Source: an uncultured Chloroflexia bacterium
GTDB taxonomy: Bacteria; Chloroflexota; Limnocylindria; Limnocylindrales; CSP1-4
NCBI GenBank assembly: GCA_963819655.1
Contig: CAWFXA010000002.1
Coordinates: 960,001-1,024,000, forward strand
Length of the DNA stretch: 64,000 nucleotides
Reading direction: 5' to 3'
Shown here: piece by piece, positions 1 through 64,000 of the stretch
Layout of the letters: every line of letters begins with the position of its first letter
How positions within the stretch are numbered: position 1 is the first letter of the stretch
Position numbers and translations under genes: made by a program
The notes under the pieces: generated by a model
Told to the model about the DNA's origin: nothing
Databases searched by the model: none
The model's input: only the letters and a program-made list of their open reading frames with translations

Positions 1-508
1 GTTGAAGCATGCCAAGGCGGTCCTCGCGTTCGCCGCTCCGACCACCAACTCGTACCGCCGGCTCGTGCCGGGCTACGAGGCGCCGATCAACCTCGTCTAC
101 TCGCAGCGCAACCGCTCGGCGTGCATCCGCATCCCGACCTACTTCACGACCCCGGGTGCCCGTCGCCTGGAGTTCCGCTCGCCGGACCCGACGTGCAATC
201 CGTACCTGTCGTTCAGCGCCCAGTTGCTCGCCGGCCTCGACGGCGTCATCAATAAGGTCGAGCCGCCGGCACCGGTCGACCGCGACATCTACGAGATGAG
301 CGCCGAGGAGAAGGCAGGCATCGACGGCACGCCGGGCTCGCTCGAGGAGGCGCTCGACGCCCTCGAGGCCGACCAGGAATTCCTGTATCGCGGCGACGTG
401 TTCACCAAGGACGTCGTCGACGCGTGGCTGGACTTCAAGCGCGCTGGCGCGAAGGAAGTCCAGCTCCGACCGCACCCGTACGAGTTCTACCTGTATAGCG
501 AGATGTAA
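1..508 (+). CDS. glnA: Type I glutamine synthetase (GSI-beta-like), 5' part outside window
   Basis: Motifs [23 protein letters not shown] and [14 protein letters not shown]; the adenylylation-loop Tyr is present (DRDIYEM); ends [10 protein letters not shown]. Confidence 0.95.
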
Positions 509-608
509 CTCGCCCAGCCCGACGCGACCACGCCCGGTCACCACGGTGGCCGGGCGTATCCTTGCCACCACCGCCCCGTCCCGCCCGGCCAAACATCAGG
601 AGGTTCCG

Positions 609-1982
609 TTGACCGTCGCCACCCGACCCGAGTCCGGCCCAGACGCCGCCGCCAAGATCGAAGCTGCGAAGTCGAGCGGCATCCGCTTCATCCAGCTCCA
701 GTTCACCGACATCATCGGCCACGTCAAGGCCGTCACGATCCCGATCCACCAGCTCGAGGGCTCGGTCAAGCACGGCACGTGGTTCGACGGCTCGTCGATC
801 GAGGGGTTCACCCGGATCGCCGAGTCCGACCAGTACCTGATGCCGGACATGGACACCTTCGCGGAGATCCCGTGGCAGCCGGGATCCGGACCGCGCGGCA
901 CGGCACGGGTGATCTGCGACGTCTTCACGCCGAACGGCGAGCCGTTCGTCGGCGATCCGCGGGGGGTCCTGCGCCGGCAGGTCGAGCGGGCGAAGAAGCT
1001 CGGTTACGTCGTCAACACTGGCCCCGAGCTCGAATTCTTCCTTTTCCGCCGCGGCGACGATGGGGCCATCGAACCACTGCCGCACGACCAGGCCGGCTAC
1101 TTCGACTTCTCGACCGACCTGGCCCAGGAGATCCGCCAGGACATGGTCGATGCCCTCGAGGCGTTCGGCATCCGGGTCGAGGCGGCGCATCACGAGGTGG
1201 CGGTCGGCCAGCACGAGATCGACTTCGAGTATTCGGACGCGCTGCGGACCGCCGACAACGCGATCACCTTCAAGTTCGCGCTCAAGGCGATCGCCCAGCA
1301 GCACGGCCTGTACGCGACGTTCATGCCCAAGCCCATCCACGGCATCAACGGCTCGGGTATGCATACGCACCAGTCGCTCTACTCGATCGCCGAGAACCGG
1401 AACGCGTTCGCCGACGCCGCGAACCCGTACGGCCTCTCGGACGTGGCGCGCTCGTACATGGCCGGGATCCTCGCCCACGCGCGCGGCATGATCGCGGTCC
1501 TTGCGCCGCTCGTGAACTCGTACAAGCGGCTCGTCCCCGGCTACGAGGCGCCCACCTACCTCACGTGGGGCCGCACGAACCGGTCGGCGCTCATCCGAGT
1601 GCCGATGGTGTCACCCGGCAAGTCGATCGAGGGGACGCGTGCCGAGGTCCGTTGCCCAGATCCGTCGTCGAACACCTACCTCGCGTTCGCGGCGATGATC
1701 GCCGCCGGCCTCGACGGCGTCGAGAAGGGCATGAGCCTGGCCGACCCGGTCGAGGAATCGCTCTTCGAGATGGACGCGACCCGGATCGCCGAGAAGGGCA
1801 TCCGCGAACTGCCCGGGACCTTGGGCGAGGCCCTCGACGAGCTCGAGCGCGACGACGTGATCCGCGACGCCCTCGGCGACCACATCTTCAACCACTACCT
1901 CGACGCGAAGCGCACCGAATGGGACGAGTACCGGACCCAGGTATCCGACTGGGAGGTCGACCGCTACCTGGACGAGTTCTAG
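609..1982 (+). CDS. glnA: Type I glutamine synthetase (GSI-alpha-like), second paralogue
   Basis: Motifs FDGSSIEGF, GPELEFFLF, HHEVAVGQHEIDF, GINGSGMHTH and NRSALIRVP; TTG start at 609 follows AGGAGG (598-603). Confidence 0.93.
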   Translation: MTVATRPESGPDAAAKIEAAKSSGIRFIQLQFTDIIGHVKAVTIPIHQLEGSVKHGTWFDGSSIEGFTRIAESDQYLMPDMDTFAEIPWQPGSGPRGTARVICDVFTPNGEPFVGDPRGVLRRQVERAKKLGYVVNTGPELEFFLFRRGDDGAIEPLPHDQAGYFDFSTDLAQEIRQDMVDALEAFGIRVEAAHHEVAVGQHEIDFEYSDALRTADNAITFKFALKAIAQQHGLYATFMPKPIHGINGSGMHTHQSLYSIAENRNAFADAANPYGLSDVARSYMAGILAHARGMIAVLAPLVNSYKRLVPGYEAPTYLTWGRTNRSALIRVPMVSPGKSIEGTRAEVRCPDPSSNTYLAFAAMIAAGLDGVEKGMSLADPVEESLFEMDATRIAEKGIRELPGTLGEALDELERDDVIRDALGDHIFNHYLDAKRTEWDEYRTQVSDWEVDRYLDEF

Positions 1983-1993
1983 GAGGACGCGCA

Positions 1994-2245
1994 ATGTCCC
2001 CCCTCATCGGCACGGGCATCTTCATCCTGGCGGCTGTCGTTTGGGTCGTCTGCGCGGTGTACGCGTATCGAATGGCTCCCAGCTTCGGCCGCGGCGCATG
2101 GACCTGGGGGATCCTCGGGATCATCCTGGGACCCATCGCGCTCATGATTCTCTACGTGTTGCCGAAGCACGCGCCGAAACCCGGCCACGGGCGATCCCAC
2201 GAGGACCCCCAAGCAGCCCTGTACGAGCGACCGAAGAAGCGCTGA
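1994..2245 (+). CDS. Small membrane protein (two predicted TM helices)
   Basis: AGGAGG then ATG directly after the glnA stop; two hydrophobic stretches and a WGILGIILGPIAL motif. Confidence 0.75.
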   Translation: MSPLIGTGIFILAAVVWVVCAVYAYRMAPSFGRGAWTWGILGIILGPIALMILYVLPKHAPKPGHGRSHEDPQAALYERPKKR

Positions 2246-2277
2246 TCCAGGGTCGCCCGTCCCGCCGTCGCGCGGCC

Positions 2278-3249
2278 TTGCTGCTGGGCGTGGCCGCGGC
2301 AATCGGCCTCCTGACGCTGTTGGTCGTGACCGATCCGCGTCGGATCGGGGTCTTCCGGGAACGAGCCGGCCGGACCGCGGAGCCTGGCGAGGCGGGCTGG
2401 GTGGCTCGCGCCGCGGCGCCGGTCGCGCTGACCGAGGTGGCCGCCGCCGCGCATGACGGCCGGATCTGGGTGGCGGGCGGCCTCGATGGCGGTGGTCGAG
2501 CGGTCGATCGGCTGCTTGCCTACGACCCGGCAGGTGACGCCTGGGCGGACGGGCCGCCCTTGCCCGAACCGGTCCACCATGCCGCTCTGGTGTCGGATGG
2601 TGAGGCGCTCGTCCTGATCGGCGGGTACGAGGGCGATGGCTTCGACCGTCCGACCGCTGCCGTCTGGCGCCTCGACGATGCGGCTGCGGGCGTCTGGGCG
2701 CTCGCCGAGCCGCTGCCCGAACCGCGCGGGGCTGGTGCGGCGGCGTGGAACGGGCGAGGCGGGGTCGTCTTCGGCGGAGGCGTCGGACCGGGCGGTCCTT
2801 CGGCCGATGTGTTCGTGCTCGAGAACGGCGAATGGCGTTTGTTGGCATCGCTCAGCCGGGCGCGCGAGCATCTCGCCGCGTCGTCACTGGGCGCCGGCTC
2901 CGTCTCGTTCCTTGGCGGCCGTGACGCCGGCGGCAATCTCGGGACGGTGGATCTCGTGTCCGAGGTGGGCGTGGTCGGGCGGGCCGAAGACCTCCCGACG
3001 GCCCGCGGAGGCATCGCCGCGTTCTCGGCGGGCGCGCTCGGTGATTGCGTCGCGGGTGGAGAGGGACCCGACGGGACCTTCGGGACGGTCGAATGCATCG
3101 GCGCGATCACGACGACGCTCCCCGGCCTGACCGTGCCGCGACACGGGCTGGGCGCCGCGTTCGTGGACGGCCGGGCGTACGCCGTGCTCGGCGGACCTCG
3201 GCCCGGCCTGACCGTCAGCGCCGTCGTCGAAGTGCTGGACCTGCGCTGA
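2278..3249 (+). CDS. Kelch-repeat beta-propeller protein with N-terminal hydrophobic anchor (start uncertain)
   Basis: Repeated GG motifs with Kelch spacing (IWVAGG...YDP..DAW..GPPLP; LVLIGG; LPEPRG; PRHGLGAA..DGRAYAVLGG). Confidence 0.8.
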   Translation: MLLGVAAAIGLLTLLVVTDPRRIGVFRERAGRTAEPGEAGWVARAAAPVALTEVAAAAHDGRIWVAGGLDGGGRAVDRLLAYDPAGDAWADGPPLPEPVHHAALVSDGEALVLIGGYEGDGFDRPTAAVWRLDDAAAGVWALAEPLPEPRGAGAAAWNGRGGVVFGGGVGPGGPSADVFVLENGEWRLLASLSRAREHLAASSLGAGSVSFLGGRDAGGNLGTVDLVSEVGVVGRAEDLPTARGGIAAFSAGALGDCVAGGEGPDGTFGTVECIGAITTTLPGLTVPRHGLGAAFVDGRAYAVLGGPRPGLTVSAVVEVLDLR

Positions 3250-3275
3250 TCCAGGCCCCGGCATGCGCCCTCTGC

Positions 3276-3422
3276 CACTCCCTTGTCATGCACGAGGTGC
3301 ATACGAGGCCAGAGCGGCCAGAGTGGCCAGGATCACGTCGCGAGCTGCGACCGTTCTCATCGCTGCAGGGTCGAGAACCGTGTCGCGGGGTCCGCATGCG
3401 CGGGACGCATGACGAGGGAGTG
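3276..3422. repeat. Fold-back element with 16-bp terminal inverted repeats
   Basis: CACTCCCTTGTCATGC (3276-3291) pairs with GCATGACGAGGGAGTG (3407-3422) with one G-T pair; each arm abuts its own short palindrome. Confidence 0.7.
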
Positions 3423-3471
3423 TCCGCCCCAGTTGAGTGTCGGCCTAGTGGGATCGCGCATGATGGCCGAC

Positions 3472-4206
3472 ATGCACGACGAACGACATGCGGCCGCGCA
3501 CCTGGGCACTGAACTACGCCGGGCCCGGCAGCGATGTCGTATGCGACAGAGCGACGTCGCAGCTCGCATTGACTGCTCGCAATCGATGATCAGCCGGATG
3601 GAGCTGGGCGGCGGCGCCTACATGCCACTGGCCACGTGGGCGGCTGCTGCCGAGGCGCTGGATCGGCGGCTGGTCGTCGATATCGTTCACGAGCGCCCAG
3701 AGCTCCCGCGGGAGGACTCGTTGGCCGTTCGCTGCCATCGTGCGATCACTCGGGAGGCGCAGGGCGGGAAGTGGTCGGCGGTGACGGAGATCCGATCCCG
3801 GCCTGGGCATCAGGAGATCGAAACCGTACTCGCGCGGGCCTCTGACACGGTCGTCGTCCACGCCTGGGATGTCGTTACGCGCGTCGCTACCCGGCTCGAG
3901 ATGCTGCTGGCAAGCGTGGATCGCGAGCGCTCGGGACCAGACGGTAGCTCCGTATGCGGGCTGGTCGTCGTTCCTTCGACGCCCGGCAATCGACGGCGGA
4001 TGACAGAAGAGAGGGCGCTACTAGGAACGGCCGTACCGGCCCTCGCTGCCCACTGGTATGCCGCCCTCCGCAATGCGCATCGACCGGTGCCGATCAGCGC
4101 AGGCGTTCTGTGGCTGGACCGTCACGCCGGGCGCCTGCTGCCGGCGCCGTTGTTGCCGGGTTGGATCTGGGTCACCCCGGATCACGCGAGCCGCGTACTG
4201 GGCTGA
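3472..4206 (+). CDS. XRE-family HTH protein with C-terminal domain resembling a degenerate restriction-endonuclease-like fold
   Basis: LRRARQRCRMRQSDVAARIDCSQSMISRMELG is an XRE HTH; the C-terminal assignment is inference; start chosen from a -10-like CATGAT 7 nt upstream. Confidence 0.65.
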   Translation: MHDERHAAAHLGTELRRARQRCRMRQSDVAARIDCSQSMISRMELGGGAYMPLATWAAAAEALDRRLVVDIVHERPELPREDSLAVRCHRAITREAQGGKWSAVTEIRSRPGHQEIETVLARASDTVVVHAWDVVTRVATRLEMLLASVDRERSGPDGSSVCGLVVVPSTPGNRRRMTEERALLGTAVPALAAHWYAALRNAHRPVPISAGVLWLDRHAGRLLPAPLLPGWIWVTPDHASRVLG

Positions 4207-4265
4207 CGGGAAACTTCGACGGGAACGCGCCAAGGAACGGCCCCGATTCCGGCAAGATGGGCCGC

Positions 4266-5465
4266 GTGATGGACGTCCGGCCGGGTCGCTCGCTCGGCCT
4301 GTTGTCGGTCGCGCACGCCGTCAACCACGCATTCGCGGTGCTGCTGCCGCTGATCTTCCTCGCGATCATCGACGAGTTCGGGGTCACGGTGCAGGCGGTC
4401 GCGTTCCTTGCCGCGGCGGGCTCGATAGCCGCGGGGCTCGTCCAGCTGAGCTATGCCGAGCTGACACGGCGTGTCTCGCGCCGGCGGCTCCTGGGGTTGG
4501 GCGGAATCCTGTTCGGCGGCGGGTTCGCCGCGATGGCCCTCGCCTCGAACTTCGCGACGTTCGCCGTCCCGAACATCGTGGCGCGGATCGGCTCCTCGCC
4601 GCAGCACCCGGTCGGCAACGGTCTGCTGGCCGAGCAATTCCCGCCGGAGCGACGCGGGTTCGCCATCAGCGCCCACATCGCGGGCGGCAACGTGGGCACG
4701 GTCGTGATCGCGGTCGTCGGGACGCCGCTGATGGCGCTGCTCGGGTGGCGCGGCGTGTCGATCGTGTTCGGCGTCGCCGCGATCGTGATCGCCCTCGGCG
4801 TCCTGACGTTCATCCGGGAACGCGGCACGGACCGGGCTGCTGCCCGGGCCGGTGGCAGCAGCCTCGACGCGCTCCGGCGGGTCGTCGCAGACCGCGACCT
4901 CCGCTGGCTGTTCCTGACGTCCGTCCTGGGCGGCGGAGGTCGCGGGCTCGGGGTCGTGAATCTGTTCGCGTTGATCTACATGACCCGGGTCATCGGCCTC
5001 GACGACGCGACATCCGGGCTGATGTACGGCGCACTGATCGTGTTCAGCGTGCCGATCCCGCTGCTGGCCGGCTGGCTATCCGACCGGTTCGGGCGCAAGC
5101 CGTTGATCATCCTCGCCTACCTCGGTGGCGCGGTCGGGTTCGGTGTGTTCATCCTCGGCGGCTCGTCGCTCGTGTGGCTGTGGACCGGGATCGTGATCAT
5201 GGGGCTGTTCTCCTTCGCGGAGTCGCCCCAGCTCCAGGCGCTCCTCGCCGACATCTCGCCGCCGGCGACCCGCGACGCGTCGTACGCGCTGTACTTCACG
5301 CTCGCGTTCGGGGTCGGGTCGTTGTGGACGGCGCTCTACGGCGTCGTCATCGAGGTGCTGGGGGAGCCGACCGGGGTGCCGGCCGTGTTCGGGCTGATGG
5401 CCGCGGCGTTCGTGGCAGCCGCTCTCACGACGCTCCCGATCCGGACGGAACGGTCCGCAGCCTAG
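4266..5465 (+). CDS. MFS transporter
   Basis: About 12 hydrophobic segments; GWLSDRFGRK motif A; AHAVNH N-terminal motif. Confidence 0.9.
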   Translation: MMDVRPGRSLGLLSVAHAVNHAFAVLLPLIFLAIIDEFGVTVQAVAFLAAAGSIAAGLVQLSYAELTRRVSRRRLLGLGGILFGGGFAAMALASNFATFAVPNIVARIGSSPQHPVGNGLLAEQFPPERRGFAISAHIAGGNVGTVVIAVVGTPLMALLGWRGVSIVFGVAAIVIALGVLTFIRERGTDRAAARAGGSSLDALRRVVADRDLRWLFLTSVLGGGGRGLGVVNLFALIYMTRVIGLDDATSGLMYGALIVFSVPIPLLAGWLSDRFGRKPLIILAYLGGAVGFGVFILGGSSLVWLWTGIVIMGLFSFAESPQLQALLADISPPATRDASYALYFTLAFGVGSLWTALYGVVIEVLGEPTGVPAVFGLMAAAFVAAALTTLPIRTERSAA

Positions 5466-5480
5466 GGCATACTCCCGCGA

Positions 5481-6164
5481 ATGGACGCCAGGATCCTGCT
5501 CATCGAGGACGATCCGTCGATCCGGGAGGTGACCGCGATCGGGTTGCGGAACGCGGGTTTCACGGTCGAGACCGCGGACGACGGCCGTGCCGGGCTCGAT
5601 CGATTCGAGGCCGCGAACGTCGACCTGGTGCTGCTCGACGTCATGCTGCCGCGGATGGATGGCCTCGAGGTGGCCCGCGCGATCCGCCGCACCTCGATAG
5701 TCCCGATCGTGATGCTCACCGCGCGCGCCGACACGATCGACGTCGTGGTCGGCCTCGAGGCGGGTGCCGACGACTACGTGCGTAAGCCGTTCGAGGTGCC
5801 CGAGCTGGTGGCCCGCGTCCGTGCGGCGTTGCGACGCGTCGACCGGCGCGACGGGGACGAGGCCGCGCAGCTCCGCCTGGGCCCGCTGCTCATCGATCTC
5901 GCCGGTCGGAGCGTGACGCGGGACGGGGAGGACATCGCGCTCACGCGGACCGAATTCGACCTGCTGGCCGACCTGGCTCGCCACCCCGGTCAGGTGCTCG
6001 CGCGCGACACGCTGCTCGACCGGATCTGGGGCTACGACTACCTCGGCGATTCGCGCCTGGTCGATGTCGCGGTCGGACGGCTGCGCGCCAAGGTCGAGGC
6101 CGACCCCGCGTCCCCGGAGCTGATCCTCACGGTCCGTGGGGCCGGCTACAAGGCAGCGCGGTAG
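5481..6164 (+). CDS. OmpR/PhoB-family response regulator (MtrA-like)
   Basis: EDD, LLDVMLP, GADDYVRKPF receiver motifs; winged helix with DSRLVDVAVGRLRAKVE and TVRGAGY. Confidence 0.93.
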   Translation: MDARILLIEDDPSIREVTAIGLRNAGFTVETADDGRAGLDRFEAANVDLVLLDVMLPRMDGLEVARAIRRTSIVPIVMLTARADTIDVVVGLEAGADDYVRKPFEVPELVARVRAALRRVDRRDGDEAAQLRLGPLLIDLAGRSVTRDGEDIALTRTEFDLLADLARHPGQVLARDTLLDRIWGYDYLGDSRLVDVAVGRLRAKVEADPASPELILTVRGAGYKAAR

Positions 6165-6172
6165 GGCGCGGG

Positions 6173-7606
6173 ATGCACTGGCCGCGGGGGGTCCGGGCTC
6201 GACTTGCCGGCGCGCTGGTCCTCCTCGTGGCGCTCACCGCGGTCGTGCTCGGGGTCGGTGCGTCGGTCTTCGTCGACGTGCGCCTCCATGACCAGACGCT
6301 CCAGGACGCGGCAGCCCAGGCGCGCTTCGATCTCACCGTCACGGTGCCCGGCCGGCAGCTGCCCGACCGCCCGACGGTCGAGGACATCACGCGCAGCGGT
6401 CTGACCGACACGTTCCGGCGGCGCAACGTCGAATCGGTCATCGATCTCGGCGGCGGCCAGTCGGTCAAGTCCACCGATGCGCTCGGCGACCTCCTCGAGC
6501 GCCTGCCACCCGACGTCCCGGCGCGGGTCGGCCGGGGAGAGCTGGCCTACGCCTGGATCGACGTCGCGGGCGTCCCGTCGCTGGTCGTCGGCGGTCTCGC
6601 GCCGGGCGGCAGCATGGCCGTCTATTTCGTGCGAAGCGTCGAATCGATCTCGGCCGCGGTCGACCAGTTCCGGGCCGTGCTGCTGATCGGCTCCGCGCTG
6701 CTCGTCGTGATCGCGTTGTTGACGGCCAGGATCGTCGCCCGCGGCATCCTCGCCCCGATCGAGGAAGCGGGCCAGACCGCCGAACGCATCGAGCGCGGCG
6801 ACCTGCTCGCGCGGGTGCCCGTGACGTCGCACGACGAGTTCGGGACGTGGGCCGACCGCTTCAACAGGATGACGGACACCCTCGCCGAGTCGATCCGCCG
6901 GCTGGAGGCGGCCCAGCACCAGAATCGCCGGTTCGTGGCGGACGTGTCGCACGAGCTGCGAACACCGCTCACTGCTCTCGTCGCCGAGGCGTCGATCTTG
7001 CGCGAGCATCTCGACGAACTGCCGCCGGAGAGCCGGCGCGCGGCTGAGCTGCTGGTCAAGGACGTCGGGCGGCTGCGGACCCTGGTCGAGGAGCTCATGG
7101 AGCTGTCGCGCTTCGACGCCGATGCCGAGCAGGTGGCCCTCGAGCAGGTCGACCTTGGACGGCTCGTCGAGACCGTGCAGGCCGCGCGCTCGCCGAAGGC
7201 CACGTTCGTGGCACCCGACCGGCCGGTGGTCGTCGACGCGGACCCCCGCCGCCTCGAGCGGATCCTCGGCAACTTCCTCGACAACGCAAAGGAGCACGCC
7301 GCGGACGCCGACGTGGAGATCGAGATCGATGGCCGAGCGGAGGACGTCGTCATCGCGGTGTCCGACCGCGGCCCCGGCGTCCCGGGCGACCGGCTCGAAT
7401 TGATCTTCGACCGGTTCACGAAAGTCGATCCGTCGCGGTCCGGTGGGAGCAGTGGCCTGGGTCTGGCGATCGCGGCTGAACACGCGGCGCTCATGGGTGG
7501 TTATCTCCAGGCCATGAACCGCGAAGGCGGCGGCCTGCGGCTCGAGCTGGTCCTGCCCCGAGATGTTGCCCGATCGTTACGCGGCGGCGATGGGACGGCG
7601 ACATGA
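6173..7606 (+). CDS. HAMP-domain sensor histidine kinase (MtrB-like)
   Basis: Two TM helices, HAMP domain, H-box FVADVSHELRTPL, N-box NFLDNA, DRGPG and GLGLAI. Confidence 0.93.
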   Translation: MHWPRGVRARLAGALVLLVALTAVVLGVGASVFVDVRLHDQTLQDAAAQARFDLTVTVPGRQLPDRPTVEDITRSGLTDTFRRRNVESVIDLGGGQSVKSTDALGDLLERLPPDVPARVGRGELAYAWIDVAGVPSLVVGGLAPGGSMAVYFVRSVESISAAVDQFRAVLLIGSALLVVIALLTARIVARGILAPIEEAGQTAERIERGDLLARVPVTSHDEFGTWADRFNRMTDTLAESIRRLEAAQHQNRRFVADVSHELRTPLTALVAEASILREHLDELPPESRRAAELLVKDVGRLRTLVEELMELSRFDADAEQVALEQVDLGRLVETVQAARSPKATFVAPDRPVVVDADPRRLERILGNFLDNAKEHAADADVEIEIDGRAEDVVIAVSDRGPGVPGDRLELIFDRFTKVDPSRSGGSSGLGLAIAAEHAALMGGYLQAMNREGGGLRLELVLPRDVARSLRGGDGTAT

Positions 7607-7652
7607 CGGATCGAGCCTTGGGCGCAGTCACGTCGCACCTGGAGCCCAGCCG

Positions 7653-8639
7653 ATGAAAGCCGTTCGACGCCCATCCCTCGTCCCGGCCCTCGCGCTGGCC
7701 GGCCTGCTCGTCGCGACCGCGGCGTGCACGTCGTCCGGCAGTCTCGGGCAAGTCCCGAGCGTGCCGCCGACCACGGCTCCGTCGATCGACGCGGGTCCGC
7801 CCGACGCGACACCGGCGCCCTCGACCCCGCCATCGCCGTCCGGGCAGCCCTCGAGCGGGCCCCCCGCGTCGCCGAGCGGATCACCGTCGCCGTCGGTGCC
7901 GATCGAGAGGATGGTCATCCGCGCCTACTACGTGCTCGACGGCGACCCCGGCGTCGAAGGCATCGTGCCGACTCTCCGGGTGGTGCCGAAGACCAGCGGC
8001 GTGGCGCGCGCCGCCATGGAGGCGCTGCTCGACGCCGACGCGATCATCGGCCAGTACTCGCAGCTGTCGACCGCGGTCCCGGATGGGACGTCGCTCCTCG
8101 GCATCTCGATCAAGGACGGTGTCGCGACCGTCGACCTGTCGCGCGAGTTCGAGTCGGGCGGCGGCAGCGCATCGTCGACATACCGTCTCGGCCAGGTCGT
8201 CTACACGCTGACCCAGTTCTCGACGGTCCGCGCGGTCCTGTTCCAGATCGAGGGTCGGACCGTGACGACGTTCGGGCCCGAGGGCATCCAGCTCGACGGC
8301 CCGCAGGGCCGCGCCGACTTCGAGCAGCAGCTCCCATCGACCTTCGTCGATCGGCCGGCGTTCGGTGCGGCGGCCGGGAATCCGGCACGGGTCACGGGCA
8401 GCTCGAACGTCTTCGAGGCGACGTTCCGGGTCGCGATCCTCGATGCGTCGCGCAAGGTGCTCGTCGATCAGATGGCGATGGCCACGTGCGGCACCGGCTG
8501 TCGCGGCACGTTCGACGTCACGCTGCGGTACGACGTTCCGAAGGCCCAATGGGGAACGCTCCGGACGTACTTCGGGTCGGCCCAGGACGGCAGCCCGCAG
8601 GACATCCGCGACTACCCGGTCTGGTTGATCCCCGCATAG
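7653..8639 (+). CDS. Lipoprotein with GerMN and Gmad2-like Ig domains
   Basis: Lipobox-like ATAAC, Pro/Ser linker, GerMN signature (VATVDLS..F.SGGG, QVVYTLTQF..V..V), C-terminal NVFEA and CGTGCRGTF. Confidence 0.85.
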   Translation: MKAVRRPSLVPALALAGLLVATAACTSSGSLGQVPSVPPTTAPSIDAGPPDATPAPSTPPSPSGQPSSGPPASPSGSPSPSVPIERMVIRAYYVLDGDPGVEGIVPTLRVVPKTSGVARAAMEALLDADAIIGQYSQLSTAVPDGTSLLGISIKDGVATVDLSREFESGGGSASSTYRLGQVVYTLTQFSTVRAVLFQIEGRTVTTFGPEGIQLDGPQGRADFEQQLPSTFVDRPAFGAAAGNPARVTGSSNVFEATFRVAILDASRKVLVDQMAMATCGTGCRGTFDVTLRYDVPKAQWGTLRTYFGSAQDGSPQDIRDYPVWLIPA

Positions 8640-8731
8640 ACCTCGATCATCGGGCCCGGCGGAACGGCCATAGCCGCTTCGTCGGGCTCTTTGTTATCAT
8701 CCGCAGGCTCTGTCAAACGAGCACTTTCAGT

Positions 8732-8810
<79 letters not shown>

Positions 8811-8938
8811 CTCACCAATCTTGCTTTCGAGCTCGATCACAGGCGGCAGCGTCGCGCTCGGCGGTGCTGGTGACGATCCCGTGGCGCCAGTTCGACCACA
8901 TGACTCACACCGGCGACGTGGCGAGGGCCTCATAGGCC

Positions 8939-9592
8939 ATGCGTGACGTGGCCGAGATCCAGCTCACCCGGGTCAAGGCCCACCTCATCCTCGAGCCCGA
9001 GCTGTCGCTGATCGACTGCGGCTATGCCGGCTCGGAGCGGCGGATCGCGCGCGCCATCACCGCCCACGGTCGCGACCCCGCGGAGCTTCGGCGCGTCGTC
9101 ATCACCCACGGCCACCCGGACCACGCGGGCAGCGCGCGCGCGCTGGCCGGGGCCGCCGTGAGCATCCTCATCCACCCCGCCGACGGGGCGAACCTGCGCA
9201 TCACCTGGCAGGACGTCGTTGCCCGCCCCACCCGTGGTCGCGTCTTCTCCGCCATGACGCCCGAACCGCCATCGTTCCAGCCGATCGAGGACGGCGACGT
9301 CCTGCCGATGCTGGGCGGACTCCGCGTGATCCACACGCCCGGCCACACCCCCGGCAGCGTGTGCCTGTATGGGGCGCGGGACCGGGTGCTGTTCGTCGGT
9401 GACACGCTGCAGCGGCGGTTCGGGCGCGTCTCGTTCGCGAGCGGCCTGTACAGCGACGACCAGGCGGCGGCACGGCGGGCCGTGAAACGCCTCACCGAGC
9501 TGGACGTCGAACGGATAGTGTTCAGCCACTTCGCGGCGCTCGAGGAGGGCGCGGCGGAGGTCCTCGCCGGGCTGGCGAGCCGCGTCGGCTGA
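8939..9592 (+). CDS. MBL-fold metallo-hydrolase
   Basis: THGHPDHAG, HTPGHTPG, FVGD and a C-terminal H. Confidence 0.9.
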   Translation: MRDVAEIQLTRVKAHLILEPELSLIDCGYAGSERRIARAITAHGRDPAELRRVVITHGHPDHAGSARALAGAAVSILIHPADGANLRITWQDVVARPTRGRVFSAMTPEPPSFQPIEDGDVLPMLGGLRVIHTPGHTPGSVCLYGARDRVLFVGDTLQRRFGRVSFASGLYSDDQAAARRAVKRLTELDVERIVFSHFAALEEGAAEVLAGLASRVG

Positions 9593-9631
9593 CCGCGCGC
9601 CGCCAACCGCACTCGGGAAGGGCGCCCATCC

Positions 9632-12133
9632 ATGGAGACACTCGTCGACCTAGTCAGGGCAGGGGCGGAGCGTTTCGATCGCCGGCCGGCACTGCTGATC
9701 CGGCCCTTCTTCCGGACGCGCACTTGGCGCTACCGCGACCTCGCCTGGATCGTGCCCCGGGCCGCCCGGGTCCTCCGCGAGGCGGGCGTCGGCGAGGGCG
9801 ATCGAGTCATCGTGTGGGCCGTCAATCGACCTGAGTGGGGGATCGCGTTCTTCTCGATCGCCCACCTCGGCGCCGTATCCGTACCCCTCGATGTCCGCCA
9901 CACCGTCGACTTCGGGCGAAAGATCGTCGGCCAGACCGATGCGAAGCTCGTCATCGCCAGCCGCCAGACCGAGGCGTCGGCGCGAGAGCTCGGGCTGCCG
10001 ATCGTGTTCGTCGAGAGCCTTCCCGACGCCGCCCGGCGGGCCCAGCCGGTCGATCCGGCCCAGGTGAAGAGCGACACCCTCGCGGAGATCGTGTTCACGA
10101 GCGGCACGACGGGCGAGCCGAAGGGCGCGATGCTCAGCCACGGCAACCTGATGGCCAGCGCGACGACGATGACGAAGGTGCTGTCGTTCGGCGTCAAGGA
10201 TCGCCTGCTGTCGGTGCTCCCGCTGTCGCACCTGTACGAACAGGTCCTGGGGTTCATGGCGCCGCTGACCGTGGGCGCGAGCGTGGTCTACCCGGTGAGC
10301 CGCCAGCCCGCGGTGCTGATCCGGACGTTCCGGGACTTCAAGGTGACGGTCCTGCTGATCGTGCCGCAGGGGCTGCGCCTGCTGAATGGCGCGATCGAGC
10401 GACGGGTGGATCAGGCGGGCCGGCGGTCGACCTTCGAGCGGCTGCACGCCATCGCGCGGCGCATGCCGAAGCCGATCAAGCGCCTTCTGTTCCGATCCGT
10501 CCTCAAGGAGTTCGGCGGCCGGCTGCACACCATCGGCGTGGGCGCCTCGGCCCTCGACACCGACATCGCGCGCCGCTGGACCGATATGGGCGTGGACGTC
10601 CTCCAGGGCTACGGCGCGACCGAGATGGGTCCCGTCGTGAGCTTCACCCGCCCGAACCGGAACGTGCTCGGGACGGTCGGCGAGCCCATCCCCGGGGTCG
10701 AGGCCCGGATCGCGGAGGACGGCGAGATCCTCGCCCGCGGCCCCGGCCGCTTCGCCGGCTACTGGAAGAACCCCGAGGCGACAGCCGCCGCGATCGACGG
10801 GGAGGGCTGGTACCACACGGGCGACCTCGGGGCGTTCACGAAGGACGGGATGCTCACGTTCCGTGGCCGGAAGAAAGACATGCTCGCGTTGCCTGACGGG
10901 CAGAAGGTCTATGCCGAGGACGTCGAGGCGGTGCTGAAGGACGACGGGCGGGTCAAGGACGCAGCGATCGTCGGCTGGCCGCTTGGTGCGGGGCTCAGGG
11001 TCCACGCGGTCCTGCTGCTCGACGACCCGTCCCTCGTGGACTCGGTCGTCAAGGACGCCAACACGAGGCTGGCGCCGCATCAGCACATCCGCGGCTCGAC
11101 CGTGTGGCCGGAGCCTGACCTGCCGCGCACCCACACCTTGAAAGTGCGGAAGCCGGACATCCTCGCTGGCCTCGAGGACCTCGAGCGCCCCGCGACGGCG
11201 CCGCTCCCGGCGGCGGCGTCCAAGCTGAAGGCCGACCCGCTCGACGCGGCCGTCGATCCGATCACGGTCATCGTCGCGGGTCTCGCGGGCGTCGAGGCAT
11301 CCACGATCCGGCCGTCGGCGCGCCTGTCGACGGACCTGGACCTCGACTCGCTCCAGCGGGTGGAGCTGCTCGGCGTCATCGAGGAGGAGACGGGCGTGTT
11401 CGTGGACGACGACGCGCTCCAGCCGGACACGACCGTCGGCGAGCTGATCGGCCTAGTGGAGGAGGCACGCGGCGCGAAGCGCGTCGTTGGCGCGTGGCGC
11501 TGGCCGCTGTCACCGTTCGTCCGCGCGATCGGCCTGGCGCTGCAGGTCCTCCTGATCTACCCGTTCGTCCATGTCTTCTACAAGATCAGGGTCACCGGGC
11601 TGGAGCGATTGGATCCCGATAACGGACCGTTCCTCCTCACGCCCAATCACTGCCTTCACCTCGACAACGGGATCATCCTCAGCCGCCTGCCGCTGGGACT
11701 CCGTTGGAAGCTCTCGGTGGCCGCGGCGGCGGACACCATCTACGACAACCCGATCCGGGGAATCCTCGCCTCCGTCCTGGCGAATGCCTTCCCGCTCCAG
11801 CGCGAGGGCGGCGTGCGCAAGAGCCTCGAGCTTCTCGGCTCCAGGATGGACAAGGGCTACAACATCCTGATCTACCCCGAGGGCAAGCTCACCGTGGGTG
11901 GCCCGCTGCAGCCGTTCAAGGCCGGTGCGGGGCTGGTCGCGGTCGAGGGCGGGTCGCCGATCGTGCCGGTCAAGCTGAAGATCAACCGCATGTCGATCAT
12001 CGACAAGCGACGCCTGCCGGCCGCCCTCCGCGGCGACGTCGAGCTCGTCATCGGCGAGCCGATCTGGTTCGATTCGACGATGGACCATAACGCCGCGACC
12101 ACCCGGCTCGAGGCCGCCGTCGCGGCACTCTGA
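9632..12133 (+). CDS. Long-chain acyl-CoA/ACP synthetase fused to ACP and PlsC-type acyltransferase
   Basis: AMP-binding motifs FTSGTTGEPKG, QGYGATE and YHTGDLG; ACP DLDSLQRVEL; acyltransferase NHCLHLD (HX4D) and IYPEG. Confidence 0.9.
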   Translation: METLVDLVRAGAERFDRRPALLIRPFFRTRTWRYRDLAWIVPRAARVLREAGVGEGDRVIVWAVNRPEWGIAFFSIAHLGAVSVPLDVRHTVDFGRKIVGQTDAKLVIASRQTEASARELGLPIVFVESLPDAARRAQPVDPAQVKSDTLAEIVFTSGTTGEPKGAMLSHGNLMASATTMTKVLSFGVKDRLLSVLPLSHLYEQVLGFMAPLTVGASVVYPVSRQPAVLIRTFRDFKVTVLLIVPQGLRLLNGAIERRVDQAGRRSTFERLHAIARRMPKPIKRLLFRSVLKEFGGRLHTIGVGASALDTDIARRWTDMGVDVLQGYGATEMGPVVSFTRPNRNVLGTVGEPIPGVEARIAEDGEILARGPGRFAGYWKNPEATAAAIDGEGWYHTGDLGAFTKDGMLTFRGRKKDMLALPDGQKVYAEDVEAVLKDDGRVKDAAIVGWPLGAGLRVHAVLLLDDPSLVDSVVKDANTRLAPHQHIRGSTVWPEPDLPRTHTLKVRKPDILAGLEDLERPATAPLPAAASKLKADPLDAAVDPITVIVAGLAGVEASTIRPSARLSTDLDLDSLQRVELLGVIEEETGVFVDDDALQPDTTVGELIGLVEEARGAKRVVGAWRWPLSPFVRAIGLALQVLLIYPFVHVFYKIRVTGLERLDPDNGPFLLTPNHCLHLDNGIILSRLPLGLRWKLSVAAAADTIYDNPIRGILASVLANAFPLQREGGVRKSLELLGSRMDKGYNILIYPEGKLTVGGPLQPFKAGAGLVAVEGGSPIVPVKLKINRMSIIDKRRLPAALRGDVELVIGEPIWFDSTMDHNAATTRLEAAVAAL

Positions 12134-12429
12134 AGTTCGCGACGCGAGGTTCCGAAACGACCATGGGCATGAGCACCGTCGGCATCGAGCCAGTTGGAGG
12201 CTACCCGACGGATGCACTGCCGATGGGGCGAGCGACGATCACGTCGTGGCGATATTTAACCAGTGACTGCTCCGTGGACGGACCGGCCTCGCCCTCGACG
12301 TGCCTCCGACCGGGTCCCTATTCCCGACGTAAGCGCCAGGCGAACAGCGCAGCCCTCTGTCCCAGACCGTTGAAGTCGGACCACCGCGGGCCCAGGCGTC
12401 CCCCGAAGGGCCGGGCAGTGGAACCCCCT

Positions 12430-12760
12430 GGCGTCATGTGACGCTCGGCCAGCTCATCACCGCTGGCCTGGTCCGCGTTCACTCGACATCGAGCACCGCT
12501 ATCGCGGCACCCACCTCGCCGCACGGATTGAGCATGCCACCCGAATTCGTGTTCGAAGAAGCGCTTACGACTCGCTCTCTACGGCCGGCGGGGTGGCGCG
12601 GAAGTCGATTAGCGGGTCCCCTCCGGGACGGGACTATCCGCAAAACGAACGGCTGGACTTCTGGCAGTTCCGGCGTCCCGACGGGACCTTGGGTGTACTC
12701 GATGACCCACGGCGCGAGTTCCACGAACGGAAGGTCGTGAGCCTCGTCGATGGCCGTCGT
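12430..12760 (+). pseudogene. Degenerate RAMA-like domain gene remnant (restriction-associated)
   Basis: Joining frames gives TLGQLITAGLV...HRYRGTHLAARI...YDSLSTAGGVARKSISGSPPGRDYPQ(T)NGW(D)FWQF, the RAMA-type SLS.A...NGW.FW pattern, broken by frameshifts. Confidence 0.55.
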
Positions 12761-12818
12761 GGCAGAGGCGTAACACGGGCGATCCTGACCGAGGTCTGCA
12801 GGGCGCGACAATATGCTG

Positions 12819-13172
12819 GTGAAGGCACAGCTGGTCGCGTTCGGAGACCTGCGGATCGAGGGCAAGCGGTACGAACGCGACGTGGTGATCGAGGCCGGCC
12901 GAATCCGCCGACGGCGGAAAGGCCCCTCCAAGGCGCGACGCGGTGAGTTCGGGCACACACCGTTCACCAGCGCCGAGGACATTCCCTGGGGTGGTCGGCG
13001 GCTCATCGTCGGGACGGGCGCCGATGCCGCCCTCCCGATCAGCCCTGATGTCTACGCTGAGGCGGACCGACGCGGGATCCGCATCACGGCGTTGCCGACG
13101 CGTGATGCCTGCCGCCTACTCGCGAAGCTGGACGCGACTGAGGTCTACGCGGTCCTCCACGTCACCTGTTGA
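12819..13172 (+). CDS. Mth938-like domain protein
   Basis: FG.L.I.GK.YE.DVVI, LIVGTG and C-terminal LHVTC; GTG start 6 nt after GACAAT. Confidence 0.82.
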   Translation: MKAQLVAFGDLRIEGKRYERDVVIEAGRIRRRRKGPSKARRGEFGHTPFTSAEDIPWGGRRLIVGTGADAALPISPDVYAEADRRGIRITALPTRDACRLLAKLDATEVYAVLHVTC

Positions 13173-13651
13173 GGCCGGTACGGGTGGGCCAATCCTGTTG
13201 CACCTCTGTATTGGAACCTCAGAGGGTCTTGGAGCTTGAGGCGGCCCGCGGACTCGCCCTGGCACACGACGATGAAGACCCGGGGTCAGGAGAGTCCCTA
13301 TCGGAAGCACCCTCAGAGTCGCTTGTCATCCTTGCACTCTCAATTCCGACGTCTGTGGGTGACGTACGACACTGCTCTCGTCACGATCCGGGATGCTCTG
13401 CTCGTGATCCTGTAGAGGGACGCTCGTCCATTGTGTGGCACGTTGGGCACGACAACATGGGTTCATCGAGTTGGGGATTCTGACACCGCAATACACGGCG
13501 CCGGTCCGCCCGGACCGGCGATCAGGCTCGCCGCAAGCCGCGGCGACGATGAGGTGCGGTCGGCGGCGAGTCGGCACGGCGTCAGGCTCGTGCCCGCAAC
13601 AGCTGGCGCTCCCGAACGTCTCCACTGGTAAACCATCCAGATGGACATGAG

Positions 13652-14320
13652 ATGCACTCGTCGCACTCACGACTCGCAACCACGATCAGCGTCGGCCTGC
13701 TCATCGCGGCCGCCTGCACGTCAGCTTCAACCCCGGCGCCGGACGTGACACCAACGGCGTCGCCGTCGATCACCATCACCCCGGCGGCCGCGAGCCCGAC
13801 AGCGGCGGCGACCCCGGCGAGCCCGAGCCCGTCAGCGACCCCTCAGCCCACCCCAGAGCCCACGCCAGTCCCCGTGCCACCGAAGCCCACCGGGGTGAGC
13901 TTCGACGAGCAGATACGCGTGAGCGACGACGAATCAGTCTTGGAGATCACCCAGACGGTCACGTGGGGAGCGCCGTGGAGCGAGGGCGTCGAGATCCGGG
14001 TCTACGGCGTGACCGACTGCATCGCCGAGCCCGCCGACCCGCCCCCGGGCACCAGTGGGCCATGCCTTGTCGTGCACACCCCCCTGCCGGCGTCGGTCCG
14101 CACGCTGCTCGCGACGGTACCGGCGTCCGACGGCGTTGTGAGCTGGACGTGGACGCAGGAATCCGGTGACTGCGACATCGGTTACCCGGCCCACGACCGC
14201 GACGGACCCGTATACCGCGCGGTCGTGCTGGCCGCCTACAGCGCGTCGGATCACTCGATCTTTGCCATCGCAGAGCCTGGCGGATGGTGGCGAGCGGGTC
14301 TTGGCGACATAGTCTGCTGA
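13652..14320 (+). CDS. Hypothetical lipoprotein
   Basis: Hydrophobic signal ending IAAAC, Pro/Thr/Ser linker and a Cys-containing C-terminal domain. Confidence 0.65.
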   Translation: MHSSHSRLATTISVGLLIAAACTSASTPAPDVTPTASPSITITPAAASPTAAATPASPSPSATPQPTPEPTPVPVPPKPTGVSFDEQIRVSDDESVLEITQTVTWGAPWSEGVEIRVYGVTDCIAEPADPPPGTSGPCLVVHTPLPASVRTLLATVPASDGVVSWTWTQESGDCDIGYPAHDRDGPVYRAVVLAAYSASDHSIFAIAEPGGWWRAGLGDIVC

Positions 14321-14477
14321 GACCTCCTGCGCTACATCCTGTGCCTTGCTGTGGAAACGGGAGAAGCACAAGGACTCCAGCGGTCGACCCGTCGTGACCG
14401 GATGAGCACCGCCAAGCGGCATCCCAACGCATTGGCAACTGGCCACTCCGCCGGCGTCGCGGCCGCCCTGCGGTGCC

Positions 14478-14927
14478 CTACAGGGCGTTCGACTCCATCA
14501 TTGCCTTGAGATTGTTGACGTCCCGCTGAAAGGCGCGCTGAAAGACGGCCATGAGCGGCCGGCCGAATGGCTTCAAGACTCCACCGGGTTCCATCTCCCA
14601 GCGCCAGTCGACGCGCGTGCCGCCGGCGACCGACGTCAACGTGTACTTCGTCCGTCCGCTTCCTCCCCATGACGCGCTGATCAGCCGGAGCGCGAGCATC
14701 CTATTCGGCTCGAGTTCAGTGACCTCCATCACGCTCTCCATGGTCCCGCCGAAGAAGCCCTTCACCACGGCTCGCCGGCGGCTGCCCACGCCGGGTGGCC
14801 CCGGAGTGAGAAGCTCGCCTTTGATCGCGTTGGCCGCCCACCTCGGCGACAGGGTTGGATCGGTCAGGACCCCGAACACGTCCTCCACGGGACGCGCGAT
14901 CGTGACGCTGACATCCGCATTCGCCAT
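14478..14927 (-). CDS. SRPBCC (polyketide cyclase/START-like) family protein
   Basis: SVTIARPVEDVF..L.D....RW, PPGVGS and C-terminal helix DVNNLKAMME; GAGG upstream. Confidence 0.85.
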   Translation of the reverse strand: MANADVSVTIARPVEDVFGVLTDPTLSPRWAANAIKGELLTPGPPGVGSRRRAVVKGFFGGTMESVMEVTELEPNRMLALRLISASWGGSGRTKYTLTSVAGGTRVDWRWEMEPGGVLKPFGRPLMAVFQRAFQRDVNNLKAMMESNAL

Positions 14928-15072
14928 CTCGAGCAGTCCTCTCGGTGGGCCGGCCGTGTAGTAGGCCGTCGCAGACTGAACCTTGCCTTGCGCCGAATTC
15001 GGTCGCTGGCCCGACAGGCCAAAGCGTATGGGTCTTGCGCATGAACATGGCATTCGCGCTGAAGGGTTTCGC

Positions 15073-15240
15073 TCAGGGATCCAGGCTGCCAGGATGCAGC
15101 CGCACGGCGCCAGCATCACCATCGACGGTCACCTGCTGACCGTCGCAGAGGACGGCCGTACCGTTGCCCGTCGCGACAACCGCCGGGACGCCGTACTCCC
15201 GCGCGATTATCGCCGGGTGCGAGAGGATCCCGCCGCAAGA
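15073..15240 (-). pseudogene. PEP-utilising enzyme mobile (phospho-His) domain fragment
   Basis: GGILSHPAIIAREYGVPAVV...VTVDG is clear, but only about 55 codons with no upstream body. Confidence 0.75.
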
Positions 15241-15300
15241 CCACGCGGTCTGGCCACGATTCACTCATCGTGTCGGTCCGCGGACGGTATGTCGTGAGGT

Positions 15301-15507
15301 GTGGCCACAAACTGGTCGCGGATGACAGCAGCGGAAGTGGTGATCCTTCTTGCCGTTCAGGGCGCCACGATCTTTGCGCTTCCTTACCTCGTGCCTTCGG
15401 GGGACGGACCCACCAGGCTAGCTCTATTCGGGTTCGCTAACGTCGCCGCCTTTGCGCTGATCGGAGTTGTCAGACTCATGAAGCGGAAGCGCCTGTCGGG
15501 GCCGTAG
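15301..15507 (+). CDS. Small hypothetical membrane protein
   Basis: Two hydrophobic segments and a basic tail; GAGG just upstream. Confidence 0.4.
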   Translation: MATNWSRMTAAEVVILLAVQGATIFALPYLVPSGDGPTRLALFGFANVAAFALIGVVRLMKRKRLSGP

Positions 15508-15715
15508 ACCCGTCGTCGGGTCGCACCTCCGTGGATCGCGGTCCTCGCGGCACACAATTCACTCATAGTGAGACAGATATGGGTGGCATGGCCCAGACCA
15601 CTGCCCAAACTCCCACTTTGCCTATCTGAGCGCCGTGTGCGTCGCCAGGATGGTCGCACGGGCGATTGGCGCTAGCCCAGCCGCCATGAGGCACGCCAGC
15701 GGGATACTTGGCCGG

Positions 15716-16438
15716 ATGAGCACGCCACAGAAGGCGCACGTGCCAGGGAGTCGCGAGTACCTGGCCGATCTTCTGAACCGTTGGCGGGACGGTGCGATCG
15801 CGCCGCGGGATGTATTCGCCGAGGCCAGGACACTGTGGCTGTCTCGCCGATGGCCCAAGCACCACGAGCCGGGCTACGACGCGGTCGGACAAGAGGTCCT
15901 GTACTTCTTGGCCGACGCCCGCGACTTGGGCCTCATGCACGACGACATCCCAGCGCTCCTGGAGTACCTGCGCACACCTCGTTCGCGGTACGACCAGGTC
16001 CAGCAACGGTTCTCCGCCTATGTGGAGGGTGTCGACTGGGAACAGCGTGAAACCCTACAGCAAGACGACGGCTATTACGGGCCGCTGTCTCCGGATGCCG
16101 AGGACGAGCGGCATGAGATCACGTTGTCGGACCCCGACGAGCGCCGGCTTCACCGCGGAGTGCGGCTCGCGCCTGAGACCGTCTGGACTGAGGTCCGAGC
16201 CAAGTTGTGTGACCCATCCCCGAGGGACCACGAGCTCCTGGTCGACCTCGTGGAGGACCTCATGTACCGCCATGCCGACGAGTTCATCGACCGCTTGGAG
16301 GCGGTGGCCGACGAATGCCCGGCGTCACACGAACTGCTGACAACGCCTCATCTCGGCGGCATCGCAACCACCGAAGCCGCCGAACGCTTCTGGAACCTGC
16401 AGGATCGGCTCCACCAAATGGGTGACCACCATGAATGA
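15716..16438 (+). CDS. Hypothetical protein; C-terminal helical region resembling DUF6869-type domains
   Basis: Acidic globular composition; VEDLMYRHADEFIDRLE motif; GATACT 7 nt before ATG. Confidence 0.6.
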   Translation: MSTPQKAHVPGSREYLADLLNRWRDGAIAPRDVFAEARTLWLSRRWPKHHEPGYDAVGQEVLYFLADARDLGLMHDDIPALLEYLRTPRSRYDQVQQRFSAYVEGVDWEQRETLQQDDGYYGPLSPDAEDERHEITLSDPDERRLHRGVRLAPETVWTEVRAKLCDPSPRDHELLVDLVEDLMYRHADEFIDRLEAVADECPASHELLTTPHLGGIATTEAAERFWNLQDRLHQMGDHHE

Positions 16439-16678
16439 CCATGTCCATTCGATGGCCGGGCCTGCCGATGTAAGTGCTGGTAGGCGATCGCGTCTCGTCC
16501 ACGGAAGCACACGATCCGCTCATCGTGTCGGTGGGATGCACCCCGGTCGGCTCGGACCGACTGACCGCAAGCGCAGCGGGATCGAAAGGTCCGGGACCGC
16601 TGCCGGGCTCGTGTCAGATTAGCCATCGGGACTTAGCTGCGGCCCAGGCTGGCTGGTACGCGTCCATAGGAGGGCAAC

Positions 16679-17068
16679 ATGTCTGATCCGGTCGTCTTCA
16701 TCAGCCACTTTCGAATCAAGCAAGGCAAGGTCGATTCGCTACGGCGGGTGTCTATCGAGACGACCGACCGCCTTCGATCAGAGAAGCCACGGACGGTCCT
16801 CTTCCTCAGCTACGCCGACGAGGACCGGGGCGTTATGAGCTTTCTCCACGCCTTCGCTGACGCCGATGCGATGGACGCCCACTTCGAGGGTGCCGACGAG
16901 AGATCGCGGAGAGCGCTCGAGTTTCTTGAGCCTGTCGGTTGGGAGTTCTACGGGAAGCCGAGTGCCGCGGCGCTCGAATCGGTCCGACAAGCGGCTACGG
17001 TGTCCAGCGCGACGTTGACGGTGGAGCCGGAATACGTCGCGGGCTTCCTGCGCCTCTCGGCAGTCTGA
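16679..17068 (+). CDS. Dimeric alpha+beta barrel (ABM-like) hypothetical protein
   Basis: AGGAGG RBS; FISHFRIKQGK...EKPRT...F.DADAMDAHF pattern. Confidence 0.7.
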   Translation: MSDPVVFISHFRIKQGKVDSLRRVSIETTDRLRSEKPRTVLFLSYADEDRGVMSFLHAFADADAMDAHFEGADERSRRALEFLEPVGWEFYGKPSAAALESVRQAATVSSATLTVEPEYVAGFLRLSAV

Positions 17069-17217
17069 GCTCGTAGACCCGCACTGCGACGCAAGCCTCC
17101 GAGAGGTCAGCGGTTGGAAATGGTCGGTCGAGGCGTCATGACGCCCCGCTCGCGTGCCGACTCCACGCACACGATTTGCTCATTGTGTCGCGACACCGGG
17201 GTGACGTCACACTGGTC

Positions 17218-18153
17218 GGCGGGGGAGACCGGCCGTTCGGCTACCGCCACGACCGACGAACCATCGAGCCGACCGAGTCGGCCGCGATCCGCGAGGCTGC
17301 CGCGCGCATCCGCGCAGGCGACAGCCTCCGCGCCGTCGCGTCCGACTGGAACGCTCGCGGGATCACGTCGGTGCGCGGTCGGCCGTGGACGGTCCAGGTC
17401 CTGCGCCGGATGCTCATGAGCGCCCGTCTGTCCGGCCAGCGCTCGTATCAGGGTGAGATCGTCGCCAAAGGCGACTGGCCACCGATCCTAACGCCCGAGG
17501 ACACGACACAGCTCCAGGCAATCCTCGGCGATCCCGCCCGGTTCACCCGTCGCACCGTCCGGCGATATCTGTTGTCGGGTGGCCTGCTCCGCTGCTCGTT
17601 GTGCGGCTCCGTACTGGTGGCTCGTCCACGCACCGATGGCACGCGCCGCTACGTATGCGCAAAGGGTCCGGGCCTGACCGGGTGCGGCCGTATCGCCGTC
17701 CTTGCCGAGCCCGTCGAGGAGTTGATCACCGGGGCCGTCCTCTATCGCCTCGACACGCCCGAACTCGCGGACGCGCTGGCAGGCAAGGCGATGGAGGATG
17801 CCGAGGCCGATGCCGCTCAAGCGTCTGTCGCCGCCGATAGAACCCAGCTTGAAGAACTGGCGCGCGCGTACGGCGAGCGCCAGATCACGTTCCCGGAATA
17901 CCTGGCCGCCCGGAAGCCGATCGAGACGCGCATCGAGGCCGGCCAGCGCAAGGTTAGCCGCCTGACGCAGACGAGCGCGCTCGCCGGTCATGTCGGCAAT
18001 GCAGCGGCGCTTCGGTCGGCCTGGGCCGACCTACCCCTGACGCGTCAGCGAGCCCTCGTGGCCGCCGTGCTCGACCGTGCGGTCGTTCGACCGGCGATCC
18101 GCGGTCGGACGCGCTTTGACTCCGACCGGATCATGCCCGAGTGGCGGCTCTGA
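17218..18153 (+). pseudogene. Large serine recombinase, N-terminal catalytic domain missing
   Basis: GG.RPFGY recombinase-domain start, zinc ribbon LLRCSLCG...YVC...C, coiled coil; no YxRxS catalytic domain upstream. Confidence 0.85.
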
Positions 18154-18281
18154 CCCAGCAGCACGACGATCGTCGCGACCGTGTCCCGGTCGGTAACCTT
18201 GACCGGGACACCCTGCTCCGCGCACGTCCGTTCCGCCCATCGACGGGCGATCTCGCAGGCGTCAGCCTTGGTCACGCCCAT
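18045..18281 (-). CDS. Small element-associated hypothetical protein
   Basis: Starts across the Rep stop codon; WAERTCAEQGVPVKVTD motif; overlaps the recombinase 3' end. Confidence 0.4.
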   Translation of the reverse strand: MGVTKADACEIARRWAERTCAEQGVPVKVTDRDTVATIVVLLGQSRHSGMIRSESKRVRPRIAGRTTARSSTAATRAR

Positions 18282-18725
18282 GACGCCCACAGCGCGGGCG
18301 GTCCGTCCCACGCTTGCTCGTCCCGCGACCGCCAGACCCGCTCAGCTGGGGCGCCCATGTACGTCTCGGCCCAGTCGATGACCTCGTCGGCCGACGTGCC
18401 GTGGATGGGCACCCCGCGCGGCTGGAACCCTTGCGCGACCTCGTAGCGATGGAGCCCGGACGGCTGGCCGCCTAGCGCCAGGTCCTTGCCGACGTACTTC
18501 GCGAGGTAGCGCGCGGCCAAACGTGCCTCGCCGAGTGACCCTGAGCCGACCGGCAGATCGCCGAGCAGCTTGATGTGGACGTGCCCGCGGCCCCATGCCC
18601 GCTTGATGTCTCCGTGGGCGATCCAGCGCCCGACGGCGAAATGCGCATGGAGGCCGTGCCCACCGGGGTGCCATTCCGGCGCCCACAGGTACGGGAGTGG
18701 CTCGCCTACCGCCCCGCGGAGTCGC
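18272..18725 (-). pseudogene. HUH rolling-circle replication initiator (Rep), 5'-truncated
   Basis: YLWAPEWHPGGHGLHAHF (HUH motif II), WGRGHV and ARYLAKYVGK (motif III, YxxKY); motif I region absent. Confidence 0.8.
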
Positions 18726-18883
18726 CATGCGTGCACCCATACGCCCAAGCTGATGCGCTGCCGCTCGATCCGGCGATCGAGCCGGTTTCGATCTCCAAGG
18801 CCAACGCCGAGGAACAGCGCGCGATCGACCTATGCATCTCCTTCGCAGCGTCTGCCAACTCCGAGCCGAGATCGGAGGCCGAG

Positions 18884-19321
18884 TTACCCGAGGAACGGGG
18901 CCGGCTCCCCAGACTCCGCGTATGCCTTCAGGGCTCCGACGATCCGGCCCCACGTGTAGTTCACCCGCGCGTACTCGTCGTCGGGATAGTCGGCACCCCA
19001 GCCATCGTGCACGAAGGCCAGCGCCGTCCCGTGCCCGGACGGCGCTGGCGTGAGCGTCCAGCTGACCGTCGTCCCGGCCCAGTGAGGAAAGTCGCCGAGA
19101 CATGACCAGCGGACCTGCTGGCCCGGGCTCAGCTCATCGATCTGCATTCGCAGGTCGACGGGCGCTGATGGGAACCCGAACCGGGCGATCGAGCCAACCG
19201 CCGGCTCGACGTCGCAATCCGACGTCCAGAAGGCGGCTTCACCAGCCTGCGTGGTGATGGCTTCGTAGATCCGTTGTGCGTCGCTGTCCACGTCCACGGT
19301 GTGGAGCATCGGTCCGGTCAT
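18884..19321 (-). CDS. SRPBCC/AHSA1-like domain protein
   Basis: IYEAITT..G.AAFW, VRWSC...PHWAGT.VSW.L, HDGW and NYTWG.IV..LK.YAE. Confidence 0.88.
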   Translation of the reverse strand: MTGPMLHTVDVDSDAQRIYEAITTQAGEAAFWTSDCDVEPAVGSIARFGFPSAPVDLRMQIDELSPGQQVRWSCLGDFPHWAGTTVSWTLTPAPSGHGTALAFVHDGWGADYPDDEYARVNYTWGRIVGALKAYAESGEPAPFLG

Positions 19322-19791
19322 GGTTGATCTCCTGCTTGTTGCGATGTTTCGTCATCGAACCTCGCCTCGAGGCGTCGGCCGAGTTGGCGAAGGTCCGCCT
19401 CCAGGCTTCTCTTGATCTGGCGGCTCACGATCGGCCGCGCTAGACGCATCACCAAGCCGTATCCGCCGGTGACTCGCAGCCGTACCCGTGAGCCGGCTCC
19501 CTCGGGTTCGACGCCATAGGTCACCCCCATCGGAAACGGGGCCTTGACCGACTCCATGACCAGGAGACGGTCCGGGATGTGCTCCACGACCCGCAGCACG
19601 TAGTCGATCTGTCGACCCATGAACCTGGCCACTCGATGGGTCTCGGTGCCGACGGCCACAGGTGCGGTCGGCGGGTCGACCCGCTCGATCCCGGTGATCC
19701 AGGCGGGGTCGTGATGCGGGTCGAACATGTAAGCCGCGACGTCGTCTGGCGACCTGGCCACGTGGGCATCCACTCGGACATCGAACGGCAT
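19318..19791 (-). CDS. SRPBCC family protein
   Basis: VARSPDDVAAYMFDP.HDPAW and ARFMGRQIDY; AGGAGGAG RBS; 4-nt overlap with the next gene. Confidence 0.85.
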   Translation of the reverse strand: MPFDVRVDAHVARSPDDVAAYMFDPHHDPAWITGIERVDPPTAPVAVGTETHRVARFMGRQIDYVLRVVEHIPDRLLVMESVKAPFPMGVTYGVEPEGAGSRVRLRVTGGYGLVMRLARPIVSRQIKRSLEADLRQLGRRLEARFDDETSQQAGDQP

Positions 19792-19805
19792 TGGGCTCCT
19801 CCTTG

Positions 19806-19860
19806 TTTTAGCCGTGGCTATAGTAGCGACCATGGCGCACCTATTCAAGTGAGCGCTAAA
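19806..19860. promoter_or_regulatory. Two putative ArsR-type operators (TTTAG-N6-CTAAA-like)
   Basis: TTTAG-ccgtgg-CTATA (19806-19821) and TCAAG-tgagcg-CTAAA (19845-19860) lie in the divergent gap beside the ArsR gene. Confidence 0.5.
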
Positions 19861-19869
19861 GTACGTGGC

Positions 19870-20175
19870 GTGGATGTGATCACGGCCATCGCTGCGCCGC
19901 GGAGGCGCGAGATCCTGCACCTCATCTGGGATCGCGAGTTGAGCGCGGGCGACATCGCTGCGGCTCTCCCGGTCACCTTCGGCGCTGTCTCGCAGCACCT
20001 ACAGATCCTGCGCGACGCCGGCATCGTCGACGTTCGCCAGGAGGGCACCTACCGCTACTACCGCGCCAACCAGGAGCGCATCGGCCCCCTGGCGGCCGTC
20101 CTCGAAGCGTATTGGACGGACGCTCTCGACCGGCTCGCCGACGCAGCCGAACGCGATGAGACGGCAGCAACGTGA
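19870..20175 (+). CDS. ArsR/SmtB-family transcriptional regulator
   Basis: AIAAPRRREIL.LI...ELSAGDIA...AVSQHLQILRDAGIV.VR.EGTYRYY. Confidence 0.9.
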   Translation: MDVITAIAAPRRREILHLIWDRELSAGDIAAALPVTFGAVSQHLQILRDAGIVDVRQEGTYRYYRANQERIGPLAAVLEAYWTDALDRLADAAERDETAAT

Positions 20176-20633
20176 GCGCGCAGGTCGTTAGGATCATGGT
20201 GACCCGCCGGATCCGAGCACTGCCCGAGCGGGTCTACGGGTTCTTCACCGATGCCGCACTTTGGGCTAGTTGGCAGGGCACCTCGGCCACCGTCGACCCT
20301 CGCCCTGGCGGCATCCTGCAGATCGCGATGGGCCCGGACGGCACGGGATTGGCCGAAGGACGCTTCGTGGAGTTGGAACCCTTCGAGCGGATCGTCTTCA
20401 CCTGGGGATGGGCGAGCAGTCCCCTCTCGAGCCTGCCGCCGGGCTCCACCGTCGTCACGATCCACCTCCGTGCCGACGGCGATGGGACGATCGTGACGCT
20501 GACCCACGATTCGCTGCCCCCGAGCGAGCGCGACATCCACGAGGCCGGATGGTCGCTCTATCTGGACCGACTCGTGATGGTTGGCGAAGGCGGCGATCCG
20601 GGTCCCGATCCGTCTCTTGCGGGAACGGAGTAG
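20172..20633 (+). CDS. SRPBCC/AHSA1 domain protein
   Basis: PERVY.FFTD, DPRPGG, RIVFTWGW and HEAGW..YLDRL. Confidence 0.9.
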   Translation: MSAQVVRIMVTRRIRALPERVYGFFTDAALWASWQGTSATVDPRPGGILQIAMGPDGTGLAEGRFVELEPFERIVFTWGWASSPLSSLPPGSTVVTIHLRADGDGTIVTLTHDSLPPSERDIHEAGWSLYLDRLVMVGEGGDPGPDPSLAGTE

Positions 20634-20660
20634 TCGCGGCCGCGGCGTTACGATCCGACG

Positions 20661-21155
20661 ATGACGAGGCTCCCGGATGGTTTTGAGGTCCAGGGTCCGG
20701 TCCAAGCCGAGGTCTTCGTCGTTTGGCTTGCCGGCGATCACCTCGAACTGACCGGTCCGTGCGGCGCCGCTCCCTGGCTGATCGAACTCGGGTCGGAGGA
20801 CCATCCGGTCGATGTCGTGACCCGGATCGTCAGCGAAGAGGTCGGCGTGCCGCTCCTCGTCCATTCCACATCCTGGCGGCGCGACCGCGAGGCAGTCATC
20901 CTCAGTTTCGTCGCGGTGATCGACCGGGGCCTCGTCGGATCGATGGCGAGCCTGCCGATCGAGCGAGCCGCGTTGGCGCGCGGGGAAGCCACGGCGGCTC
21001 CCCAGGACATCGCGACGACGCAGGTCGTCGAGCATGGGTTGCGACACATGGCCTGGCTGGCCGAGGACGATCCGGTGGTCGCGGCCAGACTGTCTCCGGA
21101 CTGGCGCGCCGTCCTCTCGACCTATGTCCCAGAGCCGTTCCGCAATCTCGGCTGA
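20661..21155 (+). CDS. Conserved hypothetical protein (possibly degenerate NUDIX-like fold)
   Basis: Good coding composition; VHSTSWR and HGLRHMAWL motifs; leaderless TACGAT-N6-ATG. Confidence 0.7.
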   Translation: MTRLPDGFEVQGPVQAEVFVVWLAGDHLELTGPCGAAPWLIELGSEDHPVDVVTRIVSEEVGVPLLVHSTSWRRDREAVILSFVAVIDRGLVGSMASLPIERAALARGEATAAPQDIATTQVVEHGLRHMAWLAEDDPVVAARLSPDWRAVLSTYVPEPFRNLG

Positions 21156-21167
21156 AGGGAGCGCCCA

Positions 21168-21377
21168 GTGGATAGCGAGATCATCACGGTGCGTTGTGTC
21201 TGTGGCTGGGAAACGTCTGGCACCGAGTCGGATGTCGTAGGGGCCACCGCGGACCACGGTCGCCGACTGCACAACATGACGCCGACGCGCGACGAAGTCC
21301 TCGCCATGGCCGTCGAGGCAAGGCAAGGGCAGGAGGTGCCCGTCAAGCAGCCCGGTCCAGGCGGTGTGGTTCGTTAG
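21168..21377 (+). CDS. DUF1059-like small metal-binding protein
   Basis: C.CGW...G.E.DVV....DHG...H pattern; AAGGGAG RBS. Confidence 0.75.
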   Translation: MDSEIITVRCVCGWETSGTESDVVGATADHGRRLHNMTPTRDEVLAMAVEARQGQEVPVKQPGPGGVVR

Positions 21378-21406
21378 CGATTCCCAGTAGCTGGCGCGAC
21401 GGTTGC

Positions 21407-21688
21407 TTAGCCTTTGCCGACGTCGCTGATCTCGACGTCGGCCTCGTCTCCGACCGCCAGGTGCGAGGCAGCCATCATCGCCTTGCTGACGCTGAGCGCG
21501 AGACGCCCGCCGCCCGCCGGCATGACGCTAGACGCGAACGCCTCTCCGGCGAGCGACCCTCGGACGCGCTGCTGCTTGAGGCCGCCGAGGGCAGGAACGT
21601 GTTCGGCGGGGATGTCGACGACGGCCAGGCCGCTGCCTTTTGCAGGGTCCCAGTAGTGGATAGTTCCGGGGAAGCGGATGCGGTCCAT
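21407..21688 (-). CDS. DUF1905 domain protein
   Basis: RVRGSL.G..F.SSVMP.GGG...L.VSK........VGD. Confidence 0.8.
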   Translation of the reverse strand: MDRIRFPGTIHYWDPAKGSGLAVVDIPAEHVPALGGLKQQRVRGSLAGEAFASSVMPAGGGRLALSVSKAMMAASHLAVGDEADVEISDVGKG

Positions 21689-21734
21689 TCCAGAGCAAGC
21701 CAACCTCCGTCGTCGGCCCGTGTCAAGCCGACCG

Positions 21735-22946
21735 TCAGCCGATCGTCCGTGCCGCCCGTCGACGCTCCTCGAGGAAGAGGCGCTCGGCGTCGCTAGCAGC
21801 CAGGGTCGCGGCGCGCTGGTAGGCATCGCTCGCATGATCGTCGCGTCCGAGCCGTCGAAACAGGTCGGCGCGGGCGGCGTGGTAGAGGTGGTACTCGTCG
21901 AGGTCCAGTTCGTCGAGGACGTCAAGGGCGGCCTGGGGACCTCGCACCTCGCCCATGGCGATGGCTCGGTTCATCGCGACCACGGGCGTCGGGGTCATCG
22001 ACAGCAAATGGTCGTACAGGGCCAAGATCTGGCTCCAGTCGGTCGCGTCGAACGTGTCTGCGTCGGCGTGGACCGCAGAAATCGCTGCCTGGATTTGGTA
22101 CGGCCCCGGCTGATTGCGGCGGAGACACGCTCGCACGATCGCCTGGCCCTCCTGGATCAGAGCCCGGTCCCACGTCGACCGGTCCTGATCCCGTAGAAGC
22201 ACGAGCCGCCCATCCTCACCGAAGCGAGCCCGCCAGCGGGATTCCGCCAGCAGGAGCAGTGCCAAGAGCCCAGCGACCTCCGCCTCGTCGGGCATGAGGG
22301 CGTTGATGCTCCGCGCCAGCCGGACCGCCTCGTGGCGCAGGTCATCTCCGGAGGGCCCGTTCGTCCCGGCGTTGTACGTCAGGTACAGCACGGCCAGCAC
22401 CGGTCGGAGCCGCCCGGGCAGTTCAGCCTCGCTCGGGACTCGATAGGGGATGTGGGCCGCACGGATCTTGTGTTTGGCGCGGACCAGTCGCTTGGCCATC
22501 GTCGCCTCTGCGACCAGGAAGGCGCGGGCCACCTCCCCCGTGGTCAGGCCGCCGAGCAGCCGAAGGGTAAGGGCGATCTGCGCCTCCGTGGCGAGCGACG
22601 GGTGGCAACACGTGAAGATCAGGCGGAGTCGGTCGTCCTGCACAGCCCCGGTCTCCTCTCCTGGACGATCGTCGGTGTCATCGGCCACCTGGGTCAGCAG
22701 TTCGCGACCGCGCGACTCCCGACGCAGGTGATCGATCGCCCGATTGCGCGCGGTCGTCGTGATCCAGCCACCGGGGTTGGGAGGCAATCCGCCCGCGGGC
22801 CACTTCCGAAGGGCGAGGGCGAACGCCTCCTGGACGGCATCCTCGGCCAAGTCGATGTCGCCGAAGATACGGATCAGGGTGGCGACCGACCGACCGGACT
22901 CCTCGCGGAAGATCCGGCCGATCAGCGCGTCATCGACGATCGGCAA
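21735..22946 (-). CDS. ECF sigma factor with C-terminal TPR-like extension (ECF42-type)
   Basis: AEDAVQEAF, DDRLRLIFTCCHP, LVRAKHKI, GPYQIQAAISAVH and TDWSQI..LYD. Confidence 0.92.
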   Translation of the reverse strand: MPIVDDALIGRIFREESGRSVATLIRIFGDIDLAEDAVQEAFALALRKWPAGGLPPNPGGWITTTARNRAIDHLRRESRGRELLTQVADDTDDRPGEETGAVQDDRLRLIFTCCHPSLATEAQIALTLRLLGGLTTGEVARAFLVAEATMAKRLVRAKHKIRAAHIPYRVPSEAELPGRLRPVLAVLYLTYNAGTNGPSGDDLRHEAVRLARSINALMPDEAEVAGLLALLLLAESRWRARFGEDGRLVLLRDQDRSTWDRALIQEGQAIVRACLRRNQPGPYQIQAAISAVHADADTFDATDWSQILALYDHLLSMTPTPVVAMNRAIAMGEVRGPQAALDVLDELDLDEYHLYHAARADLFRRLGRDDHASDAYQRAATLAASDAERLFLEERRRAARTIG

Positions 22947-22949
22947 GGT

Positions 22950-23312
22950 TCAGCCGCCTGCCGTGTCCACGAATGGCCAGACCTCGATCGGCGAGGAGAT
23001 GAGTTGCGTCACCTTTGCCGCCCAACCAAGCGCTTCGTCGAGATCGGACGCCTCGATGATGTAGAAGCCGGCGATGTGCTCCTTCGCCTCGACAAACGGA
23101 CCGTCCGTCGTCACGACTTCGCCGTCGGATACGCGGACCACCGTTGCCGTGTCGGGGTCATGCAGGCGGGCCGAGAAGACCCAGGCACCCGCCGACTTCA
23201 TCTCCGCCTCAAGTGCCTGGATCGGTTCCCATGCCCGCTGCATCTCCTCGTCGGTGATCGGCTCACGGGTCGCTCCAGCGGTGCTGTGCGTGGATAGCAG
23301 GTATCGCGGCAT
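22950..23312 (-). CDS. YciI/DGPF-family protein
   Basis: TDGPFVEAKEHIAGFYIIEA.DLDEAL.WA; typical partner of ECF42 sigma factors. Confidence 0.92.
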   Translation of the reverse strand: MPRYLLSTHSTAGATREPITDEEMQRAWEPIQALEAEMKSAGAWVFSARLHDPDTATVVRVSDGEVVTTDGPFVEAKEHIAGFYIIEASDLDEALGWAAKVTQLISSPIEVWPFVDTAGG

Positions 23313-23357
23313 GAGGTGCTCCTCGGGTCGGCTGGCTTGCCCAGCCTCTCACCTCCC

Positions 23358-23384
23358 TACGAATGGCGTGCGGCCAGATGGACA
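23358..23384 (-). promoter_or_regulatory. Putative ECF42-type autoregulatory promoter
   Basis: Minus strand TGTCCA-N17-CGTA upstream of the DGPF gene, close to the TGTCGA/CGTC-type ECF42 motif. Confidence 0.5.
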
Positions 23385-23515
23385 GCCGCGTGCTCGAGAT
23401 GCGGCGTTGCACTCCACGCGGGTCATGTCGCCGGCTACGATCCGAGCGACGTATACAGACTGTGCGCAGCGCGACGTGGAGCTGGATACGACTCGATGGG
23501 GTGAAGGGAGCCGCT

Positions 23516-23791
23516 ATGTACGCCGTCGTGGTTCGAGAGACCGGACAACGTGAGGCGATCGAGGGCAGCGGGGAGCTTCTCACGGCGAACCTGTTGCCCC
23601 GTGTGCGTGAGGCGCCGGGGGTAGTCTCGGCCTCCTTCATGTCGGACGGGGAGGGCGCGACCCTGAACGTACTCGTCTTCGAAAGTGAGGAAGCAGCGCG
23701 AGCCGCTCTCCAGCTAACCCGCAATGCCCCACGTCCAGGGTTCCTCGAGCTGGAGAGCGCCGACGTCTACCGGGTGCTCGCGCACTTCTGA
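23516..23791 (+). CDS. Small ferredoxin-like/ABM-like hypothetical protein
   Basis: AAGGGAG RBS; MYAVVV...LPRVREAPG.VS...VFESEEAA. Confidence 0.7.
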   Translation: MYAVVVRETGQREAIEGSGELLTANLLPRVREAPGVVSASFMSDGEGATLNVLVFESEEAARAALQLTRNAPRPGFLELESADVYRVLAHF

Positions 23792-23825
23792 TGACTCGAC
23801 CTCGCGGCGCCATTCGATTCGCAGG

Positions 23826-24266
23826 CTACAGAGACCCCACCCCGATGACCGGGATCTCGAAGTCCACCAGTCGGATCCCAGTGGACGGGTCCCACGCCGT
23901 CGCGATCAACGTTCCCCTCTGGACCCATCCGGCGAAGAATGCCGTCGGCGAGAAGCGCACCACTGCATAGCAACTCTCCCCGGCCGCGAGAGTCGCGCCT
24001 GGAGTGAGGGCTGGGCAGGTCGAGCCTGGCATGAGGCCGAAGCCGAAGTCGTCGGGCAGGCCTCCGCTCACCAGCAGAAGCACGTCCGCGCCACTCGTGT
24101 TGGTGATCTTGGTTCGCTTGTAGTTCTCGGTTCCGACCTGCCGTTTGTGGAAATCGATCGTCGATGGACGGGCGGTCAGGACGCCCGGTTGTGCCGCGGA
24201 AACCGCCCCGACCGCGGCGCTCAGGATCAGGCTCCCGGCCATGAGAATGGCAACCATCCGGCTCAT
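23826..24266 (-). CDS. Secreted Ig-like (choice-of-anchor-D-like) hypothetical protein
   Basis: Signal peptide ending AVSA; PSTIDF, ITNT and STC...L.AGESC...VRFSP pattern. Confidence 0.65.
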   Translation of the reverse strand: MSRMVAILMAGSLILSAAVGAVSAAQPGVLTARPSTIDFHKRQVGTENYKRTKITNTSGADVLLLVSGGLPDDFGFGLMPGSTCPALTPGATLAAGESCYAVVRFSPTAFFAGWVQRGTLIATAWDPSTGIRLVDFEIPVIGVGSL

Positions 24267-24433
24267 CGCGACGGCTCCCTCGAGGGGTGACGGGATCAGG
24301 TGTTGGACGGCCCTCTTCGATGGATTGTCCGATCCTCCGCACGGCGAGTCCAGTACTTTCGTCCCATCCCGGTGCCTCCGGACACCAGGCACGTAGTCGT
24401 CCGGAAGCCCTGGTTCCCGGGTAGACTCCGAGC

Positions 24434-25729
24434 GTGCCAGCGCCGGGCGAGACCGTGGTCGTTGTCGTCGCGATCGGGCTCGCCATCCTGTTATCTGTCC
24501 TGTTGTCCGTGCGCGTCCTGACCGCCGTCCCTGGCTGGGTCCGTCGGGCCCGCACGCCCGAGACGCGCGCGCTCCGCGTCATCGGTGTCGGTGGCGGCGG
24601 CAGCAACGCGGTCGATCGGATGGTCCAGGCGCGGATCCAGGCGGTCAGTTTCGTGAGCTGCAATACGGATGCCCAGGCTCTGCGTCGCTCGAGCGCGAAG
24701 ACGAAGCTCCGGATCGGTGACTCGATCACGGGCGGCCTCGGTTCTGGCGGAGACCCGGAGATCGGGCGTCGGGCTGCCGAGGAGGACCACGATAGGATCG
24801 CTCGCGCCGTTCACGGCGCAGACCTTGTCTTCGTCACCGCCGGTCTTGGCGGTGGAACGGGATCCGGCGCCGCGCCGATCGTCGCTGCCAGCGCCAGGGA
24901 TCAAGGCGCCCTGACGATCGCGGTCGTGACCAAGCCATTCGGTTTCGAGGGATCGCAACGGAAGCGCGTCGCCGACACCGCGGCGGCCGAGCTTGCCGCG
25001 AATGTCGACGTCCTGATCGTCGTGCCGAACGATCGTGTCGGCGACGTTCTCGCCGAGGACGCCACCATGGTCGATGCGTTCCGAGTCGTCGACGACGTCC
25101 TGCTGCAGACTGTCCAGGGGATCATCGACCTGATCGCCGCGCAGGGGTTGATCAATCTCGACTTCGCCGATATCCGGTCCGTGATGAAGGACGCCGGTCC
25201 TGCGGTCATCGGCCTGGGTCGTGGCAGCGGCGAGCACCGTGCGATCGACGCGGCTCGTCAGGCGATCGCCAGCCCGCTTCTCGAAGCGAACATCGATGGC
25301 GCTCGCGGGATCCTGTTCAATATCTCCGGCCCGGCCGACCTCGGATTGCGCGAGGTCCGGCTGGCGGCCGACGAGATCCGCGGGCGCGCCGATGCCGACG
25401 CGAACGTCATCTTCGGGACGACCTTCAGCGAATTGCTCGGCGAGGACGTTCTCATCACCCTGATCGCGACTGGGCTGAACGGGCAGGATCGGACCCAGAA
25501 GCCGGCGGTGGAGGCTTCCTCGAACGGTGGCCATCCTCCGGTAGCCGGGGAGGTGCGGCCGCCGAGGCGTTCGGCGCGGACGGTCAAGGAGGCGTCCCCT
25601 GTGGATGCGCCTGCGTCGCCGGTCGAGGCTTCCGATCAGGCACCACAGCCATCGCCGACTCCGGATGACGATGACACCGAGGTGCCGAGTTTCCTGCGCC
25701 GGACGGGGCAACCTCCTGGCGTCACGTGA
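24434..25729 (+). CDS. ftsZ: FtsZ-family GTPase paralogue with predicted N-terminal transmembrane helix
   Basis: GVGGGGSN, NTDAQAL, GGGTGSG tubulin signature, PFGFEG, T7 loop NLDFADI and C-terminal EVPSFLRR; N-terminal VVVVVAIGLAILLSVLLSV; TAGACT-N6-GTG start. Confidence 0.9.
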   Translation: MPAPGETVVVVVAIGLAILLSVLLSVRVLTAVPGWVRRARTPETRALRVIGVGGGGSNAVDRMVQARIQAVSFVSCNTDAQALRRSSAKTKLRIGDSITGGLGSGGDPEIGRRAAEEDHDRIARAVHGADLVFVTAGLGGGTGSGAAPIVAASARDQGALTIAVVTKPFGFEGSQRKRVADTAAAELAANVDVLIVVPNDRVGDVLAEDATMVDAFRVVDDVLLQTVQGIIDLIAAQGLINLDFADIRSVMKDAGPAVIGLGRGSGEHRAIDAARQAIASPLLEANIDGARGILFNISGPADLGLREVRLAADEIRGRADADANVIFGTTFSELLGEDVLITLIATGLNGQDRTQKPAVEASSNGGHPPVAGEVRPPRRSARTVKEASPVDAPASPVEASDQAPQPSPTPDDDDTEVPSFLRRTGQPPGVT

Positions 25730-25882
25730 GTCCCGGCCCGGTACGCGAACAGACGGCGTCGGCCAATCGTGGATCGGCGGTCGGTTCGTCGGTCGTGGGC
25801 ATTTGACCTGGCGCGGACAATTGAGGTCACCGCGGTCCCGCGCCGCATGACCCCGATCTCGTGGCGCGCCAAGGAGAGCCTG

Positions 25883-26164
25883 ATGCAGGCACCGAGCCCG
25901 TTCCCGGCCAGCGTCCTACGGCCTCCGTCCCCCTCGGCGCGCTGCACCTGCAAACATTGGGTCTATTGCGATTGCACGTGTCACGGCCGGTACTGCGATC
26001 CGTCCGAGAACATGTGCGACCTCGCCTTCCTGCCCGACGACGGCGGCCTCGCCTATTGGGGCTGCGCGGGTTGCACACCCGGTGAGGGGGCGCTGCACTA
26101 TCTCGGATGCGAGCTGATCGGCTGGAACGTGCCACTCGGAGGCACCCCGGAAACCCCGCAGTAA
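25883..26164 (+). CDS. Small Cys-rich hypothetical protein (10 Cys in 93 aa)
   Basis: AAGGAG RBS; CTCKH..YCDCTCH..YC and GCAGC....G.LH..GC. Confidence 0.65.
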   Translation: MQAPSPFPASVLRPPSPSARCTCKHWVYCDCTCHGRYCDPSENMCDLAFLPDDGGLAYWGCAGCTPGEGALHYLGCELIGWNVPLGGTPETPQ

Positions 26165-26186
26165 CCTGATCTCGGAGGATCACCGG

Positions 26187-26264
26187 ATGGACAAGAAGGC
26201 GAAAACCCCGAAGAAACCGAAGCAGACAAAGACGAAAGACGGCCGGACCGCAAAGACGCAGTAG
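26187..26264 (+). CDS. 25-aa Lys-rich micro-ORF (MDKKAKTPKKPKQTKTKDGRTAKTQ)
   Basis: GGAGG at 26174-26178 with correct spacing; A-rich Lys codons; below the ORF-track size cutoff. Confidence 0.5.
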   Translation: MDKKAKTPKKPKQTKTKDGRTAKTQ

Positions 26265-26284
26265 CCGCCTGGGCGCATCGGCGC

Positions 26285-28003
26285 TCAGGACGGTGGACTC
26301 ATCTCGCTCTGCAACGCCTCGACTGCCGCGCTGACAGACGGATAGAAGCGGTCCTTATCGATGGTCTCGAGGAGCCCGTACGTCACGATCATCTCGCGTA
26401 CGCCTGACTGGAGCTCGGCGAACGCGAGATGGATCCCCGTCGAGTTCAGTTCGAGGTCGAGGTCTGCCAGCATCGCCCCGGCGGTCGTGTCGATGTCCGT
26501 GATCGGCTCGGCGGCGATGAGGACCCACTGTGGCGGACGAGCGGCCGCCTTCACAAGGTCGCGGATCCGGTCGCGGAACTGGTTCGCATTCGCGAAGAAG
26601 AGTGGTGCTGACCAGCGAAGGATGAGGAGGCCCGGGACCTGCTGTGCATCCGGGTGGGTCCGGATGTCGTGGAACCCGGGCACGCGCGGTGCCTTCCCAA
26701 GGACCGCGGAGTAGGGTGCCCACGCGCGCTTGAAGATGTAGATGACCGACAGGGCGACGGCGACGACGATGCCCTCCAACACGCCGATGAAGGCCACGCC
26801 GAGACCGCAGGCGACGGCCAACGCGAACTCCATCTTGCGAACGCGGAATAGCCGGCGCAGCGCCGCGAGGTCGAACAGGCTGATCGACGCCGCGATGATG
26901 ACCGCCGCCAGCACTGGCTGCGGCATCGACTGGACGAGGCCGGGCACGACGAGGAGCATCGCGAGTACCAGTCCGGCCGCGATGAGGCCGGTCAGTTGGG
27001 TCTTGGCTCCCGACTGGGCAGCAACGGCCGTCCGGGAGCCGCTCGTACTCACGGCGAATCCCGAGAACAGGCCTGCGGCCAGATTGGCCGAGCCGATCCC
27101 CGCGAGCTCCTGGTTACCGTCCACCTCGTAGCCCCTGCGCGAGGCGAAGCCTCCTGAGGTCGAGATGGTGTCACCGATGGCCACGAGCGAGATTCCCAGC
27201 GCGGCGGCCGCCAACAGCGGGATGTCGGAGACAGCCACGGCTGGCAGCGCCGGCAGCGGGAACCCCTGCGGGAGCACGCCGATCACGGAAACGCCATGCG
27301 ATGCGAGGTCGAGAACGATCGACAGCGCGATCGCGACCACGACCGCGACGAGGATGCCCGGCGTCCGCGGCGACACTCGCATGAGGCCCAGGATGATGAC
27401 GAGGCTGAGCAGGCCGATGCCGAGCGCCCAGGGATTCGTCTGGTCGACACCCCGGAGGAATGCGGACGCCTCGCCTAGGAGCCCACTCGCGTCGGTGCTG
27501 AATCCGAACAACTTGGGCAGCTGGCCGATGAAGATCACGATCGCAAGACCAGCCAGGTACCCGGTCCGGACCGGGTTCGAGAGCAGGTCAGCGACGAAGC
27601 CGAGCTTGGCTGCGCCCGCGCCGACCGTGACCAGCCCGACCAGGAGGGCGAGCATCCCAGCGAGGGCGATCGCTTGCTCCTGGTTGCCGGCGGCAAGCGG
27701 CAGGATCGTCGCGGCGATCATGGGCCCGAGGGAGGAATCCGGGCCAAGAACGAGGATCGGCGACGGTCCGACGAGGGCGTAGGCGACCAGACAGACGACG
27801 GTCGTATACAGCCCGGTGATCGCGGGCAGCCCAGCTAGCTCGGCGTAGGCCATGCCTTGAGGCACGAGCAGGGTGACGAGAACGACGCCGGCGACGATGT
27901 CGCGTGACAACCACGACCGTTCGTAGGTGCGGATGACGCGCACGCCGGGCATCCACCGCTCGACCCGCCCGAGCAGGGGATTCGTCGCCCCTTGGTACTG
28001 CAC
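26285..28003 (-). CDS. SulP-family anion permease with STAS domain
   Basis: LVPQGMAYA.LAGLP..TGLY, NQEL..IG.AN, S.SRTAV and STAS PLFFANA...IDTT. Confidence 0.95.
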   Translation of the reverse strand: MQYQGATNPLLGRVERWMPGVRVIRTYERSWLSRDIVAGVVLVTLLVPQGMAYAELAGLPAITGLYTTVVCLVAYALVGPSPILVLGPDSSLGPMIAATILPLAAGNQEQAIALAGMLALLVGLVTVGAGAAKLGFVADLLSNPVRTGYLAGLAIVIFIGQLPKLFGFSTDASGLLGEASAFLRGVDQTNPWALGIGLLSLVIILGLMRVSPRTPGILVAVVVAIALSIVLDLASHGVSVIGVLPQGFPLPALPAVAVSDIPLLAAAALGISLVAIGDTISTSGGFASRRGYEVDGNQELAGIGSANLAAGLFSGFAVSTSGSRTAVAAQSGAKTQLTGLIAAGLVLAMLLVVPGLVQSMPQPVLAAVIIAASISLFDLAALRRLFRVRKMEFALAVACGLGVAFIGVLEGIVVAVALSVIYIFKRAWAPYSAVLGKAPRVPGFHDIRTHPDAQQVPGLLILRWSAPLFFANANQFRDRIRDLVKAAARPPQWVLIAAEPITDIDTTAGAMLADLDLELNSTGIHLAFAELQSGVREMIVTYGLLETIDKDRFYPSVSAAVEALQSEMSPPS

Positions 28004-28170
28004 GCAGCCCTCCCTTCTCGCGGTGAACAGCCCTGATGCTAACCTCGGACCGAGCTGGCGCGGTCATCCCACGGCACGATCTGGGCGCAGTGATCCGCGA
28101 CCTACGACTACACCTCTTGTCGGCCGAGGCGTACCCTTTGCCGTGTTGGGATCAGGCGGGAGGACGAGAA

Positions 28171-28398
28171 ATGACGACGATGCGCGAGGCGCTCGAGCGG
28201 GCAATGGGACGGACACCCGACAACCAGATGATGCGGCAGCTCGAGGAGGGCGGCCTGGCCGTTGTCGACGTCGACTCGATGAGCCAGGCGATCCATGACG
28301 TGTATTGCGGGATCATGGCCGACCACTCGCACCCGAACGAGAAGGACAAGGACCAGGCTCGCTCGATGATCGCCGCGCTCCAGAAGGTGTCAGCCTGA
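28171..28398 (+). CDS. Small hypothetical protein
   Basis: GGGAGG RBS; helical protein with an HDVYC...DHSH cluster. Confidence 0.6.
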   Translation: MTTMREALERAMGRTPDNQMMRQLEEGGLAVVDVDSMSQAIHDVYCGIMADHSHPNEKDKDQARSMIAALQKVSA

Positions 28399-28505
28399 TC
28401 GAAGCCTTGGGCCGCGACAGAGCTGCGGGCCCATGACCATCGTGCGTCCGCAGGCACGACCGATGGGTCTGGCATAACCGGCCACGCAGTCCCCACACTC
28501 AGCCG

Positions 28506-28781
28506 ATGCGCCGTCGAGTCGTTGCCGCTACGGTCGCCGCCGCGTTCGCCGATGAACGCGCCGCGAGCTACGCCGTCAAACTGATCGCCTCGTCGCCCGA
28601 GATCGACGTGCGGTTCAAGCTCCGCCGCGTCCTCGGCGAGCGGGACGAGATCCAGATGGTGGTCCTCGAGGCGTCGCTCACCAACGCCGCGCAGGCGGAT
28701 CGGGTCGAGACGTGCATGGCCGGAGCTCACGGCTCGATCATCCCGGCCGAGATCGTGGCGCAGGCAGCCCGGGCGAGCTAG
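28506..28781 (+). CDS. Hypothetical protein
   Basis: Coding-like GC3 bias; CACACT a few nt before ATG. Confidence 0.5.
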   Translation: MRRRVVAATVAAAFADERAASYAVKLIASSPEIDVRFKLRRVLGERDEIQMVVLEASLTNAAQADRVETCMAGAHGSIIPAEIVAQAARAS

Positions 28782-28795
28782 CGCGCTCCTGGAGG

Positions 28796-29746
28796 CTATC
28801 CGCTCGGCGCAGGTGACGGGGTCGGGAAGGGCGGGCTCACGCTGTTTGAATCGGCGAATCGATCGTAGAGCCGGTCCCAAAGGGACACGTAGACGCGCGA
28901 GGGTGGGGCCGTCCCGCGCGCCACGGCAAACCAGATACCGGTCAGGCCCTGCGGATCTCCGAGGGCACAGAAGCCGTAGATCCGATCCTCGATATCCGCG
29001 TCGACGATGTCGACCCAGGTCCGACTAGCGTTGTCGTTCAGGCCGCACGGCTCGAGGTCCGGCGCCGCTGCGAAGAGCTCAGCTGGGTAGTCGGCCCAGT
29101 TCGCCACGCTCAGGTCGTACGAGGTGTATGGGTTGCCATCCGACCCGATGTAATCCTCTGTTCCGTCGAATTGCAGGTGGGGAACAGGGAGGTCGGGCAC
29201 GTCGGGCTCGGGCACAGGATCCGTGTCGATCTCGCCCCAGTCGATCCATGGCTCACCGTCGTGGTCCGCGGCCGCGACCCAACCGGACATGATCCCGCCG
29301 CGGAGGGAGGGGCCATCCTCCAGGTGCACCCGGTACCACCAGTATCCCGACCCTGCCACGGGTCCGGCGAGGACGCGAAGATATGTGCCGACCTTGAGCA
29401 GCGGCTCGTACTTCACGGAGTCGGAGCTCACGCGTGGTTTGGACCGGACCCGGATATCGTCGGACACGGTGACAAGCAGGGCCTCGGGCGCGAACGGAGG
29501 CCTCGGGCCGATCGTCGGGCTTCGCGCCGGTGCTCCGGGGCTTGGCTCAAATCCTGGGTGGACCGACATCCGGGCGGACGGCGCGGCGACCGAAGGTACG
29601 GTCGATCCGAGGTCTCCGACCGCCGAGGGATCGGGAGGAAAGGGCTCGATCGCTCCTGGATCCGAGGCGGACGGCCTCGGCGATGGCTGGGCGCAGCCGG
29701 CGATCACGGTCGCAAGAACCAGGATCGAGCCGATACGTCGCACCAT
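28796..29746 (-). CDS. Hypothetical lipoprotein with SH3-like domain
   Basis: Lipobox IAGC; IRVRSKP...L..G....VLAGPV..SGYWWY.V...GWVAA (SH3b-like). Confidence 0.7.
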   Translation of the reverse strand: MVRRIGSILVLATVIAGCAQPSPRPSASDPGAIEPFPPDPSAVGDLGSTVPSVAAPSARMSVHPGFEPSPGAPARSPTIGPRPPFAPEALLVTVSDDIRVRSKPRVSSDSVKYEPLLKVGTYLRVLAGPVAGSGYWWYRVHLEDGPSLRGGIMSGWVAAADHDGEPWIDWGEIDTDPVPEPDVPDLPVPHLQFDGTEDYIGSDGNPYTSYDLSVANWADYPAELFAAAPDLEPCGLNDNASRTWVDIVDADIEDRIYGFCALGDPQGLTGIWFAVARGTAPPSRVYVSLWDRLYDRFADSNSVSPPFPTPSPAPSG

Positions 29747-29825
29747 CGTGCCCTCCGCCCTAGGATGTCAGCACAGTCCAAGACGCCCGGGCAGGTGAAC
29801 TGTTGCAGTCACCGGTTGGACCGCC

Positions 29826-30395
29826 CTACGCGGTCTGCAACCGCTGGTGGATGCCGCGCAAGCGCCAGCCGAGCATGATCAGCAGGATCCCGAACGCGAT
29901 CGCGAAGCCGCCGATGATCCACACGATCGTGAGTGCCCCGGCCGCCGGGAACAGGAACAGCAGCACACCGAAAACGATCGACAGCACGCCCGCGATCGCC
30001 AGCCAGAGCTCGCCGGTGATCTGCTCACGGAGCCTGATCGCCAGGACGATCTCGATGACACCGGTCACGATCGACCACGCCGAGATGAGCAGCAGCAGCG
30101 CACGGGCCGCGATGTCCGGGAAGGCCAGGGCCAACAGCCCGACGATGATGCCGACGATGCCTTCGAGGATCGTCAACCACCACGACCGATCCATGGTCCG
30201 ATGCCGGATCGCGGCAACGATGTCGAACATCCCGTCGACAAGCGCCCAGGCGCCGAACAGCAGGACCAGCGCCGCGATCGTCACCGGTGGCGAGATGAAC
30301 GCGATGACTCCGAAGAGGATCGCCAGCACCCCCCGCAGGATGAACGTCCACCACCAGCGCGAGAGCTCCGCCGTCGTGGCGATGCCGATCGTCAT
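29826..30395 (-). CDS. HdeD/DUF308 family membrane protein
   Basis: WWTFILRGVLAILFG repeat units and GA.ALVDG; GAGGAG RBS. Confidence 0.9.
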   Translation of the reverse strand: MTIGIATTAELSRWWWTFILRGVLAILFGVIAFISPPVTIAALVLLFGAWALVDGMFDIVAAIRHRTMDRSWWLTILEGIVGIIVGLLALAFPDIAARALLLLISAWSIVTGVIEIVLAIRLREQITGELWLAIAGVLSIVFGVLLFLFPAAGALTIVWIIGGFAIAFGILLIMLGWRLRGIHQRLQTA

Positions 30396-30499
30396 GTCAC
30401 CGATCTCCTCACCCCCAGCGGCCGGGTCGCGCGCCACCCACCCGCGCAGATGCTACGCCCCGTGTCGCGCGTCGCCGTTGGTGGCACCCTTGCCTCGAC

Positions 30500-30934
30500 A
30501 TGACAGGAGGCCCATTCGTCCAAAGGTTCCCGATCGAGCTCGGCCGTCGGTCCCGTCCGCTGCTTCGTGTCCTGTTCGGCGTTCGCCCGGACCGTGCATA
30601 CGTCCACCTCGATGAGAATCTCGACGCGCGGTTCGGCTTCGGTCACCTGCGGACGCCGCTCAGTAACGTCGTCTCGTGGCGGATCGAAGGGCCGTGGCTG
30701 TGGATCACCGCCATCGGCATCCGACGGAGCATCCGCCACGGCGACTTCACATTCGCTGGAACCCACCGCTGCGGCGTACGCCTGGATTTCCGGGAGCGGG
30801 TCCGGGCCATGGGTTTCCGGGTCCCCGCCCTGTACGTGACCGTCGAGGATCCCGCGGCGTTCACGGCGGCCCTGACCGCGCGCGGCATCCCCGGAGAGGA
30901 TGCCCGGGGCACTCCTGCTGCCGGGTCCGCCTAG
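30500..30934 (+). CDS. Hypothetical protein (PH-like fold probable)
   Basis: ARFGF..LRTPLSNV and LYVTVEDP. Confidence 0.65.
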   Translation: MTGGPFVQRFPIELGRRSRPLLRVLFGVRPDRAYVHLDENLDARFGFGHLRTPLSNVVSWRIEGPWLWITAIGIRRSIRHGDFTFAGTHRCGVRLDFRERVRAMGFRVPALYVTVEDPAAFTAALTARGIPGEDARGTPAAGSA

Positions 30935-30999
30935 CTCGGCTCGCGCCGATGCGCAACCACCGGTCGACAACGGCGGCGCGGCGCTAGCATCGCCGCGAT

Positions 31000-32682
31000 A
31001 TGGCCCGGCAATTCGATTACATCATCGTCGGCGGTGGATCGGCGGGTTCGGTGCTGGCAAACCGCCTCACCGAGGACCCGCAGACGCGCGTTCTCGTGCT
31101 GGAAGCCGGGCGCTCCGACTGGCGGATCGACCCCTTCATCCACATGCCGGCGGCGCTCACGTTTCCGATCGGCAGCCGGTTCTACGACTGGCGCTACGAA
31201 TCCGAGCCCGAGCCGTTCATGCACGGCCGTCGGATCTTCCACGCGCGCGGCAAGGTCCTTGGGGGCAGCAGCAGCATCAACGGTCAGATCTTCCAGCGCG
31301 GCAACCCACTCGATTTCGAGCGCTGGGCGGCCGATCCGGGTATGGAGACGTGGGACTTCGCCCATTGCCTGCCCTATTTCAAGAAGATGGAGACCGCGCT
31401 CGCCGCGGCTCCGGACGATCCGTGGCGCGGTCACCGCGGGCCGCTCGTCGTCGAGCGCGGACCGGCCACCAACTCGTTGTTCGCGGCGTTCTTCGACGCA
31501 GCACGGGAGGCGGGCTACTCGCGGACCGACGACGTCAACGGCTACCGGCAGGAAGGCTTCGCCGCGTTCGACCGGAACATCCATCGCGGTCGGCGGCTCA
31601 GCGCGGCACGCGCGTACCTCCACCCGATCCTGCGCAGCCGCGGGAACCTCGCCGTGTGGACGCAGCGATTCGTGACCCGGGTGCTGTTCCAGGGATCACG
31701 CGCGATCGGGGTGGAGGTCGCCCGCGGGCCGCGCGGACGCGGGGGTGTCGAGCGGTTGACGGCCGGTGAGGTCATCCTCGCCGGTGGCGCCATCAACAGC
31801 CCGCAGTTGCTGCTGCTCTCGGGGATCGGCGCGGCGGCCGACCTCGGCCAGCTCAGGATCCCGGTGGTCGCCGACCGGCCGGGCGTGGGCCGCAACCTGC
31901 AGGATCATCTCGAGGTCTACGTCCAGCACCAGAGCCTCAAGGCTGTGTCCATGCAGCCGTCGGCGACGGAGCTCTGGCGACGGCCCTTCATCGGCGCCCG
32001 GTGGCTGTTCCTGCGCTCGGGACCCGGCGCCACCAACCACTTCGAAGGCGGCGGGTTCGTCCGCTCGAATGACGATGTCACCTACCCGAACCTGATGTTC
32101 CACTTCCTGCCGCTCGCGATCCGCTACGACGGCTCGGCAGGGGCGACGGGACACGGCTATCAGGTCCACGTCGGGCCGATGTACTCGGATGCGCGCGGGA
32201 CGCTGACCCTGAAGAGCACAGATCCGCGCGAGCATCCCGCCCTCCGGTTCAATTACCTGTCGACCGAGCAGGACCGGCGCGAATGGGTCGAGGCGATCCA
32301 CGTCGCGCGCTCGATCCTGGGTCGATCGGCGATGGCCGAGTTCGACGGTGGCGAGACGTCACCCGGGCCGTCGGTCGAGACCGACGAGCAGATCCTCGAT
32401 TGGGTGGGGCGCGACGCGGAGACCGCTCTGCACCCGTCGTGCACCGCACGGATGGGCGTGGACGATGCCTCTGTGGTCGATCCGCTCACGATGCGGGTCC
32501 ACGGTGTCGAGGGGCTGCGACTGGTCGACGCGTCAGCGATGCCCTACGTCACCAACGCCAACATCTACGCGCCGGTGATGATGCTGGCCGAGAAGGCCGC
32601 GGACCTGATCGCGGGGAACACGCCGCTGCCGCCGGAGCCGCTTCCGTACTACCGGCACGGGATATCACCACCGCCGGACTGA
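31000..32682 (+). CDS. betA: Choline dehydrogenase (GMC oxidoreductase)
   Basis: [45 protein letters not shown] and IHMPAAL. Confidence 0.88.
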
Positions 32683-32729
32683 GACGTCCTAGCCGCGGGC
32701 CGGGCCTGCGCCGGCGCGGCACCGTTCGA

Positions 32730-32755
32730 CGTCCGGGCGCCCGGGCGCCCGGACG
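32730..32755. terminator. Perfect 26-bp GC palindrome between convergent genes (putative bidirectional terminator)
   Basis: CGTCCGGGCGCCC-GGGCGCCCGGACG; no U-tract. Confidence 0.45.
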
Positions 32756-32763
32756 CGGCGTTC

Positions 32764-33108
32764 CTACTTGGCCGGCAGCGTCTTGCCGTGGTCGATGGCG
32801 CGCCGGATCCAGGCGTCGAGCTGTCCGTCGTCGTCCACGACGTCGGTCGGCAGCGTGGCGTAGCCCTTCATCGGTTTGCCGGGCATGGGCTCGAACGGGC
32901 CGGCACCGGGCAGCGCCAGGAGCGCCGTTCGGTCGTCGTCGGCGAGGCGGATCATCCACGACCGGGCGAACAGGCCGGTCACGAGATTGCCGCCCACGAA
33001 CAGGGCCGGATAGCCGAACATCTTGCGTCGGACAGCCTCGGGGAACCGCTCCGCGGTTGCGTCAAATCGCTCCACGAGCTCGGGTGGTGACTTCTCGAAC
33101 GTCGGCAT
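32764..33108 (-). CDS. TfoX/Sxy N-terminal domain protein
   Basis: RKMFGYPA.FV.GN, FEPMPGKPMKGY and W...A......LP.K. Confidence 0.88.
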   Translation of the reverse strand: MPTFEKSPPELVERFDATAERFPEAVRRKMFGYPALFVGGNLVTGLFARSWMIRLADDDRTALLALPGAGPFEPMPGKPMKGYATLPTDVVDDDGQLDAWIRRAIDHGKTLPAK

Positions 33109-33141
33109 GCCGGCGACCTCCAGACGACGACCAGCGTAGCG

Positions 33142-34053
33142 TCAAATGGCCTCGATGCGCCGCGGCGCGAGGCGCGGACCGTAGCGCGGCGCGCGCACCC
33201 CGCTGAGCTCCAGCAGACGGACCACCAGCGCGCGCCGTCCCCGGTACGGCTCGAGGAGCTCGAGCATCCGCGTATCCGTCGCTCGCGGTTCGCCGGCCAG
33301 CGCGAACGCGACGAGATGTGGCAGATGGAAGTCGCCGACGCTCACCGCGTCCACGTCGCCGAGGGCTCGGACACCGACCTCCGCCGCGGTCCACGGCCCG
33401 ATGCCCGGCACCGCTTGGAGACGCCGATAGCCGTCGGCGAACGGCATGTCGACGATCGCTTCGAACGTCGACGCGCGCCGCGAGATCGCCCGGATGAGGT
33501 CGGCACGACGTCGCTCGACCCCGAGCGTGTGGTACGACCAGTAGGGCAGCGCCGCGAGCGTCGCCGGCGCGGGTAGCACCCGGAGGCCGAGCTCCGCTGG
33601 ACCCGGCGCCGGCTCGCCGTAGCGCCGGACGAGGCCGTGCCATGCGCGATGGGCCTCGGTGCCGGTCACCTTCTGCTCGAGGATCGCCGCGATCAGCGAC
33701 GGGAAGACCGCCCCCGTCCGCAGGATCCGGATGCCGGGCCGCCGACGGGACAGTCCGGCGATGACGGGGTCCGCCGTGTCTCCGAGGCTCTCTGTCCCGG
33801 TGCTGAAGAGCGCCGGGACCGCCTCGAGGGCGCGATCCGCGCCAGGGCCCCACCCGTCAGCCGTCAACCGACGGCCCGCGACGGTCAAGCCGAGCGTCGC
33901 GATGCCGTCCCGGGTCCTGGTCGCGATCCAGGCCCTCCCCGACGCGAGGCGGATCGTCCGGTCACCGTGTCCGCGCACGAGTGGGCCGAGCGACGCTGAC
34001 AAGTCGAGTGGGCCATCCAGGGCGAATTGAATGCGGGCATCCGGCAGCTGCAC
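33142..34053 (-). CDS. AlkA-like HhH-GPD DNA-3-methyladenine glycosylase family protein
   Basis: AILEQKVT, HhH motif LQAVPGIGPWTA and GDVDAVSVGDFH. Confidence 0.88.
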   Translation of the reverse strand: MQLPDARIQFALDGPLDLSASLGPLVRGHGDRTIRLASGRAWIATRTRDGIATLGLTVAGRRLTADGWGPGADRALEAVPALFSTGTESLGDTADPVIAGLSRRRPGIRILRTGAVFPSLIAAILEQKVTGTEAHRAWHGLVRRYGEPAPGPAELGLRVLPAPATLAALPYWSYHTLGVERRRADLIRAISRRASTFEAIVDMPFADGYRRLQAVPGIGPWTAAEVGVRALGDVDAVSVGDFHLPHLVAFALAGEPRATDTRMLELLEPYRGRRALVVRLLELSGVRAPRYGPRLAPRRIEAI

Positions 34054-34139
34054 ACGCCGAGTCTGTCATGGATCCGAGAGGGTCGCGGGGCGGTGCGCGC
34101 AAGCAACGAAATGCCATTCGATGGTACAGTCGGCTAGAC

Positions 34140-34745
34140 GTGCGACGCCCCAGGGTGGTCGCGAACATGGCGCTCATCGCCGTGGTCGCCACGGTCGCCG
34201 TCCCCGGATCGGTGGGTTCCTGGTTCCCAAGCCCGAATGGAACCCCCTCCGACGATCACTTCGCGGACGTGGAGATGGTCGCGGCTGTCCGTGGGCCGGT
34301 GTCGACCCCCTTGCCCCTCGATCCGGGGGCCCGATCAGACGGGAACCTGGATCAAGGCTCGAAGCTGTTCGAGCCGAACATCGCGAATGAGCCAACCCAG
34401 GCTCGGCCGGAGGCTGCCCAGCCCGAGGCCTCGCCCGTTGTCGTGGCCAAGCCAAGCTGGCGCCTCGACCGCAACGTGTCGTGGTACGGCCCTGGCTTCT
34501 ACGGCAAGCGGACGGCGTGTGGCCTCGCGATGACCAAGACGCTGGTCGGCGTCGCCCATCGGACATTGCCGTGCGGCACGAAGATCACCTTCAAGAACCC
34601 CGCCAATGGCCGGACCGTGACCGCTCCCGTTGTCGACCGCGGGCCGTACGTCAGCGGACGGCAATGGGACCTGACCGGCGGGTTGTGCCAGCGCCTCGAT
34701 CACTGCCAGACGGGTGCGCTGTACTGGCGGCCAACCAGCCGCTGA
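34140..34745 (+). CDS. RlpA-family (DPBB) lytic transglycosylase-like secreted protein
   Basis: SWYGPGFYGKRTACG, VAHRTLPCGT and VVDRGPY...R.WDL; start uncertain (34140 or 34167). Confidence 0.88.
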   Translation: MRRPRVVANMALIAVVATVAVPGSVGSWFPSPNGTPSDDHFADVEMVAAVRGPVSTPLPLDPGARSDGNLDQGSKLFEPNIANEPTQARPEAAQPEASPVVVAKPSWRLDRNVSWYGPGFYGKRTACGLAMTKTLVGVAHRTLPCGTKITFKNPANGRTVTAPVVDRGPYVSGRQWDLTGGLCQRLDHCQTGALYWRPTSR

Positions 34746-34829
34746 TCGAAGTCCTGCCCGGTCATTGTCCGCCACCGCCCGAGGATAGCCGCCGGAACGG
34801 CTACCCCCGGAGCAGGTGGCTGACGCTCG

Positions 34830-37191
34830 TCAGCGAAGGACGAAGATCTGGTCGAGCACGACGCCCGGGTGACCGGACGTCCCCACCACCACGATCCGGA
34901 TCGAGTGGTTCCCGACAGCCGCCCAGGACCGCACGAAGACCATCTTGCGATCGGTCACCGTGGCGGCGTTGAGGTTGACGGTCTTGATCAGCGAGCCGTC
35001 GATGTAGACGCGGGCCGACCCGTACGTCGGGCCGGTGCGGCTGAGCCAGGCGACACGGTTGCCGTTGAAGGCGAGGGTCGCCGATCGGCCGGCCACGGAG
35101 CCGACCCGAGCCTTGCCGCCGACATACACCGGTGACGTGGACAGACCCCACGTGCCGCTGTACTTCACCGCGGTGCTCGATTCGCTGTAGCTGATCGTCC
35201 TGAACGTCGGGCCTGTCCGGTAGGCGCTGTAGTTTGCGCCGTCGAAGGCGCGGACCCGGAACCGATAGTTGTGGGCCGAGTTGCTCAGGTCGATCGAGTA
35301 GCCGTTCGTCGGCGGATTGGCGACGGTGGCGAACGCGCCGCCATCGATCGAGCGCTGAAGCTCGTAGCTCTGGACGCCGATGTTGTCGGTACTGGCCGTC
35401 CAGGTGATGCGCACGGGGACCCCGTACCGGCCCGAACCGAAGAGCGTGTGGGCCGGCACGCCGGGCGTGCTCGGCGCGATGGGGTCGCTCGTGTCGACCG
35501 TGATCGTGTCGTTCGCGACGCTCGACCAGTTGCCGGCGGCATCGCGCCACTGGACGTAGACGGTCTTGACGCCGTCACCGGCAGTGAGCGTCCACGCGAC
35601 CGGCGTGCCGTACACGAAGGTCGAGCTGCTGCTCATGTCGGAGTTGTTCGACAGCTTCACGAGACTGAGGCCAGTCCCGGCGTCGGTCGCGGGGACCGCG
35701 ACCGCGGCAGCCTGGCTGCTCGTCGTGGCCGCGCCGCCGTTGATCGAGACCGTGCCGGTGGGCGCGGTGCTATCGCTGGCCGGGAGGTCCATGACGTTGT
35801 GGAGGTAGACCCTGGCATTGCCACCGGCCGACGACGTCAGATTGTTGGCGATCACGGCGATGCCGCTGGTGGACGTCACCGTCTGCTTCGTCGTGGACGG
35901 GTCGTCGATCAGCGTCTCGGTGGCGCTCTTGATGAACGGGGTACCGCGCTGGATGGTCTGGTCGGCAGCCCCGCGGAACTTGAAGGCCTCAGGGCCTGTG
36001 AGCGGGGCGGACTTCACGTAGACGGTCCCGCCGCCGTTCGGCGAGGTCAGGAACACGTACGCGACCTCGAGCTGCTCGCTGATCGCGATCTGGGGTCGGG
36101 TGTTGCAGTCGCCGACGGTGCCGGCGAGGTGGGTCGACCACGTCCCTCCAGCGGTTCGCTGGAAGAACTCGACCAGCGGGTGCTGCTTGCCGGTCGCGCA
36201 GTTCAGCGTATCGCGGCCGGTCTTCCCGACCATGAACACGCGGCCGTCGCTGGTCTTCTTGAGGTTGATGTGGTTGTCGGCGATCTGGGTGTTGCCCACC
36301 TGGTTCAGGGTCGGCAGCTTCTCGAGCGACCAGCTGCCCGCGAGCGTCGGGTCGGCCACACCGGCATCCGCCACGGCGAAGTAGTAGCCGTTGTCGGCGC
36401 CCACGGACGCGCCGGAATCGTCCTGGTCGCTCCAGGCGACGCCGATCTTGGTGCCGAACGAGATGACGCTCGCGATATCGCTATCGACGAGCCCGTTCGA
36501 GTTGATCGGGTTGCCGACTTGCGCGGGGAGTTGCGCAGGGAGGCTCCAGTTGACGCCGTCATCGTCGGAATAGCTGTACATGACGGTCGTGCCCTTCGCC
36601 CAGACGAGCCACAGGCGGTTGCTCGAGTCCTTCTCGATCGTCACGGAATACGCGCCGCCGCGGAAAGCCGGCGTAGGCTGTGCTCGCGGTTCCGGCGATC
36701 GACTTGATGCCCCCGACCTGCGTGTAGGCCCCAGCCGCATACGTGTACTTGAAGAAGCGGATGTCGTCCGGGGTGGCCGGCACCGCGAAGGGCGACGACG
36801 TGTTGACGGGCGGGACCGAGGCGACGTAGAGGGTGCTCGCGCCCTGGTCCCACAGGTAATCGGCGTGCGACGTATCTCGGCCATCGACGATGGTGGTCGT
36901 GGCCGTCCATCCGGTCTTGTCCGCCGTGAGCTTCCAGATGCGGTAGTCCGAGATCGACGGCGAGACGCTGTACCGGAACATGCCGGCCCACCAGCTGCCA
37001 TCCGCGAACCAGGTCTTGGACTGCGGCTTGTCACTGGACGGCCGGAAGGCGCCGCCGCCGTAGGCGTGGTCGCGGTAGCCCACCGTGACCGGCGTCCCCG
37101 CAAGGACGGAGCCGGATGCGAGGATGGCGGCCAGGCCGATGGACGTGAGGACCGTCGCGAGGCGACGACCAGAGCGCAACGCATGAGTCAT
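34830..37191 (-). CDS. Large secreted protein (BNR/propeller-like N-terminus, Ig/FN3 domains); one frameshift near 36675
   Basis: Signal peptide, KPQSKTWF, BNR-like SDDDGVNWS, DSTAPTGTVSINGGA and FN3 W.ASTDN.GV..Y; coding split over two frames. Confidence 0.78.
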
Positions 37192-37273
37192 GGATCGAGG
37201 AACCCCCACAGATGATGGCGTGCGTCCCACACCCGGTAGGACTTTCGTCGCCGTTCCGCAACGGGCGACAGGG

Positions 37274-38233
37274 CTAGTCAGGATACGCGACTCGTCCAGA
37301 ATGGGGGCCGGCCCCGACATCCTTTCCGGTGACCGACGGCAACGCGGACCCCGCCCGTCGTGCGGTCCGAACCAGCTCCACTGCGGCCGCGATCACCAGA
37401 TCGGGGCGGTCGGCCTGGATGATGTGACCGGCACCCCACGCGATCTCGTATCGCACGTGTCCGGGAGAGAGCGAACCGTATCCCTGTTCCCACGCGCTGG
37501 CGATCGCCTCGTTCGTCGGGCCGTCGAGACGCGGTTCCTCGCGCGCCGCCCGGAGCACGACGATCGGCAATCCGGACACGTCGGCGGCGCGAAGCTGGGC
37601 CTCGGATGTCGGCCAGTCGAGGTCCTCGACACCGGCCACGAGATCCCGCAGCTGCTGAGCGCGCTGTTCGTACTCGGGTCGAAGGTCGCCGAGGAGCGGA
37701 TGGATCCAATCGACCTCGAGATCGACGCTGAAGCCATCGACGAGGACGAGGCCGGCGACATCGGCCCGGTGGCGGTGCGCGAAGACGCGCGCGTAGACCT
37801 CACCGAGCGAATGCCCGATGGCGATGAATGGCGGCGACTCGCCGGCGACCTCCAGGAGGTCGTGCAGATCGTCGGTCGCGTTGGCGACGGTGTGGCGCCC
37901 GCGTCCGTCGCTCGACCCGCGACCCGCCCGGTCGTAGGCGCAGGTGCGCGTGGTGGCCGCCATCCCGTCGTGCACGGCCGTCCAGCCGGCGACGCCGTCA
38001 CCCATCCCGGCCTCGAGGACGATCGTCGGCGACCCCGTGCCCCGACAATCGAGGTACAGAGACCGCCCGCCGAGGTCGATGCGCTCACCCTGCCCGATGG
38101 CGACCGGTCCGAGCCGGTGGCGCGCAAGCCATGCCCCGGGACCGCCGACACGGGCGATATCGATGAGGAGTGCCAGGACCAGCCCGACCACGACCGCGAG
38201 CAGCAGACGCGACGGCTGGCGAAGGACGGCCAT
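37274..38233 (-). CDS. Alpha/beta-fold hydrolase with N-terminal TM
   Basis: C.YDRAG.G.S, nucleophile GHSLG and GAGH.IQ.DRP. Confidence 0.88.
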   Translation of the reverse strand: MAVLRQPSRLLLAVVVGLVLALLIDIARVGGPGAWLARHRLGPVAIGQGERIDLGGRSLYLDCRGTGSPTIVLEAGMGDGVAGWTAVHDGMAATTRTCAYDRAGRGSSDGRGRHTVANATDDLHDLLEVAGESPPFIAIGHSLGEVYARVFAHRHRADVAGLVLVDGFSVDLEVDWIHPLLGDLRPEYEQRAQQLRDLVAGVEDLDWPTSEAQLRAADVSGLPIVVLRAAREEPRLDGPTNEAIASAWEQGYGSLSPGHVRYEIAWGAGHIIQADRPDLVIAAAVELVRTARRAGSALPSVTGKDVGAGPHSGRVAYPD

Positions 38234-38251
38234 GCGCCCTACCGTAGCGGC

Positions 38252-38521
38252 ATGTGCCGGAGCATCAAGACCCTCCGTCGTCCGGGTGAAGTGGCGACGA
38301 CCGGAGAGCTGGAGGCCGCCGCCCGCCAGTTCGTCCGCAAGCTGAGCGGCTACCGCGAGCCGAGCGCGCGCAACCAGGACGCGTTCGACGCAGCGATCCA
38401 GGAGGTCGCCGCCGCGAGCCGCCGGCTCGTCGAGGCGATCGGCGTCGATGTGGAGGTCGGGCCCGACCGCTGGAAGCCCGGAAGCGGCACCGCCCGGACG
38501 CGCCCCCGCGCCCTCGCATGA
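38252..38521 (+). CDS. DUF2277 family protein
   Basis: MCRSIKTL...E..AAA.QFVRKLSG...PS..N..AF. Confidence 0.88.
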   Translation: MCRSIKTLRRPGEVATTGELEAAARQFVRKLSGYREPSARNQDAFDAAIQEVAAASRRLVEAIGVDVEVGPDRWKPGSGTARTRPRALA

Positions 38522-39753
38522 CCACGGCCGCGGCCGTGCCCTGGTGGATCCGCCAGGGCCTGGACATCGCGGACGGACGACTGGCGATCGCGGGACGCGA
38601 CGCCGAGACGCTTGCGCGCCAGCACGGCACGCCACTGTTCGCCTACGACCTCGCCCGCTTCGGCGAGAACGCGCGATCGATCCAGGCCGCGTTCACACCG
38701 ACCGGCTTGGCGTTCCATCTCCGGTTCGCCCTGAAGGCGAATCCGTTCCCCGAGGTGCTCGGCGTGTTCCGTTCGCTCGGCGCGCCCGGCGAGCTCGGCT
38801 CGGTCGGTATCGACGCCTGCTCGCCCGGCGAGGTGCTGCGTGCGCTCGAGTGCGGCTGGCGGCCCGACGAGATCAGCTACACCGGCACGAACGTCTCCGA
38901 GCGCGATCTCGACGTGCTGCTGGCGCACGGCATCCACCTCAACCTCGACGCGATCAGCCAGATCGCCCGATATGGTCGCCGCGCCCCGGGCACGGCGATC
39001 GGGATCCGCATCGATCCGGGCACGGGCGCCGGCTACAACGTCCACCTGGAGTACGCGGGCGATCGGCCGACGAAATTCGGCATCGGTCTCGAGCGGTTCG
39101 ACGAGGCGCTCGCCGTGGCCGCCGAGCACGCGCTGGCGATCGACACGATCCACTTCCATGCCGGGTCCGGCTGGCTCGCCGACGGGCTCGATGCCTTCGA
39201 GCATGCGCTGCCGGTGGCGGTCGAGGCCGTCGGGCGGGCGCGCGCCGCCGGCCACGCGATCACCGAGGTCAACGTCGGCGGCGGGCTCGGTGTGCCGGCA
39301 CGGTCGGACGAGGCGGGGGTCGACTTGGCGACGTACGCGGCGGTCGTCGCGCGGCATCTCGGGCCGCTCGGCGTCACTGTGACGGCTGAGCCGGGCGACG
39401 CGCTGACGAAGGACGCCGGGATCCTCCTGGCCGAGGTCGTCACGGTCGAGACCCGGCGGGGCGTGACGTTCGTCGGCCTCGATATCGGCTGGAACGTGAA
39501 CTGCGCCTTCTTCATCTACGGGTTCGCACAGGAGATCGTCCCGTGTCGCGACCCGGCGGCCGAGCGGACCCAGCAGGTGACGATCGCGGGCCACATCAAC
39601 GAGGCAAGCGACGTGTTCGCCGAGGATTATCCGATGGCGCCCGTGGCGGAGGGGGAGGTGGTCGCCCTGCTCAACGCCGGTGGCTATCACCAGGCGATGA
39701 GCTCGACCCACTGCCTGCGGCCGACCGGGACCGCGCTGTTCCTCGAGCGGTAG
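38518..39753 (+). CDS. lysA: Diaminopimelate decarboxylase-like PLP enzyme
   Basis: GTPLFAYD, FALKAN (PLP Lys), DACSPGE, KFGI, HFHAGS, NVGGG, EPG and NAGGY...MSS; the usual catalytic CE is NE here, so the substrate is uncertain. Confidence 0.72.
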   Translation: MTTAAAVPWWIRQGLDIADGRLAIAGRDAETLARQHGTPLFAYDLARFGENARSIQAAFTPTGLAFHLRFALKANPFPEVLGVFRSLGAPGELGSVGIDACSPGEVLRALECGWRPDEISYTGTNVSERDLDVLLAHGIHLNLDAISQIARYGRRAPGTAIGIRIDPGTGAGYNVHLEYAGDRPTKFGIGLERFDEALAVAAEHALAIDTIHFHAGSGWLADGLDAFEHALPVAVEAVGRARAAGHAITEVNVGGGLGVPARSDEAGVDLATYAAVVARHLGPLGVTVTAEPGDALTKDAGILLAEVVTVETRRGVTFVGLDIGWNVNCAFFIYGFAQEIVPCRDPAAERTQQVTIAGHINEASDVFAEDYPMAPVAEGEVVALLNAGGYHQAMSSTHCLRPTGTALFLER

Positions 39754-39812
39754 GGAGGCGGGGCTGCGCGATCTGCGGGCCCGGGCCCCGGAGCTTCAGG
39801 CGGCGCTGCGCG

Positions 39813-40502
39813 TCAGGCGGCGCGGCGTCCCAACGACCGCGACGGGATCGCGAACGCCTGGAACAGCGCGATCGCCCAGAACGCCAGAGTGAGCGGGTCG
39901 GCCTGGACCGACTCCATGACCACGCTGATGACGAAGTCGGGCGGCTGGACGACCTCGAGGGTCAGGCCTTCGGCGGCCAGCTCCTGGCCAACGAAATGGG
40001 CGACGATCAGGTATTCGCTGATGACCAGCGCAAGGAGCGTGAGGACGACGGAGATCGCCACCAGGACGACGGATCCGCGGCGGTTCGCGCCGAGGACGAC
40101 TCCGTAGCCGACGACGAAGCCAACGGCGATCGCCACGAGTCCGACCTGATACTGGGTGACCGCGACGACGCCATACCAGATGCCCGTCGCAAGGACCGCG
40201 GCCACGAGACCGGCGAGCAGGCCTCCGATGATGTCGCTCGTCCTTGCGGGCTGGCGCGGGGCCGCGTCAATAGCGCTCGTCGCAGGACCGCTCGCGAGAG
40301 CGCCCGGGTCGAGCGGCGATCCGAGCGCGGCCACGCCGACTCCGCCATCGGCGGCGGCCAGCGTCGGGGACGGACTCGAGATCCCACCGATCGGGCGCAG
40401 CTCGGACGCGGCGACGATCTCGCGCGCGCCGCCACAGCTGTAGCACGAGTTCGCCGAGGCGCGATTGATCGACTTGCAGTTGCCGCAGACCCAGTCGTTC
40501 AC
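39813..40502 (-). CDS. Membrane protein with N-terminal RanBP2-type zinc finger
   Basis: DWVCGNCKSIN...ANSCYSCG followed by about four TM helices. Confidence 0.75.
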   Translation of the reverse strand: MNDWVCGNCKSINRASANSCYSCGGAREIVAASELRPIGGISSPSPTLAAADGGVGVAALGSPLDPGALASGPATSAIDAAPRQPARTSDIIGGLLAGLVAAVLATGIWYGVVAVTQYQVGLVAIAVGFVVGYGVVLGANRRGSVVLVAISVVLTLLALVISEYLIVAHFVGQELAAEGLTLEVVQPPDFVISVVMESVQADPLTLAFWAIALFQAFAIPSRSLGRRAA

Positions 40503-40618
40503 GAACGGACCCCCATGCGATAGACCGGTCCTCGACCGGGCGGGCCGAAGTATGGCGACGGCCCTCCGCGCGGACGACCATCCGACGGTCCGGGGGTCGA
40601 CCAGTACACTCGCCGGTG

Positions 40619-41491
40619 ATGACGCAGCACGCCGAACGAGATGCCCCGCCGACGCGGCACATCACGACGCGGTCGATCGTGGCCGTGCGGGGATCGACGC
40701 TCGAGATCCGCGGGGACAGGGTCGTCGGGGAGGCACCGCTCGAGATCCGCGCGGCAGGCCCCGACCAGGATCCGGTCGCCGTCGCCGTCACGATGCGGAC
40801 CCCCGGCCACGAGGCCGAATTGGCAGTCGGCTTCCTGCGCACCGAGGGGCTGATCGACGGTCCCGAGGTCGTCGGCACGGAAAGCGGCGATCCGGTCACG
40901 CTCAACCAGCCGGACGACACGATCGTCGTGCGCCTGTCGACCCCGTTCGACGACTCGGCCGTGGCGGAGCGGCATTTCGTCGCGACGGCCTCGTGCGGGA
41001 TCTGTGGCAAGGCCTCGATCGACGAGGTCGTGCTGCGCTGTGAGGTCCTGCCGGACGGTCCGGTCGTGCCACGGTCCGTGGTGGTCGCCCTCCCCGACCT
41101 GCTTCGCGCGGCCCAGAAGGCGTTCGATGAAACGGGCGGGCTCCACGCTGCGGCGTTGTTCTCGCCGCGCGGCGAGCTGATCGCGATCCGCGAGGACGTC
41201 GGTCGCCACAACGCCATCGACAAGCTCGTCGGGTCGCAGGTCCTCGCGGGTGCACTCCCGCTGCACGACCGGATCCTGATGGTCTCGGGTCGGGTCAGCT
41301 TCGAGATCGTCCAGAAGGCCGCGGTGGCGGGCGTGCCGATCGTCGCTGCGGTGTCGGCGCCATCGGATCTGGCGGTCGAGACCGCGGAGCGACTCGGTGT
41401 GACGCTCGTTGGGTTCCTGCGCGGCGACGGGTTCAACGTCTACAGCCACGACCGCCGGATCGACCTGCACGACCTGACAGGCTGGGGCTGA
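40619..41491 (+). CDS. fdhD: Formate dehydrogenase accessory sulfurtransferase FdhD
   Basis: E.PLEIR, TMRTPG, SCGICGK, TGGLHAAA, EDVGRHNA.DK and SGRVSFE. Confidence 0.95.
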   Translation: MTQHAERDAPPTRHITTRSIVAVRGSTLEIRGDRVVGEAPLEIRAAGPDQDPVAVAVTMRTPGHEAELAVGFLRTEGLIDGPEVVGTESGDPVTLNQPDDTIVVRLSTPFDDSAVAERHFVATASCGICGKASIDEVVLRCEVLPDGPVVPRSVVVALPDLLRAAQKAFDETGGLHAAALFSPRGELIAIREDVGRHNAIDKLVGSQVLAGALPLHDRILMVSGRVSFEIVQKAAVAGVPIVAAVSAPSDLAVETAERLGVTLVGFLRGDGFNVYSHDRRIDLHDLTGWG

Positions 41492-41507
41492 CCGGCACGT
41501 CACTATT

Positions 41508-41663
41508 TGACCTACTGAGTCATATCGACCCGTCCGGTCACGAATCCTGATGAGCGTGCACGCTCGACCCTCAAATCTTGCATCGAAATGCGCGAAGTCG
41601 AGCCGGTCCGCGCTCGTTCATCGCGCGCCCTGACCTGACGGGTCGGTTTGACCTGTCAGGTCA
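41508..41663. repeat. REP-doublet (REPIN-like) element: two 33-nt self-palindromic copies in inverted orientation
   Basis: Reverse complement of 41508-41540 (TGACCGGACGGGTCGATATGACTCAGTAGGTCA) matches 41631-41663 (TGACCTGACGGGTCGGTTTGACCTGTCAGGTCA) at 25 of 33 positions; the spacer also folds. Confidence 0.7.
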
Positions 41664-42125
41664 CCGATCAGCGGCGAACCAACTCGTCGCGCGTTCGATC
41701 GTCACCATGATCAATGGCCGGGACTCCAGATCGTGCTCGGCATATTGGCTGTACTTGATACGGAGTGCCCGCGCGACCGCCCGCGCACCGACGTCGCGCG
41801 GGGTCGGCTCGACCACCTTCGCCCGACCGGTCACGCGCAGCCACGCGAGCTCGTCCCAGTTCTCGGACCAGCGTTGGACCAGCAGACTGACGACTGGCCG
41901 CTCGCGGATGTCTCGGACGCGAGCGAGCGCGTAGGGATCTGTCGTCGATTTGGGCTTCTCGTCGATCGGCGTGTGCAGGACGGGCCGACCACGATTCTCG
42001 AGGGGTGCCAGAACGAAGCAGACCGGCACAAGGCGTGGATGCCCGTCGGGATCGATCGTCGCTAGCGTCGCCGTGCGCGCGTCCGCGAGGAGCGCCCGCT
42101 CAGCCAGCGTCAGGACCGGTGGCAC
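41661..42125 (-). CDS. PPOX-class putative F420-dependent oxidoreductase (TIGR03668-like)
   Basis: LATID.DG.P.LVPVCF, TPIDEKPK, R.RDI..RP.VSLLV and W..L.WLR..G.A. Confidence 0.85.
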   Translation of the reverse strand: MPPVLTLAERALLADARTATLATIDPDGHPRLVPVCFVLAPLENRGRPVLHTPIDEKPKSTTDPYALARVRDIRERPVVSLLVQRWSENWDELAWLRVTGRAKVVEPTPRDVGARAVARALRIKYSQYAEHDLESRPLIMVTIERATSWFAADR

Positions 42126-43247
42126 GCTGGCTCGGCGATGACGCCTGGGATTTCGGGCGTTCGTTCACGAATTCGAAGCCGAACCGGCCCTTGATGCACA
42201 GGTGGCCGTCCGTGACGGACGAGTCGAGCGGCGATGTGACCTTCAGGATCCGGTCGTCCTGGACGTGCAGATCGACGGCACAGCCGACGCCGCAATACGG
42301 GCAGATCGTCGACGTGACCGTCTGGGCGGACTCGTCCCAGGTGCCGGCCTCGCGCATGTCGTATTCGGGCTTGGCCATCAACGCGCCGGTCGGGCACACG
42401 CCGATGCAATTGCCGCAGTACACGCAGGCCGATTCCGGGAGAGGGACGGCCTGCTCGGTCGAGATCCGGGCGTCGAACCCGCGACCCGCCACCGCGATCG
42501 CGAACGTGTTCTGGGCATCCTCGCCGCACGCCTCGACGCACTTGTAGCAGAGGATGCACTTCGCGTAGTCGCGCACGTAGAGGTCGTTGTCGATCTTCGT
42601 GGGCTGGGCGACGGTCGCGGCGAAGGCCGCCTCCTCGCCGGTCGGTGCGTGGTGGTGCCCGGCCTCGTGCATGTCGCGCTCGCCTGGTGCGGCGGGCGCC
42701 GCCGGCTCGCCGAACCGCCCCGGATCCGCTCCATAGCGGTTCATGTACGGCATGGATCGTGCCGTCGGGCGCGGCCGGGCCGGCGAGCGACACGTCGACC
42801 GACGAGCCGAGGAACTCCAGGACGACCTTGCGCGACGTGCCGGACGCGGTCCGAGTCGGTCTGGACCTCCATCCCCGGCTCGACCGGTCGCGAGCAGGCG
42901 GGCGCGAGGACGCGGGATCCCGTCACCTCGACGACGCACACCCGACAGACGTTGACCGGCGTGAGGTTGTCCGCGTAGCACAGCGTCGGCGTGTCGATCC
43001 CGAGGACGCGACACGCACCGAGGATCGTCGTCCCGGCGGGCACCGTCACCGGTCGTCCATCGATGGTCAGCTTGACGGCTGGTGGCGCCGCGACCGGTGG
43101 CGGCGCGGGCGGCTTGGACGGACGCGCCGGAGGGCTCAGGACGATGTCCGTGAGTGGCTGTGCCGCCGGCGCCTGGCCGGCATGCGGCGAGCTCGGGTCC
43201 GGCGCCGGGTCTCGTGACATCGACAGCCCGGTCGTGTCCTCGCTCAT
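42100..43247 (-). CDS. FDH iron-sulfur subunit (2Fe-2S + 2x4Fe-4S + molybdopterin-oxidoreductase 4Fe-4S domain); frameshifts near 42835 and 42755
   Basis: TPTLC...CRVC.V...AC; CILCYKC...C; CVYCGNC...CP; ICPYCGVGC...LCIKG; spread over three frames. Confidence 0.82.
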
Positions 43248-45092
43248 AAGGCCACCAGATCCGGCTGTCGCAGCGCCAATTCGATGGCCGACGAGGCGGT
43301 CTGACCGAGCCCGCAGATCGACGCATCGCGCATGGCCTGCCCGACCTCACGCAACAGCGTCAGCTCCTCGTCGCGCGACCGGACGCGCGAGCCGGCGGCG
43401 AGGCGAGCCAGCAGCTCCTCCTGACGCACGCTGCCGACCCGGCACGGCACGCACTGGCCGCACGACTCGTCGCGGAAGAAACGGGCGATGCGCCGCAGCG
43501 TGTCGACGAGATCTACCGTTTCGTCGAAGACCATGATCACGCCGGAGCCGAGCGTGGCACCGGCCGCGCGCGTCGCCTCGAACGTCAGCGGCAGGTCGAG
43601 AGACGATGGCCCGACGAACACCCCGGCAGCACCGCCGAGCAGGATCGCGCGGATGCCGCGTCCGCCCGGTACGCCCCCCGCCATCGCGATCAAGTCACCC
43701 AGCGTAGCGCCGAACTCGACCTCATAGACCCCGGGGCGCGCGACATGCCCCGACAGGCAGAACAGCCGCGGGCCGCTCGAGCCATCCGTGCCGATCGCCG
43801 CGTACGCCTCACCGCCCATCCCGATGATCAGGGGGACGTTGACCAGGGTCTCGACGTTGTTCACCACGGTCGGCTTCCCGAACAGCCCGACCTCGACCGG
43901 GAACGGCGGCTTGTTGCGCGGCTCGCCGCGCTTGCCCTCGATCGATTCGAAGAGCGCCGTCTCCTCGCCGCAGATGTAGGCGCCGGCGCCGCGGCGCACC
44001 TCGATATCGAACGCGAAACCCGCGCCCAGGATGTCCGGCCCGAGCAGGCTCGCGGCCCGTGCCGCACCGATCGCGCCACGGATCGCGGCCTCGGCTTCCG
44101 GGTACTCGCCGCGGATGTACAGGTAGCCCTTGGTCGCACCTGTGGCGAGAGCGCCGATCGTCATCGCCTCGACCACGGCGAAGGGATCGCCTTCGAGCAG
44201 CACGCGGTCCTTGAACGTGCCTGGCTCCGACTCGTCGGCGTTGCACACGAAGTAATGGGGCTGCGCGGCCTGCGACGCGACGGCCGCCCACTTGCGACCC
44301 GTCGGGAACGCGGCACCACCGCGGCCCATCAGCTTCGACGCCGTGACCTCGGCGATGACCGCCTCGCCGCCCATCGCGATCGCCTTCGACAAAGCCTCGT
44401 AGCCGCCGTGCGCGCGGTAGTCGTCGAGTGACGCTGGGTCGACCAGGCCGACCCGCCGGAGCAGCCGCAGCGACGGATCGCCGGTCTGAGGGATGGGTGG
44501 TGCGCTTGCGAGTGGCCGCCGCACCGTCGAGACGCGCGACGATCCCCACCGCGTCGATCGGGGCAGCGCTCGTCACGGTCGGGCGCTCGCCTGCCGTCGT
44601 GATCATGGCCGCCGGCGCGAGGTCGCACAGCCCAAGACAGGGCGAACGGTGCCAGCCGACCCGACCGTCGCGCGCCGCCGCCCCCTCCGGACCGACCGAC
44701 CGGGCGAGGTCGTCACAGATCCCCTCCGCCCCGGCGAGCCGGCACGCGATGTCGTCGCAGACGTGGGCCACGATCGGCGGTCGCGGGGTTGTCGCATAGA
44801 GGGCGTAGAACGTGGCCACGCCGTACGCCTCCGCAGGCGCGACCGCCAGGCGCCGCGAGATGTAGTTGAGGGCGGGTTGGCTGATCCAGCCGATCCGGTC
44901 CTGGACCGCGTGGAGCGCCGGGAGCAGCTCAGATCGACGCGCCCGCGTCGCGTGGCCGCCCCGCGCGGAATGCCCCTCGACGCCCGGTCGCCGCTGACCT
45001 CCCGTCCAACCCGATTCGGGCGGACCCAGCACGCCATCCACGGCCGCACGCTCGGCCGGGGAAGCCAGCGGCCCGATGACGTGCAGATCCAT
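43244..45092 (-). CDS. NuoE/NuoF-like fused NAD(H)-binding subunit; frameshift near 44515
   Basis: NuoE part GVATFY..., VCDDIAC and CLGLC..AP; NuoF part GRGGAAFP.G.KW, CNADESEPG, GAGAYICGEET and ESCGQC.PCR...SICGLG. Confidence 0.85.
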
Positions 45093-45142
45093 CGCATCCG
45101 AGTGTAGCCGCGGGGCGACGACGCGGGCGTACGATGCACGCC

Positions 45143-45719
45143 ATGCCGCAACGCCGCTGGGTCCAGTTCAGCCTCGACTGGCTGGAGTGGTCGCAGCGCA
45201 ATCTCCTCGCAGCCGTCCGAGCCACCGATCCGGCCAACCTCCACCGGCGGCCGGGGCCGCGGGCACCGTCGATCGCGTTCCACGCCTGGCACATGGCGCG
45301 CTGGGCCGATCGATACCAGGCCACGCTGCCGACCTCCCTCGCCGTCAACCGACATCGATGGAGCCCGCGAGATCTGGATCCGAGACGACGTCGTCGGGAC
45401 TTGGGGCCTCCGCGACATCAGCCTGGGTGACTTCGGCGGTACTGGTGCGGGCCTCGACGACGAAGCGTCGGCGGCGCTTCCGCTCCCAGACGCCCCGGCC
45501 TTGCTCGACTACATGACCGCAACGTTCGGTGCCTTTGAGGATCGCGTTCGAGCCATCGACGACGACGCCGTCCTCGACATCGTCTATGTCGACCTGTATG
45601 GCGACGAGACCACCATCGCCGATTCCATCGCGAATGCCACCTCGCATGCGGACCGCCACCTCGGCATGATCGAGGCGCTCCGTGGTGTGCTCGGCGACCG
45701 CGGGACGGTGACGGTCTAG
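45143..45719 (+). CDS. DinB-family (DinB/YfiT-like) protein; frameshift near 45340
   Basis: SIAFHAWHMARW.D and SHADRHLG.IEALRG; leaderless TACGAT-N7-ATG. Confidence 0.72.
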
Positions 45720-45843
45720 GCAGCCGGCGGCCGCCGTCCAAGAGCTGCTCGACCTGCTGTTGACGAACCCGGGCCCGCCGGAGCGCTACTCGAAGTCGCG
45801 ACGCGCGTACGCCGACGATCTCGTCCGTCCCGCCGACGGCGAC

Positions 45844-46680
45844 TCAGACGTGTAGGACGCGGACGTCCAGCGGCTCCACTCGACCGCGGAGGGTGAGCGT
45901 CCGGAGCTCGAGACTCTCATCCAATGCGGCCGCCGCCGCCGACGCGGAGCTCACGAGGATCTCGCCAGGGCCTGCCGCAGAGGCGAGCCGAGCGGTGACA
46001 TTGACGCTGTCCCCGAGGGCGGTGAAGTCGACGACCGTATCGCCGATCGTGCCCACGTAGGCGAGTCCCGTGTGGACCCCGGCTCCCACCGGGATCCACG
46101 GACCGCCATCGCTCCCGTGGCCGGTTGCCCGTAACAGATCCCGGGCAGCCTCGATCGCGTCGGCCGCGTGGTCGTGTCCGGCCAGGACGGGCAGGAACAG
46201 CCCGACCACCTCGTCGCCGACGAACTTGTCGATGATGCCGTCGCGCGCCACAAGGGTGCTCGTGGCCTCCTTGTAAAACCGGCCGAGGAGGCTCTGGAAG
46301 GCGCCCGGTCCCATCTTCTCCGCGAGGCCGGTCGACCCACGCACGTCGGCGAAGAGCATGCTCAGCTCGATCTCGGCGCCGCCGCGTGCCTTCTCCAGCT
46401 GCTTGAAGCAAAGGCCGCAGATCGAAGGATTCTTGTCCCACCGGCCGCGGTCGATCATCCGCATGAATGGTGCCGCGGGCCCGGCAAAGGGAGCCGCGCA
46501 CATCTTGCAGCGGGGTGAGCTCGGGAGCACCCGGAAGAAGCCACGCCCCGCGGCGAACCCCGAATCGGGGTCGTTCAGCATCCTCTCCCACATCGGGTCG
46601 GAGACGAAGGCAGCGGCCCCCCCGTCCGCAGTTTCTGTGGGCGCGTCGTCCACGACGTCCTGAGCGTGCGGATCAGTCAT
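45844..46680 (-). CDS. Class III adenylate/guanylate cyclase with N-terminal CxxC...CxxC module
   Basis: LFADVRGST, DKFVGDEV, GVHTG and FTALGDSVNVTARL; CKMC and CGLC. Confidence 0.9.
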   Translation of the reverse strand: MTDPHAQDVVDDAPTETADGGAAAFVSDPMWERMLNDPDSGFAAGRGFFRVLPSSPRCKMCAAPFAGPAAPFMRMIDRGRWDKNPSICGLCFKQLEKARGGAEIELSMLFADVRGSTGLAEKMGPGAFQSLLGRFYKEATSTLVARDGIIDKFVGDEVVGLFLPVLAGHDHAADAIEAARDLLRATGHGSDGGPWIPVGAGVHTGLAYVGTIGDTVVDFTALGDSVNVTARLASAAGPGEILVSSASAAAAALDESLELRTLTLRGRVEPLDVRVLHV

Positions 46681-47039
46681 CGGGTCCCTCGACGTTCACG
46701 ACTGTCACGCCCGACCCGACACGGAAGCCGACGATGACCTGGTCCTCGTCCGACGGGTTGCTTTTCCTGTGCACGGTCTCGGGCGGGACGATGAAGAGTC
46801 ACGGGGCCGGCCTCGACGACCGTGGTGCCCTGCGGTCCGCTCTCGAGCCGGAGGCGACCTGCGATGACGTAGCCATATGTCGCGTGCCCGCCATGGTGGT
46901 GCCATCCCGATACGAGTCATGGTTGCGTCGTGACCGCGATGATACGTGCGTCGCCGATGACCGCCTCCCGTCGCTCCATCCCTGGCGTCGGCACGTTCTC
47001 GACGGGCGCATCCGCGGTCACGATCCGGATCTCGGGCAT
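46673..47039 (-). pseudogene. Cupin-domain protein with in-frame TGA (46917-46919) and a frameshift near 46800
   Basis: MPEIRIV...TPGMERREA...P*LVSGWHHHG...YGYV..G.LRLE.G...EAGP/FIVPPETVHR; starts immediately after the FDH stop. Confidence 0.72.
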
Positions 47040-47040
47040 G

Positions 47041-48954
47041 TCAGGCGGGCACGGCCTCCCCGAGCTTCTCGATGCGGATCGCGGTGGCCTTGAACTCCGC
47101 GGTGCCCGACTTCGGGTCGGTCGCGTCGATGGTCAGCAGGTTCGTCGCGACGTCATCCTGGAAATGGAGCGTCATGAACGTGAGCCCCGGGCGCAGCGAC
47201 GGGTCGATCCGGACCGGGACATCGACCTGGCCGCGACGCGACACGGCACGCACGCGTTCGCCGTCGACCAGCCCGTACGTCTCGGCGTCTTCGGGTGAGA
47301 TGTCGAGCGATTCGCCGCGCCGAAGTGGGGACGTGTAGCCGGCGGTCTGCACCCCGGTGTTGTACGAGTCGAGCCGGCGCCCGGTCGTCAGGCGGATCGG
47401 GTATTCGTCGGTGAGCTTGTCGACCGGGGGGTCGTGATCGACCGGCACGAACGGGACCCGATTGCCCGGCACCGGGTCCTCCCACAGCCGGCTGTGGAGG
47501 AACAGCTCGCCCGGATGGGTCTCGTCGTAGCACGGCCACTGGAGGCCGCCCAGCTCCTCGAGCCGTCGGTAGGTCATGCCGGCGTGCACGGGCGACAACG
47601 CGCGGACCTCGTCCCAGACGCGCTCGGCGACGGCCTCGCCCCAGTCGGCACCCATCCGGTTCGCCAGCTCGAAGATGATGGCCAGGTCGTCGCGCGCTCC
47701 CTCGGGCGGTGCCACGGCCGCGCGCACGCGCTGGACGCGTCGCTCGGAGTTCGTGACGGTCCCCTCGGCCTCGGCCCAGGCCGCCGATGCCGGCAGCACC
47801 ACGTCGGCGATCTCGGCAGTCCGCGTCAGGAACAGGTCTTGCACGACGAGCATGTCGAGCCCTTCGAGGAGCCTGATCGCGCGATGCTGGTCGGCCTCGG
47901 ATTGCACCGGGTTCTCGCCGATGCAGTACACGGCGGTCAGGTCGCCCCGCTCCATCGCATCGAACATGCCCGACAGGTGCCAGCCGCGCTGCGGCGGGAT
48001 CGTCACGCCCCACGCGGCTTCGAACTTGGCGCGGAGCTCGTCGTTCTCGACGTGCTGGAAGCCCGGGAGTCGATCGGGCAGCGCGCCCATGTCGCCGCCG
48101 CCCTGGACGTTGTTCTGGCCACGAAGCGGGTTGACGCCGCTCCCGTATCTGCCGACGTGCCCCGTCAGCAGCACCAGCGAGATCAGTGCGAGCACGTTGT
48201 CGACCGCGTTGTGGTGTTCGGTGATCCCGAGCGTCCAGCAGATCATCGCCCGTGGCGCCGTCGCCAGCGCGTGGGCCAGCTCGCGGATCGCCTCGGCCGG
48301 GACGCCGGTCTCGCGCTCGGCGTATTCGAGCGTGTACGACTCGACCTTGGCCTTGTAGGCGTCGAAGTCGACGGTCGCCCGCTCGATGAACGCGCGGTTC
48401 TCGAGACCCGAGGCGATGATCTCGCGTGCGACGGCGTTTGCCAGTGCGATGTCGCTGCCGACGTCGAGGCCGAGCCACGAATCGGCCCACTCCGCGCTCG
48501 ACGTCCGGCGCGGGTCGACCGCGTATAGCCGAGCGCCTTTGTGCACGGCCTTGAGGACGTGATGGAAGAAGATCGGATGCGTCTCCCGGGCATTGCTGCC
48601 CCAGAGGACGATCAGATCGGTGTCCTCGGCCTCACGGTATGAACTCGTGCCGCCACCGGCACCGAACACGGTCGCCAGACCGGCGACGCTTGGGGCGTGT
48701 CAGGTGCGGTTGCAGCTATCGATGTTGTTGCTGCCCAGGACCACCCGGCTGAACTTCTGGGCCGCGAAGTTGACCTCGTTGGTCGCCTTGCTGCAGCTGA
48801 AGGTGCCGAACGTCGTCGGGCCGTGGGCCGCCTTCGCGGCCGTGAACCCGGCGACCACGCGGTCGAGCGCTTCGTCCCAGGTCGCTGGTCGAAGCTCGCC
48901 ACCCTTCGCGTCGCGGATGAGGGGCTGGGTCAGTCGGACATAGGGTCGCGCCAC
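47041..48954 (-). CDS. fdhA: Selenocysteine-containing formate dehydrogenase catalytic (Mo/W-bisPGD) subunit, UGA at 48700-48702
   Basis: Two track ORFs join in frame through TGA as NNIDSCNRT-U-HAPSVAGL; PLRGQNNVQG and C-terminal LTTGR; AGGAGG + GTG start; 637 aa. Confidence 0.93.
48671..48687 (-). promoter_or_regulatory. Bacterial SECIS hairpin
   Basis: GTCGCC-GGTCT-GGCGAC starts 12 nt after the UGA; G-containing apical loop as in fdhF-type SECIS elements. Confidence 0.85.
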
Positions 48955-49049
48955 TCGGGGCCCTCCTGCGGAAGACGACCGCCCGAGTGTACCCCTTGAC
49001 GACGGGCCCTTCGGACGGCACCCTCCGCATCGTTCATGCGAGGGGACAC

Positions 49050-49631
49050 ATGACGACCGACGCCGTAACAGCCGATCTGCACGAGCCGCCACCGCTCTTC
49101 TGCTACCGCCACCCGGACCGCGAGACGTGGGTCCGCTGCGGTCGCTGCGACCAGCCGATCTGCACGCGCTGTGCGATGCAGGGCCCCGTCGGTTTGCGCT
49201 GCAGGACGTGCGGGAAGCCCTCTCGGGATGCCCTCACGTCTCTCAAGCCCGATCAGATCGCCATCGCCCTCGCCGTCGCCACGGGACTCGGCGCCGCCGT
49301 CGGCTACTTCGGGGCACAGTTCGGGTTCTTGATGATCGTCATCGGCTTCTTCGCTGGGACCTTGATCGCGGAGGCGCTGGATCGGACGATCGGAATCAAG
49401 CGTGGGCCGCAGATCATCACGATCGCTGTTGCCGGGGTCGTGGTTGGTAGCCTTGTCGGCGCCGGGTTCTCGCTCATCGGCACGTGGCGTGAATTCCAGG
49501 CGTTCGCCTCGAGCGCCGAGGCCAGCGGCATGCCGGTCTACACGCTCGATGCCTTCCTGTTCGACAACGTCCCCGCAGTCCTGATCGCCCTCATCGCCAC
49601 GATCGCGGGGGTGTACGCCCGACTTCGGTAG
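49050..49631 (+). CDS. Membrane protein with N-terminal B-box-like zinc finger
   Basis: CYRHPDRET.VRCGRC..PIC..C...GPVG.RC..C followed by four TM segments. Confidence 0.82.
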   Translation: MTTDAVTADLHEPPPLFCYRHPDRETWVRCGRCDQPICTRCAMQGPVGLRCRTCGKPSRDALTSLKPDQIAIALAVATGLGAAVGYFGAQFGFLMIVIGFFAGTLIAEALDRTIGIKRGPQIITIAVAGVVVGSLVGAGFSLIGTWREFQAFASSAEASGMPVYTLDAFLFDNVPAVLIALIATIAGVYARLR

Positions 49632-49666
49632 GTCGCACGGGCAGCGCGCCGCGCCGCGTACTTGAG

Positions 49667-49710
49667 AGCGACATTTGTCGCTGTGGGCGACATTGTCGCT
49701 GTGAGCGACA
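49667..49710. repeat. Tandem short palindromes GCGACA-T(T)-TGTCGC
   Basis: AGCGACATTTGTCGCT, GGCGACATTGTCGCT and a half copy AGCGACA between convergent genes. Confidence 0.65.
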
Positions 49711-49719
49711 CGATCGCGA

Positions 49720-50770
49720 TCAGATGAGCGAGATCCCCGACCCAGCCTCCACGCGACCGATCAACCAGTGGTCGACCGCGGCCGCACGGAGCTGTTCCGA
49801 CACCCGCCCGACGTCCTCCTCGGGGACCGCCGCCAGCAACCCGCCGCTCGTCTGGGGGTCGTGGGCGAGGGTCACGAGCTCGGCGGACACCGCGCCGCCA
49901 ACCTCGAGATCGCCGGCGACGAAACGCCGGTTGTGCGCGGCACCGCCGGTCTCGACGCCGGCTCGCGCCAGGTCGAGGGCACCCGACAGCGCCGGCAGTC
50001 CGGCGGCATCGAAGACCAGCCGCACGCCCGAGGCGCGGGCCATCTCCAGGCCATGGCCGAGGAGGCCGAAACCGGTCACGTCGGTCGCGGCCATCACGCC
50101 GTTGGCCACGAGCACCTCGGACGGGGCTCGGTTGAGGGTGCGCATCCCCTCGATCGCTTCAGCCAGGTCGGCCGGAGTCGGTCCGCCCCTGGCGCGCGCC
50201 GCTGACCAACAGACCCGTCCCGAGTCGCTTGGTCAGGATCAGAGCGTCGCCGGGTCGTGCCCCGCCTTTGCGCAAGAGCCGGTCGGGTTGGGCCGCGCCG
50301 ATGACCGCGAGTCCGTACTTCGGCTCGGGGTCACGGATCGTGTGCCCGCCGGCGAGCGTGCCACCCGCCTCGCGGACCTTGTCGGACGCCCCGCCGAAGA
50401 CCTCCGCCATGATGTCGCGCGGCAGTTCGTCGGGGAATGCCGCGATCGACAGCGCGAAGAGGACGCGGCCACCCATCGCGAAGACGTCGCTCACGGCGTT
50501 CGCGGCCGCGATCTCGCCGAACGTCCGGGCGTCGTCGACCAGGGGCGGGAAGAAGTCGAGCGTGCCGATGATCGCGAGATCGTCGCTGATCCTGTACGCG
50601 GCGGCGTCGTCCGGCGGGTTGAGACCCGCGATCAGCTCGTCCGGCGCTGCCTCGGCGCCCAACCCGGCGAGCGCATCCGACAGCAGGTCGGCGCCGAGCT
50701 TCGCGGCGCAACCGCCACAATCGGTCAGCGTCGTGAGGCGCAGGGCCGGGATGTCGGACAGGGTCGTCAC
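49720..50770 (-). CDS. selD: Selenide, water dikinase SelD (Cys form); frameshift near 50165
   Basis: CGGCAAK, DDAA.Y, DFF.PLVDD, AAANAVSDVFAMGG and GGHTI-like AGGHTI; second frame TDVTGFGLLGH and DPQTSGGLL. Confidence 0.9.
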
Positions 50771-50834
50771 CGGTCGATGATAGGTGTGCTCGGCTGTCGG
50801 GTCCCTGTTTCGCGGCCACGATTACCATCGTGTC

Positions 50835-50931
50835 GGGAGCGGTCGGGCCCCGGTGGGTCCCCCGGTCTTCAAAACCGGTGACGCCGCGCTCGGCGTGGCG
50901 TGGTGGGTTCGACTCCCACGCGTTCCCGCCA
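50835..50931 (+). tRNA. selC: tRNA-Sec (anticodon TCA)
   Basis: 97 nt; anticodon arm CCGGT-CTTCAAA-ACCGG; long variable arm; GGTTCGACTCC T loop; GCCA end; TACCAT -10 six nt upstream. Confidence 0.95.
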
Positions 50932-50941
50932 TGGAGGATCG

Positions 50942-52311
50942 ATGTCGTCGAAGCCGGTCGTCCACCCGCGCCCGCCCAGCGTCGACCACCTTCTCAGCCT
51001 GCGGTCCGGCGTCCGTCGAGGGTTTCGAGCGCGAGCACGAGATCGTCGCGGGCGCCGCGCGAGCGTCATCGCGGACGAGCGTGCGCAATCGCGGATGGTC
51101 ACGACGCCAGGCTGGTTCGCGATGCTGCGTCGACGATGTCCTCACCATGCTGGACGCGCACATCCCACCCGAGGTCGCACGAGGTCATCAACGCGACCGG
51201 TGTGATCATCCACACGAATCTCGGCCGGGCGACCTGGCCCGAGATCGCCCGTGTGGTGGTCGGCGGCACGCAGGACTACCTCATGCTCGAGCTGGACCGT
51301 GAGACCGGCCGTCGGGGGCCTCGGGGCCGACGCGCCGAGGAGCACCTCGTCGCGCTGACCGGCGCGGAGGACGCGCTGGTCACCAACAACAACGCGGCTG
51401 CCCTGGCCCTGGCGGTCGGCCTCGTGGGGCGGGGCGGCGCGATCGCGGTCTCGCGCGGCGAGCTGGTCGAGATCGGGGGCGGAGTCAGGATCCCGGATGT
51501 CATCCGCCGCGCGGGCGCGAAGCTGGTCGAGGTGGGGACGACGAATCGCACGCGAGCCGCGGACTTCGAGGCACCGCTGGCGGAGGGCCGCGTCCGCGCG
51601 ATCCTGCGCGTCCATCCGTCGAACTTCACGATCGCCGGCTTCACCGAGGAGCCCGATGCTGGCGCGGTGGCCGACATGGCCCACCGACACGGGGCGATCG
51701 TCATCGATGACCTCGGATCGGGCGCCTTGTTGCCGACCGAGCAATTCGGTCTCCCCCACGAGCCGATGCCGAACGAGCGCCTCGCGGCGGGCTCCGATGT
51801 CGTCACGTTCAGCGGCGACAAGCTGGTCGGCGGACCGCAAGCGGGACTCATCGTTGGCCGAGCCGACCTGGTGGCGCGGATGCGGCGCGACCCACTCGCC
51901 CGGGCGATGCGGCCCGACAAGGCGACACTCCTCGGAGTGGCCGCCACCCTGGGCCTGTATCGCGCCGGCCTGGCCACGACCCACATCCCGGTCTGGCAGG
52001 GGATCGCGGTGTCGGTCGACGACCTTCGCGCACGGGCGGCTGAGATTGCGCTGCCTCTGGGCGAGTCGGTCCGAGTCGTCGAGCTCAGCTCGACGGTCGG
52101 CGGTGGGTCGCTGCCCGGCGAGACCCTGCCGTCGGCAGGGCTGGAGCTGACCGGCGGGTCGGCGAGCAAGCAACTCGCGGCGCTTCGCCACGGGACGCCG
52201 GCCGTCATCGGGCGGATCGAGAACGACCGTGTCGTGCTCGACTTGCGGACGGTGTCGCCGGCGACCGACGGCGAGCTCGCTCTCGCGCTCGACCGCGTGC
52301 TGGCCCGATGA
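50942..52311 (+). CDS. selA: L-seryl-tRNA(Sec) selenium transferase SelA; frameshift(s) in the N-terminal region (about 51000-51180)
   Basis: N-terminal PSVDHLL in one frame; VINATGVIIHTNLGRA, NNNAAA, SRGELVEIGG, VH.SNF, DLGSG and FSGDKL.GGPQAG in another. Confidence 0.9.
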
Positions 52312-54086
52312 CCGTCGTCGTCGGCACTGCCGGTCACATCGATCATGGCAAGACCACGCTGCTGCGCGCGCTGACCGGCATCGACGCCGACCGGCTGCCG
52401 GAGGAGCGGCGGCGCGGGATGACGATCGACGTCGGCTACGCCCACCTCGCCCTCGACGATGGTTCGACGATCGACTTCGTCGACGTGCCGGGACACGACA
52501 AGCTGGTCGGTAACATGCTGGTCGGTGCCGGCGAGATCGACGCTGCGATGCTCGTCGTCGCCGCGGACGACGGGCCGCGCGCCCAGAGCCTCGAGCACCT
52601 CGCGCTGCTCGACGCGCTGGCGATCGCTCCGGCGATCGCGGTCCTGACGAAGATGGACGCGGTCCCGACAGAGCGGGTCGAGGAGGTGCGGGCCCAGGTC
52701 GCCGCGCTCCTCGCCTCGACCTCGCTGGCCGGTTCGCCCGTGCTCGCCGCGTCCGGAGTGACCGGCGAGGGCGTGGACGCCGTGCGCGCCGCGCTCGAGT
52801 CGCTCGCGGAGCTTCGAGCTCGCGTTCGTCTCGCGGCGCGCCCACCGACCCTCGCGATCGATCGGGTCTTCACGGTCAAGGGTCGCGGCGTGGTCGTGAC
52901 CGGCACACTGCGTGGCGAGCCACTCACCCGCGGTGACGAACTCCGTCTCGTGCCGGGCGAACGCACCGCGCGGATCCGCGAGATCCAGGTCCATGGGGCC
53001 GCGGTCGAGCGGGTCGACGAGGGCGGTCGGACCGCGCTCAACCTGGCCGGTGTCGCAGAGGCCGACCTGCATCGCGGGATGGCGCTGACCGCCGACCCGA
53101 CCGTCGCGGCGACCGACCGCCTCCTCGCCGTGTTCCGGACGTCGGTCGGGGACCGGACCCGGGGGCGCATGCATGCCGGGACGGCAGCCGTCGATGCTAC
53201 GGTCGGGCGGAGCGGACGCGATGCCCTGACACTGCCCGATGGGCGTGCCGCCGGGATCGTGCGTCTCGCCGCGCCGATCGCGCTCCGACCGGGCGATCGA
53301 TTCGTCCTGCGGCGCGGCGGCCAGGCCGACCCCGTGGGTGGCGTGGTGCTCGACACGACGCCTCCGCGCGGGGTCTCGCGGCGACGCCAGACCGTCGAGC
53401 GGGTGGCGGCGCTCGCGGATCCATCTCGCGCCGCAGACGCACGCATCGACCTGCACGGGGCCGTCGACGGCCGGCTGGCTGCCGATGTGGCCACGCTCGC
53501 TGCGGAGGCGGCGATCGCGGCCGTCGATCGCGAGGCCCCGCTCTCCATGGTTCGCAACGCGGTGGCTCGAGCCTTGCGGGGGGCGGTGACGATCCGGCGC
53601 GATGAGGCGACCGCCGCCGCCTCCATCGTCATCGACCGGCTCGTCCGCGAGGAGCGGCTGGTTCGCGAGGGCGAGATCGTCCGCAAACGCGGTGTGCGTG
53701 CCGCCGCCCCCGACCCCGCGCTCTCGGCCGCGATGGACCGGCTGGAATCGGTGCTCGCCGTCGTCGCGCCGCCGGCCCTGGCCGACGCGGCGCGCGGCGC
53801 AAGCTGTCCGCCCGCTGGCATCCGGGAGCTGGATCGGGCCGGGCGGATCGTCATCCTCGACGCGGACCTGGCCTACGCCACGAGCATGTATCGCGACCTG
53901 ACTGCGCGCGCCGTGTCGATGGCCGCGGACGCCCCGCTGACCCCGGCTGCCTTCCGCGATGCGACCGGCACGAGCCGGAAGTACGTGATGGCGCTCCTCG
54001 AGGACCTCGACCGCCGGGCGATCCTGCGGCGGACGCCGGCCGGGCACGTGCCGGGGGCGAAGGCACCCGCCGCCGTCGGGCTATGA
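52308..54086 (+). CDS. selB: Selenocysteine-specific elongation factor SelB
   Basis: GTAGHIDHGKT, DRLPEE..RGMTID, DVPGH, TKMD and IDRVFTVKGRG.VVTGT; C-terminal FRD..GTSRKY...LLE.LD winged helix. Confidence 0.95.
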   Translation: MTVVVGTAGHIDHGKTTLLRALTGIDADRLPEERRRGMTIDVGYAHLALDDGSTIDFVDVPGHDKLVGNMLVGAGEIDAAMLVVAADDGPRAQSLEHLALLDALAIAPAIAVLTKMDAVPTERVEEVRAQVAALLASTSLAGSPVLAASGVTGEGVDAVRAALESLAELRARVRLAARPPTLAIDRVFTVKGRGVVVTGTLRGEPLTRGDELRLVPGERTARIREIQVHGAAVERVDEGGRTALNLAGVAEADLHRGMALTADPTVAATDRLLAVFRTSVGDRTRGRMHAGTAAVDATVGRSGRDALTLPDGRAAGIVRLAAPIALRPGDRFVLRRGGQADPVGGVVLDTTPPRGVSRRRQTVERVAALADPSRAADARIDLHGAVDGRLAADVATLAAEAAIAAVDREAPLSMVRNAVARALRGAVTIRRDEATAAASIVIDRLVREERLVREGEIVRKRGVRAAAPDPALSAAMDRLESVLAVVAPPALADAARGASCPPAGIRELDRAGRIVILDADLAYATSMYRDLTARAVSMAADAPLTPAAFRDATGTSRKYVMALLEDLDRRAILRRTPAGHVPGAKAPAAVGL

Positions 54087-54667
54087 CCGAGCGGATCGTC
54101 GGGGTCGTCCTCGCCGGGGGTCGCTCCGCACGGTTCGGACGCAACAAGCTCGCGGAGCAGATCGACGGTCGGTCCATGCTCGATCATGCGATCGCGGCGG
54201 TCGAGCTGGTCGCCGGCACGGTCCTCGTCGTCGCGCCTCCCGATTCAGTGCCCGCGATGGCGTCGGACGCGCGCCTCGTCCATGACGCGAATGCCTTCGG
54301 CGGGCCGCTCGCGGGGCTGGCCACCGGGCTCACCGCGATGGATCCGACGCTCGATCACCTCATCGTGGTCGGTGGCGACATGCCGAGCCTCGTGCCCGCG
54401 GTCTTGCGCCGCCTCATCGACGCACTGGAGACGCACGAGGCGGCGGTGCTGGCCGACGAGGCCGGTCCGCGGCCCCTGCCGATCGCGCTTCGTCGGTCCG
54501 CCGCCGCCCCAGCCGTCGAGCGGCTCCTTGGCACGGGGGAGCGGCGGCTCCGCGCCCTGCTCGTCGTACTGGATGTCGTCGTTGTCCCGTCGGCCACCTG
54601 GCGCGTCGATGACCCCGATGGCCTGACCCTGCGCGACGTCGACGTCCCCGGCGACCTCGCGCTCTAA
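54083..54667 (+). CDS. mobA: Molybdenum cofactor guanylyltransferase
   Basis: VLAGGRSARFG..K, GGPLAGL, GGDMP and DVD.P.DL. Confidence 0.9.
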   Translation: MTERIVGVVLAGGRSARFGRNKLAEQIDGRSMLDHAIAAVELVAGTVLVVAPPDSVPAMASDARLVHDANAFGGPLAGLATGLTAMDPTLDHLIVVGGDMPSLVPAVLRRLIDALETHEAAVLADEAGPRPLPIALRRSAAAPAVERLLGTGERRLRALLVVLDVVVVPSATWRVDDPDGLTLRDVDVPGDLAL

Positions 54668-54679
54668 ACGGCTACCCCT

Positions 54680-56335
54680 TCAGCCGTCGAGCTCGGGTGT
54701 CTCGTAGACGGACACGCCTTCGACGAACGTCCCGACCACGCTGGCAGCGAGGATCTCGCCCGCGCCACGGTCGAACAGGTCGCGATCGAGCACCGCCAGG
54801 TCGGCGAGCTTCCCGACCTCGAGCGTGCCCGTGTCGCGATCGAGATGGTTCACGTAGGCCGAACCTGACGTGAACGCCGCGAGGGCGTCGATCAGGTCCA
54901 GCCGCTCGTCCGGCAGAAAGACACCGCGGTCCCCGGCGTACCACGCGGGAGCCTGGCGCTCCACCGCGATATGCATCTCCCAGATCGGGTTCGCGCTCGA
55001 GACGCTCCAGTCGGAACCCATCGCGAGCACGGCTCCCGCGGCTCGCAGCGAGCGGAACGGGTATTGCCAGCGCCACCGCTCACCGAGGAACGGGATCGTC
55101 AGGACGTCCATCTGATCGTCGTGGGCCGCCCACAGCGGCTGGGCGTTGGCCGCGACGTCCAGCTGCCGGAAACGCGCGATGTCGTCCGGATGGATGACCT
55201 GGATGTGAGCGATGTGCGGGCGCGTATCGGACGGACCGTTGGCGCGTCGAGCGGCCTCCACGGCATCGAGGGACGCGCGCACGGCACGGTCGCCGATCGC
55301 ATGGAAATGGGGCTGGAAGCCGAGCGCGTCGAGCTTTGGTACCCAGGTCGCGAGCCCGTCGGGGTCGATCTGGAGCAGGCCGCGGTTGGCCGTCGTGCCG
55401 CCGTGGCCGTCGCCGTACGTTTCGAGCATCGCGCCGGTGAAGTTCTCGAGGACGCCGTCCATCATCAACTTGACGCTCGTCGGCGCGTACCGCCCGATGG
55501 CCGTCGCGCGCCGCCGTTCGATGAACTCCTCGATCTGCTCGGGGCCGCGGTTGCGATCCCACCACAGCGCGCCCACGACGCGACCGGTCAGCTCGCCGCG
55601 GGCGGCCAACGTCAAATACGCGCGCTCCTCCGTGTGCGGCTCGACGATCGCATCCTGCCAGGCAGTGATGCCGAACCCGTGCAGGTGCCGCTGGCCCAGG
55701 CGAAGAGCTTCCTCGAGCTCGGCGGGCGTGTTGTCTGGCAGCAGCCGGGCGACCAGGTCCATGGCGCCTTCGTGGAGCGTGCCGCTCGGGGTCCCGTCCG
55801 GGTCGCGCTCGATCCGCCCGTCAGACGGATCGAGGGTCGCTGCCGTCACGCCGGCGAGCTCCAGCGCCTTCGTGTTCACCCATGCGCCGTGGCCGTCCCG
55901 GTTCGTCAGGAACACCGGGCGATCCGGGAGGATCCGATCCAAAACCTCCCGACGCGGCGTGCCGCCATCGAATGCCGCCATGTACCAGCCGCCGCCGCGG
56001 ATCCATGCCTCGTCCGGGTGTGACCGTGCGTATGCCTCGATGACGTCGATGTCCTTTCCGGACTCCGCGTCCGCATGGAGATCGCACCGAAGCATCGCGA
56101 GACCGCCGTGGACCGGATGCACGTGGGCATCCTGGAACCCGGGCGTGACCGTTCGTCCGCGAAGGTCGATGACGCGCGATCGCGGCCCGATCAGGCCCTC
56201 GACCACTCGATCGGGCCCCACCGCCACGATCCGGCCATCACGAACAGCGAGGGCGGTCGCCCACGAGCGTGCCGTGTCCATCGTCGCGATGCGGCCGTCA
56301 CGGAGGATGAGGTCGGCGGGCTGTTCGGTCGTCAT
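54680..56335 (-). CDS. YtcJ-like amidohydrolase
   Basis: PGFQDAHVH, HAIGDRA, HIAHIQ, GSDW and G.LEVGKLADL. Confidence 0.9.
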   Translation of the reverse strand: MTTEQPADLILRDGRIATMDTARSWATALAVRDGRIVAVGPDRVVEGLIGPRSRVIDLRGRTVTPGFQDAHVHPVHGGLAMLRCDLHADAESGKDIDVIEAYARSHPDEAWIRGGGWYMAAFDGGTPRREVLDRILPDRPVFLTNRDGHGAWVNTKALELAGVTAATLDPSDGRIERDPDGTPSGTLHEGAMDLVARLLPDNTPAELEEALRLGQRHLHGFGITAWQDAIVEPHTEERAYLTLAARGELTGRVVGALWWDRNRGPEQIEEFIERRRATAIGRYAPTSVKLMMDGVLENFTGAMLETYGDGHGGTTANRGLLQIDPDGLATWVPKLDALGFQPHFHAIGDRAVRASLDAVEAARRANGPSDTRPHIAHIQVIHPDDIARFRQLDVAANAQPLWAAHDDQMDVLTIPFLGERWRWQYPFRSLRAAGAVLAMGSDWSVSSANPIWEMHIAVERQAPAWYAGDRGVFLPDERLDLIDALAAFTSGSAYVNHLDRDTGTLEVGKLADLAVLDRDLFDRGAGEILAASVVGTFVEGVSVYETPELDG

Positions 56336-56409
56336 CAGCGGAGTCTGGCGGGTCGCGCCGTGCGCCCCGACCGCATCCCACCCGGCGCGACGGCGTAGCA
56401 TCGCCGCCC

Positions 56410-56958
56410 ATGGCATCGGTCCACCTCCTCCACGCCGGCTACTCGGGCGAGCGGACGGCATCGTCGATCGTGCTGGTGCGCGACGGTGACGCACTCATCG
56501 TCAGCGATCCGGGGATGGTCGCGCGCCGCTCGCTGATCCTCGATCCCCTGGCGGAGCTCGGGATCGATCCGGCAGCGGTGACGCACGTCTTCCTCAGCCA
56601 TCACCACCCCGACCACACGATCAACGTGGCGCTCTTTCCGAACGCCGAGGTGGTCGATTTCTGGGCCCGCTACCGCGACGACCTGTGGCTCGACATGCCG
56701 GGTGACGGGTACCGCCTCTCCCCGAACGCCCAGTTGTGGCTGACCCCCGGCCACACGGCCGAGGACGCGTCGTTGATCGTCGAAGCGGACGACGGCGTCT
56801 ACGCGATGACCCATCTGTGGTGGCACGCGGACCGCACTCCCGAGTTCGATCCGGTCGCCGACGACCAGGGGGCGATCGCGGCCGGTCGCGAGCGCGTGCT
56901 GGCGGTCGCCGACGTGGTCATCCCTGGTCATGGCGGCGCTTTCCGGGTGGCCCGCTAG
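56410..56958 (+). CDS. MBL-fold metallo-hydrolase (MBLAC1-like)
   Basis: SHHHPDH, TPGHT and IPGHG. Confidence 0.88.
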   Translation: MASVHLLHAGYSGERTASSIVLVRDGDALIVSDPGMVARRSLILDPLAELGIDPAAVTHVFLSHHHPDHTINVALFPNAEVVDFWARYRDDLWLDMPGDGYRLSPNAQLWLTPGHTAEDASLIVEADDGVYAMTHLWWHADRTPEFDPVADDQGAIAAGRERVLAVADVVIPGHGGAFRVAR

Positions 56959-56983
56959 GAACCGGCGAATCGGCGAATCCAGA

Positions 56984-57733
56984 TCAGTGCGATCCGCGTC
57001 GACGGGCCGTGATGTTCAATCGGACGTAATCGATCACAGGCTCGCCGACCGCGTCGGCGACGGCGCGGACGAAGCCCTCGTGCTCGTCCGCCGGCAGTCG
57101 ATCGAGGTGTGGCCCCAGCACGACCGCCTTTAGGTAGGTCTCGAACGGCTCCCCGGGCTCGAGCCTCGTGGGCTCGTCGGTCAGCCAGCATTCGACGTCC
57201 ACGTAGCCGGCTGCCTCGAGCCGGCGTGCGGTCGCCAGCGGCGTCTCGTAGTGAGCCGGCCCGAGCCACCCGTCGCCGACCGTCGCCAGGGCCCGCTTGA
57301 TCCGGCCGATATTGCCGGCGCCGCCACACTGCGCGACCAGCCAGCCGGCGGGACGGGTGACGGCCGCGAGGTTGTGGAAGAGCGCATCGTGGTCGGGGAC
57401 CCAGTGGAAGGTCGCCGTCGAGAAGACGGCATCGAGCAGTCCATCGACCGGCAGCGGTCGACCGAGGTCGGCGACGATGTACTCGATCCGATCCCCGAAG
57501 CGGTCCAGCCGCGCGTGGGCGGCGTCGATCATGGCCGGCGATCCGTCGAGGGCGACGACCCTGCCTCGCGGGAGGCGTTCAGCGAGCTGCTCGGTCACGC
57601 GGCCGGTCCCGCAGCCGGCATCCATCACCCGCTCATCGCCCGCCAGCGGGAGGCGGTCGAGGGTCCCCATGCCCCAGCGCGTCATCGGATCGGCGACGCG
57701 GTCGTACGTGCGAGCGTCCCAGTCGCGCGCCAT
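56984..57733 (-). CDS. Class I SAM-dependent methyltransferase (trans-aconitate methyltransferase-like)
   Basis: WDA..Y, DAGCGTG, FSTATFHWV.DH and DYVRL. Confidence 0.88.
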   Translation of the reverse strand: MARDWDARTYDRVADPMTRWGMGTLDRLPLAGDERVMDAGCGTGRVTEQLAERLPRGRVVALDGSPAMIDAAHARLDRFGDRIEYIVADLGRPLPVDGLLDAVFSTATFHWVPDHDALFHNLAAVTRPAGWLVAQCGGAGNIGRIKRALATVGDGWLGPAHYETPLATARRLEAAGYVDVECWLTDEPTRLEPGEPFETYLKAVVLGPHLDRLPADEHEGFVRAVADAVGEPVIDYVRLNITARRRGSH

Positions 57734-59280
57734 CAGTCGCTTAACCTCTCGGGTCGGAGGCCGACCCATGAGACCGTCCCACCGACGGCGACGAGCGCCG
57801 CGGCCACGCCCATCGCCAGGTGGAACGCCTCGATCGAGGCGCTGGCCGCGGCGGCGATCTGGTCCGGCGTCGCCCCCGGCCGTGGCGGGTTCAGCGGCGG
57901 GAATGCGGCCCTGACGGCCGCCGACGACGTGTCGAGTTCCGGCGCCGTCGCCGCCAGGTTCGCGTAAAAGGTGTTGCTCAACGCGAGGAAGATGACGGCG
58001 CCGAGGAGCGGCTGTCCGACCCGGGCGATGGCGTTGTTGATCGCCGAGCCGAGGCCCGAGAAGCGTGCCGGGATCGAGCCCATCAGGGTGTTCGTGAGCG
58101 GGGCGACGACGCAGGCGATGCCGACCCCGAACAGCACGACGGCCGGCAGGACGTCGGTGAGGACAGCCGCCGGCGGGATGAGGGAGGCCGGCTCATCCAC
58201 GCTCGCTTGCCAGGGGGTGGAGGTCACAGGGAGGCGCGTGAACCACAACAGGCCGAGCGCCATCAACGCGGGCCCGAGCGTGAGGAAACGCCGCGCACCG
58301 GTACGTCCCGCGAGCGCGCCGATGCGCGTCGACAACGTGATGAGGCAGATCCCCATCGGCAGGACCGCCGCGCCAGCAGCGATCGCCGTGTAGCCGAGCG
58401 CGCCCTGGAGGGTGATGCTCAGGTAGCTGAGCATCACGTACAGGCCGCCGTAGACGAAGAACGTCGCGATGTTGACCGTCGTGAACACCCGTGACCGGAA
58501 CAGCCCGAGTGGGACGAGCGGGTCGGGGCGCGTGGCCATCAGCACCGGGAAGGCGACGAGAGCGATGGCCCCGATCGCGATCGCGATCCACGCGGCGGCA
58601 TCCTGCCACTCGTTCGCGCCGCCACGGATCACGCCGAACGACAGGCCGCCCACGGCGAGAGCCGCGACGATGGAGCCCAGCCAATCGAACCGGCGCCGCG
58701 AATCGATGTCGCGTGACTCGGCGACGTGGCGCAACGTGATCACCAGCGCGATGGCGAGGATCGGGACGTTGACGAGGAAGGCGATCCGCCAGCCGATCGT
58801 GTCGACGAGCAGACCGCCGACGAGCGGTCCGACCAGGGCAAGAGCCGACGTCGCCGAGGTCCACAGGCCGAACGCGCGACCGCGCTCGGACTCCGAGAAC
58901 GTCTGCGTGATGATCGAGAGTGCGCCCGGCACCATGAGGGCGCCGGCCGCGCCCTGGAGGAGGCGCGCGACGATCAGGACCTCGAGCGTCGGGGCGAGAC
59001 CGCACAGGCCCGACGTGATCGCAAACCCGGCGAGACCGATGGCGTAGACCCGGCGCCGGCCGTACCGATCGGACAGTGCCCCGGCCAGGATCAGGAGCGC
59101 GGCAAGGACTGCCAGGTAGCCGCTGATGACGTAGGTCTGACCCTCGAGGACGCCGACCAGCGTGGCCGGCAACTCGCGCCCGATCCGGGGCAGCGCGGAG
59201 TTGACGATCGTCCCGTCGAGGAACACGGCGCCGGACCCGATGACCGTCGCGACGAGGGTCCATCGTTGGCGCGGCGTCAT
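57733..59280 (-). CDS. MFS transporter (DHA2/14-TM type)
   Basis: FLDGTIVN.ALP.I, GALSDRYGRR, RLLQG..GA and WR.AFLVNVP. Confidence 0.92.
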   Translation of the reverse strand: MTPRQRWTLVATVIGSGAVFLDGTIVNSALPRIGRELPATLVGVLEGQTYVISGYLAVLAALLILAGALSDRYGRRRVYAIGLAGFAITSGLCGLAPTLEVLIVARLLQGAAGALMVPGALSIITQTFSESERGRAFGLWTSATSALALVGPLVGGLLVDTIGWRIAFLVNVPILAIALVITLRHVAESRDIDSRRRFDWLGSIVAALAVGGLSFGVIRGGANEWQDAAAWIAIAIGAIALVAFPVLMATRPDPLVPLGLFRSRVFTTVNIATFFVYGGLYVMLSYLSITLQGALGYTAIAAGAAVLPMGICLITLSTRIGALAGRTGARRFLTLGPALMALGLLWFTRLPVTSTPWQASVDEPASLIPPAAVLTDVLPAVVLFGVGIACVVAPLTNTLMGSIPARFSGLGSAINNAIARVGQPLLGAVIFLALSNTFYANLAATAPELDTSSAAVRAAFPPLNPPRPGATPDQIAAAASASIEAFHLAMGVAAALVAVGGTVSWVGLRPERLSD

Positions 59281-59312
59281 CGCGGCAGTGTCGCAGATAG
59301 ACTCTCGGCGCT

Positions 59313-60020
59313 ATGCCCGGACCTGTGGCACTCGTCGGCGCCGGCGAGTTCCTCCCATCGATGTCGTCGTTCGACGCCAGCCTGCTCGCCGCGACCGGCG
59401 TGGCGCGCCCGCGTGTGGTAATCCTGCCGACCGCCTCATTCCCCGACGGCGAGGCCGTCTTCAAGCGCTGGGCGGAGATGGGTGTGGCGCATTTCGCGGG
59501 TCTCGGCGCGGAGGTCGAACCGGTCATGGTGCGCGATCGTGCCGATGCCGACGACCCGGCAGCGGTCCAGGCCGTCGGCGAGGCGGACGTCGTCTACCTG
59601 TCCGGCGGGAAACCGTCCTACCTCCTCAAGGCGCTGGCCGGGAGCGCGGTCGGTGAGGCGTTGGCCGGTGCCCACCAGCGCGGCGCGGCGTTGGCCGGCT
59701 GCTCGGCCGGGGCGATGGCGCTGGCCGGGCATTCGTTCGACTTCCGCGTCCGCCTCATGCCGTTCCCGCTGCGCTGGGGGAGTGGCCTGGGGTTCGCGCC
59801 GGACGTGTCGGTGGTGCCGCACTACGACGCCTGGCCGGAGCCGTTCTCGGCCCTGATCGCGTTCCAGGCACCGCGCGGCTCGACCGTGCTCGGGATCGAC
59901 GAGGACACGGCCGTCGTTGGTCACGAAGGCGGCTGGCAGGTGCACGGAGCGTCGCGGGTCACCGTCTGGCGTGGCCGTCGCAGGGAGCGCTTCCGCGCGG
60001 GCGAGGTGTTCCGGGTCTAG
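59313..60020 (+). CDS. Peptidase S51/cyanophycinase-like protein
   Basis: ILPTAS, YLSGG, GCSAGAM, PHYD and LGIDEDT. Confidence 0.85.
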   Translation: MPGPVALVGAGEFLPSMSSFDASLLAATGVARPRVVILPTASFPDGEAVFKRWAEMGVAHFAGLGAEVEPVMVRDRADADDPAAVQAVGEADVVYLSGGKPSYLLKALAGSAVGEALAGAHQRGAALAGCSAGAMALAGHSFDFRVRLMPFPLRWGSGLGFAPDVSVVPHYDAWPEPFSALIAFQAPRGSTVLGIDEDTAVVGHEGGWQVHGASRVTVWRGRRRERFRAGEVFRV

Positions 60021-60061
60021 GTCGTGGCCGGCGCGGGGCTCGCTCCCCTCCCGGGACCTGG

Positions 60062-60400
60062 TCAGTCGGGCCGCACCGTCCGGAAGCAGTCCGAGCAGTA
60101 CACGGGGCGGTCCATCCGGGGTCGGAACGGGACCTGCGCCTGGTTGCCGCACGACGAGCAGACCACCGCGAAGTACTCGCGATCGGGGCGCTCGACGCTC
60201 CGCTCGTAGCCGCGCGGGCCGCCGATCTCGCGGACGTCGTAGCCCCCATCGCGAGCCGCCCGACGGCTGGCGCGGCAGCTCGTGCATCGCTTCGGGTCGG
60301 AGGCGAAACCCTTCTGGACGTAATACTCCTGATCGGCCGCCGAATGGATGAATTCGACGCCGCAGTCGACACATGTGAGGGTCCGATCAGCGTAGGTCAC
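60062..60400 (-). CDS. Zinc-ribbon domain protein (CxxC-x17-CxxC family)
   Basis: YADRTLTCVDCG.EF.....Q.YY..KGF...PKRC..CR and CSSCG....VPF.P..DRPVYCSDCF; GGAGGAG + GTG. Confidence 0.9.
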   Translation of the reverse strand: MTYADRTLTCVDCGVEFIHSAADQEYYVQKGFASDPKRCTSCRASRRAARDGGYDVREIGGPRGYERSVERPDREYFAVVCSSCGNQAQVPFRPRMDRPVYCSDCFRTVRPD

Positions 60401-60766
60401 GTTGCTCCTCCGGGACGCGATGGTCGGCTGGGTGCGCCTGCGGAGGGCGACCGCATCGGCAGTCGGGAAAGCGAGGTCTGGCGAGAGAAGCCGGGCCCCG
60501 GCGACCCAGGTGCCGATGTCGGAATCCCTGTCTGCGGGGCGCACCGGTTCGTTCGTGCGGCGCAGGATACAACGGCTTCGAAAATCGGACATGCCAGCGG
60601 CGTAGGCTGGCTGGCGGCCGTGACAACGTACCTGTCACAATGGCGCGCGAGGATCCGGGGTGGCGAGCGGGGAGTCATGGGGGCGCCTCGCTCGCGCCAT
60701 ACCACCAGGGTAGCGCCGGATCGTGATCGCCCGAGCCGTCAGCAATGAGAGGGCAGACCCGAGCGG

Positions 60767-61957
60767 ATGCTACGGATCATCCACACCGCGGACGTCCACC
60801 TCGGCGCGCGCCACGACGACCTCGGTGAGCAGGCCAGCGCCCAACGCGAGCGCCAATTCGCCGCCTTCGCGGCCACCGTCGATCTGGCGCTGGCCGAGAA
60901 GGTCGACCTCGTCCTGATCGCCGGCGACCTGTTCGACAGCAACGTCCAGCCGCGGCGGTCGGTCGAACGCGTCGCTGCGGAGATCAAGCGGCTCGCGGGC
61001 GGCAAGATCCGGACCGTGATCGTGCCCGGGACCCACGACGCATACGACCGGTCGTCGATATACCGCGCGTACGACCTGAAGGCCATGTCCGGAAGCACGC
61101 CGGACGACGACTGGGTGACGGTCCTGACGCCCGAGCTGCCGCGGATCCACCTGTCCGCCTGCGACGTCGTCGTTCATGGCCCCGTCTTCGCGACGAAGCG
61201 TGCGCCGCACAGCCCTCTACGCGACCTCGATGTCGCGTCCCACAAGGGCACCGCGGCGTGGCAGGTCGGCGTGCTCCACGGCTCGGTCGCGATCCCCGGC
61301 AAGACGGACCGCGACGACGTCGTCATCACGACCGACGAGATCGGTGCGAGCGGTCTCGACTACCTCGCCCTCGGCCACTGGCATTCGGCGCGCCAAGGCA
61401 AGTCCGGCGGCGTGACCTTCGCCTATTCGGGCGCGCCAGAGCCTGTCGCGCTCAACCAGGATCGTGCCGGCAGGGTCCTGCACGTCCAGCTCGAACAGAC
61501 GGGTCCCGGGCGCAGCGTCGGCGTCACGGAGCGAGCGGTCGGCAAGACGCGTTTCGAGAAATTGGAGCTCGATGCCGCCGGGGTGACGACCCAGCCTGCG
61601 CTGATCGACAGCCTCAAGCGCAAGGGCGATCCCGACCTGGTCCTCGACGCCCGGATCGTCGGCGTGCGCCCGGACGAGCTCGACCTCCACCCCGAGGAGA
61701 TCGAGACTGCCCTCGCTCCATCGTTCCTGAAGGTGCGCGTGCGCGACCTGAGCTCGCCCGCATTGACCGAGGGAATCCTCCCGTCGCCCGACACCATCGC
61801 CGGCGCCTTCATCCGCGATCTCGAGGCGCGCATCGCCGAGCTCGAGGCGGCGCCCGCGTCCGGATCCGAGGTCGACACCGCGGTCGAGGCGGCCGAGTTG
61901 CGCGACTCGCTCCGGCTCGGCCGGCTCCTGTTGGACGGCCACGAGGTGTCCCTGTGA
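60767..61957 (+). CDS. SbcD/Mre11-like metallophosphoesterase DNA repair nuclease
   Basis: HTADVHLG, AGDLFD, PGTHD, LHGS, YLALGHWH and YSGAPE. Confidence 0.9.
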   Translation: MLRIIHTADVHLGARHDDLGEQASAQRERQFAAFAATVDLALAEKVDLVLIAGDLFDSNVQPRRSVERVAAEIKRLAGGKIRTVIVPGTHDAYDRSSIYRAYDLKAMSGSTPDDDWVTVLTPELPRIHLSACDVVVHGPVFATKRAPHSPLRDLDVASHKGTAAWQVGVLHGSVAIPGKTDRDDVVITTDEIGASGLDYLALGHWHSARQGKSGGVTFAYSGAPEPVALNQDRAGRVLHVQLEQTGPGRSVGVTERAVGKTRFEKLELDAAGVTTQPALIDSLKRKGDPDLVLDARIVGVRPDELDLHPEEIETALAPSFLKVRVRDLSSPALTEGILPSPDTIAGAFIRDLEARIAELEAAPASGSEVDTAVEAAELRDSLRLGRLLLDGHEVSL

Positions 61958-64000
61958 GGATCCGCCGGCTGCAGGTGCGGGATATGCGCCGGTACCGCGA
62001 GCTCGATATCGACCTTGCCCCTGGCGTCACCGTCGTCCGCGGCCCGAACGAGGCCGGCAAGAGCACCATCCAGCGAGCCATCGAGCTCGCCCTCACCCGC
62101 CGGGTGACAAGCAACGCGGGCGACCTCGAGACCCTGCGACCGTGGGATGCCGCCGCCGACGCACGTCCGTGGGTCTCGATCGAATTCGAGCAGGACGAGG
62201 AGGACGGGCGCACCGCGACCGGAACGCTCGAGAAGTGGTTCGGGGGCCAGAAGGGCACCGTCGATCTCGTGTACGACGGTCAGCGCGTCACCGACCCGGC
62301 GCTCGCGGACCAGGTCCTTGCCGAGCTCTCCGGCATCCCGACCGAGGCATTCTTCCGGTCGACCGCGTCGGTCCGCCATCACGAGCTGAGCGATGTCGCC
62401 CGTGACGAGGCGGCGCTCCGGGACCGGCTCCAGGCGAGCATCAGCGGCGCCGATCGCGGCACCGGGCGCGCCAAGAAGAAGCTCGAGCGGGCGATCTTCG
62501 AGCTGACGACGAAGGGTGACAAGAACCCTGGCAGGCTCAAGGTCGCGGAGGCGACAGTCGCCCAGGCGGTGGTAGCGGTCGAGAAGGGCGAGCTCGACCT
62601 GGCCCAGCTCGAGCGCGACCGCGACACGCTGTCGGGCGCGCGCGAGCGCCGGACCGAAGCGGAGGGCGGCCTGGCGGAGCGCCGGGCCATGCTCGAGAAG
62701 GCCCGTCAGGCCGAGCGTCTCGAGGCGGAGCGAACGTCCGCTCGCGAACGGTATGAGCGCTTCCGCGAAGCGGTCGAGGTCTCGACCGAGCTCGACGAGC
62801 TCGCACAGACCCACCCCTCGCCGAACCCGTTGCCGGTGATCCGCCAGGCAGTCGAGCGTCTGCGCGTGCTCGACACCCGGATCGCGCGAGCTGCGGGCAG
62901 CGCTCGCAGGCGAGATCGACGTCAACTTCGACGTGGCCCCCGAGCCGACCTGGCGGCCGCTCTCGCGCTGGGGTCTGTTCGCCGTCCTGATCGGGGCGCT
63001 GGTGGCCGGCGGCAGCTTCGTCTTGCAGACGCTCGGGATCGTCAACCTTGGCATGGCGCCCTTGTACATCGGCGCGGCCGTGGCGCTGATCGGTGGGATC
63101 CTGAGCGCCGTCGCGCTGTGGCTGCGACGGGGCTCGTCGATGCAGGAGCAGCTCCGCGGCGACGAGATCGACCGTCGGCTGCGCGGCCGCTCGGAGATGG
63201 AGGCGGAGCTCCGCCAGGCGGAGCTCGATGCGGAGCAGCAGCTCGGGACGCTCGGCCTGGACGACCTCGCGGCTGCCGAGGACCTCCTCGCACGCGAGGA
63301 GGCGCACGTCGCGCGGATGGACCAGATGACCGCACAGCTCGATGGGCTTGTCGGCAAGGAGCCGCGCGAGACGTTGCCGAAGCTACGCGATGCGGCGGCC
63401 CTCGAGATCGAACAGAAGACCAGCGCGCTCGATGCGCTCGGGCCGATCGCCAAGGAATCCCGGGCGCGTGAGCGCCTCGAGGTCGAGGTCCGTGACGGCG
63501 AGGCCGCGCTCGACCGCGCGCGCGACGACGAGGCCAATGCCCGCGCGCGCGTCGAGAACAATCGCGTGGACGCGGAGGAGGTCGCGGCCGAGGCAGAGCG
63601 CCTGGCCGTCTGGCGTGAGCAGCTCGCGCTCCTGCAGCGCCGGCACCGTGTGCTCGAGACCACCTTGCGCGCGATCGAGCGCGCCGAGACCGCGACGATG
63701 AAGACCGCCACGCGCTATCTCGAGGGCCACATGGTCCGCGACGTCGCGACCGTCACGGGCGGCCGCTATCGACGTGTGCGGGTCGACGACAAGACGCTCG
63801 ACATCGACGTCCACGCCCCCGAGCGGGGCGACTGGGTGCCGGTCGGCACACTCAGCCAGGGCACGCTGGACCTCGTGTACCTGACGGCGCGCCTCGGACT
63901 GGTGCGCCTCGTGACCGGGGATCGGCGCCCGCCGCTCGTCCTCGATGACCCGTTCGTGACGCTCGATGACGAGCGCGCGACGCGCGCCCTGGCGCTCCTG
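61954..64000 (+). CDS. Rad50/SbcC-like (YhaN-type) coiled-coil ATPase with internal TM helices; frameshift near 62890; runs off window
   Basis: Walker A GPNEAGKST, coiled coils, signature LSQGT and Walker B/D-loop LVLDDPFVTLDD.R; GTG overlaps the SbcD-like stop. Confidence 0.87.

Follow-up and report, generated by a model that had tools for sequence, protein, structure and literature searches.

The stretch of DNA analysed here (the window; 64,000 nucleotides) comes from a soil Chloroflexota bacterium of the class Limnocylindria. An open reading frame on its plus strand (24434-25729, GTG start, stop codon included) encodes a 431-aa FtsZ paralogue, recognised by its open frame and by Pfam and NCBIfam matches and belonging to type A of an anchor-bearing group. 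The product scores 371.3 bits against NCBIfam TIGR00065 (ftsZ, cut-off 295.2). The Tubulin/FtsZ GTPase domain (residues 48-205, 24575-25048; Pfam PF00091, 150.7 bits, E 7e-44) contains the N-terminal G-box GVGGGG (residues 51-56), invariant in 97 clade members, and the motif GGGTGSG (residues 139-145, 24848-24868), in which G139-G145 are invariant in 97 rows. The T7 (synergy) loop NLDFADI (residues 241-247, 25154-25174) has N241, D243, F244, A245, and D246 invariant in 97 rows and is followed by the FtsZ C-terminal (activation) domain (residues 255-348, 25196-25477; PF12327, 98 bits, E 4e-28), which the AlphaFold2 model predicts at a pLDDT of about 90. Residues 351-410 (25484-25663) are a disordered Pro/Ala/acidic linker (pLDDT 32-40, no secondary structure; pLDDT is below 50 over residues 351-419). 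The C-terminal conserved peptide DDDDTEVPSFLRR (residues 411-423, 25664-25702) is of the type that docks to FtsA, ZipA or SepF, and its P418, F420, and R422 are conserved at 90% or more in 97 anchor-bearing FtsZs. The genome's own canonical FtsZ ends in DDLEIPSFLRRK. The docking motif is found in 115 of 120 homologues (types A and B) and is missing from divergent members of the anchored clade. The initial annotation had described a complete FtsZ, and the GTP-binding motif, intact T7 loop, linker, and C-terminal peptide are all present in the sequence. Over about 318 core positions just 20 separate the 97 anchor-bearing FtsZs from 34 canonical Limnocylindria FtsZs, and the changes are mostly conservative. 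The intact motifs suggest GTPase activity and GTP-dependent polymerisation, and the peptide motif makes docking to FtsA, ZipA or SepF a putative function of the C-terminus.

Upstream of the core, residues 1-6 (24434-24451, net charge -1) form a short tail that, by the positive-inside rule, would lie outside the cytoplasm. They precede a predicted single-pass transmembrane helix (residues 7-35, 24452-24538) that has a near-invariant R27 and P33 and ends in W35, and a basic juxtamembrane linker (residues 36-47, 24539-24574) with near-invariant R40, P42, E43, and R45. Two tandem LLSV units lie within the helix (24488-24511). Residues 7-35 read TVVVVVAIGLAILLSVLLSVRVLTAVPGW and are followed by VRRARTPETRAL. 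A run of about 20 uninterrupted hydrophobic residues had been noted in the initial annotation; the run is there, but it is about 29 residues long and is interrupted by one embedded Arg (R27). Its best 19-residue Kyte-Doolittle mean is 3.11, and a mean of at least 2.3 was found in the N-terminal segment of 117 of the 120 closest homologues, so that the hydrophobic N-terminus, whose conservation had been named as a point to check, is conserved; the N-termini of the three exceptions begin inside or after the segment. Hydropathy upstream of the G-box is at most 1.18 in 11 copies of canonical Limnocylindria FtsZ. With a membrane span by hydropathy, the window FtsZ departs from the soluble protein expected of a housekeeping FtsZ. 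Among 115 homologues the net charge is a median of -1 in the N-tail (range -1 to 0) and a median of +4 after the helix (range +3 to +7). L24, R27, and P33 of the helix and R40, P42, E43, and R45 of the linker are conserved at 90% or more in 97 anchor-bearing FtsZs, and the stretch between the helix and strand S1 is only about 12 residues long. AlphaFold2 places a helix at residues 4-39 (pLDDT 72-88 over residues 1-30), parted from the confident core (residues 47-346) by residues 35-42 with pLDDT below 50.

GC3 of the gene is 0.80 overall, slightly below the 0.83-0.93 of neighbouring genes, and 0.87 in the N-terminal extension. For the extension, 32 of 34 non-independent pairs have a rough dN/dS under 0.8; the core gives 0-0.27. 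Judged by GC3, dN/dS, and conserved residues, the N-terminal extension is coding and under constraint. The window copy matches the N-terminal profile with 61 bits (E 4e-16) and has the signature of the clade, i.e., a hydrophobic helix with an embedded Arg, a Pro, and a basic R-x-P-E-x-R before strand S1. A simple anchor would not normally have a near-invariant Arg in its hydrophobic run, which may hint at a function of the helix beyond anchoring. Taken from these sequence features, it is very probable that the protein is a working FtsZ with a true membrane anchor at its N-terminus, and since the membrane-spanning helix is conserved and its own, the anchored FtsZ probably sits in the membrane by itself, held on the face opposite to that of the usual tethers. 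The central proposal of the initial annotation, an accessory FtsZ with its own N-terminal anchor, is therefore backed by sequence, by comparison, and by the structure model; the insertion into the membrane, the polymerisation, and a possible part in reshaping membranes or in another mode of division are inferences.

The feature had been given a start at 24422, which is the first position of a -10-like hexamer TAGACT (24422-24427, plus strand), and the ORF begins at 24434. The hexamer lies 6 nt before the GTG at 24434, as described earlier, in the geometry of a leaderless promoter. Counting only anchor-FtsZ loci whose 5' end is intact, 15 of 15 (from 14 genomes) have TAGACT, TACACT or TAGATT followed by 6-7 nt and GTG. 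When TANNNT hexamers ahead of an ATG or GTG are counted genome-wide, sites are most frequent with a spacer of 6 (329) or 7 (274), compared with 84-132 for spacers 3-5 and 10-12. An ORF of 100 codons or more is opened by 74% of the sites at spacer 6 and by 68% at spacer 7, but by just 26-36% at spacers 3-5 and 11-12. Hundreds of genes thus use TANNNT-N6/7-RTG, and the earlier statement that leaderless geometry is common here applies to the genome as a whole. Exact TAGACT-N6-RTG occurs once in the window against 0.16 expected, a count reached by 14 of 100 shuffles and alone not significant; the argument for the start is carried by the comparative and genome-wide counts. The long start preferred in the initial annotation is upheld by the conserved N-terminal segment, by the promoter box at all 15 loci, and by the genome-wide use of this geometry. 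Transcription was viewed through assembled contigs of four RNA libraries, which as such reveal neither start nor strand nor level of a transcript. One contig from a relative (214 nt, 14 differences) covers 24306-24517 and thus spans the proposed transcription start, which counts against that start unless the contig is DNA carry-over or the transcript of the divergent neighbour. Depth of the RNA-library contigs comes mostly from FtsZ of other organisms, at the conserved G-box, and uncovered parts carry no information.

Three FtsZ genes were found in the genome: a canonical copy, the window copy, and a second anchor-bearing paralogue. The canonical ftsZ, which the initial annotation had suggested looking for in the dcw cluster, is present there on contig C3 (G000:C3, about 896.7-898.0 kb) with ftsA, DUF1290, ftsQ, ddl, and murG. 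The word "orphan" was only partly correct, with the canonical ftsZ and a second anchored paralogue in the genome and more than 100 close homologues known; the window FtsZ is one of two members in this genome of a diversified paralogue clade. By Pfam, the six neighbouring ORFs are an ECF sigma factor, a YCII protein, a SulP permease, and three without a match. No division gene is among these six, for which the earlier statement that ftsA, sepF or dcw genes are not adjacent holds, and the window gene lies away from the dcw end position beside ftsA/ftsQ where a housekeeping ftsZ is expected. FtsA is present in the genome, which is 91% complete, and searches there for SepF, MinC, and ZapA gave no match. 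SepF was detected in none of 141 genomes of the family. We considered whether the anchored FtsZ compensates for a missing SepF and rejected the idea, because SepF is missing from the 141 genomes with or without the paralogue. In flanks of 1.5-6 kb around type A genes no neighbour is conserved, and genome context therefore gives no hint at its function. Type B lies between clpX and valS at five of eight loci, with clpX on the opposite strand.

Anchored FtsZ was found in 18 of 138 genomes of one family, including 12 of 28 genomes of the host genus, and in none of the other families searched. This patchy occurrence indicates that it is dispensable for division in close relatives. A canonical-type FtsZ match is also present in 13 of 13 anchor-positive genomes, among the matches listed. 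In species-representative genomes the anchored type accounts for one locus (L006) among the best 80 loci listed. The homologues carry the plain name "cell division protein FtsZ" in the sources. The clade consists of several types, with up to two per genome. In a tree of 70 rows built from the core only, with the N-terminal segment left out, a branch with SH-aLRT 97 sets off 29 of 30 anchor-bearing rows, whose neighbour is the canonical Limnocylindria clade (SH-aLRT 96). The window copy falls inside this 29-row anchor clade and inside a 21-row group of types A and B (SH-aLRT 99), and constraining all 30 anchored rows together gives a higher likelihood (p-AU 0.61). On these sequence comparisons the anchored FtsZs are one clade beside canonical Limnocylindria FtsZ. 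Some matches outside the class in a phylum sample start at profile positions 23-28; all six that were fetched lack the hydrophobic segment (Kyte-Doolittle at most 0.4), and these matches are ordinary N-terminal extensions. In family f4 the N-terminal profile gave two weak partial matches (E about 3e-5, from position 19 or 24 to 52), which span only the part beside the G-box and were left out of the member count.

Starting from the observed sequence features, conservation, phylogeny, and gene inventory, we propose with some preference that the protein is a genuine, presumably expressed accessory FtsZ paralogue whose conserved N-terminal 47 residues form a single-pass N-out/C-in anchor, and that it is likely to work together with canonical FtsZ and FtsA. 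A leaderless mRNA would have its 5' end at or beside the GTG at 24434. The short acidic N-tail would be translocated, with helix 7-35 passing through the membrane and the Arg-rich stretch holding the FtsZ domain in the cytoplasm, about 12 residues off the bilayer; hydropathy, charge, and the structure model all point to this insertion and topology. With an intact GTP pocket, an intact T7 loop, and both domains complete, the core is orthodox and is expected to polymerise with GTP, which would take place directly on the inner face of the membrane. Assembly would occur most likely with or beside canonical FtsZ at the division site, since the linker and the FtsA-type docking peptide are kept and canonical FtsZ always co-occurs, and the anchored FtsZ might serve there as a built-in integral tether or nucleator. 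FtsA is the sole tether found in the lineage. The odds are about even that the protein acts in the normal divisome and not in a process of its own. The docking peptide and the orthodox core argue for the normal divisome at least as much as for a separate system, while an N-terminal anchor with a very short linker would sit awkwardly with simple co-assembly in a constricting ring.

Two readings would remove the anchor altogether. The ORF might be over-extended; translation would then begin further downstream, e.g., at or after GTG 24509, and yield a second FtsZ of the usual soluble kind. There is indeed an in-frame GTG at 24509, and three of 120 database entries are called short. The residues upstream of 24509, however, are conserved down to 64% identity and some are near-invariant, the extension has coding GC3 and is under purifying selection, and the box keeps its fixed distance from the upstream GTG at 15 of 15 loci. 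The GTG at 24509 (codon V26) itself falls in the LLSV repeat, one unit of which is a 4-residue insertion peculiar to the window copy (in alignment A2 the remaining 26 of the 27 rows are gapped over these 4 columns). We consider this start, raised as an alternative in the initial annotation, very improbable. Slightly less credible still is that the segment, being N-terminal and hydrophobic, is a cleavable export signal or a hydrophobic element that does not enter the membrane. A positive n-region is missing, the tail being acidic with the positive charges after the helix; the hydrophobic run of 25-29 residues is far beyond the core length of a signal peptide; its hydropathy of 3.1 fits a membrane span and not an amphipathic helix; and a GTP-dependent FtsZ outside the cell would make no sense.

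Given an anchor, the protein could also form a separate membrane-remodelling filament outside the Z ring. Its tight N-terminal anchor would turn to the membrane the face opposite to that of C-terminally tethered FtsZ and so favour the opposite curvature, making outward bulges or wrapping inward tubules; apart from cytokinesis, such a filament could have a use in budding, in forming vesicles or tubules, or in controlling cell shape. The anchor with just about 12 linker residues is consistent with it, as is the statement in PMC9111741 that, in vitro, attachment of FtsZ at the N- or C-terminus sets concave versus convex deformation. So are the diversification of the clade into several types (up to two per genome, some without a docking peptide), the solitary gene with its own conserved promoter away from dcw, and the patchy presence among close relatives. 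Yet the core differs from canonical FtsZ at only 20 diagnostic positions, the docking peptide of the FtsA type, retained by types A and B (115 of 120), suggests that partners are shared, no dedicated partner genes are conserved alongside, and the lineage is not known to bud or to have internal membranes, so that we regard a separate filament as possible but rather unlikely. A little more doubtful is the specific form in which the clade is a natural "inside-out" FtsZ, a second FtsZ-based membrane-shaping machine with reversed bending, because the N-terminal anchor on its leash of about 12 residues would turn to the membrane the filament face opposite to that of adaptor-tethered FtsZ. If this were true, the clade would push out or stabilise bulges or buds, or act from the cytoplasm by wrapping and pinching inward tubules, alongside the constricting Z ring and perhaps in opposition to it, and the helix Arg and the R-x-P-E-x-R motif would be part of the bending mechanism through lipid or partner contact, beyond anchoring. 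Improbable in our estimate is a membrane-bound regulator, a scarce anchored subunit that nucleates, positions or sequesters canonical FtsZ filaments, perhaps only in certain conditions, and supplies neither force nor scaffold. Its accessory nature and dispensability in relatives, its own promoter, a GC3 slightly lower than that of the neighbours, and the type B genes adjoining clpX would suit a regulator, but that clpX lies on the opposite strand, and with both polymerisation faces and the catalytic T7 loop intact the anchored FtsZ would not be a capper.

FtsZ is regarded as a soluble protein that reaches the membrane through the adaptors FtsA, ZipA, and SepF, and its direct tethering has been mainly a matter of engineered constructs used in arguments on bending force. 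No published description of an anchored Limnocylindria FtsZ was found in the literature. A natural, conserved, and catalytically intact FtsZ with a predicted integral N-terminal anchor would be a ready-made test case for tether position as a determinant of bending direction, for FtsZ functioning as an integral membrane protein, and for ring stabilisation in lineages with one known tether. Since the clade is small, comes in several subtypes, and always occurs beside a canonical FtsZ, paired biochemistry within one organism is straightforward. The annotation can also be corrected, as the name "cell division protein FtsZ" hides the anchored paralogues.

The closest known system is canonical FtsZ (TIGR00065; the genome's own dcw copy, PDB 4m8i_A and 2vam_A), which has the same two-domain fold, G-box, and T7 loop, and likewise a disordered linker and a C-terminal docking peptide; the genome's own canonical copy is 56% identical to the window FtsZ. 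PDB matches (down to E 6e-103) run from residue 46 on, and none of the 49 solved FtsZ sequences matches residues 1-42. In contrast to canonical FtsZ, the window copy has a conserved 47-residue N-terminal extension with a predicted transmembrane helix, found in 0 of the 49 matched solved sequences, and is accessory, patchy, and located outside dcw with its own leaderless promoter. ZipA of Escherichia coli tethers FtsZ as a bitopic, N-out protein whose transmembrane helix is N-terminal. The likeness to ZipA is in the predicted topology and in the presumed job, the integral fixing of FtsZ filaments to the inner membrane. ZipA, however, is distinct from FtsZ and binds the C-terminal peptide of FtsZ with a domain of its own and a long linker, whereas the window anchor is fused to the FtsZ N-terminus through about 12 residues; the Pfam scan of the window protein gives only Tubulin and FtsZ_C and no ZipA domain.

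In engineered N-tethered FtsZ, work by Osawa, Anderson and Erickson in 2009 and by Osawa and Erickson in 2011 ("Inside-out Z rings") reportedly moved the membrane-targeting sequence to the FtsZ N-terminus. According to PMC9111741, where Osawa et al. (2008, 2009) are cited, artificial FtsZ tethered at the N- and not the C-terminus bends membranes the other way. These constructs share with the window protein a direct N-terminal bilayer tether that needs no adaptor. Being artificial, they rely on an amphipathic helix and are without the natural C-terminal tail, whereas the window protein occurs naturally, has a predicted integral transmembrane helix, and still carries its C-terminal linker with the docking peptide. 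Makarova and Koonin 2010 (PMC2875224) describe a crenarchaeal FtsZ-like protein with N-terminal transmembrane helices, i.e., a member of the FtsZ-tubulin superfamily with the same kind of fusion. It is a single, highly diverged protein, described as having a disrupted C-terminal part, and not a bona fide bacterial FtsZ, whereas the Limnocylindria clade consists of conserved FtsZ paralogues with intact catalytic motifs. FtsZl1 and FtsZl2 of Makarova and Koonin 2010 are diverged FtsZ-like GTPases encoded in conserved operons with vWA-domain or other partners. No vWA domain or other FtsZl-type partner is found beside the window gene, type A having no conserved neighbours, and, unlike FtsZl1 and FtsZl2, the window protein is a true FtsZ equivalog by TIGR00065.

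The gene at 24434-25729 (+) is an open reading frame of 431 codons with a GTG start, and it encodes an anchor-bearing FtsZ with a Tubulin/FtsZ GTPase domain (Pfam, residues 48-205) and an FtsZ_C domain (Pfam, residues 255-348); the NCBIfam ftsZ equivalog model gives the product 371 bits (cut-off 295). The protein carries the G-box GVGGGG (residues 51-56), the signature GGGTGSG (residues 139-145), the T7 loop NLDFADI (residues 241-247), and a Pro/Ala/acidic linker that precedes the terminal peptide DDDDTEVPSFLRR (residues 411-423). Compared with 34 canonical Limnocylindria FtsZs, the anchored proteins show diagnostic positions at 20 of about 318 in the core, mostly conservative changes, and the nucleotide-binding and T7 residues are all invariant across the anchor-bearing clade (97-sequence alignment). 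Ordinary FtsZ has nothing that corresponds to residues 1-47: 49 of 49 matching solved FtsZ sequences align only from query residue 43-48 on.

The long start, GTG at 24434, is the real one, and four lines of evidence concur on it. Among the 120 best matches in a collection of 5.8 billion proteins (64-91% identity), 117 share the hydrophobic N-terminus (hydropathy of at least 2.3), and the other three start within or beyond the hydrophobic segment. In 97 aligned anchor-bearing FtsZs, conservation reaches at least 90% at L24, R27, P33, R40, P42, E43 and R45. The extension has a coding composition (GC3 = 0.87), and 32 of 34 pairs give it a dN/dS below 0.8, versus 0-0.27 for the core, these being rough pairwise values from pairs that are related and not independent. 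A -10-like hexamer (TAGACT in 11 loci, TACACT in three, TAGATT in one) precedes the GTG in 15/15 related loci whose 5' end is intact (14 genomes), with a spacer of 6 nt in 13 loci and 7 nt in two. The initial annotation held that this leaderless geometry is common in the genome, and genome-wide counts of TANNNT followed by ATG or GTG bear it out, with a sharp peak of 329 and 274 sites at spacers 6 and 7 above the 84-132 seen at spacers 3-5 and 10-12; an ORF of 100 codons or more opens at 74% (spacer 6) and 68% (spacer 7) of the sites, versus 26-36% at spacers 3-5 and 11-12. The roughly 600 sites at 6-7 nt, some 70% of which open long ORFs, suggest several hundred leaderless genes in this genome. 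RNA-library contigs from relatives cover the gene, one piece matching 24488-24714 at 97% identity and another, from one relative, spanning the proposed start (24306-24517), with the proviso that such contigs do not show transcript ends or strand and may reflect DNA carry-over. A start at the downstream GTG 24509 (codon 26) is very unlikely; this codon sits within a four-residue insertion (the second LLSV unit) private to the window copy among 27 aligned N-termini.

The extension begins with an acidic tail of six residues, continues with TVVVVVAIGLAILLSVLLSVRVLTAVPGW, a hydrophobic run at residues 7-35 whose best Kyte-Doolittle mean over 19 residues is 3.11, and passes into the basic stretch VRRARTPETRAL. 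The initial description of an anchored FtsZ was thus correct overall, but the run comprises about 29 residues and has a single Arg inside it, where about 20 uninterrupted hydrophobic residues had been described, and 24422 marks a promoter-like box, not the ORF start. In an AlphaFold2 model built from a 97-row alignment, a helix spans residues 4-39 (pLDDT 72-88 across residues 1-30), the hinge at 35-42 is of low confidence, the FtsZ core (47-346) is confident, and the linker (351-419) is disordered; the gap between the helix and the first strand is only about 12 residues. Across 115 homologues the net charge is about -1 before the helix and a median of +4 (range +3 to +7) after it. Insertion into the membrane is predicted, as are the topology, polymerisation and partners of the protein; by the positive-inside rule, the charge pattern argues for an N-out/C-in topology with the GTPase on the cytoplasmic side. 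A cleavable signal peptide is disfavoured because no positive n-region is present and the hydrophobic run is long. The private in-frame insertion (24488-24511, LLSV LLSV) adds four residues and lengthens the membrane helix; the remaining 26 aligned N-termini do not have it, nor do the closest database matches (about 90% identity).

The window FtsZ is an accessory copy. The assembly (3.49 Mb, three contigs of equal GC, 91% complete, 0.5% contamination) contains three FtsZ genes. The canonical one belongs to a dcw cluster on contig C3, alongside ftsA, a DUF1290 gene, ftsQ, ddl and murG; its product lacks a hydrophobic N-terminus and ends in DDLEIPSFLRRK. The other is an anchored paralogue of a second subtype (type B; C3:251870-253123, L005:8871-10124, minus strand, outside the window), 61% identical to the window's subtype (type A) and located between clpX and valS on the opposite strand, a position kept in 5/8 type B loci examined. 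Two anchored copies were found only in this genome among those searched, and a canonical-type match also occurs in 13/13 of the anchor-positive genomes that the class-wide search lists. Searches of this 91% complete genome found FtsA but not SepF, MinC or ZapA, and SepF was found in 0/141 genomes of the family. In the dcw cluster of this high-GC genome (L004, C3:888000-907900), which has no detected sepF, the DUF1290 gene lies between ftsQ and ftsA, and one ORF downstream of ftsZ joins a YggS-type PLP domain with DUF167/YggU. Three more FtsA Pfam domain matches off this cluster (C3:406989-407372, C2:540122-540595 and C2:883309-883782; 46-49 bits, above cut-off) may be PilM-like or other actin-fold paralogues. 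The ORFs flanking the window gene, 23826-24392 (-) with a signal-peptide-like N-terminus and the Cys-rich 25769-26164 (+), whose coding status is uncertain, have no Pfam match, and neither is conserved beside type A homologues.

In a maximum-likelihood tree built from 70 FtsZ core sequences without the N-terminal segment (a quick search; some branches of divergent forms are long), 29 of 30 anchor-bearing rows fall on the same side of a branch (SH-aLRT 97), which adjoins the canonical Limnocylindria clade (SH-aLRT 96) within a 44-row group (SH-aLRT 96). Because of this grouping, and because constraining all 30 rows together improves the likelihood (+5.6, p-AU 0.61), the sequences fit a single origin in which the lineage's own FtsZ was duplicated and the copy then diversified into type A, type B and more divergent forms; some of the divergent forms lack the docking peptide, i.e. 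the C-terminal peptide of the FtsA/ZipA/SepF-binding type. Further anchored subtypes occur in the same family at L134, L135 and L136 (genomes G146, G311 and G307; N-termini starting VDALAQ, VEVFLN and VEVLAQ) with the promoter-box geometry of the window copy, two of the three without the docking peptide. One close match is named 'Candidatus Limnocylindrales bacterium', and related loci are assigned to Chloroflexota, Chloroflexia or Limnocylindrales. A profile of the N-terminal 52 positions (E up to 1e-4) matched 18/138 genomes of the window's family, own genome included (12/28 within its genus), and 0/16, 0/92, 2/153 (both weak and partial) and 0/2 genomes of families f2 to f5; these counts are samples, in which absence means not found in the genomes searched and some genomes flagged unpublished figure in denominators only. 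In a phylum sample of 401 genomes, matches from position 1 came from the own genome and one congener only. Six partial N-terminal matches outside the class were rejected as the anchored type, all six lacking the hydrophobic segment.

Since the core is near-canonical with invariant nucleotide-binding and T7 residues, the anchored FtsZ would be expected to arise in the membrane and to form filaments in a GTP-dependent manner, and it might then act as an integral tether of its own, entering or nucleating the normal Z ring. The latter is the simplest reading, about as likely to be right as wrong, because both the linker and the FtsA-type peptide are retained in types A and B (115/120 best homologues have the peptide) and because these types were never seen without a canonical FtsZ in the genomes listed in the class-wide search; FtsA is the sole tether found in the lineage. 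The chief alternative is that the protein shapes membranes in a process of its own, in which the tight N-terminal leash could reverse the curvature preference, since attachment at the N- or C-terminus sets concave versus convex deformation by FtsZ in vitro (Osawa et al. 2008, 2009, as cited in a passage of PMC9111741). Three observations leave room for such a role: the patchy distribution, the existence of several subtypes of which some lack the docking peptide, and the near-invariant helix Arg plus the conserved R-x-P-E-x-R motif.

Among known division proteins, ZipA has a membrane topology parallel to that proposed for the Z-ring tether, and the likeness is one of topology. Full-text literature searches, which covered main texts (supplements might hold more), brought up no natural bacterial FtsZ described as having a transmembrane helix at its N-terminus, and the FtsZ and Limnocylindria passages of a Chloroflexota genome survey (PMC10608941) do not describe an N-terminally anchored FtsZ. 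The nearest printed precedent found comes from a passage of Makarova and Koonin 2010 (PMC2875224), on one diverged FtsZ-like protein of a crenarchaeon, which carries transmembrane helices at its N-terminus and whose C-terminal part is disrupted.
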